Of a stretch of DNA of 64,000 bases, positions 1-64,000 are shown piece by piece. The notes below the pieces were generated by a model, which saw only the letters and a list, made by a program, of their open reading frames with translations, ran no database searches and had not been told where the DNA came from. The translations under genes were made by a program, and so were the position numbers. The stretch comes from an uncultured Alphaproteobacteria bacterium (GTDB lineage Bacteria; Pseudomonadota; Alphaproteobacteria; M2410). The DNA lies in the NCBI GenBank assembly GCA_965603015.1, contig CBFDBJ010000004.1, positions 5,933 through 69,932 of the forward strand. Reading direction: 5' to 3'. The first letter of the stretch is position 1. Each line of letters begins with the position of its first letter.

Positions 1-73
1 TTTTGTCCAGGACACCTTCAATCAAACGACGCTGTGTCGGATCGTCGTCAATTATGAGTACGCTGTTAGACAT
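1..73 (-). CDS. Response regulator receiver domain protein, N-terminal fragment; the gene continues beyond the window start
   Basis: Minus-strand translation from the ATG at 73..71 gives MSNSVLIIDDDPTQRRLIEGVLDK, a typical CheY-like receiver N-terminus with the DD acidic pocket. Confidence 0.4.
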   Translation of the reverse strand, partial: MSNSVLIIDDDPTQRRLIEGVLDK

Positions 74-577
74 ATTCCCCGTAACCCTGTCCTGTGTCGA
101 TCATTCGGCTGCACGCCCGGATGGTAAAATTCGCGATGATGCGTTTAGCGGTTCCAGCCTTTTCAACCCATTCGAGAAATAGGACCGGAACGCTTGCGTA
201 TTGTGCGCGAGAATTGTAAAGACCGACTTAAGGCGAAGAAGTGCCAATAATTACAATATATTATCAACTGGCATCGGATTTGGACTTCAACGGTCAAAGA
301 ATACCTCGGAAAAGGCGGGCCGAGAATACAATCCGGATTCTGGAAAATATGTGTTGTCAATTTGCAACAATTGGGATGCCAAAGTAGTGCATCTCTTTCT
401 CTCGGCGGCATGTTCATGGTCTGCGTAGCACTATCCGATGTAAATGCTGTTGTGGGTTGGCATTATCCATGCACATCTTGCCTCATGGATTAAAAGGGGT
501 CTCAAAATGGGACTGGAATCTTGATACGAGGGGTCCGCGGCCTTTGGAGTATCGAGGAAATGAAACGGAGATTTCTT

Positions 578-1459
578 ATGAAGAATATTTCGCGCCTGGT
601 CGCAATTGTTGTTTTTGCCGGGTTGGCAGGTTGCGGCCTGAAAGTCGAGCCCTTCCTGGCGATGGACATCGAGGGGGATAACTTCAATTCTTACCTTGCT
701 CGTGAATATCAGCATAGAACCAGTACGGAAGTGGATGTGGACGGGAACTGGACTCATGCCGACAAACTTGCTGCCAGGGGCGTTGCTGCCGCTGCCGGTG
801 ACACAGTTGAGCCATGGATTGCGTCCGACTACAATGTCTCAACACTGGATGTTTCTGAATTTGAAAAGGCGCGTGATCGTCTGATGGCTGCCCTGAACAG
901 CGGTGGTCGGACACAGTCTCCGGAAGCGTGTGCGAAGGCCCAGGTCTACTATGATGGCTGGGTCGAGCAAGCGCATGACAACGATTGGGGCGAAGGTCTG
1001 TTTGGCCCGGTACAGCCGGATTATGTTGTTGCCGAGCGCACCGCTTTTTATGAAATTCTGCCAATCTGTGAAGGGGGACGTGCTCCGGTACCGATGGCTC
1101 CGGCCTCTCAAAACGATGATGCCAATGTTATTTCCAACTTCACCGTTTATTTTGGCTTCAATGCGTCTACTTTGACGTCTGCCGCAACGGCCATTGTCGA
1201 GGAAATTGCGTCCTTTGCCGGCGAGCTTACAAATCCGAAAATTGTTGTGCGCGGGCATACCGACAGCTCCGGCTCTTCGGCTTACAACCTGGCGCTTTCA
1301 GAGCGTCGCACACTTGCTGTGTTGAGAGCCCTCAGGGCTCATGGTGCCGGTGATGCTACAGGTACCTGGGCCGGTGAAGGGGAACCTGCTGTTCCGACCG
1401 CCGACAACATTCGTGAGCCACTGAACCGCCGTGTTCAGGTGACGATCAAAAGCGAATAG
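578..1459 (+). CDS. OmpA-family outer-membrane lipoprotein with a C-terminal OmpA/peptidoglycan-binding domain
   Basis: Lipobox MKNISRLVAIVVFAGLAGC with GGAG 9 nt upstream of the ATG at 578. C-terminus FGFNASTL...VRGHTDSSGSSAYNLALSERRTLAV is an OmpA_C signature. The ORF track starts at 521, but the internal Met with the signal peptide is preferred. Confidence 0.75.
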   Translation: MKNISRLVAIVVFAGLAGCGLKVEPFLAMDIEGDNFNSYLAREYQHRTSTEVDVDGNWTHADKLAARGVAAAAGDTVEPWIASDYNVSTLDVSEFEKARDRLMAALNSGGRTQSPEACAKAQVYYDGWVEQAHDNDWGEGLFGPVQPDYVVAERTAFYEILPICEGGRAPVPMAPASQNDDANVISNFTVYFGFNASTLTSAATAIVEEIASFAGELTNPKIVVRGHTDSSGSSAYNLALSERRTLAVLRALRAHGAGDATGTWAGEGEPAVPTADNIREPLNRRVQVTIKSE

Positions 1460-1544
1460 GATAGCCGGCTGAATTAAATTTCAGCCAGCTAACCAAAAAC
1501 GAAACAATTGAGCCCGGCCTGTTGCTGACAGGCCGGGCTTTGTT

Positions 1545-3353
1545 TTGTATGTTTTGTCCATGCAAAATGAACTCTTTGACAAAGACCCTTTATGGGATCT
1601 GTCGGCTCTCTATCCAACGATGGACAGTCCGAAAATTCGTGAAGATCTTGAGCACGCCTCACAGTGGGCCGATGACTTTTGTAGCCGCTTTGAGGGCAAG
1701 CTTGCTGTGCTTCTGGGGTCTGCCGATGGCCCGGCGCAGCTCGGAGCCGCGCTGCAGGAATACAATGATCTGGGTGAACTGGCGGATCGTCCCTCGGTCT
1801 ATTCCTTCCTGGTTCATGCCTGTGCCGGGGATGACGCCGCGGTTGGCAAGTTTTACGGAGCGACCCGCGAAGCGGTCACAGCGATTTACTCCAAAACACT
1901 GTTCTTTGCACTGGAGCTTAATTCGCTTGCAGACGAGGTGCTGGACAAAGCCTGGTGCGATCCGAAGGTTGCCGAGTATCGTCCATGGATCGAAGCCATT
2001 CGGGCCGAGCGCCCGTGGCAATTGTCGACGGATCTGGAGCGCTTGCTGCATGACAAGAGCCTGACCGGGAGCCAGGCCTGGAACCGTCTCTTTGATCAGC
2101 TCATGGTATCGCTTCGGTTTGATATTGGTAATGAACGGCTGACCAGCGAAGAGGCTTTTGCCCGGCTTGCAGACGCAAAGACCGAGACTCGCAAACAGGC
2201 GGCGACGGGATTGTCGAAAACCTTTGCTGAAAACAAAACTGTCTTTTCCCATATCACCAATACACTGGCCAAGGACAAGGCCATTGAGACCGAGTGGCGC
2301 GGGCAGCCGGATATGGCGACGGCGCGGCACTCCTCCAATAGAGTTGAAGCGGAGGTTGTCGAAGCGCTGACAGCGACGGTCAAGGCATCCTATGCCGATA
2401 CCGCGCATCGCTACTATGCGCTCAAAGCCAAATGGCTCGGCGTGGACGCGCTGGATTTCTGGGACCGCAATGCGCCGCTTCCAGGATCTGATGATCACCT
2501 TATCCCCTGGACGGAGGCAAAGGACATTGTGCTGACAGCCTTCGGCGGGTTTGAACCGAAGATGGCCGATATTGCGCGGCGCTTCTTTGAGGAAAACTGG
2601 ATTGATGCGCCAGCCCGGTCAGGCAAGACCGGCGGTGCGTTTTCCCATCCGTCGGTGCCGAGCGCGCATCCTTATGTGCTGGTCAATTACCTCGGCAAGC
2701 CGCGCGATGTGGCAACGCTGGCTCATGAGCTGGGCCACGGCGTTCATCAGTATCTGGCGGCGCCGCGCGGTAACATTCTGGCCGACACGCCGTTGACACT
2801 GGCGGAGACGGCCAGCGTCTTTGGTGAGATGTTGACGTTTCAGTCGCTCCTGGAGCGCGCCAGTGATGCAGCCTCGCGCAAGCGGCTGATTGCCGGCAAG
2901 GTTGAGGACATGCTCAACACTGTTGTACGTCAGATCGCCTTTTATGATTTTGAGCGCCGTATTCACGCCGCGCGTCTGGACGGCGAGCTGACGGCGGATG
3001 AAATTGGCGCAATCTGGCTCGACGTTCAGCGTGAGAGCCTCGGACCTTCGGTCAAGATGAACCCGGGCTATGAGACCTGGTGGTGCTATATCCCGCATTT
3101 TCTGCATACACCGTTTTATGTCTATGCCTACGCGTTTGGTGAATGTCTGGTGAACTCGCTCTACGCGGTCTATCAGCGTGAACCGGACGGCTTTCAGGAG
3201 AAATATCTGACCATGCTGGCCGCCGGGGGTACCCTGCGCCATAAGGAGCTGCTGGCACCGTTCGGTCTTGATGCCTCAAAACCTGATTTCTGGCAGGAAG
3301 GCATGTCGGTGATTTCCGGGTTTATCGACCAGCTGGAAGCGATGGAGGGGTGA
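1545..3353 (+). CDS. pepF: Oligoendopeptidase F family (M3B) metallopeptidase
   Basis: 602 aa with the HELGHGVHQY zinc HEXXH motif and M3-family length and architecture. Confidence 0.8.
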   Translation: MYVLSMQNELFDKDPLWDLSALYPTMDSPKIREDLEHASQWADDFCSRFEGKLAVLLGSADGPAQLGAALQEYNDLGELADRPSVYSFLVHACAGDDAAVGKFYGATREAVTAIYSKTLFFALELNSLADEVLDKAWCDPKVAEYRPWIEAIRAERPWQLSTDLERLLHDKSLTGSQAWNRLFDQLMVSLRFDIGNERLTSEEAFARLADAKTETRKQAATGLSKTFAENKTVFSHITNTLAKDKAIETEWRGQPDMATARHSSNRVEAEVVEALTATVKASYADTAHRYYALKAKWLGVDALDFWDRNAPLPGSDDHLIPWTEAKDIVLTAFGGFEPKMADIARRFFEENWIDAPARSGKTGGAFSHPSVPSAHPYVLVNYLGKPRDVATLAHELGHGVHQYLAAPRGNILADTPLTLAETASVFGEMLTFQSLLERASDAASRKRLIAGKVEDMLNTVVRQIAFYDFERRIHAARLDGELTADEIGAIWLDVQRESLGPSVKMNPGYETWWCYIPHFLHTPFYVYAYAFGECLVNSLYAVYQREPDGFQEKYLTMLAAGGTLRHKELLAPFGLDASKPDFWQEGMSVISGFIDQLEAMEG

Positions 3354-3418
3354 AACCGGCCCGCGAGCCAGGCTCAAACCCCTTGGCAAATGACCCGGCG
3401 TGGCTTAACCCAGTCCTC

Positions 3419-4402
3419 ATGAGTAATGACAGAGAAAAATTTGAGGCGCAGTGGCCCGATCTCGGCGAGGCCGTTTTCACCCTGGCGCCCTTTCAGGGGG
3501 CGAGGCCGCCGGCACCGCAATGGTTTGTCAAAGCTCTGGCAGACAAGCCTGAAGAACACTTCATTGAGGTTGACGGCGTGCAGATCCAGTATCTGCGTTG
3601 GGGCGACCGGGCAAAACCGGGCCTCATTCTGTCCCACGGCAACGGTGCCCATGCCCATTGGTGGGCCTTTATCGCACCTTATCTCGCGCAGGAGTACAAT
3701 GTAGCGGCTCTCAGCTTTTCCGGGATGGGGGATAGCCAGGAGCGCAACAGCTACTCCCTTGAAGACTACGCGCGGGAGCAAATTGCGGTCTGTGAACATT
3801 CCGGCATGTTTGAGAATGACGAGCCGCCGATTATCGTAGCGCACTCTTTCGGCGGCTTTGCCACCATGGTGACCGGTGCGCTCTATGGCGACCGTCTTGC
3901 CGGCGTGATTATTGTCGACAGCCCGATTAATCCTGACCGGGACGGGGGGCCGCCGGATCGTGAGGGGCGGCCGCACCGGATCTACCCGACGCTGGCAGCA
4001 GCGCTGGCGCGGTTCCGTCTTGCACCGCCGCAGACCTGCGAAAATGCCTATATTGTCGATTACATCGCCCGCAACTCTCTTAAAGAAGTTGAGGGCGGCT
4101 GGACCTGGAAGTTTGATCCACTGATCTGGCAGCGTTTTGAAATCGGAGATCGGGCTCAAAGGCTCAAGGAGATCTCCTGCCGCCTTGCCATCATGCGGGG
4201 CGAACGCTCGCTGATTTTTCCGCCCGAGATTGGCGACTATATGTTTGAACTTCTGGGCAAGAATGTTCCGGTCATCGAAATTCCCGAGGCTCAGCACCAT
4301 ATCATGCTGGATCAGCCGCTGGCCTTTGTTGCGGCCCTGAGAGCCTTGCTGGGCGACTGGAACCACTCAAAACCGAATCGAAAAGGTCCTGTGTCCAGCT
4401 GA
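3419..4402 (+). CDS. Alpha/beta-fold hydrolase
   Basis: HGNGAHAHWW oxyanion region, AHSFGG nucleophile elbow (GxSxG) and a C-terminal His. Alternative GTG start at 3350 overlaps the pepF stop (GTGA). Confidence 0.7.
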   Translation: MSNDREKFEAQWPDLGEAVFTLAPFQGARPPAPQWFVKALADKPEEHFIEVDGVQIQYLRWGDRAKPGLILSHGNGAHAHWWAFIAPYLAQEYNVAALSFSGMGDSQERNSYSLEDYAREQIAVCEHSGMFENDEPPIIVAHSFGGFATMVTGALYGDRLAGVIIVDSPINPDRDGGPPDREGRPHRIYPTLAAALARFRLAPPQTCENAYIVDYIARNSLKEVEGGWTWKFDPLIWQRFEIGDRAQRLKEISCRLAIMRGERSLIFPPEIGDYMFELLGKNVPVIEIPEAQHHIMLDQPLAFVAALRALLGDWNHSKPNRKGPVSS

Positions 4403-4528
4403 TAACAGGGGTTTGGCGGGGCCCTGGATGGGTCAGGCGGGCGGATACTTTGTCGCATTGTTCGGGCCTTGCCCTTCGAGCTGCTTTCGCCTATTTTGCG
4501 CCGCAACAATGATGTAAGGATTCGTAGA

Positions 4529-4639
4529 ATGGATATTTCCCAAAACCAGAAAACCTGGGTCAACTTTGTTCGGCTGGTCAAGTACAGCTCGATTGTGGTC
4601 TTCGGGTCGACGCTTGTCTTGATGTTTATCTTTGGCTAG
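4529..4639 (+). CDS. 36-aa single-TM micro-protein resembling aa3-type cytochrome oxidase subunit IV (PF07835-like)
   Basis: MDISQNQKTWVNFVRLVKYSSIVVFGSTLVLMFIFG; the K-T-W-x-x-F motif followed by a hydrophobic helix matches my recollection of the CoxIV_pro_2 family. TAAGGA sits 12 nt upstream. The gene lies immediately upstream of pntAA, as is frequent in alphaproteobacteria. It is absent from the ORF track because it is under 60 aa. Confidence 0.4.
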   Translation: MDISQNQKTWVNFVRLVKYSSIVVFGSTLVLMFIFG

Positions 4640-4782
4640 ATCGTGAACGAGGGCGAGACATTTCTTGTTTCCCTCGTTTAGGCTCAAATTTGATCATGAG
4701 GTCGGGCGGTTTTGTCCGATTGTGATCACCTGAGTTGCCGCAATAACAATAATAAATTTTCTATTTCTGAGGGCACCTTCCC

Positions 4783-5913
4783 ATGAAGCTTGGAATTCCG
4801 AAAGAGACGGCGGCGAATGAAACTCGGGTTGCGGCCAGTCCCGATACGGTTAAAAAATTTATCGGTCTTGGCTTCGAGGTTGCGGTTGAAACCGGGGCCG
4901 GCGATGGCGCCTATATTCCGGACAGCGAATTTGAGGCCGTAGGTGCAACAATTGCTGCGACGAAAAAAGATGCAATCGGTGATGCCGATGCGGTCTTGAT
5001 GGTTGCGCGTCCGACGGCGGACGAAGTGGCGCTGATGAAGCGGGGCGCTGTGCTGGCCTCAATCCTTGCTCCCCACGCGGACAAGGATTTTGTCAAGACC
5101 TATGCCGATGCGGGTGTTGATGCGTTTGCCATGGAGTTCATGCCACGGATTACACGGGCCCAGTCCATGGACGTTCTTTCTTCGCAATCAAATCTGGCCG
5201 GTTACAAGGCGGTGATTGATGCGGCAGCCGAATTTGGCCGGGCCATGCCGATGATGATGACGGCTGCGGGTACCGTTGCTCCGGCGCGGGTGTTGATCAT
5301 GGGAGTTGGCGTTGCCGGGCTTCAGGCCATCGCCACCGCCAAACGTCTGGGCGCCATTGTTTCGGCCACAGATGTGCGACCTGCGACCAAGGAGCAGGTC
5401 GAAAGCCTCGGCGGGAACTTTATCATGGTCGAGAGCGAAGAGACGGCAGATGCCGAGACTTCGGGCGGCTACGCAAAGGAAATGTCGGACGATTACAAGA
5501 AGGCGCAGGCTGCGCTTATTGCCGAGACCATCAAGAAACAGGACATTGTCATTTGTACCGCGCTCATTCCTGGACGGGCGGCCCCTGTGCTGGTGACCGA
5601 GGATATGGTCGCGTCGATGAAGCCGGGGTCCATTATTATTGATCTGGCGGTTGAGCAGGGCGGCAATTGCCCGCTTTCAAGGCCGGGTGAGATCGTCGTC
5701 GTGAATGGCGTCAAGATTGTCGGGCATCTGAATGTGCCAGGCCGTCTTGCAACAGATGCTTCACAGCTTTATGCGAAAAACCTTCTTAACTTCATCGAAC
5801 CCCTGGTTGACACCGAAAACGGTTGCCTGAAAATCGACTGGGACGATGAGATCATTACCGGAACGGCTCTGACCCATGACGGCGCAGTCGTTCATCCTCA
5901 ATTGACGTCATAA
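4783..5913 (+). CDS. pntAA: NAD(P) transhydrogenase subunit alpha part 1
   Basis: [26 protein letters not shown]..., alanine-dehydrogenase/PNT N-terminal family with the dI NAD-binding GVGVAG motif. Confidence 0.9.
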
Positions 5914-5959
5914 GAACAAAACAAGCTGCACTGTTGCGGCGAGACAAAAGGACCGTCTC

Positions 5960-6262
5960 ATGGAAGCTGGAATTTCCGATATCGTCTATCTCCTGAGCAT
6001 TTTTGTGCTGGCGATTTTTGTTGGTTACTTCGTGGTCTGGTCAGTAACACCAGCACTGCATACGCCATTGATGGCGGTGACCAACGCCATTTCATCTGTG
6101 ATCATTGTCGGCGCGCTCATTGCGATCGGTGTGGGGACCGGCGAGGGTGGTGCTGTGGCCAAGTGGCTCGGGTTTTTCGCTGCGATTATGGCCGGTGTCA
6201 ATATCTTCGGCGGCTTCCTGGTGACCCAGCGCATGCTGGCTATGTACAAGAAAAAGAAATAG
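5960..6262 (+). CDS. pntAB: NAD(P) transhydrogenase subunit alpha part 2 (membrane)
   Basis: 100-aa polytopic hydrophobic protein lying between pntAA and pntB. Confidence 0.85.
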
Positions 6263-6271
6263 GGGCCAGTC

Positions 6272-7738
6272 ATGGATAGCATTACACAGCAGCTCAAGGG
6301 TGCCGCCGGTGCCCATGCCGGTTCCGGATTTGGACCTGGCGATCAGTCGGCACTGCTTTATACGATTGCCGGCATTCTCTTCATTCTGGCCTTGCGCGGT
6401 CTGTCCTCGCCGGAAAGCTCCCGACGGGGCAACTTGCAGGGGATGGCCGGGATGGCCATCGCCATTGCCACGACGCTGATCTACAAGATCGAAGGATCTG
6501 CCTCTACCTGGGGACTGATTGTTGTCGGGCTCGGTGTCGGCGGGGTCATTGGCGCCGTTATCGCGCGCCGGATTGCGATGACCGATATGCCGCAGCTCGT
6601 GGCGGCGTTTCACTCGCTTGTCGGGATGGCCGCGGTGCTGGTTGCCTGGGCAGCCTTTATGGCGCCCGAGGCTTTTGGCATTGGCGGTTTTGGGAATATT
6701 CATCTCAATTCCATGATTGAAATGTCAATCGGTGTTGCGATTGGTGCCGTTACGTTCTCCGGCTCCGTCATTGCGTTTGCCAAACTGCAGGGCATCATGT
6801 CCGGCGCGCCGATCATGTTGCCCGGTCGGCATGTGATCAACGGCGCCCTGGCGCTTGCCATTGTCGGCGGCATTGTCCTTTTGTGTGTGGATAGTTCCAA
6901 CCAGACTGTCACGATGTTTCTTGTTGTGACGCTGCTGGCCTTTGTGATTGGCTTCCTGATCATCATTCCGATTGGCGGCGCTGACATGCCAGTTGTTGTT
7001 TCCATGCTGAATTCCTATTCAGGTTGGGCAGCAGCGGGCATCGGTTTCACCATGCATAATATGGCCTTGATCATCACCGGTTCTCTGGTGGGGTCGTCAG
7101 GTGCCATTCTGTCCTATATTATGTGCAAGGCCATGAACCGGTCTTTCTTCTCCGTGATCCTTGGCGGCTTTGGCGGTGATGATGCGGCGGTAACGGGCGG
7201 CGTGATTGAGACGCGCCCGGTCAAGCGCGGCTCTGCGGAGGACGCGGCCTTCATCATGAAGAACGCCAATCATGTCATCATTGTGCCCGGTTACGGTATG
7301 GCCGTCGCCCAGGCGCAGCATGCGCTGAAGGAGATGGCCGAATTGTTGAAAGAAGAAGGCGTCAAGGTTTCCTATGCGGTTCACCCCGTTGCAGGGCGGA
7401 TGCCGGGGCACATGAATGTGCTGCTTGCTGAGGCCAGTGTCTCCTACGACGAGGTCTTTGAGCTGGAGGATATCAATTCGTCCTTCCCGACAGCCGATGT
7501 TGCTTTTGTTATCGGTGCCAATGATGTGACCAACCCGGCCGCCAAGACTGATCCGTCAAGCGGGATCTATGGCATGCCGATCCTTGATGTTGAAAAGGCC
7601 GCAACGGTGCTCTTTATCAAGCGAAGCCTTGCCACCGGGTATGCCGGTGTCGATAACGAGCTGTTCTTCCGGGACAACACGATGATGCTTCTGTCCGATG
7701 CCAAGAAGATGGTCGAAGGCATCATCAAGGCGCTTTAG
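6272..7738 (+). CDS. pntB: NAD(P) transhydrogenase subunit beta
   Basis: 488 aa with an N-terminal membrane domain and a C-terminal dIII NADP(H) domain (GYGMAVAQAQH, ANDVTNPAA...). Confidence 0.9.
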   Translation: MDSITQQLKGAAGAHAGSGFGPGDQSALLYTIAGILFILALRGLSSPESSRRGNLQGMAGMAIAIATTLIYKIEGSASTWGLIVVGLGVGGVIGAVIARRIAMTDMPQLVAAFHSLVGMAAVLVAWAAFMAPEAFGIGGFGNIHLNSMIEMSIGVAIGAVTFSGSVIAFAKLQGIMSGAPIMLPGRHVINGALALAIVGGIVLLCVDSSNQTVTMFLVVTLLAFVIGFLIIIPIGGADMPVVVSMLNSYSGWAAAGIGFTMHNMALIITGSLVGSSGAILSYIMCKAMNRSFFSVILGGFGGDDAAVTGGVIETRPVKRGSAEDAAFIMKNANHVIIVPGYGMAVAQAQHALKEMAELLKEEGVKVSYAVHPVAGRMPGHMNVLLAEASVSYDEVFELEDINSSFPTADVAFVIGANDVTNPAAKTDPSSGIYGMPILDVEKAATVLFIKRSLATGYAGVDNELFFRDNTMMLLSDAKKMVEGIIKAL

Positions 7739-7793
7739 CCGGTCTTTCAGTCCGAGACAGTTGTCGCAGGACTTTGCGGTTTTATGCGCGGCC

Positions 7794-9347
7794 CTACGGC
7801 GCGGTTTGTTCGTCGGGGGTCAGGGGCAATTCGATCCAGAAGGTGCTGCCGGTTCCGACCTCACTTTCAAATCCGATGCGTCCCGACAGATTTTCCACGA
7901 GAATTTTTGTTGTGGCAAGGCCGATGCCGCTGCCTTCGACCGCTGCCCGGTCGGTCATCTTGATCCGGTGAAACATCTGAAACATCTCTGGACGGTCTTC
8001 CTCGGCGATACCGATGCCTGTGTCTGTCACTGACAGGTGCAGGAAACCATCGCCGGTTCTGTGCCCTGTGATTGTTACTGACCCTTGATCCTTGTTGTAC
8101 TTTATCCCGTTGGCGATGAGATTTACCAGGATCTGGTTGAGTCTGAGATGATCGGTATGAAGATACGCTGACGGACCATGACTGAAGTCATCGATCACTG
8201 TGATCTTTCGTGCCTTCCCCAGCGGGGTCGTCATCGCGACACAGTCTTCGACAACTTCATTGGCATGGACTTCGTCAAGCGACAGATCCAGCTGACCGGC
8301 ATCGATCTTCGCCAGATCCAGAGTGCGGTTGACGAGTTTGAGGAGGTGATCACCGCCCTCGATTATATAGTCACAATGCTCAACCTGTTCTGCCGAAAGC
8401 GGGTTCCTTTTGTCGGAGCGAAGGATCTGTGCAAATCCGAGAATGGCGTTGAGCGGGGTTCTGAGCTCGTGGCTCATGCTGGCCAGAAACATCGACTTGG
8501 CCTCGTCGGCTTTCCGGGCTTCCTGTGTCGCCTTGATCAGGGCCTCTCTTGTACGCCAGTCCCGGGTTATGTCGTGGACGATGCCGTCCATGCGAACTGG
8601 TGTTCCATCGGGGTCTCGCAGCACTTCACCCAGTTCCTGGACTACCTTTTCCTCTCCGTCAGGGCAAACTATCCTGTGAGTGATGGAATAGGGCGTGTCG
8701 TTTTTAACAGTGTCGTTGACAGCATTGGATACGCGTTGCTGATCATCGGGATGAATCGTCTTCAGGAAAGCCTCATAGGTCGCCTCAAATTCCTGTGGGC
8801 GAAGGCCAAATATCCGATAGATCTCGTCTGACCACGCCAGATCGCCGGTCGTTATGTTCCACTCCCAATTGCCAATGTGAGCAATGGCTTGCGCGCGTGC
8901 AAGGCGGGCTTCGCTATTTGCCAGCACCCGGCTGATTTCTTTGGAGGGTGAAGTGTCCCGACAGATCGCTGTGAATTGATAGGTGCTCTCTGCAGAGTGT
9001 TTGTGAATTGAGATCTCGAGAGTCAATTCCTCACCGCTTTTTGTTCTGCCGGTGATTGAGGGGCGTACTGACATTCGGCGCGCTGCGGCTTGTTCCGATT
9101 GAAAGGCCTGAATTTTTCGAAGATGCCCGCCTCTAAACTTTTCGGGGAGCAAAAGATTGAGGGGTTTACCTATGACCTCTTTACCAGAGTATCCGAAAAG
9201 AAACTCGGCAGCCGTATTAAAAATGACAATATTCATCTTGTGGTCAATTGACACGACTGCATCTGAAGTGAGTTCTAGAAACTCCTCCATCTGAAGGGGA
9301 ATAGAATCCTGTTCAGTGCTATTCATGCGACCCTGTCTTTCTTCCAA
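7794..9347 (-). CDS. Cytoplasmic PAS-PAS sensor histidine kinase
   Basis: Two PAS-like segments, an HisKA H-box SHELRTPLNAILGFAQIL and an HATPase_c (GSGIGLATTKILVE); no transmembrane segment. Confidence 0.85.
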   Translation of the reverse strand: MEERQGRMNSTEQDSIPLQMEEFLELTSDAVVSIDHKMNIVIFNTAAEFLFGYSGKEVIGKPLNLLLPEKFRGGHLRKIQAFQSEQAAARRMSVRPSITGRTKSGEELTLEISIHKHSAESTYQFTAICRDTSPSKEISRVLANSEARLARAQAIAHIGNWEWNITTGDLAWSDEIYRIFGLRPQEFEATYEAFLKTIHPDDQQRVSNAVNDTVKNDTPYSITHRIVCPDGEEKVVQELGEVLRDPDGTPVRMDGIVHDITRDWRTREALIKATQEARKADEAKSMFLASMSHELRTPLNAILGFAQILRSDKRNPLSAEQVEHCDYIIEGGDHLLKLVNRTLDLAKIDAGQLDLSLDEVHANEVVEDCVAMTTPLGKARKITVIDDFSHGPSAYLHTDHLRLNQILVNLIANGIKYNKDQGSVTITGHRTGDGFLHLSVTDTGIGIAEEDRPEMFQMFHRIKMTDRAAVEGSGIGLATTKILVENLSGRIGFESEVGTGSTFWIELPLTPDEQTAP

Positions 9348-9526
9348 ATTCGAGTGGTGTTATACCTTCCTACTGTCTTCAGGATCAGTTGAATTTGGTT
9401 GATTTGTATGCCGACTATAGGAGCCTGACTACCAGAGTATTGTTTAACTACGCACTGGTTAACAGGCGTTTAAAGTCGTATGGCGACGGGCGGTCTTTGA
9501 CCTTGGAGCAATCTGATGCAGCTGTA

Positions 9527-11356
9527 TCAGCCCAGGAAATACCCGGAAATATGATAGGTTAGTCCGGCTGCAACATAGGCGAGTGCCATCAGGTAGCCGA
9601 ACATAAAGCCGGTCCATTTCCAGGAGTTGGTTTCTCGCTTTGTCGTCGCGAGTGTTGCAAAGCATTGCGGGGCGAATACGTACCAGGCCAGCAGCGCCAG
9701 CGCCGTCGGCAAGGACCATGCGGACTGCAGCGTTGCCGCCAGTCCGGCGACGTTGTCTTCGCCGCCCTGTACGGCATAGACGGTCCCCAGAGCGCCAACG
9801 GCGACTTCGCGGGCGGCCATCCCGGGAACCAGGGCGATGGCGATTTCCAGGTTGAACCCGATGGGGGCAAGGATCTTTTCCAGCAGGGCGCCGATCTGTC
9901 CGGCATAGCTGTCACGAAGTGACGAAGCTGACGAGGGATAGCTGGCAAGAAACCAAAGCGCGATAGATGTTGCCAGGATAATTGTGCCCGCTCGCCTCAG
10001 GAAGGCGGAGACCTTTACCCAGAGATTGATGAAAAAATCCCGGGCATGGGGCAGTTTGTAAGAGGGTAACTCCATGATGAGGGCCTGGGGTCCGCCTTGC
10101 ATGACTGTGCGCTTCAAGACGAAAGCAACCAGAACCGCACTGATGATCCCGATGACATAGAGGCCAAACATCACAAGACCCTGTTGATTGAAAATGCCAA
10201 CCTTCTCCGGCGGGATAAAGGCCGCAATGATGAGCGTATAGATCGGCAGACGCGCCGAACAGGTCATCAGCGGGGCCACAAGGATTGTTGTCAGCCTGTC
10301 GCGCTCGTTGTTGATCGTGCGCGCCGCCATGATGCCGGGGACGGCGCAGGCAAAGCTCGAAAGGAGCGGGATAAAGGCGCGGCCATTGAGACCGACTCTA
10401 AGCATGAGCTCGTCGACCATCACTGCAGCGCGCGCAAGATAGCCTGATGCTTCCAGCAGAAGAATAAAGGTGAAGAGAATGATGATCTGTGGCAGGAAAA
10501 CCAGAACGCTGCCCACTCCGGCAATAACCCCGTCGACGATGAGATCCTGGAACCATCCTGCCGGAATGACCCTCTCAACTGATGTGCCCAACCATGCCGC
10601 CCCCTGTTCGATGACCCCCATAAAAGGCCCTGACAGGGAAAAAACAGCCTGAAACAGACAGAACAGAATGCCGAGGAGGATCACGGGCCCGGCTACCGGG
10701 TGGAGAACATACTGATCGAGCCGTCGGGTGAAATTGTTCATGGCCGGTTCGTGCAGGATGACTTCTGATGCCAGGGCGCGGGCGCGTTGCTGCAGGACTT
10801 TCAGGTCATCTTCGGGAGCGTGAATGGAGGCCCGTGCCTTCCACTGATCAATCTGTTGATCGAGGCAGGTAACAAGATCTGCCCGGCCTGTCTTGCGAGC
10901 AGCACAGGTGGCGACAACCGGCACGCCAAGGCTATCTTCAAGTTTTTCAAGGTCAATTCTTACGCCATCACGCTCTGCAAGATCCATCATGTTGAGAACA
11001 ACCATAATGGGAAGCCCGAGGGATTTCATTTGCAGGACTGAGTGAAGGTGAGTTCGAATGTTGGACGCATCCAGCAGCACAATAAGGCCATCGGGGGCGG
11101 CAGTTCCCTCAAGATTGCCCTGAAGCAGGCTGAGCGCAATTTTTTCATCGGTTGATTGAGCGTTGAGGCCATAAATTCCGGGGACATCAATGAGCTCAAT
11201 CGTGTGGCCAAGGGGCGTCAAAAAACGACCGGTCAGTGTCTCGACTGTTACACCGGCATAGTTGGCAACCTTGGCGCGACGACCAGTCAGTCCGTTGAAC
11301 AAGGTTGATTTGCCGGAATTGGGGGCTCCCACGAGAGCGAGCCGCAACACACTCAT
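9527..11356 (-). CDS. feoB: Ferrous iron transporter B
   Basis: N-terminal G-domain LALVGAPNSGKSTLFNGLTG followed by a large polytopic membrane domain, 609 aa. Confidence 0.9.
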   Translation of the reverse strand: MSVLRLALVGAPNSGKSTLFNGLTGRRAKVANYAGVTVETLTGRFLTPLGHTIELIDVPGIYGLNAQSTDEKIALSLLQGNLEGTAAPDGLIVLLDASNIRTHLHSVLQMKSLGLPIMVVLNMMDLAERDGVRIDLEKLEDSLGVPVVATCAARKTGRADLVTCLDQQIDQWKARASIHAPEDDLKVLQQRARALASEVILHEPAMNNFTRRLDQYVLHPVAGPVILLGILFCLFQAVFSLSGPFMGVIEQGAAWLGTSVERVIPAGWFQDLIVDGVIAGVGSVLVFLPQIIILFTFILLLEASGYLARAAVMVDELMLRVGLNGRAFIPLLSSFACAVPGIMAARTINNERDRLTTILVAPLMTCSARLPIYTLIIAAFIPPEKVGIFNQQGLVMFGLYVIGIISAVLVAFVLKRTVMQGGPQALIMELPSYKLPHARDFFINLWVKVSAFLRRAGTIILATSIALWFLASYPSSASSLRDSYAGQIGALLEKILAPIGFNLEIAIALVPGMAAREVAVGALGTVYAVQGGEDNVAGLAATLQSAWSLPTALALLAWYVFAPQCFATLATTKRETNSWKWTGFMFGYLMALAYVAAGLTYHISGYFLG

Positions 11357-11586
11357 TACACAAGTTCCACTTCAATTACTCGCGCTTCATCGGGGCGCAA
11401 GGCGACCATGGTTCGATTAAGGCGAAAACAAAGTGGTTTGCGTGCCAGAGGCCCCCGGTAAAGAAGTTCGACTTCATCGTCTTCCGCAAAGCCGATCTCG
11501 CGCAGACGGGCAACGAGGTTCTCGTTACCTTCAGCAAATCCCAGAACGCGGGTAATTTGCAGTTTTTCAACCTTGTCGAGAGTCAT
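11356..11586 (-). CDS. feoA: Ferrous iron transport protein A
   Basis: 76-aa SH3-like FeoA (…LGFAEGNENLVARLREIGFAEDDEVELL…); its stop overlaps the feoB start (ATGA). Confidence 0.8.
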   Translation of the reverse strand: MTLDKVEKLQITRVLGFAEGNENLVARLREIGFAEDDEVELLYRGPLARKPLCFRLNRTMVALRPDEARVIEVELV

Positions 11587-11882
11587 CGTGTGTCCATCAT
11601 TTGTCTTCTCAATCCGAGGTCTCCAAGCGCCTCTTACCAGAGTTCTACAATTGCACAGAAGTTGCGGAGATCCTCGTTTTTCTCATCCTACATTGCTTGC
11701 GAGCGACTCGCAAAGTCAAGGCTCTAATCTGCGACATTGGGACGCTTGCCAGATCACCGGATTGGTCGTCAGGTCAGGCGATGGGTTGGACCGGGACTAA
11801 GCCAGAGGGTTGACCGTTTACGGATTCGGGAGCATCACCATGAGTATCGAAAGGGCCAGTTTTCTTCATGGAGATCAGTTTT

Positions 11883-12710
11883 ATGTCGCGCGAGGGTCAA
11901 ACCGTTTTCATTGTTGGAGGATCGAGTGGCATTGGCCTGGCGGCGGCTTGTCAATTGGCGGCTGACGGCGCCAATGTCGCGATCTTTGCAAGACGCTCTG
12001 ACGTGCTTGAGCGCGCGCGCCAGGAAATTGTTGCGCATCAGAAAGAGCCATCCTCCAGCGTATCTGCCTATAGTCTCGATGCCGCTGATTTTGCTCAGAC
12101 GCAAGAGGTCTTCGCGCGGGCGACAGGGGAGCTCGGCAAACCTTCTGTCCTCATCAACTCGGCAGGCGGTTCTACGCCACATCGTTTTGTTGATATGGAT
12201 GCAGATCAACTGGACCGAACACTTCGATCCAATGTCGCACCCTGCTGGAACGCATGCAAGGCTGTTGCGCCCTGTATGATCGAGCAGGGCGCCGGGACAA
12301 TCGTCAATGTATCCTCCCTGGCAGGCCTCATCGGTGTTTACGGGTATACGGATTATTGCCTGGCGAAATATGGAGTGGTTGGTTTTTCAGAAGCGCTCAG
12401 AAGCGAGTTGAAACCGAACGGGATAAAGGTGCAGGTGTTTTGCCCGCCCGATACGCAAACGCCCGGATATGATGAGGAAAACAAAACCAAACCCGCTGAA
12501 ACGATTGCTCTTTCGGCGGGCGCAAGCCTGATGTCTGCCAGTGATGTTGCCAGGGCCTTGATTGATGGCCTGTCGTCAAACAAATTTGTCGTGCTGGCCA
12601 ATCGCGAAAGCAGGTTGTTCTGGGCTTTGCAGAGATATGCGCCGGGCCTGGGGCGCATTTATATGGACCGCGTTATCGCCAGGGCACAGGCGAAGAGGTC
12701 ATCACCGTAG
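11883..12710 (+). CDS. Short-chain dehydrogenase/reductase (SDR)
   Basis: TVFIVGGSSGIGLAAA Rossmann motif and the NSAG and YxxxK region; GGAGA sits 10 nt upstream of the ATG at 11883. Confidence 0.8.
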   Translation: MSREGQTVFIVGGSSGIGLAAACQLAADGANVAIFARRSDVLERARQEIVAHQKEPSSSVSAYSLDAADFAQTQEVFARATGELGKPSVLINSAGGSTPHRFVDMDADQLDRTLRSNVAPCWNACKAVAPCMIEQGAGTIVNVSSLAGLIGVYGYTDYCLAKYGVVGFSEALRSELKPNGIKVQVFCPPDTQTPGYDEENKTKPAETIALSAGASLMSASDVARALIDGLSSNKFVVLANRESRLFWALQRYAPGLGRIYMDRVIARAQAKRSSP

Positions 12711-12734
12711 AGGGTGAACTCAGGTCCCGGCGGC

Positions 12735-13463
12735 TCACTCTTGAGACGGGGTCTTTCCGGCGTGTTTGGTGTCTTCGGCGTTGCGTTCGGCGACGCGGCG
12801 AAGGATTGCCTTTGTGTGCAGGATAGAAAACATTTGTTCGGCGTGCGCAAGGCCCTGCTGCGCAAGGGCGGCGGCCTCGTCGGTGGACCGGGTGCCGGGA
12901 ATTCGATCATAGAAATGTTCGACCTCCTGATCGGCAAGCATCTCCGCGGCGTCCTTGTAGCGTTTCATCTCATGGGCAGAATATCCGATGCCGCGATCAA
13001 ACCCCGCATCCTTTACCTCGGCCCATAGCCGCGCAATGCGAGCATCCTGTCCGGAGAGGGTGGGGCCCATCGGTTCGTCTCTGATTGTAATGAGGCCGTC
13101 CGCAGACAGGGCCTGGATATCGGCGGTATCCAGAGATGTTGTTTCGATCAGCTCTTTTACCGAGATGGCTGCGCCGGTGTTGGCGCCCAGACGAGCGGCC
13201 AAAAGGAATTCAAGTCCGACAAGGTTTGGTGTGCCGATCTCGCCTGGCGCGGGGTTTTCAAGCAGGTCGCGAATGACACCAAGCGGCAGGAAGCGTTCGT
13301 CTTTCAGCTTTTTGATAAGCTGGATACGGCCGACATGATCTTCAGAGTAGATCGCCACATTGCGGCGCGGCTTTTCCGGCTCGGGCAAAAGGCCTTCGCG
13401 AATGTAGAAACGGATGGCCTCGCGCCCGATGCCCGTCCGCTCCTCCAGTTCCTTCATCTTCAT
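12735..13463 (-). CDS. MerR-family transcriptional regulator with a ~170-aa C-terminal effector domain
   Basis: N-terminal MerR helix-turn-helix MKMKELEERTGIGREAIRFYIREGLL; the gene ends the P450 gene string. Confidence 0.75.
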   Translation of the reverse strand: MKMKELEERTGIGREAIRFYIREGLLPEPEKPRRNVAIYSEDHVGRIQLIKKLKDERFLPLGVIRDLLENPAPGEIGTPNLVGLEFLLAARLGANTGAAISVKELIETTSLDTADIQALSADGLITIRDEPMGPTLSGQDARIARLWAEVKDAGFDRGIGYSAHEMKRYKDAAEMLADQEVEHFYDRIPGTRSTDEAAALAQQGLAHAEQMFSILHTKAILRRVAERNAEDTKHAGKTPSQE

Positions 13464-13473
13464 GATATGCGCC

Positions 13474-14793
13474 TTATGACTTCAACGGGTGCAACACGAC
13501 CTGCATATCGGTGATGCCCATGACGAAGCAGGAATGAAGGTGTTTGGTTTCTCCAACGACTTCCACTTTGTCAAAGCGGTTCATAATTTCTTCCCAGAGA
13601 ATTCTGAGCTGCATTTCGCCAACCCGATTGCCCATGCAGCGGTGAATACCGAAACCGAAGGATACATGGTGACGGGCTCTGGCCCGATCAATCAGAAACT
13701 CACTTGCACGGTCGATCACCTCATCATCACGATTGCCAGAGATGTACCACATGATGACCTTGTCGCCTTTTTTGATCTGCTTGCCACCCAGTTCGATGTC
13801 TTCCAGAGCGGTGCGACGCATGTGCCCGAGGGGCGTAACCCAGCGAATGATTTCGGAAACCATATTGGGGATCAGGTCCGGGTTGGCTCTGAGCTTGTCA
13901 TATTCTGCCGGGTTTTGGTTCAGGGCCAGGACGCCGCCGGAAATCGAGTTGCGGGTCGTATCATTACCGCCGACGATGAGCAGGATCAGGTTGCCGAGGA
14001 ACTCCATCGGATCGTTGATCATCTCCGAGGTGTCCGGATTTGTAGCCAGCAGCGAAATCAAATCACTTGAGCCCTGATTTTCGGTTCTGTTCTGCCACTT
14101 TTCCATGAAGTAATGCAGACATTCCATGAGCTCTTCGCGGCGAACGTCCTCGCTGACAATTGTTCCATCGGCCAGGGCCTCTTCCTCTGAAATGGCTGTC
14201 GCCACATCCGACCAGCGGATCAGCTTGTGTCGATCTTCCTGGGGCACATCAAAGAGCGTCGCCAGGGTCATCGCTGTGAGCTCAACAGAGACTTTTTCAA
14301 CCCAGTTGAAGGGTTCGCCAACGGGAAGACCGTCCAGAATTTTTCCAACCCGCTCGCGAATTGTACTTTCAAGTTTCGCCAGGTTCATCGGCGCTACAGC
14401 CGGCGTGACAGATTTTCTCTGCACATCGTGTTTTGGTTGATCCATGGCGATGAAGTTCCTGAAATCAAAGTCAGGATCCGGATCGACGACAGTGATCGTT
14501 TTGTCCGAGGAAAAAACCTTGTGGTTGGTGTCAACGGCGACGATGTCGTTGAATTTCGTGACCGACCAGAACGGCCCGAACTCACCGTCCTTACAATAGT
14601 GAACCGGATCTTCCTTGCGCAGCCGTTCAAAATACTCAAAGTGCTTTTGGGCTTCGAAGATATAACTATCGCTCATGTTGATGTCTTCCAGAGCAATGTC
14701 ATAGGCCGAGGGCACATTGTCTACGGAGCCAAGGTTGGCAAACTCCCGATTGCGGTTTGAAAGGTCAGCGTCGGGGGGCGTTATATCCGTCAT
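13474..14793 (-). CDS. Cytochrome P450 of the CYP153 (alkane/terminal hydroxylase) family, paralogue 1
   Basis: Heme loop HHVSFGFGIHRCMGNRVGEMQLRILWEEI, I-helix LLIVGGNDTTRNSISGGVLALNQ, EIIRWVTPLGHMRRTALEDIEL and N-terminal FEYFERLRKEDPVHYCKDGEFGPFWSVTKFNDIVAVDTNHKVFSS all match the CYP153A sequences I recall. Start set at MTDIT with AGAGGA upstream. Confidence 0.85.
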   Translation of the reverse strand: MTDITPPDADLSNRNREFANLGSVDNVPSAYDIALEDINMSDSYIFEAQKHFEYFERLRKEDPVHYCKDGEFGPFWSVTKFNDIVAVDTNHKVFSSDKTITVVDPDPDFDFRNFIAMDQPKHDVQRKSVTPAVAPMNLAKLESTIRERVGKILDGLPVGEPFNWVEKVSVELTAMTLATLFDVPQEDRHKLIRWSDVATAISEEEALADGTIVSEDVRREELMECLHYFMEKWQNRTENQGSSDLISLLATNPDTSEMINDPMEFLGNLILLIVGGNDTTRNSISGGVLALNQNPAEYDKLRANPDLIPNMVSEIIRWVTPLGHMRRTALEDIELGGKQIKKGDKVIMWYISGNRDDEVIDRASEFLIDRARARHHVSFGFGIHRCMGNRVGEMQLRILWEEIMNRFDKVEVVGETKHLHSCFVMGITDMQVVLHPLKS

Positions 14794-14917
14794 CTTTTTT
14801 CCTCTTTTGTAAAACTGTGTGCCGAGCTGAGCGTCGATAACGCTGTTCGGGCCAATCGTTATCGTGATCCGGCACATATTGACGGGTCATGAAAACCGAT
14901 CAGGCCAGATTGTTGTA

Positions 14918-16186
14918 TCAGGATTTTAACGGGTGCAGCTTGACCATCATTTCGGTAATGCCCATGACAAAGTTTGAACGCAGACGTCCAGGCTCACCGA
15001 TAACCTCGACCTTTTCGAAGCGCTTCAGGATTTCTTCCCAAAGGATCCGCAACTGCATCTCGCCAACACGGTTGCCCATGCAGCGGTGAATGCCGAAGCC
15101 GAAGGAGAGATGATGACGCGCCTTGTCACGGTCGATGATGAATTCGTTGGCGCGGTCGATGACTTCGTCATCGCGGTTGCCGGAAATGTACCACATGACG
15201 ACCCGGTCACCTTTTTTGATTTGCTTGCCGTTTAACTCGGTATCTTCAAGAGCGGTGCGGCGCATGTGGCCCAGCGGCGTGACCCAGCGAATGATTTCTG
15301 ACACCATATTGGGGATAACCTCGGGGTTGGCACGCAGCTTGTCATATTCTGCCGGGTTCTGGTTGAGCGCCAGGACGCCGCCGGAAATCGAGTTGCGGGT
15401 CGTGTCGTTGCCGCCGACAATGAGCAGCATCAGATTGCCAAGGAATTCGAGCGGATCATTGGACATTTCCATTGTGTCGGGATTGGTCGCAAGCAGTGAG
15501 ATGAAGTCGGTGCCTTCATAGTTTTCGCCGCGGTCGCCCCACAGTTTCATGAAATATTCGAGACATTCCATCAGCTCTTTCTTGCGCTCTTCTTCGTTGA
15601 CGATGGAACCGTCAGCACCGGTTTGATCCGGGCTCGATGTCGTTACATCCGACCACCAGGTCAACTTGCGTCTGTCTTCCCAGGGAAAGTCAAACAGTAC
15701 GGCCAGCATTCGGGTCGTCAGCTCAATCGAGACCTGGTCGACCCAGTCAAAACTTTCACCAACGGGAAGACTGTCAAGAATCTCACAAACATTCTCGCGA
15801 ATGAGCGCCTCCAGTTTTGCCAGATTGACAGGCGCAACAGCGGGCGTGACAACTTTTCTTTGAACGTCATGTTTTGGCTGGTCCATGGCGATGAACATGG
15901 GCGGATTGAAGTCAGGGTCCGCATCGCCGATCACGATGGTCTTGTCAGAAGAGAAGACCTTGTGATTGGTATCGACAGCCACAATGTCGTTGAATTTTGT
16001 AATCGACCAATAGGGGCCGAACTCGCTGTCCTTGCAATAATGGACCGGGTCCTCCTTGCGCAGCCGTTCAAAATACTCAAAGTGCTGCTGGGTTTGAAAG
16101 AGCAAGCCATCACTGACGTCAATATCTTCCAGTGGTACGTCATAGGCACTTGGTGGTCTGGTGTTCTGGTCGTGGGCCACGGTCAT
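14918..16186 (-). CDS. Cytochrome P450 of the CYP153 family, paralogue 2
   Basis: Shares ~80% of residues with paralogue 1 and carries the same heme-binding, I-helix and EXXR motifs. Confidence 0.85.
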   Translation of the reverse strand: MTVAHDQNTRPPSAYDVPLEDIDVSDGLLFQTQQHFEYFERLRKEDPVHYCKDSEFGPYWSITKFNDIVAVDTNHKVFSSDKTIVIGDADPDFNPPMFIAMDQPKHDVQRKVVTPAVAPVNLAKLEALIRENVCEILDSLPVGESFDWVDQVSIELTTRMLAVLFDFPWEDRRKLTWWSDVTTSSPDQTGADGSIVNEEERKKELMECLEYFMKLWGDRGENYEGTDFISLLATNPDTMEMSNDPLEFLGNLMLLIVGGNDTTRNSISGGVLALNQNPAEYDKLRANPEVIPNMVSEIIRWVTPLGHMRRTALEDTELNGKQIKKGDRVVMWYISGNRDDEVIDRANEFIIDRDKARHHLSFGFGIHRCMGNRVGEMQLRILWEEILKRFEKVEVIGEPGRLRSNFVMGITEMMVKLHPLKS

Positions 16187-16215
16187 GGATCTTGCTCCCC
16201 TTTAGAGTTCAACTA

Positions 16216-16536
16216 TCAGAATTGGGCAATCGGCAGACGGACGACAAGCCCGTCAAGGTCGTCAGTCACCTTGATTTGACAGGCAAGGCGGCTGGTTTCT
16301 TCGGCGGCTTCGGCGAAATCCAGCATGGTCACTTCCATGTCCGTTTTGGTGCCGGTTTTCGACTGCCATTCAGGGTCGACGTAAATGTGGCAGGTGGCGC
16401 AGGCGCAGGCCCCGCCGCAATCCGCGTCGATTCCTGGTACAAGATTGTTCACTGCGCCTTCCATCAGGGAAAGCCCGACGGCGACTTCGACTTTATGTTC
16501 GCTTCCGTTGTTCTCAATGTAGGTAACGCGTGGCAT
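16216..16536 (-). CDS. [2Fe-2S] ferredoxin of the putidaredoxin/adrenodoxin type
   Basis: 106 aa with cluster ligands [11 protein letters not shown]...LACQ. Confidence 0.85.
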
Positions 16537-16681
16537 TCAGCCCTCCCTTTTTGCGTAGTATGAGTACGTATTGCGAACTGTAATCAGTAAATCCCGCAGG
16601 TCAAGTGTGGAATTTGTCTAATCTGGAGGTCGGTCGAAGGTCAGGCCCTCTGGTGGGCGCGAAAGCCTCAGGCCTTCAACC

Positions 16682-17953
16682 TCAGGCTTTCAGGGGGTGA
16701 AGCCGGACGGGCAGTTCAGTGATCCCCATGACGAAGTTGGAGCGCAGGCGGGTGGGTTCGCCGACGACTTCGACCTTTTCAAAGCGCTTCAGGATTTCCT
16801 CCCACAGGATGCGGAGCTGCATTTCACCGACACGGTTGCCCAGGCAGCGGTGAATGCCAAAGCCGAACGAGAGGTGATGGCGCGCCCTGGCACGATCAAT
16901 CAGGAATTCATCGGGGCGATCAATAGCCTCCTCATCGCGGTTGCCCGAGATATACCACATGACCACCTTGTCACCCTTTTTGATCAGCTTGCCGCCGAGC
17001 TCATAGTCCTCGAGCGCGGTGCGCCGCATGTGGGCGAGCGGTGTGACCCAGCGAATGATTTCAGGGACCATGTTGGGAATGATATCGGGGTTGGCGCGCA
17101 GCTTGTCATATTCCTTTGGGAACTGATTGAGGGCGAGGAGACCGCCGGAAATCGAGTTGCGCGTCGTGTCGTTGCCGCCGACAATCAGCAGGATCAAATT
17201 GCCAAGAAACTCGAGCGGGTCCTTTGTTAGATCCTTCGTGTCGGGATTGGTGGCAAGCAGGGAAATGAAATCAGTGCCCTGATAGTTCTCGCCGCGAGAG
17301 GCCCAGAGATTTTTGAAATAATCGATGCACTCGAGCAGTTCCTTCTTGCGCCCTTCTTCGGATATGAAGGCAGCATCCGTGCCGCTTGATTCTGGCCTTG
17401 AGGTCGCAACATCTGACCAGCGCGGCAGCATGCGGCGATCTTCCCAGGGGAAGTCAAACAGGGTTGCCAGCATCTGGGTGGTCAGTTCGATTGAGACCCG
17501 GTCGACCCAGTCGAAGGTTTCGCCGACCGGCAAATCGTCGAGGATTGTGCAGACGCGTGTCCGAATGAGCGCTTCCAGTTGTGCCAGATTGACCGGCGCA
17601 ACGGCCGGCGTAGCGGCTTTTCTCTGCACATCGTGGACGGGGGGATCGGAAGCAATGAAGCTGGAGGTTTGAAATTCGGGGTCGGGGTCTCCGATGACAA
17701 TGGCGGGCTCGGAGGAAAAGACCTTGTGATTGGTATCGACCGCGACGATGTCATCGAATTTCGTGATCGACCAGAACGGCCCGAAGGCGCTCTCGCTGCA
17801 GAAATGAACAGGATCTTCCTTGCGGAGCCGTTTGAAATAATCCCAGTGCCGTTGATTTTGAAAGAGATGGCTGTCGCTGACATCAAGAGTGTCCAGCGGG
17901 AGGTTCCAGGGGCCTGATAATTGATCGGCTTTGTGATCGTCGGCAAGGCTCAT
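16682..17953 (-). CDS. Cytochrome P450 of the CYP153 family, paralogue 3
   Basis: HLSFGFGIHRCLGNRVGEMQLRILWEEILKRF, LLIVGGNDTTRNSISGGLLALNQ and EDPVHFCSESAFGPFWSITKFDDIVAVDTNHKVFSS. Confidence 0.85.
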   Translation of the reverse strand: MSLADDHKADQLSGPWNLPLDTLDVSDSHLFQNQRHWDYFKRLRKEDPVHFCSESAFGPFWSITKFDDIVAVDTNHKVFSSEPAIVIGDPDPEFQTSSFIASDPPVHDVQRKAATPAVAPVNLAQLEALIRTRVCTILDDLPVGETFDWVDRVSIELTTQMLATLFDFPWEDRRMLPRWSDVATSRPESSGTDAAFISEEGRKKELLECIDYFKNLWASRGENYQGTDFISLLATNPDTKDLTKDPLEFLGNLILLIVGGNDTTRNSISGGLLALNQFPKEYDKLRANPDIIPNMVPEIIRWVTPLAHMRRTALEDYELGGKLIKKGDKVVMWYISGNRDEEAIDRPDEFLIDRARARHHLSFGFGIHRCLGNRVGEMQLRILWEEILKRFEKVEVVGEPTRLRSNFVMGITELPVRLHPLKA

Positions 17954-18037
17954 CAGCTCATCTCCCTTTTACGATAACAGTTCGCAGGATCGATGATATC
18001 TGGATATTTCGTCCGGTCAATATGGAACCGCGTTCAC

Positions 18038-19627
18038 CTAACCCTCCAGTTCCACGAAATTAAGAGCTTGATTGGCGGTTCTCATGACGTGGCGCCTCTT
18101 TACCGAGTTCTGCAAAAACCGGTTCAGGGCGGCTGTCATGAGAGAGACTTGCGGACCTTGCGGCCTTGCTGTGATCTCCCTTTGTGTTGCGGTAATGAGT
18201 TTGACGATGTGACAGGAAACGATGTGCTCGAACTGGGCGTGATCGAAGAGGATTTCTTTGGCCTCACTGACAAAGGGCTCAGGGTTGTCCACATTGAATT
18301 CGCTTGTATCGAGATCCTTGTCGACAAAGGGTGTGTTGCGTCCAAGGAAACAGGCCATTTGCAGAAGCCCTTGCGGCCAGAGATCCGGATAGCGCGTGCA
18401 AAGCTCGTGGACGGAATTGGCAAAAGTTATGGCGTGGGTGAAGTTGAGCCAGTCGACGTTGTGGGAGATGTTGGTGCCGGTGTGGCGCTGGAATTCGAGA
18501 TCAAAGTGGAGAAAATTCCAGGCATTGGCCGCAAGCAGGGCGTCATAGAGTGCGCGCGGATCTGATGAACTCCCTGTCGCCTTTGCCAGAGCCTGGCGGA
18601 CAGACAGGCCCTTGAAGTCTTGCCAGTCTACCGGCGCTTCGCCCTTGTTGGTCCAGTTTTTCAGGGCATCGCGGTAATTGCGAAACTCGGGAATAAGATC
18701 CTCCCGTCTGGCATAGACGAGTTCGCGCATCAGAGCCAGGGTTGCCGGCACCATGATCCTTTCGCCCAGCCTGTCGACGAGCTGACCGATTTTGAGCACA
18801 TAGATGGTCGCGTGGCCAAACCCCTGATAGTGGGCGAAGGCGGCGCGGGCGAGAGCCGGTTCGATGTCTCTATATCTGAGGCCAGCACGTGCGGCGCCGC
18901 GAATAAGTGCAGCGGCCTCGTCTTCATGTTCGCCCTCAACGGCGGTTACAAATGTGTCTTCGTTCCACTGAGCAACTGCATCCGTAAAAGGATAATCGGG
19001 CTCGCGGCGCGTGTCCCATGCGATATGGGCGGTCGGCTCAAGGAAGGTGATGAGGTGTTTTGCCGGATTGTCGTGAACTTCGTCTGCGAGCGTCATCCAG
19101 TCGGCGGCGGCGGCAAAGGGATGGCCCATGCCATATTCGAATTTCTCGTGTGAGCGCAGAACGGCGTTGGCCAGAACGTCCTTCAAGTTTCCGCCATCCT
19201 TTTTGTAGCGGGCGAGTTCGCGGGCGATGCGGTCATAGTCGTAATCGTCCCAGGCTTCGCTCAGGTTTTCGAGGATCCTCGGAAGTCTCTGTCCAGGTGC
19301 AGGATCAGATAAATCAACGAGGACTTCGCCATTCTTGACCTTGACGGGATAGAGGCGAACTGCATCGCCGCCGACCATGGCCTCTCCTGTGGTCAGGTCA
19401 AATTTCCAGTTGTGCCAATTGCAGGTTAGAGTGCAGGTGCCAGGGCCGCTGCCTGTCAGCGTGCCTTCGGCAAGGGGATAGCCTTCATGGGGGCAGCGAT
19501 TGTTGCAAGCGAAGGTCTCACCGTCTCGCAGGATTACGAGGACCTGCTTGCCGTTTTTCTTGAAGACCTTTTGGCCTTTTTCTTCCAGTTCGCTCAGAGG
19601 TCCCGCAGATGTCCAGATCTGGTTCAT
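18038..19627 (-). CDS. Rieske [2Fe-2S] domain fused to a ~420-aa domain of unknown function
   Basis: N-terminal Rieske motifs CPHEG...(21 aa)...CNWHNW. Start set at MNQIWTS (ATG 19627) with AAAGGAG upstream; the track's longer ORF to 19729 would overlap the divergent regulator. No DxxHxxxxH mononuclear-iron motif of Rieske oxygenase alpha subunits is recognisable in the C-terminal part. Confidence 0.7.
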   Translation of the reverse strand: MNQIWTSAGPLSELEEKGQKVFKKNGKQVLVILRDGETFACNNRCPHEGYPLAEGTLTGSGPGTCTLTCNWHNWKFDLTTGEAMVGGDAVRLYPVKVKNGEVLVDLSDPAPGQRLPRILENLSEAWDDYDYDRIARELARYKKDGGNLKDVLANAVLRSHEKFEYGMGHPFAAAADWMTLADEVHDNPAKHLITFLEPTAHIAWDTRREPDYPFTDAVAQWNEDTFVTAVEGEHEDEAAALIRGAARAGLRYRDIEPALARAAFAHYQGFGHATIYVLKIGQLVDRLGERIMVPATLALMRELVYARREDLIPEFRNYRDALKNWTNKGEAPVDWQDFKGLSVRQALAKATGSSSDPRALYDALLAANAWNFLHFDLEFQRHTGTNISHNVDWLNFTHAITFANSVHELCTRYPDLWPQGLLQMACFLGRNTPFVDKDLDTSEFNVDNPEPFVSEAKEILFDHAQFEHIVSCHIVKLITATQREITARPQGPQVSLMTAALNRFLQNSVKRRHVMRTANQALNFVELEG

Positions 19628-19710
19628 GGTCAATGCACTCCTTTTTAAAGATATTTCTTTATAAATATAGAGGGCTTGCCTTTTATCAAGAAAAAACTTT
19701 ATAAAATGGT

Positions 19711-20376
19711 ATGACTGGCAAATCATCACATAAAGAACCCGGCTTCGCAGATGGTTCGCAAAAGACCCGCGACAGGGTCATTTCGCTCCTGAAACGCGAG
19801 GGACCACAGGATGCAGGGGTCCTTGCGGCAAGACTTGGCGTTAGCGCCATGGCCGTGCGCCAGCATCTCTATGAGTTAAGCGATCAGGGCCTGGTGACTG
19901 CATCCGAGCAGAAAGGCGCGATTGGGAGGCCGACAAAAATCTGGGCACTGGACGTGACCGCGAGTGGCCTCTTTCCGGATGGTCATGGTGATTTTACTTA
20001 TGAGCTTATTGGCTCCATTCGGGAGACCTTCGGCGAGGAAGGCATGGCGAGCCTTTTGCGCAATCGTTCGGAGAAGCAAATCACCTCCTATAAGAATCAG
20101 ATGGGCGATGGGTCGCTCAGTCAGCGTCTTGAGCGCCTCGCGGCGATCCGCAGCGAGGAGGGCTATATGGCCGACGTGACAGAGGCGGAGGACGGATCTC
20201 TCCTGATGGTGGAGAACCATTGCCCGGTCTGCCAGGCCGCAAAAGCCTGCAGCGGCCTCTGTGCGGAGGAGTTGCATGTCTTTCAGGCGTGTCTGGGTCA
20301 GAGTGTGAAGATTGAGAGGGCCGATCATATCCTGGCCGGTGCGCGGCGGTGTGCCTACCGGGTCACGGCCATCTGA
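19711..20376 (+). CDS. Winged-helix (ArsR/MarR-like) transcriptional regulator with a Cys-rich C-terminal region
   Basis: HTH segment RVISLLKREGPQDAGVLAARLGVSAMAVRQHLYELSDQGLV and C-terminal HCPVCQAAKACSGLCAEELHVFQAC...RRCAY (putative metal or Fe-S ligands). Transcribed divergently from the Rieske/P450 string. Confidence 0.55.
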   Translation: MTGKSSHKEPGFADGSQKTRDRVISLLKREGPQDAGVLAARLGVSAMAVRQHLYELSDQGLVTASEQKGAIGRPTKIWALDVTASGLFPDGHGDFTYELIGSIRETFGEEGMASLLRNRSEKQITSYKNQMGDGSLSQRLERLAAIRSEEGYMADVTEAEDGSLLMVENHCPVCQAAKACSGLCAEELHVFQACLGQSVKIERADHILAGARRCAYRVTAI

Positions 20377-20434
20377 ACCAGAAAAAAGGCGCCCCGTGTG
20401 GGACGCCTTTTCGCAGAAAACTCGAGTTATCTGA

Positions 20435-20638
20435 TTAGCTGCTTTCGCGCTCAATGCGCTTGCGGGCAAGCTTGCGGGCGCGGCGAACGGCTTCGGCCTT
20501 GTTGCGCGCTCTTTTTTCTGATGGTTTTTCGTAGAAGGTGCGCAGCTTCATTTCACGGAAAATGCCCTCACGTTGCATTTTCTTTTTCAGGGCTCGCAGA
20601 GCCTGATCTACATTGTTGTCGCGAACGATAATTTGCAC
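20435..20638 (-). CDS. rpsU: 30S ribosomal protein S21
   Basis: [56 protein letters not shown]. Confidence 0.9.
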
Positions 20639-20889
20639 TTGTCTTCAATCCTCAATTTCTTGCATCAGGTCTTCAGCGCCGGTTTTCCGACGATTATTCA
20701 TGTGTAACGGTCCATCTTCGGGGATTCTCCGTCACGAGGGGGCTTCAATAGCGCAATAGCAGGGCTCTGTCCATGCCGATTCCTCTGTAATCCACACCAT
20801 AGCAGGGATTTCCTGCCAATAGCCTTAATTACGCGATTGTTTTGTTACGATCTATGGACGCGAGGGGGCGAAACACCCATATTGGCCCC

Positions 20890-21462
20890 ATGGCAATACT
20901 CAAAATCGCAAAGATGGGCCATCCGGTCCTGGGACGGGTCGCAGATCCCGTTACAGACCCAAAAGCCCCGGAAATACAGGCCCTTATCCGGGATATGATC
21001 GTCACCATGCATGACGCAAACGGGGCGGGGCTGGCCGCGCCGCAGGTTCATGTGCCGCTCAGGGTAGTGGTCTACCATGCTCCGGCGGCCCGCAGTGAAG
21101 ACGATGAGCATGACGGCCACGAAACCGCGCCCCTGACCGTGCTTATCAATCCCGAGATTGAGCCTATAGGCGACGTGACATCGACCGGCTGGGAGGGCTG
21201 CCTGTCGGTGCCCGGTCTGCGCGGCGAGGTGACACGGCCAGGTCACATCCGATATCGGGCCCTGAACGGCGAAGGCGAAGTGGTTGAAGGGGAGGCCAGC
21301 GGCTTTCATGCCCGCGTCATTCAACATGAATGCGATCATCTGGACGGTATCCTCTACCCCCAGCGCATGTCGGATTTAAGAACGCTGATCTTTGACAGTG
21401 AGGTGCGGCATATCATTGATGCCGATGGAGCTGATGATACGGATGAGGAGGCTGCGGAATGA
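20890..21462 (+). CDS. def: Peptide deformylase
   Basis: GAGLAAPQV, EGCLSVPG and QHECDHLDG metal-binding motifs; start set at MAILKIAK. Confidence 0.85.
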   Translation: MAILKIAKMGHPVLGRVADPVTDPKAPEIQALIRDMIVTMHDANGAGLAAPQVHVPLRVVVYHAPAARSEDDEHDGHETAPLTVLINPEIEPIGDVTSTGWEGCLSVPGLRGEVTRPGHIRYRALNGEGEVVEGEASGFHARVIQHECDHLDGILYPQRMSDLRTLIFDSEVRHIIDADGADDTDEEAAE

Positions 21463-22121
21463 GTGACACTTCCTCTGCGGACCTGAGACAGGCCATTCTC
21501 GAAGCAGCTCTCAAGGACATTCCCTTTGATGGCTGGACCAATGAAGTGTTGCGCAAGGTCGGTGAGGCAAAGGGCGTGTCGCTCGATGAAATCGATCTGC
21601 TTTTTCCGCGTGGCTCGGTCGATCTCCTGGAGGCGTTTTCTCACGCCGCGGATGCACATATGGTCCGCGCCCTGGAGGGTGTCGATCTTGCGTCTCTCAA
21701 GATCCGTCAGCGGATTACCCTTGGCGTGCGTTCGCGCATTGAGTTTCTTCAAGGCCACCGTGAGGCTTCGCTTCGGGCTGCGAGCGTTCTTGCGCTTCCG
21801 GTTCATGGCGTTCTGGCTGCGCAGCTGCTGGCGCGTACTGTTGATCTGGCATGGCGCGGTATCGGGGATACCTCGACGGATTTTAATTTTTATACCAAGC
21901 GCGCAACGCTCAGCCTTGTCCTGAGTTCGACGCTGTTTTACTGGATGACCGACGAGGCGGAAGATCTGGCGCCGACATGGGAATTTCTTGATCGCCGGAT
22001 CGAGAATGTCATGCAGTTTGAAAAGACCAAGGCGAGGGTTAAAAAAGCGGCGGCGAACATGCCTTCACCGGTCGAGCTCCTCGCCAAAATACGCTATGCC
22101 GGTTCGCGCTTTAAAGTGTGA
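21459..22121 (+). CDS. COQ9-family / RpsU-divergently-transcribed protein
   Basis: 220-aa TetR-like fold protein in the conserved alphaproteobacterial position next to rpsU; its start overlaps the def stop (ATGA). Confidence 0.55.
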   Translation: MSDTSSADLRQAILEAALKDIPFDGWTNEVLRKVGEAKGVSLDEIDLLFPRGSVDLLEAFSHAADAHMVRALEGVDLASLKIRQRITLGVRSRIEFLQGHREASLRAASVLALPVHGVLAAQLLARTVDLAWRGIGDTSTDFNFYTKRATLSLVLSSTLFYWMTDEAEDLAPTWEFLDRRIENVMQFEKTKARVKKAAANMPSPVELLAKIRYAGSRFKV

Positions 22122-23262
22122 GTGGCAAATCGTCTTTTGACTTCAGGCTGCCTTTGGCAAAGAGCCGCGTTGCGTGAGCCATTTTGCGGCCCGCGCGCGC
22201 TTCTGTCTTGCCATAGAGCGTCAGAAGAACGTCTTCCATTTTAGCAATCATCGGCCATTTTTCGATATCGGAGCCGATAAGATTGTACATGATCGCGTCG
22301 GAATGGCGGCCCGGAGTGACTAACGGCCAGCCGCAGATGGCGCGGATGTGCTGTTCGAATTGCGAAATCGTGCAGGCGGCTTCGGTCCAGTGACCGGAAT
22401 TGTGGACGCGCGGGGCAATCTCGTTGATCAGGATGGTTTCGTCCTTCATGACAAAGAACTCGACACCGATGACGCCGACATAGCCCAGCTCCGTGAGAAT
22501 GTTCTCTGCCGCTGCCCGAGCGGCGGCAATCGTTTTGTCGCTCACCCGTGCGGGCACGATTGTTGCGCTGAGAATATGATCGCGGTGAATGTTCTCACCG
22601 GGCGTCCAGGTTACGGTTTCACCCGTGTGCGCACGGGCTGCAATAACGGAAATCTCGCAATCAAAGGGGATGAAACCTTCCAGGATAGACGGCGCGCCTT
22701 TCATTGCGGCCCAGGCATCTTCCATGTCATTTTCTGTACGGATGATGCTTTGACCTTTGCCATCGTATCCAAAGCGGCGTGTTTTGAGAACGGCGGGGAG
22801 TCCGATTTCAGATGCGGCGGCGCGAAGATCCTCAAGAGTATCAACCGGTTTAAAAGGGGCTGTCGTCTGCCCAATGGATGTCAGGAATGTCTTTTCAGTC
22901 AGCCGGTCCTGGGCAACATCGAGCGCCCGTGCTGCGGGAAACAGCCTTGTGTGCCTGGCCAGCTCAGCCGCCGTTTCAGCCGGGACATTTTCAAATTCGT
23001 AAGTTGCGACATCAACTGTGTCGCCGAACCGGGCGATGGCCTCAAGGTCATCGTAGGCGGCGACGGTTTCGGCATGGGCGACCTGGCCCGCCGGGCTGTG
23101 TCCGCTGCTGCCGTCAGGAAAACCGTCCGGTGAAAAAATATGGGTTCGAAAGCCAAGGTTTGCTGCGGCGAGCGCCAACATGCGCCCGAGCTGGCCACTG
23201 CCCAATATGCCGATGGTTGAACCGGGCCGGAGTGGAGACAGTGGTGCGGGATTTTCGGTCAT
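22111..23262 (-). CDS. purK: N5-carboxyaminoimidazole ribonucleotide synthase
   Basis: ATP-grasp protein, IGILGSGQLGRMLALAA, 383 aa, immediately downstream of purE. Confidence 0.85.
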   Translation of the reverse strand: MTENPAPLSPLRPGSTIGILGSGQLGRMLALAAANLGFRTHIFSPDGFPDGSSGHSPAGQVAHAETVAAYDDLEAIARFGDTVDVATYEFENVPAETAAELARHTRLFPAARALDVAQDRLTEKTFLTSIGQTTAPFKPVDTLEDLRAAASEIGLPAVLKTRRFGYDGKGQSIIRTENDMEDAWAAMKGAPSILEGFIPFDCEISVIAARAHTGETVTWTPGENIHRDHILSATIVPARVSDKTIAAARAAAENILTELGYVGVIGVEFFVMKDETILINEIAPRVHNSGHWTEAACTISQFEQHIRAICGWPLVTPGRHSDAIMYNLIGSDIEKWPMIAKMEDVLLTLYGKTEARAGRKMAHATRLFAKGSLKSKDDLPLTL

Positions 23263-23274
23263 AGTGTGTGGCTA

Positions 23275-23778
23275 TCAAGCCTCGTCTACGGGGATATCTG
23301 CAATGGCTCTGGTCTGGTCCTCGCTCCAGGCGCGGACGGCCGCAGCGACAGCATCATCTCCCAGGGCGACAATTCTGGCGGCAAGAAGCGCCGCATTGAT
23401 GGCGCCGGCCTTGCCAATGGCGAGCGTGCCGACAGGGATGCCGCCGGGCATTTGAACGATCGACAAGAGACTGTCCTGGCCGCTGAGGGCTTTGCTCTCG
23501 ATAGGGACACCAAGAACCGGGAGCTCTGACCAGGAGGCTGTCATGCCCGGAAGATGGGCGGCGCCGCCGGCACCGGCAATAATCACCTTGAGACCGCGGG
23601 ATTTTGCTGATTTTGCATAATCACGCATCCGGTCCGGCGTACGGTGGGCCGAGACAATTTTGGTCTCAAAGGAAACGCCCAGTTTTTTGAGGGTTTCCGA
23701 CGCATTGCGCATGGTGGGCCAGTCAGACTGGCTGCCCATTATAATGCCGACATCGATGCCAGTTGCGATAGGGGCCAT
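23275..23778 (-). CDS. purE: N5-carboxyaminoimidazole ribonucleotide mutase
   Basis: [14 protein letters not shown]...[10 protein letters not shown]...[14 protein letters not shown]; the 168-aa product starts at MAPIAT, while the track ORF extends upstream. Confidence 0.85.
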
Positions 23779-24043
23779 GGCTTGCTTCCCGGCCCTGACG
23801 GGCCTTTTCAATGGAGAATGCCTCGGGAATGCAATGTATTTTGCGACAACCAGGGCAATGCAGGAAAGCGCGGGATTATAGGCAGGCGCGCCGCGAAGGC
23901 AAGGATATTGATTCCACACCAGTGTGGTGAGAAATTGATTATTGACCCCATAGTTAGCGCCGCGTTAACGAATTATTTGCCGCCAGGGGGGCGTAATCAG
24001 GCAAGGGCCAATCAGACTTCGTGGCGATGGAGAAAACCTGCCC

Positions 24044-24832
24044 ATGAAAATCACCCGTGCAAAGGGCGTATATAAGACAGAGCCGGTCAAACGAGCCAGC
24101 TCTGTGACCCGGCCTGGCGCCGGTCCTGTTGCTCCGTCCGGGCTGCCGTCTGATGAGGTCTCTATCATGGGGATTCCTGAGGCCGAATTCACGCCAAAGG
24201 TTCGCGACGCGGTTACCTCCCTGCTTCAGGAGGTTGATCGCCTGACGCAGGACCTGAGCGAAATGAAGCAAAGGGTTTCAGAGCTTGAAACCTTCGCGGA
24301 CCAGGACGAACTTCTGCCGGTGCTCAACCGCCGGGCCTTTGTGCGCGAACTCTCGCGTCTTCAGTCCTTCGGCGAGCGCTACGACCTGAAGGCTTCGTTG
24401 CTCTATCTCGATCTCAACAAATTCAAGAGCATCAATGATACTTATGGACATGCGGCAGGGGACAAGGTTCTGAACGCCTTTGTCGTTGCTTTGAGGAAAA
24501 ACCTGCGCGACTCTGATTTGATCGGTCGATTGGGCGGCGATGAGTTCGGCATTGTTTTGCCGAATGCAACTCTGGAAGCTGCGCGGCTAAAGGCGAGCTC
24601 ACTTGCGCAAGCCATCGAGAATATGAAAGTCCCCTATGAGGGCAAGGTTCTGAAAGTGACGGTGGCTGTTGGCGCCTGTGTTTTGACCAACGACGTTGGT
24701 ATTGAAGATGCTCTGGCGACCGCTGACCGGGATATGTTTGATGCAAAGGATGCTTCCAAAGGCACCACAAAAGGTGGCACCAAAGCTCTTACAAAAGATA
24801 CGGGCAAAGGTGTGAAGAAGCGCTCCCCCTGA
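24044..24832 (+). CDS. GGDEF-domain diguanylate cyclase with an N-terminal coiled coil
   Basis: LNRRAF...LDLNKFKSINDTYGHAAGDKVL...RLGGDEFGIVLP (GGDEF active site). Confidence 0.8.
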   Translation: MKITRAKGVYKTEPVKRASSVTRPGAGPVAPSGLPSDEVSIMGIPEAEFTPKVRDAVTSLLQEVDRLTQDLSEMKQRVSELETFADQDELLPVLNRRAFVRELSRLQSFGERYDLKASLLYLDLNKFKSINDTYGHAAGDKVLNAFVVALRKNLRDSDLIGRLGGDEFGIVLPNATLEAARLKASSLAQAIENMKVPYEGKVLKVTVAVGACVLTNDVGIEDALATADRDMFDAKDASKGTTKGGTKALTKDTGKGVKKRSP

Positions 24833-24882
24833 GATCTCTCCGCGCGAGCGGGCCCACACCCACCCGAGCCGGGGGTGCGGAA

Positions 24883-25092
24883 TCAAGCGATAATGTCAGG
24901 GGTCAGTTGATCCTCGATCGAAATGATCCGATCTTTAAGGGACAGTTTTTTCTTTTTCAGGCGTTGCACCTGCAGCTGATCTGCCGGCGTTGAGATGGCC
25001 AGCGCATGAATTGCAGAATCAAGGTCGCGGTGCTCCTGGCGCAGCATGACAAGCAGGTTTTGCAAGCTGTCCTGATTATTGAGGTCTGCCAT
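24883..25092 (-). CDS. DUF465 (YdcH-like) small protein
   Basis: 69 aa, L..L...H..LD..I...........QRLKKKKLSLKDRI pattern. Confidence 0.6.
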   Translation of the reverse strand: MADLNNQDSLQNLLVMLRQEHRDLDSAIHALAISTPADQLQVQRLKKKKLSLKDRIISIEDQLTPDIIA

Positions 25093-25302
25093 ATGACTTT
25101 CATGTGTCCCTGAGGCGATCGCAAAGGCTTCAGGCGGGGGCTGCGCAGCCAGTCTTGCGCAACCCGGAGGTCTTGCGGCAAAAACCGGCCGAAAATGAAT
25201 ACCAATTCAAAGGTAACTTATCATACTCCCGGCAAAAGTGGGAGGCTCAATTCTTGTGCTCTGGCGTTCCGGCGCTCCGGTTTTGAAGGGTGGACGGGGA
25301 GC

Positions 25303-25869
25303 TCACGTTTTATTCTCGCCCCAGCGTTTTGCGCCGGGCATCGCGAGGCCATAGAGGTCCAGAGTGCGTGCCACGGTTTGATCAATGATATCGTCGACGC
25401 TGCCGGGCCTTTCATAAAAGGCGGGAACCGGCGGCGCGATAATGGCCCCCATTTCGGACAGTGCGGTCATGGTGCGCAGGTGTCCGGTGTGAAGCGGCGT
25501 CTCGCGTACCAGCAGTGTCAGGCGGCGGCGCTCCTTGAGGACAACGTCGGCGGAGCGGGTGAGAAGATTTGATGTCACACCGGTCGCGATTTCCGACATC
25601 GTGCGAATCGAGCACGGCGCAACGATCATCCCATCGGTGAGAAATGAACCGGAGGATATGGCAGCGGTGATGTCCTTTATGCCGTGATGATGGGTTGCCA
25701 GTTCAAGAACATCGCCGGTTTTCAGGTCCGACTCATAGCTGAGCGTTGCTTCTGCGGGCTTTGTCATAACCAAATGGGTTTCCACGTCCAGGTCGCGCAA
25801 AACCTGAAGCAGACGTACACCGATCATTACACCGGAGGCACCACTTATTCCGATAATTAAACGCTTCAT
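25303..25869 (-). CDS. ubiX: Flavin prenyltransferase UbiX
   Basis: MKRLIIGISGASGVMIGVRLLQVL flavoprotein N-terminus, 188 aa. Confidence 0.85.
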   Translation of the reverse strand: MKRLIIGISGASGVMIGVRLLQVLRDLDVETHLVMTKPAEATLSYESDLKTGDVLELATHHHGIKDITAAISSGSFLTDGMIVAPCSIRTMSEIATGVTSNLLTRSADVVLKERRRLTLLVRETPLHTGHLRTMTALSEMGAIIAPPVPAFYERPGSVDDIIDQTVARTLDLYGLAMPGAKRWGENKT

Positions 25870-26008
25870 AATTGCATGTCTCGTGCTGCCGGTTTGTCTC
25901 TTGCAAGGGATTCTGCGCTCTTAAGACTTGCTTTACGGTGTGACATAAAAACGCCTGACAAACATAAAAAAAGGTGTTTTAATAAAATCCTCAAACAGAG
26001 GGAGAATC

Positions 26009-26197
26009 TTGATGGCACTAGAAGCTCACCTGGAAGAACTCAATGAGAAGCATCGTCAACTGGATGCGTACATTGTGGAAGAACTTCAACATCCAAGTGT
26101 AGATACCTTAAAGATCATGGAGCTGAAAAGAGAAAAGCTCCACCTGAAAGAAGAAATCCTGAGACTTCGATTATCCTTTAAACCCGATTTGCATTAG
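26009..26197 (+). CDS. DUF465 (YdcH-like) small protein, low-GC paralogue
   Basis: 62 aa, LEAHLEELNEKHRQLDAYI...LKIMELKREKLHLKEEI; local GC roughly 40%, which is my visual estimate. Confidence 0.55.
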   Translation: MMALEAHLEELNEKHRQLDAYIVEELQHPSVDTLKIMELKREKLHLKEEILRLRLSFKPDLH

Positions 26198-26297
26198 CGA
26201 ATCGTCAGACATTATCGAATTCGGGTCGCGCGAAGACTGAATTGACAAGCTTCTGACGCTTCAAAAAGGTGCGGGTTTCCGCGTCTTGTTATAAGCG

Positions 26298-27932
26298 TCA
26301 GAGATTTTCAACTTGATCCCGCAGTTTAAACTTCTGGATTTTGCCGGTCGATGTTTTTGGCAATTCGGTTATGACGACGTGGCGCGGACATTTGTAGTGG
26401 GCGAGATGTTCGCGGCAAAACGCGATGACGTCGTCCGGCAGAACTGTAGCCCCTTCGCGGACTTCGATGAAGGCGCAAGGCGTCTCGCCCCATTTTTCAT
26501 CCGGTCTGGCGACCACTGCGGCAGCAGTGATGTCGGGATGTTTGTAGAGTGTGTCCTCAACCTCGATTGAGGAGATGTTCTCGCCGCCCGAAATGATAAT
26601 GTCCTTGGACCGATCCTTGAGCTGAATATAGCCATCTTTATGGATGACGCCCAGGTCTCCGGAATGGAACCAGCCACCTTTAAAGGCCTCCTCGGTTGCT
26701 GTCGGATTTTTCAGATACCCTTTCATAACGACATTGCCGCGGAACATAACCTCGCCAATGGTCTCGCCGTCGTATGGCACGACTTGCATTGTGTCGGGGT
26801 CCATCACGGTCAGGCCTTCGAGGACCTGCATGTTGACGCCCTGGCGGGCCTTGATTTGTGCGCGTTCATCGCCTGGCAACTCGTCCCACTCGTCATGCCA
26901 GGCATTGATGGCGGACGGTCCATAGGTTTCCGTCAGTCCGTACAGATGGGAGATCGCAAAGCCCGAATTTTCCATGGCGGCAATAATGGCGGCGGGGGGC
27001 GGCGCAGCGGCGGTATGAAATTGAACTGTATGATCGAGCGCCTGGCGCTCCTTGTCCGAGGCGTTGACGATCATGCCCATGATAATCGGCGCGCCGCACA
27101 TATGGGTCACGGCGTAGCGCTTGCAGGCGTCGAAAATATTCTCCGCGCTGATACGTCTCAGACAAACATGTGTCCCGGCCACCACGCTGATCGCCCATGT
27201 GTAACACCAGCCATTGCAGTGAAACATCGGCAGTGTCCACAGATAGGTCATATTCTGTGCCGGCATCGATCCGGCGACGGCGAGGCCGAGCGACATGATG
27301 TTGGCACCGCGGTGGTGGAAGACCACGCCCTTGGGGTTCCCGGTTGTGCCGGAAGTATAATTAAGCGATATCGCAAGCCACTCATCTTCGGGCGGGGCCC
27401 ATGCAAATTCCGGATCGCCGCCCGCTATGAAGGCCTCATAGGTCAGGTCTGAAATCCGTGTTCCTTCCGGAAAAGTCGGGTCGTCGATATCGATGACGAG
27501 GGGTTTGGCGTCACACAGGGTGAGGGCTTCGCGGGCAAGCGCGCCAAATTCGCCGTCGACAATGAAGACCTTTGCCTCGCCGTGATCGAGTATAAAGGCG
27601 ACTTCCTTTGCATTGAGCCGGTAATTGATCGCATTGAGGACACCGCCCATCATGGGGACACCGTAGTGGGCATCGAGCATGGTGGGAACATTGGGTGCCA
27701 GAACGGCAACTGTGTCCCCGACGCCGTAGCCTTTTTGAGCGAGGGCGGAGGCGAGACGGCGGCAGCGGGCGTAGAACTCGGCATAGGTCCACTGGAGGCC
27801 CTCGTGGATCACCGCGACCTGATCGGGGAAAACCGCGGCGGAGCGCTGCAAAAAGGTCAGCGGGGTGAGCTGCTGATGGTTTGCCGGGTTCTTGTCGAGG
27901 TCGGTATCGTAGGGGCTGCGCACTTGCGTCAT
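26298..27932 (-). CDS. AMP-dependent acyl-CoA synthetase/ligase (medium-chain type)
   Basis: AMP-binding box LNYTSGTTGNPKGVVFHHRG with GETYGP and C-terminal Lys motifs; 544 aa. Confidence 0.85.
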   Translation of the reverse strand: MTQVRSPYDTDLDKNPANHQQLTPLTFLQRSAAVFPDQVAVIHEGLQWTYAEFYARCRRLASALAQKGYGVGDTVAVLAPNVPTMLDAHYGVPMMGGVLNAINYRLNAKEVAFILDHGEAKVFIVDGEFGALAREALTLCDAKPLVIDIDDPTFPEGTRISDLTYEAFIAGGDPEFAWAPPEDEWLAISLNYTSGTTGNPKGVVFHHRGANIMSLGLAVAGSMPAQNMTYLWTLPMFHCNGWCYTWAISVVAGTHVCLRRISAENIFDACKRYAVTHMCGAPIIMGMIVNASDKERQALDHTVQFHTAAAPPPAAIIAAMENSGFAISHLYGLTETYGPSAINAWHDEWDELPGDERAQIKARQGVNMQVLEGLTVMDPDTMQVVPYDGETIGEVMFRGNVVMKGYLKNPTATEEAFKGGWFHSGDLGVIHKDGYIQLKDRSKDIIISGGENISSIEVEDTLYKHPDITAAAVVARPDEKWGETPCAFIEVREGATVLPDDVIAFCREHLAHYKCPRHVVITELPKTSTGKIQKFKLRDQVENL

Positions 27933-28015
27933 TGATCAGGTCCTTGGAGACTTTTGAAGATTTGTCTGGTCGGCGCGATCCTGTCGTATTTTGGACCGAT
28001 TGGAAAGAGGCAGCT

Positions 28016-28774
28016 TCAGGCGAAAAGCGAGGTAACCCCGTCATAGATGAGCTTGAGCCCGACAATGGTGATCAGGGCATAGGTGACGCGAAAGAAGGGC
28101 CGCTCCGGGATGCGGTGGTGCAGTTTGATCCCGAGGACCATACCAAGTGGTGCAAGCGGCAGGAGGATGAGGGATGTCATGAGGTTGCCTGCTGCGAGTT
28201 GCCCCAGGCTCGCGTAGGCGGGCAGCTTGATGAGATTGACGATGGTGAAGAACATCACCGATGTGCCGACGTAGATGGTTTTGTCGGGCCTCTGGGGCAG
28301 CATATAGATCTGAAACGGTGGGGAGCCTGCGTGAGCCACGAAAGAGGTGAAGCCGCCGATCATGCCCCAGATCGTGCCCCTGATCTTGCCTGGACCGGAA
28401 GGCGGGCGCTCCGCCACATGGCCGAACAGATAATTTGCGACAAACAGGACGGCAATGAGGCCAACCAACAACCGGACGTGATCGTCTTCTACTGTGCCCG
28501 CCAGGAGTGTACCGATGCCAATGCCGACGGCTGCCCCGGGAAGCAGGTAGATCAGATTGAGCCTGTCAAAGGATTGCCGGTAAGCCCAGACGCCCATCAT
28601 ATCCATGACAATCAATATGGGCAGCATGATGCCGGCGGCCTGAACCGGTGAAATGGTCAGCGCCATCAGCGGGACCGCGACAAGACCGATGCCGCCGGCA
28701 AAGCCGCCCTTTGATATGCCGGTGAGCAGAATGGCCGGGACGGCGGCGGCGTAGAACCAGAGGTCGGTGATCAT
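28016..28774 (-). CDS. TauE/SafE (TSUP, DUF81) family anion exporter
   Basis: 252-aa polytopic protein with an internal duplication and a GISKGGFAGGIG motif; start set at MITDLW. Confidence 0.7.
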   Translation of the reverse strand: MITDLWFYAAAVPAILLTGISKGGFAGGIGLVAVPLMALTISPVQAAGIMLPILIVMDMMGVWAYRQSFDRLNLIYLLPGAAVGIGIGTLLAGTVEDDHVRLLVGLIAVLFVANYLFGHVAERPPSGPGKIRGTIWGMIGGFTSFVAHAGSPPFQIYMLPQRPDKTIYVGTSVMFFTIVNLIKLPAYASLGQLAAGNLMTSLILLPLAPLGMVLGIKLHHRIPERPFFRVTYALITIVGLKLIYDGVTSLFA

Positions 28775-29082
28775 GCAGCAATTTTCCGTGAAAGGTCGGG
28801 GTTTTTGTAGCGGAAAGGGTGGTAACGGGGAAGGGGTTTGCAAGCGGACTGGTTGTGTCCCATGAGCCCTCGCTACATGTGAAAGTAGATTTACGCCCAT
28901 TACTTTTAAGCTGGAAGTAATCTTCTTTATGGATTTGTTTGCGCTACTTAAGAATGAGACGCAACCTAATCAACTCCGTATGCAGATTTACAACTAATTA
29001 GCACGTCTCATGCCAGTATCCCGGCAATCACCAATGCACGTCGCGGTGCTAGGTCTAATCGCACGAATTGAATGGGGTCATC

Positions 29083-30768
29083 ATGAATCAGCAAGTCAAG
29101 TCTCTCAAGAGCAAATTTATTCTCAACGGAGCTGTGGCCATTGCCCAGGCTCTGGTCATAGCCGGTGTTGGACTATGGGCGATTACGTCGCTGTCCGGCG
29201 CGCTTGAAAAAAATGAAATAGCAGCTGCTTCGCTGCGCAATCACATGATGTCAGACATGATGCACGACGCCTTGCGCGGCGATGTTCTGGCTGCGATGCA
29301 AGCTGGCAGCACTAATGACTCGGCGGCGTATCAAGCCGCAAAAGACGATCTCGGTGAACATGTCGCCACATTCAAGGAGATGTTTGCTGCGAACAATGCT
29401 CTTGAATTGTCCGGTGGTGTGCGCAGTGTACTGAATGAAATTCAGGCGCCACTTGATGGCTACATCATATCTGCCTCGTCGATCATTGATTTGGCAGGGC
29501 GCGACCCAGTAGCGGCTGCGGAGGCCTATCCGGCATTCACTGTAAGTTTTGGTGAGCTGGAAGAGGCTATGGAAGCGGCCGGGGATACAATTGAGGCCAA
29601 TCTTTCTGCCGCGACGAGCGCGGCTCGTCGTCTCGGCGTGATCGCTCTGACGGCCATGGTTGTTGCCTTGATTGCCGGCGTCGTTGTTGCCAGCGGTGTT
29701 GGTATTTTGGTGACGCAGTCGGTTATTCCTCCTTTGCTGTCCATGGTTGATGCTATGGTGAAACTTGCCGGCGACGATACAAATGTTGAAATTCCCGGTA
29801 CGGAGCGCGAAGACGAGATCGGCGCGATGGCTGCAACCGTTGAAACGTTCAAGAAAAATGCCATTGAACAAAAGCAGCTCGCAGAAACAGTCCGGGTTGA
29901 AAATGAAAAACGTGAGGCCAGGACACGTGCTATCGAAGACCTGACGCAAGGGTTTGATGCCGATACGGCGCAATCTCTTGGCATTGTTGCCAGCGCAACG
30001 ACCGAGATGCAGGCAACGGCGGCGTCGCTGACCTCAACGGCCGAAGAGACGGCAAATCAGGCCCAGGTGGTGTCCGACGGTGCGGAACAGGCGAGTGAGA
30101 ACGTCAGGAGTGTTGCATCAGCATCAGAAGAACTCAGGGCCTCGATTGCCGAAATCAGCCAGCAGGTCGAGCAAGCATCTACCAGTTCTATCGAGGCTGA
30201 TGGTGAAGCGCGCAGAAGCAACGAGACGATGCAGGCGCTCAATGAAACCGCGCAGGGCATTGGCGAGGTCGTCAATCTCATTCAGGACATTGCCGCCCAG
30301 ACCAACCTTCTGGCACTTAATGCGACCATTGAAGCGGCACGTGCCGGTGACGCCGGCAAGGGGTTTGCCGTTGTTGCCTCCGAGGTGAAGTCGCTTGCGA
30401 CCCAAACGGCTCAGGCAACAGAGCAGATCTCTCAACAGATCAGCTCCATGCAAGCCGTCACGACCGAAGCCGTCGCGAATATTGAAAGTGTCTCGGTCAA
30501 GATTTCCGGGATCACAGAAATTTCGACCTCGGTTGCCGGCGCTGTTGCGGAGCAAACCTCTGCCACAGATGAAATCGCTCGCAGTGTTGAAGAAGCCGCC
30601 AGAGGCACTTCTGGCGTGACGGATAACATTGGTCTCGTCAGTGAAGCTGCGAGCAATAACAGCAGTGCTGCGGCTCAGGTTTCCAGTGCCGCCAATGAGC
30701 TTGCACAGCAAACCGACGGTCTCAAGAACCGCATTGAGCAGTTCCTGAGCGCGATCAAGGCGGCCTAA
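29083..30768 (+). CDS. Methyl-accepting chemotaxis protein
   Basis: Two TM segments, HAMP and a highly conserved signalling domain [31 protein letters not shown]. Confidence 0.85.
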
Positions 30769-30849
30769 CAATTTGGGCAACTGTCAATCGCTGTGCGGGC
30801 GTGTTGCGGGTCCGCACGGTTTTGTAAAGATCTTGAAGGGGTCGACCTT

Positions 30850-32013
30850 ATGAGCGTGAATTTTGCAAATGTTATAACTGGTGCCGTTGGCCTTGCAATG
30901 TTGCAAGTGGCGATCACCGCATCTTCCCAGGCCGGTGAGACCAGGGCGTGGTCGTTTGAGGTGGTCAATGTTATTGATCTGGCGGCAAATGTTGACGGCG
31001 GCGCCGAGACTGGCGAGTCGCTGGTCTACAATCTCGATGTAACGGCTGAATATGACATGAGTCATTCAGGCGTTGAGGGCGGGACGTTGTTTTTTTACGG
31101 CCTTGCCACCAATGCCGAGGGGCTCAATTCGCATGTCGGTGACGCGCAGGGAACCTCCAATATTGACAATGGCGCCCTCTTTCGTCTGGAAGAGCTGTGG
31201 TATAATCAGGAATTTGCCGACGGTAAGGCTTCAGTGCTGGTTGGCCTGTTCGATCTCAACGGCGAGTTTGATGCCATCGATACGGCGGGGCTTTTTCTCA
31301 ACAGCTCGCACGGGATCGGTGTTGATTATGCGCAGACCGGCGAAAATGGACCATCGATCTTTCCCTCGACATCCCTGGCCTTGCGTCTTGATTATGCGGT
31401 CAATGACCGTTTGACCCTGCGCACTGCAATTCTCGATGCGGTACCCAATGATCCGGACAATCCCAAGGCCCATAAACTGTCTTTTGACGAGGGTGCGCTG
31501 ATTGCCGTGGAAGGCGACTATGCGGCTGCGGACAATCTTCGGCTTGCTGCCGGGATGTGGTGGTATACCAGCGACTTTGACCGGATCCTCGTGGCCGATG
31601 GCGGGCCGGATAGTGACAATTTTGGTTTTTACGGAATCGCGGATTATGCCCTTTCGGACAGGACAAGCGCCTTTGCGCGCCTTGGCCGGGCCAACGACGA
31701 GATCAATCAAATCGCCTGGTATCTGGGAGCAGGCATTGTCACGACGGGTCTGATCCCGCAGCGTCCGGATGACGCCCTGGGGCTGGCGGTGGCGATTGCC
31801 GAAAATGGTTCGCCGTTCAAGGATGCGGCCGCTTTGGCGCTTTCGCCAGTGGATGACCGCGAAATTGCCGTTGAGCTGACCTATCGGGCCGGAATTTATG
31901 ATTGGCTGGCTCTTCAGCCAGACCTTCAATACGTTCTCGATCCGGGTATGGATCCGTCTCTGGATGATGCTTTTGTGGCAAACCTGCGGGTCGAGATCGG
32001 CTGGGCATTCTAG
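30850..32013 (+). CDS. Outer-membrane porin, OprB/carbohydrate-porin-like
   Basis: Signal peptide MSVNFANVITGAVGLAMLQVAITASSQA, alternating beta-strand pattern and a C-terminal ...EIGWAF aromatic terminus; the family assignment is tentative. Confidence 0.5.
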   Translation: MSVNFANVITGAVGLAMLQVAITASSQAGETRAWSFEVVNVIDLAANVDGGAETGESLVYNLDVTAEYDMSHSGVEGGTLFFYGLATNAEGLNSHVGDAQGTSNIDNGALFRLEELWYNQEFADGKASVLVGLFDLNGEFDAIDTAGLFLNSSHGIGVDYAQTGENGPSIFPSTSLALRLDYAVNDRLTLRTAILDAVPNDPDNPKAHKLSFDEGALIAVEGDYAAADNLRLAAGMWWYTSDFDRILVADGGPDSDNFGFYGIADYALSDRTSAFARLGRANDEINQIAWYLGAGIVTTGLIPQRPDDALGLAVAIAENGSPFKDAAALALSPVDDREIAVELTYRAGIYDWLALQPDLQYVLDPGMDPSLDDAFVANLRVEIGWAF

Positions 32014-32088
32014 TCCATGTTTGCTGAAACGGTTCCGTCCTGATAGAAATGCGATCTTTAGACCTGCATTCTCCGAAAGGATGGCCCA

Positions 32089-32892
32089 ATGGCCACTATT
32101 GATCCTGTTGTTATTGTCACCGGCGGTGCGCGCGGTATCGGGCTTGCCTGTTCGCGGCGGTTTTACAAGGACGGTTACCGTGTGGTGATTGCCGACATTG
32201 ATGAGGCTGCTGGCCAGTCTGCGCAGGAGGAGATCGTCGCCAATGGCGGCCAGGCGGTTTTTGTTCGGGTTGATGTGGCCGAGAAGCTTGATATCCACAA
32301 TCTCATTGCAGTTACCCTTGAAGAGTTCGACCGGATTGACGTGTTGATCAACAATGCGGCTGTGGGTGTAACCAGAGATTTTCTTGATCTTAAGGAGAGT
32401 GAATGGGACCGGGTCATGCGGGTTAATCTGACCGGACCTTTTCTAGCCAGCCAATCTGTGGCACGGCAGATCGTGGACCAAATTGATGGCGGGCGGGACC
32501 CCGAGGGCGGTGCCAATTATTCCATCATCAACATATCGGCCCTTGCTGCGATTATGTCTAACGCAGACAAAATACCTTTTGCTGTGTCAAAGGGCGGGCT
32601 CAATCAGTTGACCAAGGTGCTTGCTTTGTCGCTGGCAGGGCGCGGCATTCGGGTTAATGCGATCGGGCCGGGCAGCATCATGACGGACGAGACAAAACCG
32701 AGCCTTGGTGATACGGACACGCGCAAACGGGTGATTGACAGAACGCCGCTCGGGCGCATCGGCTCGCCGGAAGAGATCGCAGGTATTGCTGCATTCCTTG
32801 CGTCAGAGGCGGCCAGCTATGTGACGGGCCAGTGCATTTATGCCGACGGAGGACGCCTGGTTCAGGACGTCCGCGGGAAGCCTCAAGACTAA
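32089..32892 (+). CDS. SDR-family oxidoreductase
   Basis: VTGGARGIGLAC, NNAAVG and SxnY...K motifs. Confidence 0.8.
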   Translation: MATIDPVVIVTGGARGIGLACSRRFYKDGYRVVIADIDEAAGQSAQEEIVANGGQAVFVRVDVAEKLDIHNLIAVTLEEFDRIDVLINNAAVGVTRDFLDLKESEWDRVMRVNLTGPFLASQSVARQIVDQIDGGRDPEGGANYSIINISALAAIMSNADKIPFAVSKGGLNQLTKVLALSLAGRGIRVNAIGPGSIMTDETKPSLGDTDTRKRVIDRTPLGRIGSPEEIAGIAAFLASEAASYVTGQCIYADGGRLVQDVRGKPQD

Positions 32893-32900
32893 CAGCTGTG

Positions 32901-33659
32901 TCAGTCTTTCTTCTTGTTGTCGGAGAACGATGAGAAGACTGAGTCGGCCGTATGTTTATCTTTTTCAGCGTCCTCTTCAACTTTGGAACTGTCTTTGAAC
33001 GCTTCTTCTGCAACGGGCTCTGCTACCCTGTCGGCCGCCTTGACGAGTTTGACGTAGCCATCGCCAGCGCTTTCAGCAAGCGAGTCCTGTGTTGACTTCA
33101 ATGCAGCACCGCCTTCCTTTTTTGCCTTGCGGGCGAGTTTGTCGGAAGCCTTTTGGACAAGGGCGTCGAGCTCAATTTGTGAGCAGAGGCCAAAGGACAC
33201 CGGGTCGACGGCAGTAATGTTCGCAGAATTCCAGTGAGATCGGTCGCGGATGGCTTGAATGGTCGGCTTTGTGGTTCCGACCAGTTTTGATATTTGTGCA
33301 TCGGAGAGCTCGGGGTGGTAGCGCACCAGCCACGCAATAGCATTGGGCCGATCCTGACGGCGCGAAACCGGCGTGTATCGCGGTCCTTGTCGGCGGATCG
33401 GGGTGGGGACGCTTTCCTGTTTCTTGAGGAGCACCAGTTGTTTTTTCGGGTCGGCCTCACAACGCTCAATCTGCTCGCGGGTCAACTGGCCATTGGTCAC
33501 AGGGTCGAGGCCCTTGATCCCGGCAGCGACATCGCCATCTGCAATTCCCTGAACCTCAAGCTCATGAAGCTCGCAAAAATTAGCGATCTGATCGAAGGAA
33601 AGTGCTGTGTTGTCAACCAGCCAAACGGCGGTGGCCTTGGGCATCAGGGGTGCAGTCAT
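32901..33659 (-). CDS. DUF1013-family protein (alphaproteobacteria-specific)
   Basis: N-terminal MTAPLMPKATAVWLVDNTALSFDQIANFCELHELEVQGIADG matches my memory of the conserved DUF1013 N-terminus. Confidence 0.5.
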   Translation of the reverse strand: MTAPLMPKATAVWLVDNTALSFDQIANFCELHELEVQGIADGDVAAGIKGLDPVTNGQLTREQIERCEADPKKQLVLLKKQESVPTPIRRQGPRYTPVSRRQDRPNAIAWLVRYHPELSDAQISKLVGTTKPTIQAIRDRSHWNSANITAVDPVSFGLCSQIELDALVQKASDKLARKAKKEGGAALKSTQDSLAESAGDGYVKLVKAADRVAEPVAEEAFKDSSKVEEDAEKDKHTADSVFSSFSDNKKKD

Positions 33660-33866
33660 GAGAAACCTCAAGTCTTCAAAAGTGTCAATCAGGCAGCCGG
33701 GGGCCGGGCTCTCAATGAAGCTCTGATCCGTCAGCTGTCATGGAAAATGTATTGTGACGGGTATATAGGCGTTTTTGGCCGGTTTGGAAACAGATTTCCG
33801 CAAGAGACCCTGAATTTCCACAATCGTCCCTGATCAGCCTCCCGGATCAGCCTTATGGGGGCATCC

Positions 33867-34877
33867 TCACAGGGTCAGTATGATTTTGCCTATGTGGGTG
33901 CTGGCCTCCATCAGCTCATGGGCGGCGCGTGCCTGGGCCAGCGGGAAGGTTGAATCAACGACTGGCTTGATTGTCCCGCTGTTCAGAAGTGGCCAGACCT
34001 CGCGTTTCAGGCTTTCCGCGATTTCAGCTTTCTCGGCAACCGAGCGCGGCCTGAGGGTTGAGCCGGTCAGGGTCAATCGCTTCAACATGACGGGCAGAAA
34101 ATTGACCTCTGCTTTCGAGCCGCCAAGGAAGGCGATATTAACCAGCCGCCCGCCCGGCGCCAGGGCCGCGATATTGCGCTCAATGTAGTCACCGCCAACC
34201 ATATCAAGAATGACATCGACGCCCTTACCACCGGTTTCCTGGTGAATGATGTCGACAAAGTCTTCTTCCTTGTAATTGATTGAACGCTTTGCTCCGAGCT
34301 CTTCGCAGGAGAGACACTTTTCGCTTGATCCGGCGGTTGCAAAAACAGTTGCGCCGCGCTGTTTGGCGATTTGAATAGCGGTGGTTCCGATGCCGCTTGA
34401 GCCGCCGTGGATGAGGAGGCTCTCGCCAGCCTTCAGGCCACCGCGATCAAAGACGTTGGTCCAGACGGTAAAAAACGTCTCGGGTAATGCGGCTGCCTCG
34501 ATGAAGGAAAACCCTTCTGGAATGGGCAGCAACAGGGGCGCATCGGCAACGCAATATTCGGCATAACCTCCGCCGCCGACAAGAGCGGCAACCTTGTCTC
34601 CGATGGTGGCTGTTGACACCTTGTCCCCAAGAGCGACCACCGTACCCGCAATTTCCAGGCCGAGCGTATCAGGCGCGCCGGGTGGAGGTGGATAGAGGCC
34701 GAGGCGTTGGACGACGTCGGGGCGATTGACCCCGGCTGCCGCCACCCGGATCAGGACCTGGCCTTCACCCGGGTGCGGGGTTTCGATGGACTGGATCTCC
34801 AGGACCTCTGGCGCGCCCGGGGTCTCTATGTGGATCGCATGCATGGTGGCGGGGATGTTTGTGTCAGTGTCAGTCAT
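33867..34877 (-). CDS. NAD(P)H:quinone oxidoreductase (zeta-crystallin/Qor family, MDR superfamily)
   Basis: MHAIHIETPGAPEVLEIQS...GVNRPDV... and an GSSGIGT Rossmann region. The start is ambiguous (34898, 34877 or 34844); 34877 has the best SD. Confidence 0.8.
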   Translation of the reverse strand: MTDTDTNIPATMHAIHIETPGAPEVLEIQSIETPHPGEGQVLIRVAAAGVNRPDVVQRLGLYPPPPGAPDTLGLEIAGTVVALGDKVSTATIGDKVAALVGGGGYAEYCVADAPLLLPIPEGFSFIEAAALPETFFTVWTNVFDRGGLKAGESLLIHGGSSGIGTTAIQIAKQRGATVFATAGSSEKCLSCEELGAKRSINYKEEDFVDIIHQETGGKGVDVILDMVGGDYIERNIAALAPGGRLVNIAFLGGSKAEVNFLPVMLKRLTLTGSTLRPRSVAEKAEIAESLKREVWPLLNSGTIKPVVDSTFPLAQARAAHELMEASTHIGKIILTL

Positions 34878-34977
34878 AGGGTTTTGTCCTTGGCCCATGG
34901 AAAAGCGTGATTTACCTGTATGGACTCTTGTGGCAGAGCGAGGCAAAATTCAAGGGAATAAGAGATCTTCGGGAGTG

Positions 34978-35211
34978 ATGTCACACCGGAGACTGCAAGG
35001 AGATGGAAGGAGTGTAGCGCCTGTGACCATGGATGGAGACGATCCGCGCAAAACAAATTATGACTTCGCCAAAGAACCGCTCGACAGCTTGTCTCTTGAT
35101 GAACTGACGGACCGGATTGACCAGCTTCGGCTTGAAATATCCCGCTGCGAGAGTGAGATTGTGGCGAAACAGTCCACCAAAATGGCCGCCGACAGCTTCT
35201 TCAAAAAGTAG
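34978..35211 (+). CDS. DUF1192-family small coiled-coil protein
   Basis: …DFAKEPLDSLSLDELTDRIDQLRLEISRCESEI…; an alternative start lies at 35029. Confidence 0.5.
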   Translation: MSHRRLQGDGRSVAPVTMDGDDPRKTNYDFAKEPLDSLSLDELTDRIDQLRLEISRCESEIVAKQSTKMAADSFFKK

Positions 35212-35478
35212 TCTGCGGACTGTTGTGGGACAGAAGACCGAGTTCTTGGCAGTTTTGGTTTCTTCCGCGCCGGCCTTTCAAATTAATTTACAAGAAGTTA
35301 AAGCGGAAAAGTACTCTAACTCTTTGGTTTTACGGAGGTTATTTTACTCTTTCCAGAATCTGTTTCAGCTTGAGACAGATTCCCGGCTTCGACTCCGGCA
35401 CGCTTCCTGCTAAGGTTGGGGAGTAAATGAAGGGGCCGCAATTGGTCCGTGTTTGGGTAGTCTCTAAAATCAGGGTGG

Positions 35479-36051
35479 GTGTTCGGTATGCGTGGTGACG
35501 ATGAATTGACGGGTGACAGGGCGATTGCAACGATTGCTCCGACAAAGTGGCTGGCGGAATTTGATGAGCCTGTGCAGGATTTTGCAGGTTCGGAAATGTT
35601 TGCTCGTTTGTTCAAGGATGGCATGGCCCTGGTTGAGGATACCGCAGCCTATCTCGATGGGCCCGGTCGTACGGAATCAAAGCTTCTGCCGCGCAAGGTT
35701 GCTCTCGCCTATGCCGGCGAGAGTATGCGTCTGACGACACGGTTGATGCAGGTCGCCTCATGGCTTTTGGTTCAGCGCGCGATCAAGGAAGGCGAAATGG
35801 CGCCGGAGGAAGCGTCCGGCGATAAATATCGTTTGAGCGCGCATGAAATTTGTCAGGGGCGATCAATGGATGCCGCTGAGCTTTTGCCGCCACGATTACT
35901 TGAACTGCTGGAAGTGAGTGAAAAGATTTATGATCGGGTGGACCGGCTTGATGATTCGATGTTCCGCAATCCGGTTGGCCGGACAGAGGTTACGCTGGTA
36001 TCAAGACAGCTGTCTCGCCTTGAAGAAGCCTTTGGCGGTCCTGTTCAGTAG
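35479..36051 (+). CDS. DUF1465-family protein (RcdA-like)
   Basis: 190-aa helical protein whose overall pattern matches my recollection of the DUF1465/RcdA family in alphaproteobacteria. Confidence 0.45.
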   Translation: MFGMRGDDELTGDRAIATIAPTKWLAEFDEPVQDFAGSEMFARLFKDGMALVEDTAAYLDGPGRTESKLLPRKVALAYAGESMRLTTRLMQVASWLLVQRAIKEGEMAPEEASGDKYRLSAHEICQGRSMDAAELLPPRLLELLEVSEKIYDRVDRLDDSMFRNPVGRTEVTLVSRQLSRLEEAFGGPVQ

Positions 36052-36078
36052 TTGAACAGAACCAGTGTTCGGAAGGGG

Positions 36079-36152
36079 GCCTGTTTCGCTATCCCCTGGA
36101 GTGAAACAGGCACAAACAAAAACGCCGCAGCTTTTACAGCGCGGCGTTTTTC
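36079..36152. terminator. Bidirectional terminator region with two consecutive hairpins
   Basis: GCCTGTTTC-15nt-GAAACAGGC (36079..36111), then AAAACGCCGC-12nt-GCGGCGTTTTT (36119..36151) flanked by an A-tract and a T-tract, between convergent DUF1465 and pssA. Confidence 0.5.
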
Positions 36153-36249
36153 TTGTTTGGGCAATCAGCAAGGGACGATGACTCCAAATGTCTTGTCATA
36201 GACCGGGGCCCACCGGGCACAGGAGAATTGAATTGCCTTGATATCCATT

Positions 36250-37059
36250 TCAGGACTTTTTCCGTTTTGAGGGTGCTTTCCCCGCAAGCAAGGCCCATAT
36301 GACCAGGCCAACGTAGAGCAGGGAAAGGGCGACCAGGGTGATCCAGGCATAGGTCAGGACTGCAGCGCCGATAAAGACAAAGCCAACGATGAGGAATTTC
36401 ACATTCTCTCGCGACACGGTCATGGCTCTGAACGACCAGGTGGGAATGCGGCTGATCAGCAAAAGACCGACGCCGATCATGTAAAAGCAGATGATGCCCG
36501 CAGGCACAAGCGGCGCATCCGCGATGGCGAAGGACGCGAACATGGGCATCATAACCAGGCCCGCTCCGGCGGGGGACGGCACGCCGGTATAGTAACCACC
36601 ATCGTCGTCCTCAATATCAGATTTATGGACGACATTGAACCGCGCCAGGCGCAGAACGCAACACACCGCAAAAATCAGTACAGATATCCACCCGGCACTG
36701 GGCATGTCCTGCAGCGCCCAGAAATAAATCACCAGCGGCGGCGCTACACCGAAATTGACAAAATCGGCCAGGGAATCCAGCTCGGCGCCCATTTTACTGT
36801 CGCTCTTGAGCAAGCGCGCCAGCTTCCCGTCCAGTCCGTCAAGCACACCGGCGGCCAGGACCAGCAGAACGGCGCGTTCATAATCTCCCTGAAACCCGAA
36901 CCGGATCGCCGTCAGGCCCGCGCAAATTGCCACGATGGTCAACAGATTGGGCAGGAGGTGAATGACCGGCAGGTCGGGCTTTAATCTGCTGTGGCTTTTG
37001 CCCGGAAGCCTGTCTGAAACAGGGGTATCTGAAATATGGCTGTCTGGCGGGTGTTGCAT
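36250..37059 (-). CDS. pssA: CDP-diacylglycerol--serine O-phosphatidyltransferase
   Basis: CDP-alcohol phosphatidyltransferase motif DGLDGKLARLL...A.LD..AD in a polytopic membrane protein. Confidence 0.8.
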   Translation of the reverse strand: MQHPPDSHISDTPVSDRLPGKSHSRLKPDLPVIHLLPNLLTIVAICAGLTAIRFGFQGDYERAVLLVLAAGVLDGLDGKLARLLKSDSKMGAELDSLADFVNFGVAPPLVIYFWALQDMPSAGWISVLIFAVCCVLRLARFNVVHKSDIEDDDGGYYTGVPSPAGAGLVMMPMFASFAIADAPLVPAGIICFYMIGVGLLLISRIPTWSFRAMTVSRENVKFLIVGFVFIGAAVLTYAWITLVALSLLYVGLVIWALLAGKAPSKRKKS

Positions 37060-37062
37060 GGG

Positions 37063-37755
37063 TCAGTCTGTCCTTCCGTCGCGGGCATCTTCTGAAGACT
37101 GCAAATCTGCCACAACCGTCTCGCCCGCAACCATGGTTTGGCCCAGGCTGACCTGCGGCTCCACGCCCTCGGGTAAATACACATCCAGCCGGGAGCCAAA
37201 CCGGATCAGACCAAATCGTTCCCCGGTTTTCACATTTTGCTCCGGCTTAACAAAGCAAACGATGCGCCGCGCAACCAGACCTGCAATTTGTACAACAGCA
37301 ATTTGTCGCCCGTCATCCATCTTTATACACAGACTGTTGCGTTCATTATCGACACTGGCCTTGTCCAGCGACGCGTTGAGAAACTTGCCCGGTCGGTAGG
37401 CAATGGCCGTGACTTCTCCTTCTATCGGTGCCCGGTTCACATGACAATTGAACACGTTCATAAAGACGCTGATGCGGGTCAACGCCTGTGATGACATGCC
37501 AAGTTCGACGGGTGGGACTGCTTTTTCGATTAACGAAACGATGCCGTCCGCCGGGCTGACGATCAGTCCTGCGCGCACCGGAGTGGTGCGCCTGGGGTCA
37601 CGGAAGAAATAGTAACACCAGACGGTCAGACCGACGCCGATCCAGCCAAGGAAACTCGAAAGCAGAAAAAGTAACAAGGTGACGACGGCAAAGACGGTGA
37701 CGAATTTTTTGCCCTCCGGGTGCATCGGCTTCAGAAATGTTTCGAGCATTGTCAT
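37063..37755 (-). CDS. psd: Phosphatidylserine decarboxylase proenzyme (short alphaproteobacterial type)
   Basis: 230 aa with an FGSR self-cleavage region ([11 protein letters not shown]), directly upstream of pssA. Confidence 0.8.
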
Positions 37756-37988
37756 TGATGTTGTGCCTGGCAGGTTGTTTAAAAGAGTTTGTCGTCAGGA
37801 TCGTGAAAGTAGCATGGTACACTTGTCCGCGCCAAATACCATATTTGAACATTACACAGGCACATTCCGCAGCGCCATTTGCTGCGTCGCGAAAGCGGAA
37901 TTAACACAAGAAAAAACGCCGCGCTTTGACAAGCTGCGGCGTTTTTCGGTGTTCTGCAGGCTTTTGCCTTGCGCTTTCGCTAGCCCGA

Positions 37989-38213
37989 TTAGCTGGCGAG
38001 GAAACCTTCGAATTTCTTTTTGAATTTGCCAACACGGCCAGCAGCATCGACGAGATGGTGGCTGCCACCGGTCCACGCCGGATGGGAGGTCGGGTCAATA
38101 TCAAGGGTCAGGGTGTCGCCTGCCGAGCCGTAGGTAGAACGGGTCTCGTAAGTGGTCCCGTCGGTCATCACAACGGTGATCATATGATAATCGGGATGGA
38201 TGTCTTGCTTCAT
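37989..38213 (-). CDS. rpmE: 50S ribosomal protein L31
   Basis: [27 protein letters not shown]... Confidence 0.9.
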
Positions 38214-38484
38214 AACCTGAACTCCGGAATGCCCGTTTGAGGGCGCTTTTTCTTACTCGAGCGCCAGTTGCATAACCGCAATGTCGCCAAAAACGAGCCC
38301 GGTATATACAGGCAGGCTATGGGCTCCGCAAGGGAAAAACCGGCTCGTCGCAAGGGAAAATCTCCCACAATCGATCACATGTGGCGATTATCGCCTTGCA
38401 TTGATGGCGCGAAGCACTGATTTTGACGAGCACGGGGCGCAAAGCTCCGGTTTGTGCGGGATTCAAACCTTTGAAGAGGGATTT

Positions 38485-40332
38485 ATGGCGAGACGTGGTT
38501 CGGGTAGCAAAGACCTCGAGGATCGCCCCACCTCGCGGAATGTCGGTGCCTTGCGCGGCCTTGTGCCCTTCGTTCTGAGATACAAGGCGCGCCTCGCCCT
38601 GATCTTTATCATGTTGTCGGTGGCTTCAGCGGCGACGCTGGCGATGCCTTACGGGGTTGGTATCCTGATCGACAACGGGTTTTCGGACGGGCCGACCGGG
38701 GAAGGCACAGGCGATATTGATCAATATTTTGGTTTCTTTCTTGCCCTGGCGACGGTGCTGGCACTGTCCTCGGCAGGGCGCTTTTACTTTGTTATGTGGA
38801 TGGGCGAACGGGTTGTCGCCGACGTGCGCAAAGCCGTCTACCGGCATCTGATGGACCTGAGCCCGAGCTTTTATGAAAAGACCAAAACCGGTGAAATTCT
38901 CTCTCGGCTCACCACGGACACGACGCTTATTCAGTCAGTGGTGGGCGCCAGTGCCTCGATCGCGCTGCGCAATGTCTTCATGCTGATTGGTGCCCTTGGT
39001 CTGCTGATTTATACCAGTCCGAGGCTGTCGGCCTATTTTGTTATTCTCGCACCGATGGTCATCCTGCCGCTTATTGTTGTTGGCCGCCGTGTCCGCGGGC
39101 AATCCAGTCAGGCCCAGGAGAAAGTCGCCGACACAAGCGCGCTTGCCGGCGAAAGCCTCGCCGCTATCCAGACCGTGCAGAGCTATACGCAAGAAAAAAG
39201 GGAAGCGTTCCGGTTTGATGAGGCTACGGAATTTGCTTTCAAGGCGGGCAAGCGGCGCATTTCATCGCAGGCTGCATTGACGGCGACCATCATCTTTCTG
39301 GTTTTTGCAGGCATCGTTGGCGTGCTATGGGCTGGCGCGCGCCTTGTTGCCTCCGATCCTGATTTTACCGGCGGGACTCTTGCCCAGTTTATTCTTTACT
39401 CAGTACTGGCTGCCAGCTCTATGGGTGCGCTCAGCGAGGTCTGGAGCGAGGTTCAAAGGGCCTCCGGGGCTGCCGAGCGCCTTATGGAACTGCTGAACAT
39501 ATCGAGCGATATTATTGCGCCGGAGACACCCGAGAGGTTGCCTGATCGGGTCGAGGGTGCCCTGGTGTTTGACAATGTCACGTTCAAATATCCGACCCGT
39601 GATCATGTGGAAGTCTTGCAAGAGTTTTGCCTCCAGATCGCCCCGGGTGAAAAGATCGCGCTGGTTGGCCCCTCGGGCGCGGGCAAGACCACGGTCTTCC
39701 AACTGCTGTTGCGGTTCTATGATCCGCGCAAGGGGGGCATTACCATCGAGGGCAGGGATCTGCGCACCCTTGATCCTGTTGATCTAAGAAACCAGTTTTC
39801 GGTGGTCTCGCAAGACCCGGTTATTTTTGGAACCACGGCGCGCGCGAATATTCTTTATGGCCGCCCTGACGCCAGCGACCAGGATGTTGAGGCGGCAGCC
39901 GAGGCAGCAACTGCGGACCGGTTCCTTGAAGCTTTGCCGCAAGGTTACGATACGGACCTGGGGCCAAATGGAGTGACGTTATCGGGTGGGCAGCGGCAAC
40001 GGGTGGCCATTGCCCGGGCGGTGCTGCGTGATGCGCCCATTCTCCTGCTCGACGAGGCAACAAGCGCGCTTGATTCAGAAAGCGAGAGCCTCGTGCAAGG
40101 TGCCCTCGACAAGCTGATGGAAGGCCGCACGACGCTGATCATTGCGCACAGGCTTTCAACGATCCTCAAGGCTGACCGGATCGTGGTTCTCGACGAGGGG
40201 CGGATTGTTGATATCGGGCGGCACGACGAACTGGTGGCAAAAGGCGGCCTTTACGCCCGGCTGGCGGAACTTCAATTTAATGCTAAGATAACCGACATTC
40301 GCGCCCACACGACTGGGGACACAAGAGGGTAA
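38485..40332 (+). CDS. ABC transporter, fused permease/ATPase (MsbA-like exporter)
   Basis: Six-TM domain plus an NBD with Walker A GPSGAGKTT, signature LSGGQRQRVAIARA and Walker B ILLLDEATSALD; start at MARRGS with GAAGAGGG upstream. Confidence 0.85.
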   Translation: MARRGSGSKDLEDRPTSRNVGALRGLVPFVLRYKARLALIFIMLSVASAATLAMPYGVGILIDNGFSDGPTGEGTGDIDQYFGFFLALATVLALSSAGRFYFVMWMGERVVADVRKAVYRHLMDLSPSFYEKTKTGEILSRLTTDTTLIQSVVGASASIALRNVFMLIGALGLLIYTSPRLSAYFVILAPMVILPLIVVGRRVRGQSSQAQEKVADTSALAGESLAAIQTVQSYTQEKREAFRFDEATEFAFKAGKRRISSQAALTATIIFLVFAGIVGVLWAGARLVASDPDFTGGTLAQFILYSVLAASSMGALSEVWSEVQRASGAAERLMELLNISSDIIAPETPERLPDRVEGALVFDNVTFKYPTRDHVEVLQEFCLQIAPGEKIALVGPSGAGKTTVFQLLLRFYDPRKGGITIEGRDLRTLDPVDLRNQFSVVSQDPVIFGTTARANILYGRPDASDQDVEAAAEAATADRFLEALPQGYDTDLGPNGVTLSGGQRQRVAIARAVLRDAPILLLDEATSALDSESESLVQGALDKLMEGRTTLIIAHRLSTILKADRIVVLDEGRIVDIGRHDELVAKGGLYARLAELQFNAKITDIRAHTTGDTRG

Positions 40333-40379
40333 TCGGGGAGATCCGGGCGCATCTGACCTTCTAAAGAGGGGGAGTTTTT

Positions 40380-41486
40380 ATGCGCGCGGGCGGTGTTATT
40401 CTCAGTTTGATTATTGTCGGAGCCTGTCTTGGCGGGATCCGGGTTTTCGGGACGCTGAAAGATGGCGGCGTCTTTGCGACCATTGAAACGGATCACGATC
40501 TGAGTTGCACCCAGGTGCTGGGTGTCCCGGGGCCTGAAGATCTTGTCATTGATCGTGCGAGCGGTGTGATTTTTGTTTCATCTCATGACCGTCGGGCGGA
40601 AGGCGTTTTTGCCGGTGCGGAGAATGACGTTCGCGGAGGCATCTATGCCTATGATCTTGCCCGTCCGTCTGAAGGGTTCGTCGAGTTGACTGCACTGGAG
40701 GAAGGTGCGGCAGGGCCGAGCGACTTTCGCCCACACGGACTTTCTCTCTACACGGCGCCGGATGGCAACAAGACGCTCATGGTCATTAATCATCCCTTTG
40801 GTGCGGAAAGTACCGTGGAGATTTATGACGTGATTGATCCAGCAGGTGAAGCCGTGCCCGGCGACTTTCCCCGCCTGGCTCACCGCGTGACCGTAACCGG
40901 CTCTTCTCTCATTTCGCCGAATGATCTGGTCGCCGTGGACGCAGTTCGTTTCTATGCCACAAATGATCATGGCTTGAGGCATCCAACCGCTCGCATGCTG
41001 GAAGATTACTTGCGGCTTAATATGGGGTCGGTGGTTTACTTTGATGGTGAGACATTCAGTACCGTGCTGGACGGATTGACCTATGCCAACGGAATAGAAG
41101 TGGGTGCGGCGGGAGATAAAATCTTTGTCGCCGAGACGACAGACAACAGGCTTTCCGCGTTGTCCGTCGCTCCCGAGACCGGCCACCTCGTACTCGAAAG
41201 AGAGTGGGATCTGGAATTTGGTGTTGATAACATTGACCGTGCAGGAGATGGCAGTCTCCTGGTCGGCGGGCACCCTAAAATACTGGATTTTGCGGCCCAT
41301 GCGGAGGACCCCCGGGTCATGTCGCCGGGGCGGGTTGTTCGCATTGATCCTGGCAGTAGCGGGGATCCGGCCACCTTGTTTCAGACGGACGGGGACATTT
41401 TGTCCGGACTGTCCGTTGCTGCCGAGTATGATGGCAAGATCGTAATGGGGCAGGTTTTTGGTGACGGTCTGCTGGTCTGTGAATAG
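40380..41486 (+). CDS. Membrane-anchored beta-propeller protein (SMP-30/gluconolactonase/paraoxonase-like)
   Basis: N-terminal TM anchor and repeated beta-strand blades; the family assignment is weak. Confidence 0.35.
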   Translation: MRAGGVILSLIIVGACLGGIRVFGTLKDGGVFATIETDHDLSCTQVLGVPGPEDLVIDRASGVIFVSSHDRRAEGVFAGAENDVRGGIYAYDLARPSEGFVELTALEEGAAGPSDFRPHGLSLYTAPDGNKTLMVINHPFGAESTVEIYDVIDPAGEAVPGDFPRLAHRVTVTGSSLISPNDLVAVDAVRFYATNDHGLRHPTARMLEDYLRLNMGSVVYFDGETFSTVLDGLTYANGIEVGAAGDKIFVAETTDNRLSALSVAPETGHLVLEREWDLEFGVDNIDRAGDGSLLVGGHPKILDFAAHAEDPRVMSPGRVVRIDPGSSGDPATLFQTDGDILSGLSVAAEYDGKIVMGQVFGDGLLVCE

Positions 41487-41489
41487 AGG

Positions 41490-42524
41490 CTATCGTTCTG
41501 TCAGCTTGAATTCGATGCGGCGATTGCGGCGCAGTGCCGAGTTGGTCCCGGATGCATCGAGTGGCTGGAATTCGCCAAATCCGGCAGCAACCAGATGGTT
41601 CGGATCGACCCCTTCGCCGACAAGGAAAGTGACCACGGAAATTGCGCGGGCACTTGAGAGGTGCCAGTTTGACGGAAATTGCGGCGTCTTGATCGGCACG
41701 GCATCGGAATGGCCGTCGACCCGCAGTATCCATTTTATGTCGTCCGGTATCGAAGTCGTAATCTCTCGCAAGGCACCTGCCACCTTCTTCAGTTCCGAGC
41801 GACCCGCCGGGTTTATATCTGCCGATCCGGAGTCAAACAGAACCTCCGACTGCAGAATAAACCGATCTCCAACGACCTCAATATCGTCGCGGTCCCCCAG
41901 GGCCGTTCTGAGGCGGCCAAAGAATTCGGAGCGATAGCGGGCCAGTTCCTGAACCTTTTGAGCCAAGGCGGCATTGAGACGTTTGCCCAGGTTGGCAATC
42001 TCGGCCTGAGAGGCGGTGTCGCGTGCCTCCGAGGCATCCAGTGTTGCCTGCAGACTGGCAATCTGTTGGCGCAGGGCTGCCATCTGCTGATTGAGCAGTT
42101 CGACCAGCGCCCGGGCCTCCGCAGACAATGCTTTTTCATCATCAACGGTACTTTCAAGACCGCGAATATCGCCTTCCGCTTCGGCCAGAAGTCCCTGAAG
42201 GTGGATGATCCGGGCGTTGGCGGCATCGCTGGTATCGTCGGTTGATACGAGCGTTGCGGAGAGCTGCGCCATTTGCATCTCATAGCCGCTTGCCCGGTCT
42301 TTTTCCAGATCGAGCAGTTCGGCGAGTTCGGCAATCCGGGCGTTCAGCCGCTCCATCGCCTCATCGCGGCCGTTTAACGCCTGGCCGAGAAAAAACTGGG
42401 CCAGCACAAAGATTGACAGGAGGAAGACAAGAACCAGCAGAAGCGTTGTCAGGGCATCGACGAAGCCTGGCCAATAGTCTGCGGAAAAGCCGCGGGATCG
42501 TCTGGTTCGGGCGCTGCGAGCCAT
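41490..42524 (-). CDS. MotB/TolR-like membrane protein with a ~200-aa periplasmic coiled coil and a C-terminal OmpA/Pal-like peptidoglycan-binding domain
   Basis: TM helix with a conserved Asp (YWPGFVDALTTLLLVLVFLL, cf. TolR FVDVMLVLLVVF), heptad-rich 60..270 region and a C-terminal OmpA_C domain (...NWHLSSARAISVV...NRRIEF). Confidence 0.7.
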   Translation of the reverse strand: MARSARTRRSRGFSADYWPGFVDALTTLLLVLVFLLSIFVLAQFFLGQALNGRDEAMERLNARIAELAELLDLEKDRASGYEMQMAQLSATLVSTDDTSDAANARIIHLQGLLAEAEGDIRGLESTVDDEKALSAEARALVELLNQQMAALRQQIASLQATLDASEARDTASQAEIANLGKRLNAALAQKVQELARYRSEFFGRLRTALGDRDDIEVVGDRFILQSEVLFDSGSADINPAGRSELKKVAGALREITTSIPDDIKWILRVDGHSDAVPIKTPQFPSNWHLSSARAISVVTFLVGEGVDPNHLVAAGFGEFQPLDASGTNSALRRNRRIEFKLTER

Positions 42525-42529
42525 GAATA

Positions 42530-43489
42530 TTACCTCTGGCGATCAGCACTATCGAAAAGGGCGATGGGGTCTTCTGCGGCTTTGACAAGGCGATCAATGG
42601 CGGGTTTCAATGCCTCTGCACTTTCCTTGCTCGATGATGCGGTCATTCCCGATATCGTATGTTCCAGCGACCGGATTGCGCCATAAAGCTTGTTGATGGC
42701 CTCATGATTGAGCCCGCCGCCGCCGGAAGGGGACCCGCCGTCGGTACTGACTTGCGTGCGGGTCGACAAATATTCCTCAAGTTCGTTGTAGAACCGGTTT
42801 TGCGCCTGGCCCGCCCGCAGATCGAGGAACCCCAGGACGAGAGACCCCGACAGGCCGAAGAGAGACGATGAGAAGGCAATGGCCATGCCGCTCAGGGGCG
42901 CTTCGAGGCCGGCGATGAGTTCTTCAAACACGGACTGTGAGGCGCCGGCAGCAGGTGTCAGGGCACGGATGGATTCAGATACAGCGGTAATTGTCTGGAG
43001 CAAGCCCCAGAACGTTCCCAGCAGTCCGAGGAACACAAGCAACCCGATCATGTAGCGTGAAATCTCGCGGCTCTCGTCAAGGCGCGATCCGATGGAATCA
43101 AGAATTGAACCAAGGGCTGTTGCCGAAAGCGAGGTTGGTCCGCTGCGGTCACGTAACATGGCGGCCATAGGGGCGACGAGTTCCGGCGGCGCATAGTCGT
43201 GATGGCTCCCGATCCGGCCGGGTGCGCCGTGGTCATCCATGCGGAAATTCTCGATCCACTGGACAGATGGTGTGAGACGGAAGACCTGTGCGAATGTGTA
43301 GATGATGCCGACAAGCAGGACGCCCAGGATCAGGCCATTGAGAAAGACATTGGCCCCAAAGGCCTGCACGATCCGGTCAAACAGAGCGGCGGCGATCAGG
43401 CTGGCGATAATGAGAAAAAGCACCATGCCTGCCGCATAACGGCTCGGCCGGGTCATCCTGAAATAATCACTGTCATCTCTTCGGGCCAT
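42530..43489 (-). CDS. MotA/TolQ/ExbB-family proton-channel protein
   Basis: TM3-4 region FLGLLGTFWGLL...AIAFSSSLFGLSGSLVLGFL...NRFYNELEEY aligns with TolQ of this window (FVGLFGTVWGIM...ALGLLAAIPAVIFYNKFTNDLNRY). An alternative GTG start lies at 43573. Confidence 0.6.
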   Translation of the reverse strand: MARRDDSDYFRMTRPSRYAAGMVLFLIIASLIAAALFDRIVQAFGANVFLNGLILGVLLVGIIYTFAQVFRLTPSVQWIENFRMDDHGAPGRIGSHHDYAPPELVAPMAAMLRDRSGPTSLSATALGSILDSIGSRLDESREISRYMIGLLVFLGLLGTFWGLLQTITAVSESIRALTPAAGASQSVFEELIAGLEAPLSGMAIAFSSSLFGLSGSLVLGFLDLRAGQAQNRFYNELEEYLSTRTQVSTDGGSPSGGGGLNHEAINKLYGAIRSLEHTISGMTASSSKESAEALKPAIDRLVKAAEDPIALFDSADRQR

Positions 43490-43727
43490 GAGCTTGTCTC
43501 TTCTCCATGCAAAGGCGTGCAAAGGTATGGCTTTCGTGCACAACAATAGCGGCGAAACGCCCCGATTTGGCACCCAAAGGGCGCCTGGCGTGTCGCATAG
43601 CCATCATGCTGCAAGACTGTGGCCACATCCAGGCTTTACCACTAAATGGGGTCAGGCACTAACTGCGCTCAACATGGTACCATGATCTGCCAAATGGTGT
43701 CTGACCCCATTTGGGGAATACATGGTA

Positions 43728-44528
43728 TCAGGCTTTGGCGGCAGCCATGATGAGATTGGTGAGCGGTTTTTGCAAGGTTCCGTTGGTTGCTATGACGTTA
43801 CCGGTCTCCAGCGTTCTGGGCTGACCTTCGGTGTCGAGGACGGTGCCGCCGGCCTCGCGGACCAGCAGAATGCCTGCCGCAATATCCCAGCGGCTCAGAC
43901 CGCGTTCCCAAAAGCCGTCGTAACGTCCGGCGGCCACATAGGCCAGGTCAAGCGCTGCGGAGCCAAACCTGCGGATACCTGCCACAGCGGGCATGATGGT
44001 TTTCAGTTCTTTTTGAAACGCAGCGTGTCCCGGTCTGCCGGAGAACGGGATGCCGGTGGCGATGAGGCAGTCTGCGAGATTGTTTCTTGACGAGACCCGC
44101 AGGCGGCGGTCGTTCAGAAAGGCGCCCTTGCCGCGTTCGGCCCAGTAGAGTTCTTCCGTAATCGGATTATAGATGACGCCGGCCACCAACAAGTCCTCGC
44201 GCTCGAGCGCGATGGAAATGGCGAAGTGCGGTATGCCATGCAGAAAGTTTGTTGTGCCGTCGAGCGGATCGACGATCCAGCGATGGGTTTTATCCGGCCC
44301 TTCGGTCTCGCCGGATTCTTCCATGATAAAACAATAGCCGGGACGGGCGCGTTCCAGTTCCTCGCGCAGGATCTCTTCGGCCTTAATGTCGGCAGCAGAA
44401 ACGAAATCCGCCGGTCCCTTGCGGGAAACCTGAAGGTTTTCGACCTCGTTAAAGTCCCGGGTCAAGCGGCGCCCGGCCTTGCGGGCCGCGTTGACCATGA
44501 CTTGAAGGGTCGCAGAATGTAGCGCCAT
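43728..44528 (-). CDS. suhB: Inositol monophosphatase family protein
   Basis: WIVDPLDGTTNFLHG and ...AGVIYNP... motifs. Confidence 0.85.
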   Translation of the reverse strand: MALHSATLQVMVNAARKAGRRLTRDFNEVENLQVSRKGPADFVSAADIKAEEILREELERARPGYCFIMEESGETEGPDKTHRWIVDPLDGTTNFLHGIPHFAISIALEREDLLVAGVIYNPITEELYWAERGKGAFLNDRRLRVSSRNNLADCLIATGIPFSGRPGHAAFQKELKTIMPAVAGIRRFGSAALDLAYVAAGRYDGFWERGLSRWDIAAGILLVREAGGTVLDTEGQPRTLETGNVIATNGTLQKPLTNLIMAAAKA

Positions 44529-44567
44529 TTTTTGGATCCGATTTCAGTTGCTGGACGATATCCAGAG

Positions 44568-45131
44568 CTATTCAGAGCGTTTGAGATATTTTGAGTCAGC
44601 GGTCTGGACGACGATCCTCTCGCCAACGCCAATAAACGGCGGGACCATGACACGGACACCATTTTCGAGCACTGCGGGCTTGAAGGAGGACGTGGCCGTC
44701 TGCCCCTTGACCGACGGCTCTGTCTCGGTGATTTCAAGGATCACCTGTTCGGGCAGTTCGATGCCGAGCGCCCGGCCTTCGTGCATGTTGAGGCGAACGG
44801 TCATGCCATCCTGCAGATAGGCGGATTGTTCGCCGACAAATTCCTGCGGAAGTTCGATCTGCTCATAATTTTCGTTGTCCATAAAAACCAGCATGTCGCC
44901 TTCGGCATAAAGGAACTGATGATCCTTTTGTTCAAGCCGGACGCGCTCGACGGTTTCACTGGATCGAAACCGCTCATTAAGCTTGGTGCCTGACTCGAGG
45001 TTTTTCAGTTCAACCTGTGCGAAAGCACCGCCTTTGCCAGGTTTGACCGCATTGATCTTTACCGCGATCCAGAGGCCGTCATTATGCTGGATGATGTTGC
45101 CCTGGCGAATTTCGTTACCATTGATCTTCAT
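44568..45131 (-). CDS. efp: Elongation factor P
   Basis: [45 protein letters not shown]. Confidence 0.9.
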
Positions 45132-45233
45132 GAACGTTCACTTTGATAGATTGTTGTGAGGGTTTCGGGATTTTCCCGAATTTTGCGGGACCCTATCAAC
45201 AAGGGTCACGGGATTCAATTGAAAGGAGCCGTT

Positions 45234-45920
45234 CTAGCTCGCAAATATATCGTTAAAAGCCTTAACGGCTGCGGCGGGGCCGTCCTTGTGGGACCAGATG
45301 CCGCCGGAAACGGCGAGGAAATCCGCGCCGGCCTCGACCAGGGGCAGCGCGTTGTCTGGCGTAATACCGCCGATGGCAACGCAAGGGATCTCAAAGATCC
45401 CGGACCACCAGGTCAGAAGGTCGAGATCGGCTGTCGCTTTGGGCTGTTTGGTCTCGGTCGGATAGAAGGCACCAAAAGCAACATAGTCCGCACCGTTTTC
45501 TCCGGCCTCCATGGCCAGATGCCTTGATGCGTGGCAGGTCACACCGATAATGGCGTCATCGCCCAGCAGTTTGCGCGCCTCCTTGTAGCCCATATCACCC
45601 TGACCGATATGGACCCCGTCGCAGCCCATCTCGGCGGCAAGATCCGGTCTGTCATTGATCAGGAAGGCGATATCTGCGGCATAGGCGATGGGCATCAGGG
45701 CCTCGGCCGCGCGCCGGATTTCATCGTCAGAGGCCGGTGTGGCCCCGACCTTGAGGCGCAGTTGCACCGAGGCAATATCGCCTGCATCCACTGCTGCGGC
45801 GAATTCCTCTGCAAAGACCGCAAGGTCAATCACTGGCGGTGTGATCAGATAAAGACGGCACGGTTCGACCTTGATGGGCTCTGGTGGCACGGGGCCGGTT
45901 GTCTTGCGCTTCCTGGTCAT
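45234..45920 (-). CDS. thiE: Thiamine-phosphate synthase
   Basis: RLYLITPP...VQLRLK...[11 protein letters not shown]... TMP-TENI pattern; start at MTRKRK. Confidence 0.8.
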
Positions 45921-45951
45921 GGGGCAGCTTTCATCGCTCGGCTTATGGAGC

Positions 45952-47145
45952 TCAACTTTCAAGTGCCTTGACGCCTGGCAGGTCCTTGCCTTCAAGCCAT
46001 TCAAGGAAGGCGCCGCCTGCGGCCGAGATATAGGTGAAGTCTTTTTCAGCACCGGCGGCGATCAGGGCGGCCATGGTGTCACCGCCGCCGGCAACGGAAA
46101 TAACCCGGCCTGCCTTGGTCAGCATGGCGACATGGCGGGCCGCAATATTGGTCCCGTTATCAAAGGGGGGGATTTCAAAGGCTCCCAGAGGCCCGTTCCA
46201 GACAACGGTGCTGGCGGTCTCAAGCCGCTGTGCAATGTCGCCTAGCGTTCCGGTGCCAATGTCGAGGATCATGTCATCGCCCGACACGTCGCTGGCGGAC
46301 ATGGTTCGGGCCGGCGCGCCTGCCTTGAATTCAGAGGCGACAACTACATCGGTTGGCAGCAGGATTTCACAGCCCGCTTCGCTGGCGCGTGCCAGAATAT
46401 CGCGTGCTGTGTCAGCCAGATCGTGTTCGCACAGTGACTTGCCGACGGGTTTGCCCAGTGCCGCGAGGAAGGTATTGGCCATGCCGCCGCCGATGACGAG
46501 CACATCAACTTTCGCAACCAGATTGCCGAGCAGTTCCAGTTTGGTCGAAACTTTCGCACCGCCGACAAAGGCAACAACCGGGCGCTTTGGTTCGGTGAGG
46601 GCTGCAGCAAGGGCTTTGAGTTCGGCCTCCATGGCGCGGCCTGCTGCGGTCGGCAAAATATGGGCGAGGCCTTCAGAGGACGCGTGGGCCCGGTGGGCGG
46701 CGGAGAAGGCATCGTTGACATAGATGTCGCCATTGGCAGCGAGTTCTTTGGCAAACTCCGGGTCATTCTTTTCTTCGCCCACATGATAGCGGGTGTTTTC
46801 AAGGACAAGAATATCACCGTCCATCATCGCGTCCACCGCGATTTTGGCCGGAGCTCCAATGCAGTCCGAGGCAAAACGCACGCGCCGGTCCAGAATGTCA
46901 GAACAAGCCGAGGCGATGGGTTCAAGGCTAAATTCCGGAATGCGATTTCCCTTCGGGCGACCAAAATGGGCAAGAAGAATGACCTTCGCGCCCTTTTTTG
47001 ACAGCTCGTGGATTGTCGGGGCGACCCGCTCAATGCGCGTGGCATCAGTGATCTTTCCCTCAGACATCGGAACATTGAGGTCGACCCGAACAAGAACGCG
47101 TTTGCCGGTGACGTCGAAGTCGTCGAGAGTTTTGAAGTTGGACAT
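45952..47145 (-). CDS. pgk: Phosphoglycerate kinase
   Basis: [27 protein letters not shown]...; the track ORF extends upstream through the repeat element. Confidence 0.9.
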
Positions 47146-47163
47146 GGGGCAAGTTCCAATATT

Positions 47164-47273
47164 TGTCATCCCGGGCTTGACCCGGGATCTCGGGGCAGGA
47201 TCGATGACATAAGGTACATCGTTATGCTTTTCGAGATGGTGCCCTGAGGCCCCGGCTCTAGGCCGGGGCGACA
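47164..47273. repeat. Structured intergenic repeat, copy 1 (REP/MITE-like, two hairpins)
   Basis: TGTCATCCCGGGC-loop-GACCCGGGATCT ... GTGCCCTGAGGCCCCGG-loop-CCGGGGCGACA; the same ends recur at 55082..55200 and 56440..56559. Confidence 0.8.
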
Positions 47274-47296
47274 AGTTATTTTGTTACTAAATCTTC

Positions 47297-48304
47297 TTAC
47301 AAAAACTTCGCCATAGCCAGAGCTGTGTCGGACATGCGGGTCGCAAAGCCCCATTCATTGTCGTACCAGCTCAGGATGCGAACCATTGAACCTTCGATGA
47401 CCGTGGTCTGATCGAGAGCGAAGGACGAGGACGCGGGGTTGTGATTGAAATCGGAGGAGACGAGCGGGGCATCGACAACGTCGAGGACGCCCTTCAATTC
47501 GCCGTTTGCGGCTTCGATGATGGCTGCATTGATTTCCTCGACGGTCGTATTACGCGACGCCTTGAAGACAAGATCAACAACGGAGACATTTGGTGTCGGC
47601 ACGCGGATGGACGAGCCCTGCAGTTTGCCTTCCAGATGCGGCAACACGAGGCCGACAGCTTTGGCGGCGCCGGTTGATGTCGGGATCATCGACAAGGCAG
47701 CAGCCCGGGCCCGGTAGAGGTCGGAGTGCAAGGTGTCGAGGGTTGGCTGGTCACCGGTATAGGAGTGGATGGTGGTCATGTAACCGTGGTCCAGACCGAC
47801 GGCCTTGTCGAGGACATAGGCGACCGGAGCGAGACAGTTTGTCGTACATGAGGCGTTGGACACGATGTTGTCTTCAGCGGTCAGGGTGTTGTGGTTGACG
47901 CCGTAGACGATGGTCTTGTCGGCACCTGCACCAGGCTGGGAGATCAGGACCTTTTTGGCGCCGGCTTCCAGGTGAGCGGAGGCCTTTTCCTTGGCCGTGA
48001 AGATCCCGGTGCATTCCAATGCGATATCGACACCCAGTTCGCCCCATGGCAGATCCTTCGGGTCGCGAATGGCTGTGGCCTTCACTGACCCTGAGCCAAA
48101 CCGGATGATGTCGCCCTCGAAGGATACGTCCTCGGGAAACTTGCCGTGGATGGTGTCATACTGCAGCAGGTGTGCGTTTGTTTTGACCGGGCCCAGATCA
48201 TTGATGGCGACAACTTCGATGTCGTCGCGTCCGTTTTCGGCGATGGAGCGCAGGACGAGACGGCCGATGCGACCAAATCCGTTAATGCCTACTTTCAGTG
48301 TCAT
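47297..48304 (-). CDS. gap: Glyceraldehyde-3-phosphate dehydrogenase
   Basis: [15 protein letters not shown] with AAGGAGA 7 nt upstream. Confidence 0.9.
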
Positions 48305-48326
48305 GATGTTCTCCTTGAGAAATCGT

Positions 48327-50297
48327 TTAGAGCTGTGATTTGGCCGCTGCAACGACGGCCTCGGCGGTTATTCCAAAATGAGTGTAGAGATCCTTGATCG
48401 GGGCGCTGGCACCAAAACCGGTCATGCCGACAAAGCGGCCGGTCTCACCGATAAAGCTTGTCCAGCCCAGGGAGACGGCGGCTTCAACGGCAACGCGAGC
48501 CGGTGCGGTGCCGATGATCTGAGTTTGATACTCTTCTTCCTGCTCAAAAAAGAGTTCAAAGGACGGTACCGACACGACCCGGGCGGGGATGCCTTCGGCT
48601 TCCAGCATGCCCTGAGCGGCGAGGGCGATTTCAACCTCGGAGCCCGTCGCGAACAGCGTGACCTTGGCCTCACCTGAAGCGGCTTTGAGCTCATAGGCCC
48701 CGTGAGCCGAGAGGTTTTCGCTGGTGTGCTCGGTGCGAACCGTGGGTAATCCCTGGCGGGTTAAAGCCATGACGCTCGGGCGGTGCTCGGATTCAAGCGC
48801 GGCTTGCCAGCATTCGGCGGTTTCAACAGCGTCGGCGGGGCGGAAGACCAGCATGCCCGGCATGGCGCGCAGGCTGGCCAAATGCTCGACCGGTTGGTGA
48901 GTTGGTCCGTCTTCGCCAAGACCGATGGAATCATGGGTCATTACATGAATGACACGCTGATGCATTAAAGCGCCAAGACGCATGGCGCCGCGGGCGTAAT
49001 CGGAAAAGACAAGGAATGTTCCGCTATAGGGAATGAAGCCGCCGTGAAGGGCGAGGCCGTTCATTGCCGCAGCCATGCCGAATTCGCGAATGCCGTAGTA
49101 GATGTAACGACCTTTCAGATTGCCGCGACCGACAACTTCAAGGTTTTTGGTTTTGGTGTTGTTGGATCCGGTGAGATCGGCAGAACCGCCAATGGTTTCA
49201 GTGAGCGCTGCGTTGATCACCTCCAGCGCCATTTCAGAGGAAGAGCGCGTTGCCGTCTTTGGCTGATCGGCGACGAGCTGCTTCTTGTATGTGTCGATTG
49301 CGGCGTCGAAACCTTCGGGCAACTGGCCTTGTTGGCGGCGGGTAAATTCTTCCTTTGCGCTGGACGCACCGAGCCTTGCTTGCCACTCGCTGCGAGCGCC
49401 TTCAGAGCGTTTGCCCGCCTCGCGCCATGCGGCGAGAATATCCCGGGGAATTTCGAAGGCCTCATGGGGCCAGCCCAGGGCCTTGCGCGTGGCGGCAACT
49501 TCGTCGGCGCCCAGTGCGGCGCCATGGGTTGCGGATGTTCCCTGTTTATTGGGGCTGCCGAAGCCGATGGTGGTTTTGCAGGCAATGAGCGATGGCTTGT
49601 CGGTCTTTTGCGCCGCGAGGATAGCGGCCTCGACAGCGTCGGGGTCATGGCCGTCGACGCGGGCGACATCCCAGCCGGAGGCTGCAAAGCGGGCAATCTG
49701 GTCGGTTGAATCTGACAGAGACAGCGGGCCGTCAATAGTAATGCCGTTGTCATCAAAGAGAACAATGAGTTTTGACAGCTGCAAGTGGCCAGCAAGGGCA
49801 ATGGCCTCGTGGCTGACCCCTTCCATGAGGCAGCCATCTCCGGCGGCAACGTAAGTGAAGTGATCGACAAGATCGTCACCGAAGTCGGCATTGAGGAGGC
49901 GTTCGCCGAGGGCAAAGCCGACGGAGGTTGCCAGGCCCTGGCCGAGTGGCCCGGTGGTCATCTCGATGCCTTTGGTGTGGCCATATTCCGGGTGACCGGC
50001 GGTTGATGAGCCCAGCTGACGGAAATCCTTGATTTCCTGCATGGTCATATCTTCGTAGCCCAGCAGGTGCAGCAGGGAATAGACCAGCATTGAACCGTGG
50101 CCAGCGGACAGGATGAAGCGATCCCGGTCGGCCCAATCAGGGTCAGACGGGTCAAACTTCATGATCCTGGTAAAAAGTACGGTTGCAACATCGGCGAAGC
50201 CCATTGGCATACCGGGATGTCCGGAATTGGCGCGTTGTACGGCGTCCATTGCGAGGGCGCGGATGGCATTCGCCATATCCTTGTGTGGTACTGTCAT
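48327..50297 (-). CDS. tkt: Transketolase
   Basis: 656 aa, TPP-binding GHPG...GDG motifs and a transketolase C-terminal domain. Confidence 0.9.
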
Positions 50298-50733
50298 TGG
50301 ATTTGCTGTTCTTCCTGGATTTGCCGCTTGCCCGGCGCTCGAATTAGCTCGAGGAAACCTCTATCGTGATTCCCCGTTTTCGGGTTTCTGCTGTATAGTG
50401 CTTCACGGGGTCGCAGTATGGCGGGCTGCTTGCAACGATTGTTCAGGCAAGTTGCCCAAAGACTGCTGCCGAGAAGTTCTGCGTCCTGAATTCGGCGCAT
50501 TAATGCCGCTCTGAAGAGGCTCCGTCAAGGACTCTTCATGGCTCTGGGAGGAGTTCTCGCCGAATTGCTGACCGACAAATACCTGAGTCGGGCACTGGGA
50601 AATCGGTTGGTGGCATTGCAGAGGCGAGAAAGGTTGACGGCAGAATGGCTTGCAGCCTATTTTTGAAGTCAGGACTCGTGAGTCTTCGCCTTTTGTGGTG
50701 AAGGTGTGGTAGAGAACGAGCTGGATAACAGGA

Positions 50734-51015
50734 TTGGTGCAGGCAATGAGCAGCCTCGAAGTTTCACTGGAAAAATTTCTCGATGCCCTGGGCACGCTTG
50801 AGCGGGCTGTGGATCGCCGGCTTGTGGCTGAGGTCGATGGGTCCGATACCAGTGCTCTGGTCGAGGAACTCAACGGACTTCGGGCTGACAAGGCCTCTCT
50901 GGCCAGTGAACTGGAACGTGTCAGAACACAAAACCGGACTTTGGAAGCGCTAACCGATGACGTTAACTTGCGTCTGGATGGTGCAATTGGCGAAATTCGC
51001 GGTGCGCTCAAATAG
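50734..51015 (+). CDS. DUF4164-family coiled-coil protein
   Basis: 93-aa coiled coil immediately upstream of zapA, the usual alphaproteobacterial arrangement. Confidence 0.45.
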   Translation: MVQAMSSLEVSLEKFLDALGTLERAVDRRLVAEVDGSDTSALVEELNGLRADKASLASELERVRTQNRTLEALTDDVNLRLDGAIGEIRGALK

Positions 51016-51073
51016 AGCGCGGGCAATGCCACAGAGCGGCAAGTGCCAGCAGTAGAACAGGACAGGAAGATCG

Positions 51074-51466
51074 ATGGGTCAGCTCAACCTCCAGATTAAC
51101 GGACGCAGCTACGAAGTTGCCTGTGATGACGGTCAGGAAGAACATCTCACAGAACTCGCCGAGTATGTGACGAAACAGGCGGAAGGTTTGGCCGGATCTC
51201 TGGGTCAGATTGCCGATTCTCGTCTGCTTTTGATGACCTCGCTGATGATCGCCGATGAGCTTGGCGAAAGCATCGCCCGGATCGACGCGCTTGAAGAGGA
51301 GCTCGACATGCTGCGCTCGGCCAAACGGCCGTTAATGAGTGGTCAACCGGCAGGCGCTTCAGAAAACGGAGCCTCGGCCAGTGAAGATAGTGCCCGGCTC
51401 GCGGAAATCCTTGATCGGGCGACCACCCGCGTCCAGGACATTGCGGTTCGCGTCGCAAACGCCTAG
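51074..51466 (+). CDS. zapA: Cell division protein ZapA
   Basis: MGQLNLQINGRSYEVACDDGQEEHLTELAEYV. Confidence 0.75.
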   Translation: MGQLNLQINGRSYEVACDDGQEEHLTELAEYVTKQAEGLAGSLGQIADSRLLLMTSLMIADELGESIARIDALEEELDMLRSAKRPLMSGQPAGASENGASASEDSARLAEILDRATTRVQDIAVRVANA

Positions 51467-51469
51467 AAT

Positions 51470-51670
51470 GGCTGATGGCGGGCTCTGCCCGATTTGTCAG
51501 GAAGCCCTTTCCCTGAGGCCTTAATCTTCTTCTCGGGAGCTGTCCCTTGTTTGGACCGTGGTCCTTACGAAACGGCGCCCACCTGCTGAGTGCAGGCCCA
51601 CGAGGAACTCTCGCTTCCAACGGTTACGGTGGACCCGCCACTCCTCTCCATACCGCAGGCTCAAACGACG
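51470..51670 (+). ncRNA. ssrS: Candidate 6S RNA (ssrS); the ends are approximate
   Basis: A ~210-nt non-coding gap between zapA and 5-formyltetrahydrofolate cyclo-ligase. This is the conserved zapA-ssrS-ygfA synteny, and the GC-rich sequence has paired-arm potential. It has not been verified against a covariance model. Confidence 0.4.
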
Positions 51671-51678
51671 GGAAATTA

Positions 51679-52251
51679 ATGGCTGGTCCGGATCTTCTGA
51701 AAGATGAAACAAGACGGGCTCTGCGAGAAGCGCGAGCCCTTCTGTCAGATGAAGATCACAAACGCATGTCAGACCTGGCGATCCGGCGGTTTCTTGCCAG
51801 TATTCCTTATAAAGATTTCCAACGGATCGCCCTTTACTGGCCGATCGGGGCGGAGCTCAATCCGCTTGGACTTGCCCGGAGTCCAGAGCTGGCGGCTCAT
51901 ACTTTTGCCCTTCCCGTTATTGAGAGCGAAGAGAGCCCGCTGGGGTTTCGGCGTTGGGCTGCCGGGGATGAGGTTGTTGCGGCTGACTTCGGCGGTTCGG
52001 TCCCGCGTTCCACGGAGGCCCTCGTCCCGGACCTCGTTGTTGTGCCGCTTGTCGGATTTGACCGGCGGGGACACCGGCTCGGGCAGGGCGGCGGGTTTTA
52101 TGACCGAACGCTGGCGGAATTGCGCACCAATAGCAAAATTCTGGCCGTGGGGCTGGCCTTTTGCGTCCAGGAATGCTTGAACATCCCGCACGAAGACCAT
52201 GATGAGCGGCTTGACCGGGTTGTTACCGAGCAAGAGGTCATCGAGTTTTAA
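51679..52251 (+). CDS. ygfA: 5-formyltetrahydrofolate cyclo-ligase
   Basis: RIALYWPIGAELNP...VVPLVGFDRRGHRLGQGGGFYDR. Confidence 0.8.
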   Translation: MAGPDLLKDETRRALREARALLSDEDHKRMSDLAIRRFLASIPYKDFQRIALYWPIGAELNPLGLARSPELAAHTFALPVIESEESPLGFRRWAAGDEVVAADFGGSVPRSTEALVPDLVVVPLVGFDRRGHRLGQGGGFYDRTLAELRTNSKILAVGLAFCVQECLNIPHEDHDERLDRVVTEQEVIEF

Positions 52252-52308
52252 AGCTGCGCGGCGCATCGGGTGCCGCGTTTTTTGATAAATGTCAGGGCTA
52301 TTGATTAC

Positions 52309-53121
52309 ATGCGTATCCTGTTTCTGGGCGATATTGTTGGAAAGACCGGCCGCGACGGCGTGGTCAGGCTGTTGCCAGGTCTGCGCGAGACGCTGGCCCT
52401 CGACTTCGTCATTGTGAACGGGGAAAACGCGGCGCACGGCTTCGGCATCACGGCCAAGATCTGTGATGAACTGTTTGAGTGCGGCGTAGATGTCATCAGT
52501 ACAGGGAACCACATCTGGGATCAAAAAGAGGCCCTGAGTTTTATTGAACGCGAGGATCGGCTGCTGCGGCCGGTCAATTTTCCCAAAGGGACACCGGGTA
52601 AAGGCGCGGGCCTCTACCAGACGGCGAGCGGGGGCAGCGTTCTTGTGGTCAATGTAATGGGGCGCCTGTTCATGGATCCGCTGGATGATCCCTTTGCGGC
52701 GGTTGAGCGCGAACTTGAAGCGTGTCCGCTCGGCGCGGCGGCGGATGCCATCGTCATTGATGTCCATGCGGAAACGACGTCGGAGAAAAACGCCATGGGG
52801 CATTTTGCCGATGGCAGCGCCAGTCTTGTGGTGGGAACCCACACCCATATCCCGACGGCTGATACGCGTATCCTTGCGGGCGGGACGGCCTATCAGACCG
52901 ATGCGGGTATGTGCGGCGACTATGACAGCGTGATCGGTATGCAGAAGGACGAGGCGGTGGCGCGGTTTGTGCGAAAGTACTCGCTCGAGCGATTGCGGCC
53001 CGCTGATGGTCAGGCGAGCGTTTGCGGTGTTGTTGTTGAAACCGGACCGGATGGTCTGGCAGAGCGTGTGGCGCCGGTTCGTGTTGGCGGGTCTCTCACG
53101 CAGATTATGCCGGATTGGTAG
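52309..53121 (+). CDS. YmdB-family metallophosphoesterase (TIGR00282)
   Basis: MRILFLGDIVGKTGRD...VIVNGENAAHGFGIT... Confidence 0.8.
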   Translation: MRILFLGDIVGKTGRDGVVRLLPGLRETLALDFVIVNGENAAHGFGITAKICDELFECGVDVISTGNHIWDQKEALSFIEREDRLLRPVNFPKGTPGKGAGLYQTASGGSVLVVNVMGRLFMDPLDDPFAAVERELEACPLGAAADAIVIDVHAETTSEKNAMGHFADGSASLVVGTHTHIPTADTRILAGGTAYQTDAGMCGDYDSVIGMQKDEAVARFVRKYSLERLRPADGQASVCGVVVETGPDGLAERVAPVRVGGSLTQIMPDW

Positions 53122-53131
53122 GACAAAGCTC

Positions 53132-54229
53132 ATGCCTCAGACAGAACATGAACTTGAACGCAAGGTTCTGGATCTTGAGAAATACGCTCACCTTGATTCT
53201 CTGGAAGGTGTGACGCTTGTTGAGCCGAAACTTCCAAAGCTCACCAGTGTAGCAGGCATACGGCGGATTTTTCCCGGAACGCTGACGGCGATTGTTATTG
53301 CTCTGGCGGCAAGCTTCCTTTCTTCCCATTATGGCGCGCCGGTGATGTTCTTTGCACTGCTGATCGGGCTTGCATTTGATTTTCTGTCACAAGAAAAAAC
53401 CACGCAGCCGGGCATTGAGTTTTCCGCACGCACCGTGCTGCGCTTCGGCGTTGCCTTGCTCGGTGCGCGTATTACCTTCAGTCAAATACTGGATCTGGGC
53501 ATCGGCAATGTGCTGGCGGTGATCAGCGCCGTCATTTTCACGATCCTGTGCGGGTCGATCCTGGCGCGGCTGATGGGGTTGTCGAGGGAGCAGGGGCTTC
53601 TGTCCGGGGGTGCGGTGGCGATCTGCGGCGCCTCGGCGGCGCTGGCGATTTCCTCGGTGATGCCAAAAAGCAAGGATCTGGAGCGCAACACTATTTTCAC
53701 TGTGGTGTCGGTCACGACGCTCTCGACTATTGCGATGATCGCCTACCCGATTTTCACAGGGCTCATGGGCTTTTCGGATCATGAGGCCGGGATTTTTCTG
53801 GGTGGCACAATCCACGATGTCGCGCAGGTCGTCGGTGCCGGTTTTTCGGTCAGCCAGGAGGCGGGCGATACATCAACCATCGTCAAGCTCCTGCGGGTCA
53901 CCATGCTGCTGCCTGTGGTTCTGGTTTTCACCATGCTGTTCCGCAATGATAAAGGAGCCGATGGCGAACGAGCCACGACGGTGCCGACCTTTCTGATCGC
54001 CTTTGCTGCGCTGGTTGCCATCAATTCGGCGGGGGTCGTCCCCGATGTCATCATGGGCACGCTCAGCGATGTCTCGCGCTGGTGCCTCATTACCGCGATT
54101 GCGGCGCTTGGCATGAAGACATCCTTCAAGGCGCTGGCCCTTGTCGGCTGGCGACCGGTCCTGCTGGTTATGGCCGAAACGCTGCTGATGGCGGGGTTTG
54201 TATTGGCCTATCTGCTTGTGCTGGCGTAA
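53132..54229 (+). CDS. YeiH/UPF0324-family membrane protein (putative sulfate exporter)
   Basis: ~365-aa polytopic protein; start at MPQTEH with AGGA upstream. Confidence 0.7.
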   Translation: MPQTEHELERKVLDLEKYAHLDSLEGVTLVEPKLPKLTSVAGIRRIFPGTLTAIVIALAASFLSSHYGAPVMFFALLIGLAFDFLSQEKTTQPGIEFSARTVLRFGVALLGARITFSQILDLGIGNVLAVISAVIFTILCGSILARLMGLSREQGLLSGGAVAICGASAALAISSVMPKSKDLERNTIFTVVSVTTLSTIAMIAYPIFTGLMGFSDHEAGIFLGGTIHDVAQVVGAGFSVSQEAGDTSTIVKLLRVTMLLPVVLVFTMLFRNDKGADGERATTVPTFLIAFAALVAINSAGVVPDVIMGTLSDVSRWCLITAIAALGMKTSFKALALVGWRPVLLVMAETLLMAGFVLAYLLVLA

Positions 54230-54322
54230 GCGCCGCAAAAAACCTTGAAAATCTCGCCATTTTCGTTAGAAGCCTTGGCTTGAACCACAAAAATGTGACG
54301 CGTAATCGGGTCGGAGGAAATC

Positions 54323-55072
54323 ATGGCTGGACATTCCCAGTTTGCAAACATCATGCACCGCAAGGGTGCGCAGGACAAAAAGCGGGCGAAGATCTTCTCC
54401 AAGCTGGCCAAGGAAATTACTGTGGCGGCCAAGATGGGCGCGCCTGATCCGGATATGAACCCAAGGCTGCGCCTCGCTATCCTGCAGGCTCGCAAGGCCA
54501 ATGTGCCCAAGGACAATATCCAGCGCGCGATCAAGAAATCTCAAGCGGTTGGTGAAGCCAACTTTGACGAAATGCGCTACGAGGGCTTTGGTCCCGGCGG
54601 CATTGGCGTGATTGTTGAGGCGTTGACCGACAACAAGAACCGCACGGCTGGCGATGTGCGCGCAACGTTCACGAAATATGGCGGCAACCTTGGTGAAAAC
54701 GGCTCGGTTGGCTTTATGTTCGATCGGGTCGGGGCCATTGAGTTCAAGCCGGAGGTCGGCGACGCCGACGCGATCATGGAGGCGGCAATCGAGGCGGGCG
54801 CGGACGATTGCGAGAGCGATGACGATAGCCACACGATCTATTGCGAGCCTGAGGCGCTGCATGAGGTCAAGGAAGCGCTCGAGACTGGTCTGGGCGAAGC
54901 CGAAAGCGCCAAGCTGATCTGGAAGCCGCAGAATACGATCGAGCTCGACATCGACAAGGCCCAGACCCTGATGAAGCTCTATGAGGCGCTTGAAGACAAT
55001 GACGACGTTCAAAGCGTCTATGCCAACTTCGAGATCTCTGCGGAAGTTATGGCGCAGCTGGCTGCACAGTAG
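54323..55072 (+). CDS. yebC: YebC/PmpR-family transcriptional regulator
   Basis: [32 protein letters not shown]. Confidence 0.9.
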
Positions 55073-55081
55073 CTGCCAAGA

Positions 55082-55200
55082 TGTCATCCCGGGCGAGCAT
55101 AGCGAGACCCGGGATCTCTGACCCCCGATCTTGCGACCCGGTGAAATCCTGCATCAGGCGCCTTCGTGCCCTGAGGCCCCGGATCAAGTCCGGGGCGACA
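55082..55200. repeat. Structured intergenic repeat, copy 2
   Basis: Same termini and hairpins as copy 1, with a longer first loop (14 nt). Confidence 0.8.
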
Positions 55201-55307
55201 ATAATTGATATGTTCTTCTTCTGTTTCCTTTTTGGGACGAATCTGAGATGGTCAGCCGTTGGTTGAACAATTCATCGGATGAGCCTGTGCGCGCTCCTGT
55301 CAGAGTT

Positions 55308-55814
55308 ATGGGAATTGATCCCGGACTTCGGTTTTGTGGTTGGGGCATTATTGAGTCTGATGGCTCGAATCTGCGCCATGTGGCCAACGGGACGGTGACA
55401 TCGGATGCGGCGCTGGATCTGTCCGAGCGGCTGTTGCAGCTTCACGTCGGGCTCAGTGATGTGATCCGCAGTTTTGCGCCCGATGAGGCCGCTGTTGAGC
55501 AAGCCTTCGTCAATCGGGACGGGGCCGGGACCCTGAAGCTCGGGCAAGCGCGCGGCATTGCGGTGCTGGTGCCGGCGCAGGCGGGGCTACGGGTGGCGGA
55601 ATATGCGCCCAACAAGGTCAAGAAATCGGTTGTCGGGGCGGGTCATGCGGGCAAGGATCAGGTCACGGCGATGGTGCGGATGCTGCTGCCGTCATGTGAT
55701 ATTCATTCTGCGGATGCGGCCGACGCGCTGGCCATTGCGATTTGCCATGCGCATCATCGCGGCGCTGACGACAAGGTGGCGATGGCACTGCTCAAAGAGG
55801 TAGGCGGAGTATGA
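55308..55814 (+). CDS. ruvC: Holliday junction resolvase
   Basis: [15 protein letters not shown]...; start uncertain (GTG further upstream is possible); 4-nt overlap with ruvA. Confidence 0.85.
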
Positions 55815-56425
55815 TTGGCAAACTGAAGGGTCTGGTTGATTCCGTCGGCGATGACTGGGTCATCATTGATGTCGGCGGGGTTGGTTATCATGTGCAATGC
55901 GCGTCGCGGACGCTGGCGTCGTTGCCGGGAATTGGCGAGGCGACCTCGCTGGCCATCGAGACCCATGTGCGCGAGGACATGATCCGTCTCTATGGATTTG
56001 CATCGGGTCTCGAGCGCGACTGGTTTCGTTTGTTGCAAAGTGTGCAGGGGGTTGGCGCGAAAGTGGCACTGGCGATCCTGAGCACGCTGACGACAGAGGA
56101 GTTAACCAGCGCCATCGTCTTTCAGGACAAGACAATCGTGGGGCGGGCGTCGGGCGTTGGCCCCAAGCTGGCTGTGCGGATCGTCAATGAATTGAAAGAC
56201 AAGGCGCCAACGTCCGGTGTTGTTATTGAAGGCGGTGCACCGTCTGCCGGTGATGCTCCGCAAACAGATCATGGGTTGCAAATGGATGCGGTATCGGCGC
56301 TGGTTAATCTGGGCTATCAACAGGCGCAGGCCGCCGGCGCTGTCAGAGGGGCTTCGGGAAATCTTGGCGACGGGGCCGGGCTTGATGATTTGATTAAAGA
56401 AGGGCTGAAGCAGCTTGCGAGTTGA
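55811..56425 (+). CDS. ruvA: Holliday junction branch-migration protein RuvA
   Basis: [28 protein letters not shown]. Confidence 0.9.
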
Positions 56426-56439
56426 GCTGGAAATTTCGG

Positions 56440-56559
56440 TGTCATCCCGGGCAAGCGCAGCGCGACCCGGGATCTGAGGGCAAGATGTTGCAACGCGCTG
56501 AAAACAGAATGAGAAGCAAGGGCCGTGCCCTGAGATCCCGGATCAGGTCCGGGACGACA
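56440..56559. repeat. Structured intergenic repeat, copy 3 (between ruvA and ruvB)
   Basis: Same termini; the second hairpin is TCCCGGA-loop-TCCGGGA, against CCCCGGA/TCCGGGG in copy 2. Confidence 0.8.
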
Positions 56560-56585
56560 TGTTGAGAGATAAAGGTAAAGCCTTC

Positions 56586-57641
56586 ATGGCTGACGCACAG
56601 GAAGACAGGCTCCTTGACGGGGCGCCGAAGATTGAAGATGCAGGCGAGACCAGCCTTCGTCCGCTCAGTCTTGCGGATTTCACCGGCCAGGCGCGGGTGC
56701 GCGAAAACCTTGAGATTTTCATCAAGGCAGCGCGGGCGCGCGGTGATGCGCTGGACCATGTGCTGCTTGCCGGACCGCCGGGGCTTGGCAAGACAACGCT
56801 GGCGCAAATTGTGGCGCGGGAACTCGGGGTTAATTTTCGGGCCACATCCGGTCCGGTGATTGCAAAGGCCGGCGACCTTGCGGCACTTCTGACCAACCTG
56901 CAGAAAAATGATGTGCTCTTCATTGACGAGATCCACCGGCTCAGCCCGGCGGTTGAGGAAATCCTCTATCCGGCGATGGAAGACTTTCAGCTGGATTTGA
57001 TCATTGGTGAGGGGCCGGCGGCACGATCTGTACGGATCGATCTGGCGCCCTTCACGCTGGTCGGGGCAACGACGCGGTCGGGCATGATCACGACGCCGCT
57101 CAGGGACCGGTTCGGTATTCCATTGCGGCTCAATTTTTATGAATATGACGAGCTGAAATCGATTATCACGCGCGGCGCGTCGGTGCTGGGCATCGAGATC
57201 GATGAAGGCGGCGCCAGCGAAATTGCGCATCGCTCGCGCGGCACACCGCGCATCGCCGGACGCCTCCTCAGGCGCGTGCGGGACTTTGCTGCCGTGTCCG
57301 GGCACGGCGTGATCGATCAAAAAATTGCCGATGCGGCGCTTGGCCGTCTTGAGGTCGACAAGCGCGGTCTGGATCAGATGGACATACGCTATCTTTCCAT
57401 GATTGCGGGCAACTTCGGCGGCGGCCCGGTCGGGGCGGAGACCATTGCCGCGGCACTTAGCGAGCCCCGGGATGCGATCGAGGAAATCATCGAGCCCTAT
57501 TTGATCCAGCAGGGCTTTGTGCAGCGCACCCCGAGGGGGCGTCTGCTGACCGGCCAGGCCTTCAAACATCTGGGCCTTGATGTCCCCACCGCGGTTCGGG
57601 AACAAGGTCAGCTGTTTTCCGAGGGGAACGACGATGAGTGA
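56586..57641 (+). CDS. ruvB: Holliday junction branch-migration ATPase RuvB
   Basis: AAA+ Walker [10 protein letters not shown], sensor regions and a RuvB C-terminal winged helix. Confidence 0.9.
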
Positions 57642-58122
57642 TCAGGATTTTCAGCCCGCCCAGCAGCCGCCCTTGCCGGAAAGCGACATCAATGGTTATC
57701 TGCGCGATGGCGAGCACCATCAGCCGGTCCGGGTCTATTACGAGGACACCGATGCCTCGGGCATTGTGTTTTACGGCAATTATGCGCGGTTTATCGAGCG
57801 CGGCCGGACCAATTTTCTGCGCCTTCTGGGTGTCCATCACCAGGATCTGTTTGCCCTTGAAGAGCCGATTGCCTTCACGGTGACCCGGCTGGAGATGGAT
57901 TATCTGCGGCCCGCACGGCTTGATGACACGCTGATGGTCAAGAGCCGCTACACAAAAGTGACGGCGGCGCGGATCTTCGGGCTGCAGTCGGTCTGGCGCG
58001 GCGAGGAAGAGCTGGTCCGGGCGAGAATCCAGGCCGCCTGCATCAATCTCGACGGCAAGGCGCGCCGGATCCCCGGATATGTGCGAGACCTGATGGCACC
58101 GCATCTCTCGGATGAAGCCTGA
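57634..58122 (+). CDS. ybgC: Tol-Pal-associated acyl-CoA thioesterase (4HBT fold)
   Basis: [30 protein letters not shown]; start overlaps the ruvB stop by 8 nt. Confidence 0.8.
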
Positions 58123-58274
58123 CCAGCAAGCAGGTCTGAAAACTGGCAACCGTTGCCAAATCACCATAAAATATAAAGTTTCATACCCTATTTTGGTCAA
58201 ATTGATGGCTTATAGCGCTGGGTTATGGCCATACTGCAACCTGTTACCTTGGGGGAAAAGGGGACATACTAACG

Positions 58275-59021
58275 ATGACTACTGCAATTTTTGTGGGTGG
58301 CGCGATTGCCTTTGGCGCTGGCGTTCCCTTGGCTGCGACCGGGGATTTCAGCCTGGCCGGGCTGTTTATGAACGCCGACATCGTGGTCAAGGCGGTGATT
58401 GTCGGGCTTGGCCTCGCCAGTCTGTGGTCGTGGGCCATTATCATCGACAAGTGGCTGAAGGTCGGCTCGCTGTCACGCAAGGCCGACAAGTTCGAGGACA
58501 TGTTCTGGTCCGGCAAGTCGCTTGATGACCTTTACAAGAATCTGGGCCACAAGCCGGCCCATCCGATGGCCGTAGTGTTTGTGTCTGCCATGCGGGAGCT
58601 GCGGCGCTCGCTTGAGCGGCGCGGTGTCGACAACGGCAAGTTTTTGACCGTTCATGACCGGATTGAAAAGGTTATGAATGTTACGATCGCCAGAGAAATG
58701 GCGTCGAGCGAAAAGCATCTCGGGTTTCTTGCTACCGTCGGCTCGACGGCCACCTTTGTCGGTCTGTTCGGAACGGTCTGGGGCATCATGAATGCCTTCA
58801 AGTCCATTGCTGCGTCACAGGACACGTCTCTCGCCGTTGTTGCACCGGGGATTGCCGAAGCGCTTTTTGCTACGGCGCTTGGTCTTCTGGCGGCGATCCC
58901 GGCGGTGATTTTCTACAACAAGTTTACCAATGATCTGAACCGCTATGCGGTGCGGCTCGAGGGGTTTGCGGATGAATTCTCTGCGATCCTGTCGCGCCAG
59001 CTTGAAGAACGGGGTGCGTAA
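58275..59021 (+). CDS. tolQ: Tol-Pal system protein TolQ
   Basis: MotA/TolQ/ExbB family, GLFGTVWGIMNAF...AIPAVIFYN. Confidence 0.85.
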   Translation: MTTAIFVGGAIAFGAGVPLAATGDFSLAGLFMNADIVVKAVIVGLGLASLWSWAIIIDKWLKVGSLSRKADKFEDMFWSGKSLDDLYKNLGHKPAHPMAVVFVSAMRELRRSLERRGVDNGKFLTVHDRIEKVMNVTIAREMASSEKHLGFLATVGSTATFVGLFGTVWGIMNAFKSIAASQDTSLAVVAPGIAEALFATALGLLAAIPAVIFYNKFTNDLNRYAVRLEGFADEFSAILSRQLEERGA

Positions 59022-59024
59022 ACC

Positions 59025-59459
59025 ATGGTGGCATCAGTTTCCAGGAAGGACGGTCGGGGGCGCTCACATAGCCGACCGATGAGCGAGATCAATGTGACGC
59101 CTTTTGTGGATGTCATGCTTGTTCTGCTTGTGGTTTTTATGGTCACAGCGCCGCTGCTCGCGGTCGGTGTGCCGGTTAATCTGCCCGATACCCAGGCGCC
59201 GCCTCTGACGGCCAGTGAAGAGCCGTTGACGATCACGATTGATTCCGGCGGGCAGATTTTCCTGCAGGAAACCAATATCGAACTGGGTGAGCTGGTGCCG
59301 CGCCTGCTTGCCATTGCCGAGAACGGCTATGAAGAACGGATCTATATTCGTGCGGACCAGGCCGTTGATTACGGGACGGTCATGGTTGTCATGGGCCATG
59401 TGAACGCTGCCGGGTTTACCCGTCTGGGCCTTGTCAACGATCCAGCGCAGACGGAGTAA
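59025..59459 (+). CDS. tolR: Tol-Pal system protein TolR
   Basis: SEINVTPFVDVMLVLLVVFMV (ExbD/TolR family). Confidence 0.85.
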   Translation: MVASVSRKDGRGRSHSRPMSEINVTPFVDVMLVLLVVFMVTAPLLAVGVPVNLPDTQAPPLTASEEPLTITIDSGGQIFLQETNIELGELVPRLLAIAENGYEERIYIRADQAVDYGTVMVVMGHVNAAGFTRLGLVNDPAQTE

Positions 59460-59463
59460 GTGC

Positions 59464-60342
59464 ATGCGCTTCGGATTTTTCCTTTCTGTGCTTGCCCATG
59501 TCGCCATTGTCATGGCGGCGGTGGTGACGCTGCCGTCGATGTTCGACGGGGCGGAAGAATTCCAGATGCTGCCTGTTGAAATACTCGAAATTGGTTCGGA
59601 GACAAATGTTCGCGCTGCGGCCCTTAAAATTGCCGAGGCGCCCGAGCCCGAACCTGTCAAGGAAGAAGAGCCGAAGTTCGCCGAGGCGCCACCGCCGCCG
59701 GCGCCGCCAGCTATGAATGAGCCCGTCGCCGAAGACGCCATGCCGGCTCTGGCAAAGGCTAGCGATCCAAAGCCAAAACCGAAGAAGGCCGAAAAGTCGT
59801 CGGTGAAAAACACCATGCCGCGGCGCAAGCCAAAACCTCCGGCCCCTCAGAGTAAGGATGAACTCGATCTGGGTGAGTTGCAGGCTCTGCTCGACAAGGC
59901 TCCAAAAGATGAGCCGAAACCTCAGCCGCAGCAGTCGGATGATGCGCTGGATTCTCTGGATGATTTTCTGGCCGAGGATGAGGCAGACCTGCCGCGCAGG
60001 GCAATTGGTCTGGGCGACGGGATGACAATCAGCGAGGTTGATGCGCTGCGGCAGGAAATGCAAAAGTGCTGGCGGCCCCCGACCGGCGCGGCCAATCCCG
60101 AGGAGCTGATCGTCGAACTCAGAATCTTCCTGAATGAGGACGGGTCCCTTGTGCGAGCGCCGCGGGTTGAGCGGTCAGGCACTTCGACATTTGGCAAGAA
60201 TTCCTTCACAATGGCAGCAGAAGAGGCGGCGCGCCGGGCTGTGGTGATGTGCGCGCCGTATGATTTTCTTCCTGCCGATAAATACGAGCGGTGGAAGGAA
60301 GTAACGATTACTTTCGATCCGGCCAGTATGGTTGGATATTGA
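59464..60342 (+). CDS. tolA: Tol-Pal system protein TolA (TM anchor, Pro/Ala/Lys-rich linker and C-terminal domain)
   Basis: MRFGFFLSVLAHVAIVMAAVV anchor, then a low-complexity PEP/KPKPKK linker, in the tolA position. Confidence 0.65.
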   Translation: MRFGFFLSVLAHVAIVMAAVVTLPSMFDGAEEFQMLPVEILEIGSETNVRAAALKIAEAPEPEPVKEEEPKFAEAPPPPAPPAMNEPVAEDAMPALAKASDPKPKPKKAEKSSVKNTMPRRKPKPPAPQSKDELDLGELQALLDKAPKDEPKPQPQQSDDALDSLDDFLAEDEADLPRRAIGLGDGMTISEVDALRQEMQKCWRPPTGAANPEELIVELRIFLNEDGSLVRAPRVERSGTSTFGKNSFTMAAEEAARRAVVMCAPYDFLPADKYERWKEVTITFDPASMVGY

Positions 60343-60391
60343 ACGTGTCCGGTTTTGAGTAGTTTCATGTGTTTTGATAAAGGGTAGAGCG

Positions 60392-61786
60392 ATGCAATTG
60401 GCAGATTTGAAGATGGCGCGGAAAAGCTTTGCAAGAGGGCTCGCGGCTGCAGCGGTTCTGGGACTTGTGCAAACGGTTTTGCCAGCCTCGATGCAGATCA
60501 GCGCTCCGGCGCGGGCAGAAGAGCCGCTTCACATCGTCATTGACCAGGGCAAGGTTGAGCCGCTGCCGATCGCGCTGCCGGGGTTTATCGGAAAATCACA
60601 GGCCGAGCGGGACACCGGGGCCAATATTGCGAAGGTCATTTCCGATGATCTGGAGCGTTCGGGCCTTTTTCGGGCTCTGGATCCACGAAGCTTCATTGAA
60701 AGATCGACGGATTTCGAGACCCTGCCGCGCTTTAATGACTGGCGGATTATCAACACTGAGGCCCTGGTGACAGGCCAGGCGGTTATTCAGGACGATGGCC
60801 GCCTCAGGGTCGAGTTTCGCCTCTGGGACGTGGTGCGGAACCAGCAACTGCGCGGGAAAAAATACTACACAACCCCGGAAAACTGGCGCCGCATAGCGCA
60901 TCTGGTCTCCGACGAGATCTACAGCCGCCTGACCGGCGAGACCGGCTATTTTGATACCCGGGTGGTCTTTGTGCAGGAGAGCGGGCCCAAGATCGCCCGC
61001 CGCAAGCGCCTCGCCATTATGGACCAGGACGGGGCCAATGTGAGCTTTCTGACCGATGGCTTCGATATGGCGCTGACGCCGCGATTCTCGCCCACGGCGC
61101 AGGAAGTGACCTACCTGTCGTATTTTAACAACAAGCCGAGAGTTTATTTGCTCAACATCGAGTCCGGTCAGCAGGAAGTGGTCGGGGACTTCCCCGGGAT
61201 GACATTCGCGCCAAGGTTCTCTCCGGACGGCGGCAAGATCATCATGAGCCTCGACACCCGGGGCAATTCGGACATCTATGTGATGGACCTGCGGAACCGT
61301 CGTCAGACCCGTTTGACCGAACATCCGGCGATTGATACCGCGCCATCCTATGCACCCGACAGCCGTGCGATCAGTTTTGAATCGGATCGTTCCGGACGCC
61401 AGCAGCTTTATGTCATGCGCAGTGATGGCACCGATATTCGGCGGATTTCATGGGGTGAAGGGCGCTATGCCACGCCGGTGTGGAGCCCTCGCGGCGATCT
61501 CATCGCCTTCACGAAAATGCTGCGCGGACGGTTCTATATCGGGGTGATGCGCCCTGACGGCGACCCGAAAACAGAGCGGCTTTTGACCGAAAGTTTCCTT
61601 GATGAAGGTCCGACCTGGGCGCCCAACGGCCGGGTTTTGATGTTTTTCAGGCAGACGCCAAATCGTAGAGATGGATCGGGAGGCACGGTAAAGTTGTGGT
61701 CTGTGGACCTCACGGGCTATAATTTGAGGGAAGTTCCGACCCTGGGGGATGCATCAGACCCTGCATGGTCGCCCTTGATAAAATAG
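60392..61786 (+). CDS. tolB: Tol-Pal system beta-propeller protein TolB
   Basis: Signal peptide, TolB N-domain and repeated ...P.FSPDG..I.F.S.R.G beta-propeller blades. Confidence 0.9.
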
Positions 61787-62066
61787 CAAATCAAGGTTAA
61801 CTTGCCTGCGATGCGGTGAAGCAGGGGGTGAAGCTGCCATATTGGAAGTTTCATTGAGGCCTTTTCGGGGGATTCCTGGCTGCCAGTCGCTGATCGCGAG
61901 AGTAATTTATTGGGGTGAATTAATCGAGGAAGGGATCGAGTTTCAGGGGGCTGATAGCGCTAATGCTATCCAATTCATTTGCAAATAATTCATGCAATGG
62001 TGGTAACGGTCTCATTGGAAGTTTGGTTTTGACCAGAAATTTGGGGATTGTCCGGAAGGAGTCTTT

Positions 62067-62570
62067 TTGATGAGAATGTTACGTTTAAGCAAAATCGCAG
62101 GTCTGGCCGTTGGAGCATTACTGCTCGCCGCATGTTCGGGATACAACGGTACGTCTTCTGTCGCGTCGGATTCGTATGCGGAGCCATCGGGTCCGGTTGC
62201 GGGCTCGCAGGAAGATCTTGAGGCCAATGTTGGTGATCGGATCTACTTTGCCTTTGATCGCTATGACCTCAACGACGCTGCACAGGCTACGCTGCGCCGT
62301 CAGGGTGCATGGATGAAAATGCATCCTTCTGTGACGGTTCTGGTCGCCGGTAACTGCGACGAGCGCGGTACACGCGAATATAACCTTGCTCTTGGTGCGC
62401 GCCGGGCAAACTCCGCCAAGGACTTCCTGACAAGTCTCGGCGTTGATCCAGCTCGTATTTCCACGATCTCCTACGGTAAGGAACGTCCGACCTGCATGGG
62501 TTCCAATGAGGAATGCTGGGCGTTGAACCGGAATGATATTACTTCGGTAACCGGCGGTCCTGCTTCTTAA
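62067..62570 (+). CDS. pal: Peptidoglycan-associated lipoprotein Pal
   Basis: Lipobox LLAACSG plus OmpA_C domain (GNCDERGTREYNLALGARRANSAKDFL). Confidence 0.9.
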   Translation: MMRMLRLSKIAGLAVGALLLAACSGYNGTSSVASDSYAEPSGPVAGSQEDLEANVGDRIYFAFDRYDLNDAAQATLRRQGAWMKMHPSVTVLVAGNCDERGTREYNLALGARRANSAKDFLTSLGVDPARISTISYGKERPTCMGSNEECWALNRNDITSVTGGPAS

Positions 62571-62790
62571 GACCCGGTCGATGTGATAGCGACTTTTGGG
62601 CGCCCTTGCTTCATTGCAGGGGCGCCTTTCGTCGTTTCTTTACCGCTTGTATGGTATTGAGATCATCCGAAATCGCCGCCGCCCTAATTTGGGCGAAGTT
62701 GCGAGATAGTGTGTTGGTGAAATCAACCGTGGCAGAGATGTGAGGTCTCATTTTTGTTGCACGGTTTCTTTGTTACGAGGATTAAGGCAA

Positions 62791-63693
62791 ATGACTGGTT
62801 TGCGATTGAACAAAAAAGCTCCCGTAGTAGCTGTGATCACGGCGTTGGCAGTGACACTCTTTTCAAGCTCGGCGAGTTTTTCGCAGGACAATCGGAAGCG
62901 GGATGATCAAATGGATGCGCTGAATGCGCGGATCGACTGGATGGAACAGTCCCTGATCGAGCTGCAAAGCACCGAGGGCAATTATGGCGGGGCGTCGCCG
63001 ATGAACACGGCAGGTTCTTTTGATCAGCAGGAAGACCCTGCTATCACAAGGGTTCTGACACGGCTTGACGATCTGGAAAATCAGATCCGCTCTCTCACCA
63101 ATCAGCTGGAACAAACAACGTTCCGGATTGAACAGGCAAACCGCGATCTCCAGTCGCTTTCCAAGGATGCTGATTTCCGTCTGCGTACTCTTGAGCAGGG
63201 CGGCACGGCCGGGCAGCAAGGCATGCCGCCAGCTCATTCAGCCCCGATGCCGCAATCAACGCCCGAGGAACAGAGCCTGGGAACCATTCCGGTTGATCCG
63301 GCTACGGGCAATTATCAGGAAGATTACGACGGGGCGCTGTCGCATCTGCGCCGTGGCGAGCATGAAAATGCTGAGCAGGCACTGCGTCTGTTCCTCGACA
63401 ATCACAGCGATTCAGACCTCGCCGGCAATGCACAATACTGGCTCGGTGAAAGCTACTATGTCCGCGAAATGTGGCGACCGGCGGCTCAGAGTTTTCTGAT
63501 CTGTGTACAGAAGTACAAGAACGGTCTCAAAGCGCCGGATTGTATGCTGAAGCTGGGCATGTCGCTTGGGGCTATGGGTGAAAAGAAAAAGGCGTGCAAG
63601 ACCTTGAGTGAAATCACCCGGCGTTTCCCCGATGCCTCACAGACCATCCAGCAGCGCGCACGTTCAGAACGCCAGCGCAGTGGTTGCACCTGA
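62791..63693 (+). CDS. cpoB: Cell division coordinator CpoB/YbgF (coiled coil plus TPR)
   Basis: Signal peptide, coiled-coil stretch, then C-terminal TPR-like AQYWLGESYY...; last gene of the tol-pal operon. Confidence 0.75.
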   Translation: MTGLRLNKKAPVVAVITALAVTLFSSSASFSQDNRKRDDQMDALNARIDWMEQSLIELQSTEGNYGGASPMNTAGSFDQQEDPAITRVLTRLDDLENQIRSLTNQLEQTTFRIEQANRDLQSLSKDADFRLRTLEQGGTAGQQGMPPAHSAPMPQSTPEEQSLGTIPVDPATGNYQEDYDGALSHLRRGEHENAEQALRLFLDNHSDSDLAGNAQYWLGESYYVREMWRPAAQSFLICVQKYKNGLKAPDCMLKLGMSLGAMGEKKKACKTLSEITRRFPDASQTIQQRARSERQRSGCT

Positions 63694-63856
63694 CCGGGAT
63701 CGGCCTTCAATAACGAAATGTGAAATGCCGTGGGCTCTGCCTGCGGTATTTTTTTGTTTCCAGGCTTGACTTGTAACCTCGATCACCCTATATGATACCT
63801 TAAGGTGTCGTTATGATACCTGTTAGTCATTATTTAGTGAGCAGGAGGGCATAGAA

Positions 63857-64000
63857 TGGCTGAATCCCCGGGCTTTTCGGCAGAGCAGTTTTCAGACCGG
63901 TTTCTGACCCGTTCTGCATATGCAATGCTGCTGGTTGCGGTTGGGTACAGCGCAGAGGCGGCAGAGCCCTATGTTTCAGAGCCGGTCGTTCAAGTGCTCG
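63857..64000 (+). CDS. Hypothetical protein, 5' fragment that runs off the window end
   Basis: ATG at 63857 preceded by AGGAGGG; the open frame continues to the window end. Confidence 0.3.

Follow-up and report, generated by a model that had tools for sequence, protein, structure and literature searches.

The window analysed here, a stretch of 64 kb of DNA, contains three near-palindromic repeats of about 119 nt, each made up of two inverted hairpins with a TGTC tag and an 8-bp stem, on either side of a spacer of 60–61 nt. Copy 1 (47164–47273) is an HH dimer in the spacer between gap and pgk, both on the minus strand. Copy 2 (55082–55200), an HH dimer of the form TGTC...GACA with its tags pointing outward, is found between yebC and ruvC, and copy 3 (56440–56559), also an HH dimer, fills the spacer between ruvA and ruvB. 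The identities of yebC, ruvC, ruvA, ruvB, pgk and gap were confirmed by Pfam; yebC (54323..55072), of the TACO1/YebC family, ruvC (55309..55814), ruvA (55811..56425) and ruvB (56586..57641) are all on the plus strand. The yebC stop codon ends at 55072, and copy 2 starts 9 nt past it. Copy 3 starts 14 nt past the ruvA stop (56425), and its end is 27 nt short of the ruvB ATG at 56586. Both copies are thus at the positions given for them in a preliminary description of this DNA. Copies 1 and 3 are located within gene pairs that are tightly linked in relatives.

Some mechanical ORF starts fall in or next to the elements and were corrected. The end of copy 3 creates an in-frame ATG at 56559, which is not used as the ruvB start by relatives; their start (MADAQE...) places it at 56586. 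For pgk, the start moves from 47274 to 47144, and for ruvC it should probably be moved from the mechanical position 55248 to the ATG at 55309 (MGIDPG...), which is favoured by relatives and by the Pfam domain boundary. A LexA-box-like motif, GTTC-N7-GTTT (55212..55226, plus strand), is kept in all relatives and lies downstream of copy 2, so that copy 2 is placed outside the ruvC operator/promoter region; the alphaproteobacterial LexA consensus is GTTC-N7-GTTC. The 16-mer GTCATCCCGGGCRAGC occurs twice exactly in the window and, with up to 3 mismatches, seven times against 2.0 expected, a count that no shuffle reached. The “bracketing” of ruvC and ruvA by two copies 1.36 kb apart was considered and set aside, as a rough estimate for 3 copies among ~60 spacers gives a chance of ~0.2. 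Elsewhere in the window, the sole Rfam match is a 6S RNA at 51479–51639.

All six units share the TGTC tag, a stem of 8 bp and a C after the stem, with the tags outward. The loop is CTTGA, CTAGA or CCTGA (5 nt) in four units and is extended to 14 nt in two of the hairpin-1 units. In copy 1, unit 1 (47165–47188, plus strand) reads GTC-ATCCCGGG-CTTGA-CCCGGGAT and unit 2 (47249–47272, minus strand) reads GTC-GCCCCGGC-CTAGA-GCCGGGGC. Hairpin 1 of copy 2 (55083..55115, plus strand) has the same stem arms, GTC-ATCCCGGG and CCCGGGAT, around the 14-nt extended loop CGAGCATAGCGAGA, followed by the tail CTC, and its hairpin 2 (55176..55199, minus strand) reads GTC-GCCCCGGA-CTTGA-TCCGGGGC, also with tail CTC; the 60-nt spacer between them (55116..55175) has a right end, GTGCCCTGAG, common to copies 1 and 3, and an unrelated interior. 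Copy 3 comprises unit 1 (56441..56473, plus strand), which reads GTC-ATCCCGGG-CAAGCGCAGCGCGA-CCCGGGAT with tail CTG, a spacer of 61 nt (56474..56534) with complementary ends, CTGAGGGCA and TGCCCTGAG, and unit 2 (56535..56558, minus strand), which reads GTC-GTCCCGGA-CCTGA-TCCGGGAT with tail CTC. The stem of this last unit is formed by seven Watson-Crick pairs and one G.T, its first pair being G.T on the minus strand and A.C on the mRNA strand. Since the two units of each element face each other with their tags outward, each DNA strand carries one “forward” hairpin. The spacers measure 60, 60 and 61 nt, with interiors no more alike than shuffled sequence, and this combination of equal lengths and unrelated interiors is unexplained by simple copy-and-paste.

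Stem changes within the window and across the family

On the plus strand, hairpin 2 reads GCCCCGGA-TCAAG-TCCGGGGC in copy 2 and ATCCCGGA-TCAGG-TCCGGGAC in copy 3. The second stem pair changes from C-G to T-A and is compensated, whereas the outermost pair, G-C in copy 2, is A.C in copy 3 (G.T on the minus strand) and is uncompensated. The compensatory change reported in the preliminary description, which had described the first and last bases of a 7-bp stem as changing together, is thus real at the second pair of a stem that has 8 pairs, and does not extend to the outermost one. Copy 1 contains a further compensated change, with C-G instead of A-T as the loop-closing pair. A single transition separates hairpin 2 of copy 3 from the commonest unit type, ATCCCGGA/TCCGGGAT, against three changes from hairpin 2 of copy 2, and the two hairpins look like different unit subtypes when their sequences are compared, not like parent and offspring. 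Because hairpin 2 of copy 3 is nearer to the commonest type and the inner spacers are unrelated, the “C>T with G>A” change is a comparison of two subtypes, and not a change that took place at the ruvA-ruvB locus.

As two or three copies give no statistic alone, covariation was evaluated on a larger set of copies, collected by anchoring on hairpin 1 only, and the partner hairpins were scored. These partners showed 69 compensated doubles, 75 single changes and 8 uncompensated doubles, and the compensated doubles compare with 20.2 ± 3.6 in shuffles, none of 5000 reaching 69. In a clean alignment of 27 units, six of the eight pairs change on both sides, with a covariation score of 0.415 against 0.176 ± 0.02 (0 of 500 shuffles reach 0.415). 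Such strong stem covariation across the family means that the hairpin is constrained. The proposal that selection acts on the folded hairpin, which an absence of excess compensatory changes in a larger set would have contradicted, is upheld by this excess. Strand-specific G.T wobble (12 versus 9, p = 0.66) does not separate a constraint on DNA from one on RNA. What the matched stem changes reflect is that the family as a whole needs to form the hairpin, and not that a regulator evolved for ruvB. Metagenomes were also scanned for subfamily copies with the pattern CCCGGGATCT-N(35-65)-GTGCCCTGAG, and none of the 91 loci with both anchors belonged to this repeat family; most of them are copies of a single unrelated repeat, probably an insect SINE derived from a tRNA, which shares both anchors by chance.

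Relatives and the ruvA-ruvB junction

Relatives were found by RuvA homology search and labelled L121–L126 and L218–L221. A ruvA-ruvB spacer of 160 nt is present only in the window and in L121, whose RuvA is 100% identical and whose copy 3 is identical. The spacer lacks the element and measures 26 nt in L218, L122 and L123 (RuvA 96 and 95% identical), 18 nt in L220 (88%), 14 nt in L124 and L125 (82%), 25 nt in L126 (81%) and 15 nt in L221 (73%), and L219 (90%) carries a different CGTC-REP dimer at this place, 13 nt past the ruvA stop. Copy 2, in turn, is missing from the yebC-ruvC spacer in L122, L123, L219, L124 and L125; this spacer is 236 nt in the window and 110 nt in L122. With the ruvA-ruvB element missing in relatives at 96, 95, 88, 82, 81 and 73% identity, and another dimer in the relative at 90%, this pattern of presence and absence makes copy 3 a recent and dispensable insertion, and not a conserved ruvB regulator. 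When flanking direct repeats were sought, no target-site duplication was found at the three window copies or at the L219 copy, and the flanks have diverged from the relatives such that no clean empty-site junction is readable. The window and L121 are 97.6% identical overall, and the 14 nt just upstream of copy 3 are strongly diverged; a footprint of cleavage and re-insertion was rejected here, since similar patches of difference inside genes indicate ordinary patchy divergence.

These comparisons bear directly on the suggestion that copy 3 is a cis-regulatory RNA structure of the ruvAB transcript, under selection for adjusting ruvB expression or the stability of the mRNA, which we regard as unlikely. 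The element does lie inside a co-directional gene cluster, its RNA fold reaches -60.5 kcal/mol (z = -5.8 versus shuffled sequence), and L219 has a dimer of its own in the same spacer. The short distances of copies 3 and 2 to the ruvA and yebC stops, 14 and 9 nt, can also be set beside E. coli, in which REPs located less than 16 nt from a stop codon lower translation of the preceding gene (Liang et al., 2015, as summarized in PMC12306157). However, the element is missing in six sets of relatives, including those with 95–96% RuvA identity, and the same units are also present in other, unrelated phyla and contexts. Rfam covariance models gave nothing on the elements even at E <= 10, the plus strand has no terminator-like U-tract, the ribosome-binding region of ruvB is unpaired in the centroid fold, and the outer pair of copy 3 hairpin 2 is an A.C mismatch on the very strand of the mRNA. 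The absence from relatives, the unrelated contexts, the comparison of subtypes behind the stem changes, and the binding of ssDNA and not RNA by SsnA, the nuclease discussed below, together leave unsupported the reading of the stem changes as a sign of function in the ruvAB transcript, as had originally been proposed.

Effects of the elements on mRNA are possible as by-products of insertion. When transcribed into the ruvCAB and yebC mRNAs, the elements would fold into stem-loops of high stability that lack a U-tract, and copy 3 would convert a ruvA-ruvB junction of 14–26 nt into a structured one of 160 nt. It may in this way uncouple the translation of ruvA and ruvB, and the elements may shield the mRNA upstream of them against 3' decay or hold up ribosomes that terminate on yebC or ruvA. 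A natural comparison is provided by strains about 95% identical in RuvA with and without an element in the ruvA-ruvB and yebC-ruvC spacers, which could be used to measure the effect of a CGTC-REP/SRM dimer on a polycistronic mRNA.

CGTC-tagged REPs and Ssn nucleases

The repeats around ruvC and ruvA belong to an already known and widespread family of paired DNA hairpins. It is very probable that the three repeats are HH dimers of CGTC/TGTC-tagged repetitive extragenic palindromes (REPs; NTS in Neisseria, generally Ssn-related motifs or SRM), recently inserted and non-autonomous, whose stems are kept by the family-wide need to form hairpins. Di Nocera and others defined CGTC REPs by a CGTC tag, often replaced by TGTC, a stem of 8–9 bp, a loop of 4–5 nt and a tail of 3 nt; HH dimers prevail, with spacers of 20–100 bp whose ends are often complementary, the location is near the 3' end of the preceding ORF, and no dedicated transposase was found (PMC3733652). 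In the window, the unpaired tag (CGTC, with TGTC or CCTC allowed) is TGTC in 6/6 units, the stem has 8 pairs in 6/6, and 3/3 elements have their tags outward and spacers within 20–100 bp. At the first two stem positions, A-T and T-A are found in the three hairpin-1 units (ATCCCGGG), hairpin 2 having GC in copies 1 and 2 and GT in copy 3. The GC-type stem is a variant within the range of the family, because GC-type stems flank an Ssn-like gene in Novosphingobium aromaticivorans. Extended loops of the 14-nt type are common in matches from Bosea, Bradyrhizobium and Blastochloris, and the tails in a wider sample are CCA (36), CCC (8) and CTC (7), the window units keeping the C after the stem. Exact matches to the hairpin GTCATCCCGGGC-N-CCCGGGATC are found at more than 120 genome loci, in many phyla and unrelated contexts, and after the hairpin there is usually an inverted partner whose tag is CGTC or TGTC and whose tail is CCA. 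Searching the literature in full text for the repeat sequence gave primers and unrelated matches only.

Hairpins of the same class are the substrate of SsnA, a small GIY-YIG nuclease of roughly 95 aa and the only partner demonstrated by experiment for this class. It binds and cuts NTS/SRM as ssDNA only, not as RNA or dsDNA, with the cut placed a few nucleotides 5' of the tag; SRMs are found on the flanks of ssn genes, and an IS-like origin was only hypothesised by Chenal and others (PMC11893778). The SRM string HGTCWYN(0-2)YYVSBRHN(0-5)WNVSBRGN(0-2)RNCYNB has 2 matches in the window against 0.44 expected, one of them clean (47164–47192, copy 1 hairpin 1) and a second one, in copy 2, that is out of register. 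The W of the string (A or T) is not matched by the hairpin-2 units, which begin with G, and N(0-5) is too short for the extended loops of two hairpin-1 units. No ssn homologue (cd10448 GIY-YIG) was found within the 64-kb window. Small GIY-YIG ORFs are located between inverted CGTC hairpins in two of the matching loci, L028 and L095, the protein of L028 being 56% identical to a Neisseria gonorrhoeae locus. Among homologues from plasmid/chromid records, 5/6 have tagged hairpins on both sides, including that of N. aromaticivorans, where units of the form GTC-GCCCCGTG-CTTGA-CACGGGGC resemble the hairpin-2 type of the window. In an all-against-all comparison of the ORFs adjoining units at 120 loci, mostly common housekeeping families were obtained and only the GIY-YIG pair was informative. 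The source organism presumably has a trans-acting partner of this kind. The embedded genes are the obvious lead on how CGTC REPs spread, a lead that is already published.

A unit consists of an unpaired GTC tag, a G+C-rich stem of 8 bp, a loop of 5 nt (or the extended 14 nt) and a C after the stem. The comparison with relatives suggests that the elements are non-autonomous, spread within genomes and landed recently in short spacers just past stop codons, at yebC|ruvC, ruvA|ruvB and gap|pgk. The constraint on the stem would act on the whole family, in which a unit must fold as an ssDNA hairpin with a fixed tag for a trans-acting partner in order to persist or spread. Beyond annotation, the significance of these elements is slight; their recognition avoids taking a mobile palindrome for a dedicated ruvB regulator.

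It is quite unlikely that the paired hairpins are functional marks, which together with a genome-encoded Ssn would cut ssDNA at the ruv boundaries, as NTS-gene-NTS in Neisseria, and limit allelic replacement of recombination genes, or which would set the RuvA:RuvB ratio by uncoupling translation. Were this the case, selection and not chance would account for the second, independent dimer of L219 and for the excess of REP insertions that has been reported in DNA-repair genes (PMC3733652). It is very unlikely that the elements are REPINs, that is, REP doublets mobilised by RAYT, an IS200-like Y1 transposase. The overall design is the same, with two inverted REP hairpins and a spacer, intergenic and without target-site duplication (PMC3116915, PMC3337134), but RAYT-associated REPs carry the tag GTAG, against TGTC in the window and (C/T)GTC in the family, and in the survey of Di Nocera and others (PMC3733652) CGTC units were not found flanking any RAYT gene. 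Alphaproteobacteria have few or no tnpA-Y1 homologues (PMC6006769), and the genes embedded between units in the loci examined are GIY-YIG, not Y1 transposase. An origin as MITEs, IS deletion derivatives that have terminal inverted repeats and depend on a DDE transposase for movement, has in its favour the imperfect inverted-repeat ends (TGTCATCCCGG / CCGGGxCGACA), the length of ~119 nt and a presence that varies between strains, but is hardly credible with no target-site duplication at any of four insertion sites (three window copies and L219), “inverted repeats” that each form a whole hairpin bearing a conserved unpaired tag, and unrelated copy interiors. Look-alike intrinsic terminators, suggested by G+C-rich stems just downstream of stop codons, are scarcely conceivable when no U-tract follows any stem on the plus strand, a terminator scan gives one site, on the minus strand and not above chance, and copies 1 and 3 sit inside gene pairs tightly linked in relatives.

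Comparison with known systems

As CGTC/TGTC-tagged REP dimers, the window elements can be compared with four systems. [quoted passage not shown] With the REPIN/RAYT system (Bertels and Rainey, 2011) they share the nature of non-autonomous REP doublets, mostly vertically inherited replicators within genomes, in which the hairpin is needed for ssDNA recognition; the differences are the GTAG tag and HUH Y1 transposase of that system against a GIY-YIG nuclease for the CGTC class, and the fact that CGTC units are not known to transpose.

Closer is the correspondence with the CGTC REPs of Di Nocera and others (2013, BMC Genomics 14:522), found mainly in Alphaproteobacteria. The window units depart from these in their tails, CTC or CTG where CCA is usual, in hairpin-2 units beginning with GC or GT where a start with AT is “almost invariable”, and in the 14-nt loops of two hairpin-1 units, a feature noted in that paper only for Bradyrhizobium and a few other taxa. 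They agree in the unpaired (C/T)GTC tag, the 8-bp stem, the 5-nt loop and the 3-nt tail beginning with C, in the inverted arrangement with tags outward around a 60-nt spacer with partly complementary ends, and in the location between co-directional genes, close to the upstream stop.

In the NTS/SRM and SsnA system (Chenal et al., 2025, Nat Commun 16:2388; Neisseria dRS3), the role demonstrated in Neisseria is the restriction of incoming transforming ssDNA. The core CGTCAT-stem-loop-stem-ATC is alike, homologous GIY-YIG genes are found between such hairpins in alphaproteobacterial records, and 6/6 window units keep both the GTC 5' of the stem, which matters for cleavage, and the C that follows the stem, the top base for binding.

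Anatomy and gene context of the paired-hairpin elements

The window carries three related elements of 110-120 nt: copy 1 (47164-47273) between gap and pgk, both on the minus strand, copy 2 (55082-55200) between yebC and ruvC, and copy 3 (56440-56559) between ruvA and ruvB. The identity of all six flanking genes was confirmed through Pfam. The coordinates and gene neighbours in the preliminary description were correct, as was the distance of 27 nt from the end of copy 3 to the ruvB ATG at 56586. Through a hairpin search, two inverted units were found in each of the three elements. In every unit T-GTC is followed by two complementary 8-nt arms around a loop and then by C-T-C/G, and the GTC tags face outward. 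Unit 1, on the plus strand, is GTC-ATCCCGGG-loop-CCCGGGAT in all copies, the loop being CTTGA in copy 1 and an extended 14-nt loop in copies 2 and 3. Unit 2, on the minus strand, reads GTC-GCCCCGGC-CTAGA-GCCGGGGC in copy 1, GTC-GCCCCGGA-CTTGA-TCCGGGGC in copy 2 and GTC-GTCCCGGA-CCTGA-TCCGGGAT in copy 3.

The spacers between the units (47189-47248, 60 nt; 55116-55175, 60 nt; 56474-56534, 61 nt, for copies 1, 2 and 3) share the right end GTGCCCTGAG, with a complementary left end in copies 1 and 3, while the mutual likeness of their interiors is not above that of shuffled sequence. Spacers of near-equal length with unrelated interiors are not explained by simple copy-and-paste of one master element. 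On either strand, as RNA or single-stranded DNA, the folds of copies 1 and 3 are much more stable than those of shuffles (z -3.9 to -6.6), and the advantage is less clear for copy 2 (z -1.4 to -2.7).

ORF starts called mechanically lie within the elements or beside them and make the genes too long: ruvB at 56559, where the end of copy 3 forms an in-frame ATG and the start differs from that of relatives, pgk at 47274 and probably ruvC at 55248. Relatives and domain boundaries point to starts at 56586, 47144 and 55309, respectively. Upstream of ruvC, at 55212-55226, lies GTTCTTCTTCTGTTT (GTTC-N7-GTTT), which is conserved in four related loci (L122, L219, L124 and L126) and resembles the alphaproteobacterial LexA box, and it suggests that ruvCAB belongs to the SOS regulon here. 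In every relative this motif is downstream of the place of copy 2; copy 2 therefore adjoins the end of yebC and is not part of the region that controls ruvC. Elsewhere, the window holds a 6S RNA at 51479-51639 (Rfam RF00013, 51.1 bits), upstream of a 5-FTHF cyclo-ligase / YmdB gene cluster, and three tandem paralogous segments at 13474-17861 (repeat families D1-D3; 1.44 and 1.76 kb apart, 68-79% identical), which probably represent a triplicated gene.

Stem covariation across the family

The preliminary description had taken a paired stem change between copies 2 and 3 as a sign of selection on the folded structure. The C-G to T-A double change in the second pair of hairpin 2 is real. The outermost pair of this hairpin is G-C in copy 2 and, in copy 3, A.C on the plus strand and G.T on the minus strand; in copy 1 the pair that closes the loop has also changed, again with compensation. 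Neither point is in the preliminary description. What separates copies 2 and 3 here is best taken as the difference between two unit subtypes: unit 2 of copy 3 is three changes apart from unit 2 of copy 2, and one transition from ATCCCGGA/TCCGGGAT, the most frequent partner type among the matches listed.

Further copies were collected by scanning one genome per species for the exact hairpin GTCATCCCGGGC-N(2-22)-CCCGGGATC, which returned at least 120 loci. The matches listed are from Alphaproteobacteria (Bosea, Bradyrhizobium, Sphingomonas, Devosia and others), from Betaproteobacteria (Ramlibacter) and from MAGs placed in several further phyla, and most have an inverted partner hairpin 30-120 nt downstream. 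Among these listed partners the tag is CGTC in 44/79 and TGTC in 25/79, the tail is CCA in 36/79, and CTTGA is the most frequent loop.

This larger set, anchored on unit 1 only, with partners accepted at up to 3 mismatches per arm regardless of pairing, upholds structural constraint on the stems at the level of the family. The 70 distinct partners among the matches listed contain 69 compensated doubles, 75 singles and 8 uncompensated doubles, against 20.2 +/- 3.6 compensated doubles after shuffling of the 3' arms (0/5000 shuffles reach 69), these being counts of sequences and not of independent events, from units of many genomes and not the window's own. When 27 units that have 5-nt loops, four of them from the window, are aligned without gaps, 96% of cells pair, both sides change in 6/8 pairs, and the covariation score is 0.415 versus 0.176 +/- 0.02 for shuffles (0/500 as high); the signal is lost on sliding the partner columns. 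Since covariation exceeds shuffles in both copy sets, the hairpin is constrained across the family. This constraint need not act on RNA. A test for strand-specific G.T wobble gave similar counts, 12 versus 9.

A scan of metagenome contigs for copies of the same subfamily (CCCGGGATCT...GTGCCCTGAG; 91 loci, L127-L217) mostly returned a single unrelated repeat, probably an insect SINE, whose 5' portion is tRNA-like (GGGGTAGCGTAGTGGTTAAGGCGCTGCGCTACTAGTCGGACGGTCCCGGGATCT...) and which shares both anchors by chance.

Variation at the ruv locus and local effects

Orthologous loci were fetched via RuvA homologues, and RuvA identity was measured to the window. Presence of the elements varies among close relatives. 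L121 (RuvA 100%) has a ruvA-ruvB spacer of 160 nt with the same element, without a single difference, and its copy 2 differs from that of the window at 3 positions. In L218 (96%) and in L122 and L123 (both 95%) the spacer is 26 nt and lacks the element, and it measures 18 nt in L220 (88%), 14 nt in L124 and L125 (82%), 25 nt in L126 (81%) and 15 nt in L221 (73%). L219 (90%) has a spacer of about 165 nt with a different dimer of CGTC-tagged repetitive extragenic palindromes (CGTC-REPs), at 2333-2454, which starts 13 nt past the ruvA stop and combines stems ATTCTCGA/TCGGGGAT and ATCCTCGG/CCGGGGAT with extended loops, CCA tails and complementary spacer ends. Measured to the ATG at 55309, the yebC-ruvC spacer of the window is 236 nt, versus 110 nt in L122, and the copy 2 element is absent from this spacer in L122, L123, L219, L124 and L125. 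To judge from these loci, copy 3 is not conserved in the ruv operon, and the simplest history would be a recent insertion in the lineage of the window and L121, with an independent one in that of L219. No target-site duplication was visible, the flanks having diverged beyond reading of the exact junction.

Other repeats occur at this locus. In L126 the yebC-ruvC spacer contains a long, almost perfect palindrome from another family (GGGGTCAGACCTTAACATCTTAAC...GTTAAGATGTTAAGGTCTGACCCC), at about 3335-3395, the position of copy 2 in the window. The ruvC-ruvA junction of L221 (2812-3000) is about 190 nt, versus a 4-nt overlap in the window, and contains an annotated ORF of 45 aa as well as short palindromic repeats of other kinds. 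Window positions 51811-58090 are 97.6% identical to L121, with differences concentrated in short stretches (such as 54924-54960, 55430-55474 and 57634-57691), a pattern that suggests recombination tracts between strains.

Selection of the structure for ruvB expression, which had been proposed earlier, is unsupported, copy 3 not being conserved in the operon, and the bracketing of ruvC-ruvA by copies is statistically unremarkable. Copy 3 makes the ruvA-ruvB junction 160 nt long in place of about 20 nt, a length that should abolish translational coupling, if any, between the two genes. In the centroid fold the ruvB ribosome-binding region is unpaired with copy 3 in place. In the mRNAs the elements would form additional stable stem-loops that lack U-tracts, and no terminator was predicted on their plus strand. 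Copies 2 and 3 start 9 and 14 nt past the upstream stop codon and, as Liang et al. (2015) are reported in PMC12306157, E. coli REPs less than 16 nt from a stop codon reduce translation of the upstream gene; therefore, any effect may fall on yebC and ruvA as much as on ruvB. A function of the dimers as Ssn-dependent boundaries on either side of recombination genes is improbable, as is a role in setting RuvA:RuvB stoichiometry.

Relation to CGTC-REPs and Ssn-type nucleases

The window elements gave no Rfam match, even at E <= 10. Di Nocera, De Gregorio and Rocco (PMC3733652) described CGTC-REPs, chiefly from Alphaproteobacteria, with a terminal CGTC, often replaced by TGTC, stems of 8-9 bp starting A-T then T-A, loops of 4-5 nt and 3-nt tails, mostly CCA. 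Dimers with tags outside (HH) predominate, with spacers of 20-100 bp whose ends are often complementary; the units lie between co-directional or convergent genes, near the stop codon of the upstream gene, and no transposase is dedicated to them (PMC3733652). The window elements agree in tag, stem length, dimer and location, and differ in their CTC or CTG tails, at stem positions 1 and 2 of unit 2 and in the extended loops of two units. They are new copies of a known kind, dimers of CGTC-REPs or Ssn-related motifs.

When ORFs adjoining the units were compared across the loci of the exact-hairpin scan (at least 120), a recurrent small protein was found tightly embedded between inverted units, a single-domain GIY-YIG protein of 94-95 aa in L028 and L095, its stand-alone gene lying between inverted CGTC-tagged hairpins (3593-3954 and 2270-2660, respectively). 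Stand-alone GIY-YIG genes with such hairpins on both sides are likewise present in L222, L223, L225, L226 and L227; the products from all these loci are 94-108 aa, and in L028, L223, L226 and L227 the gene lies where a dimer has its spacer. The L028 protein is 56% identical to that of a Neisseria gonorrhoeae locus. Tagged hairpins stand on both sides in 5/6 homologues from plasmid or chromid records (Azospirillum lipoferum, Rhizobium sp. CIAT894, N. gonorrhoeae, Novosphingobium aromaticivorans and Shinella), S. meliloti being the single exception. In Rhizobium, Novosphingobium and Shinella the gene takes the place of the spacer of a dimer. N. aromaticivorans, whose units read GTC-GCCCCGTG-CTTGA-CACGGGGC, shares the G-C start and the loop of window unit 2. 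No Ssn-type GIY-YIG protein is encoded in the 64-kb window.

Chenal and others described the Neisseria hairpin NTS, CGTCATTCCCGCGMAVGCGGGAATCYRG, which includes dRS3, the CGTC-1 of Di Nocera, and reported that NTS and the Ssn-related motifs of other bacteria are associated with ssnA, a 94-aa GIY-YIG gene that is often motif-flanked (Chenal et al., 2025; PMC11893778). SsnA binds the hairpin as single-stranded DNA only, not the reverse strand, double-stranded DNA or RNA, and cuts a few nt upstream of the tag; cleavage depends most on the three bases 5' of the stem, and binding on the C directly after it (PMC11893778). Both GTC and the post-stem C are kept in 6/6 window units. The stems would be kept since a unit must form a single-stranded DNA hairpin, with its tag, for recognition by an Ssn-like cognate protein, and such a hairpin may also be needed for the unit to persist or spread; the elements may have reached their spacers by some ssDNA-based or recombination-based route. 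The association of the GIY-YIG gene with this hairpin class is already known from the literature, and the genes lying between inverted hairpins in these loci have the same arrangement as the published NTS-ssnA-NTS of Neisseria.
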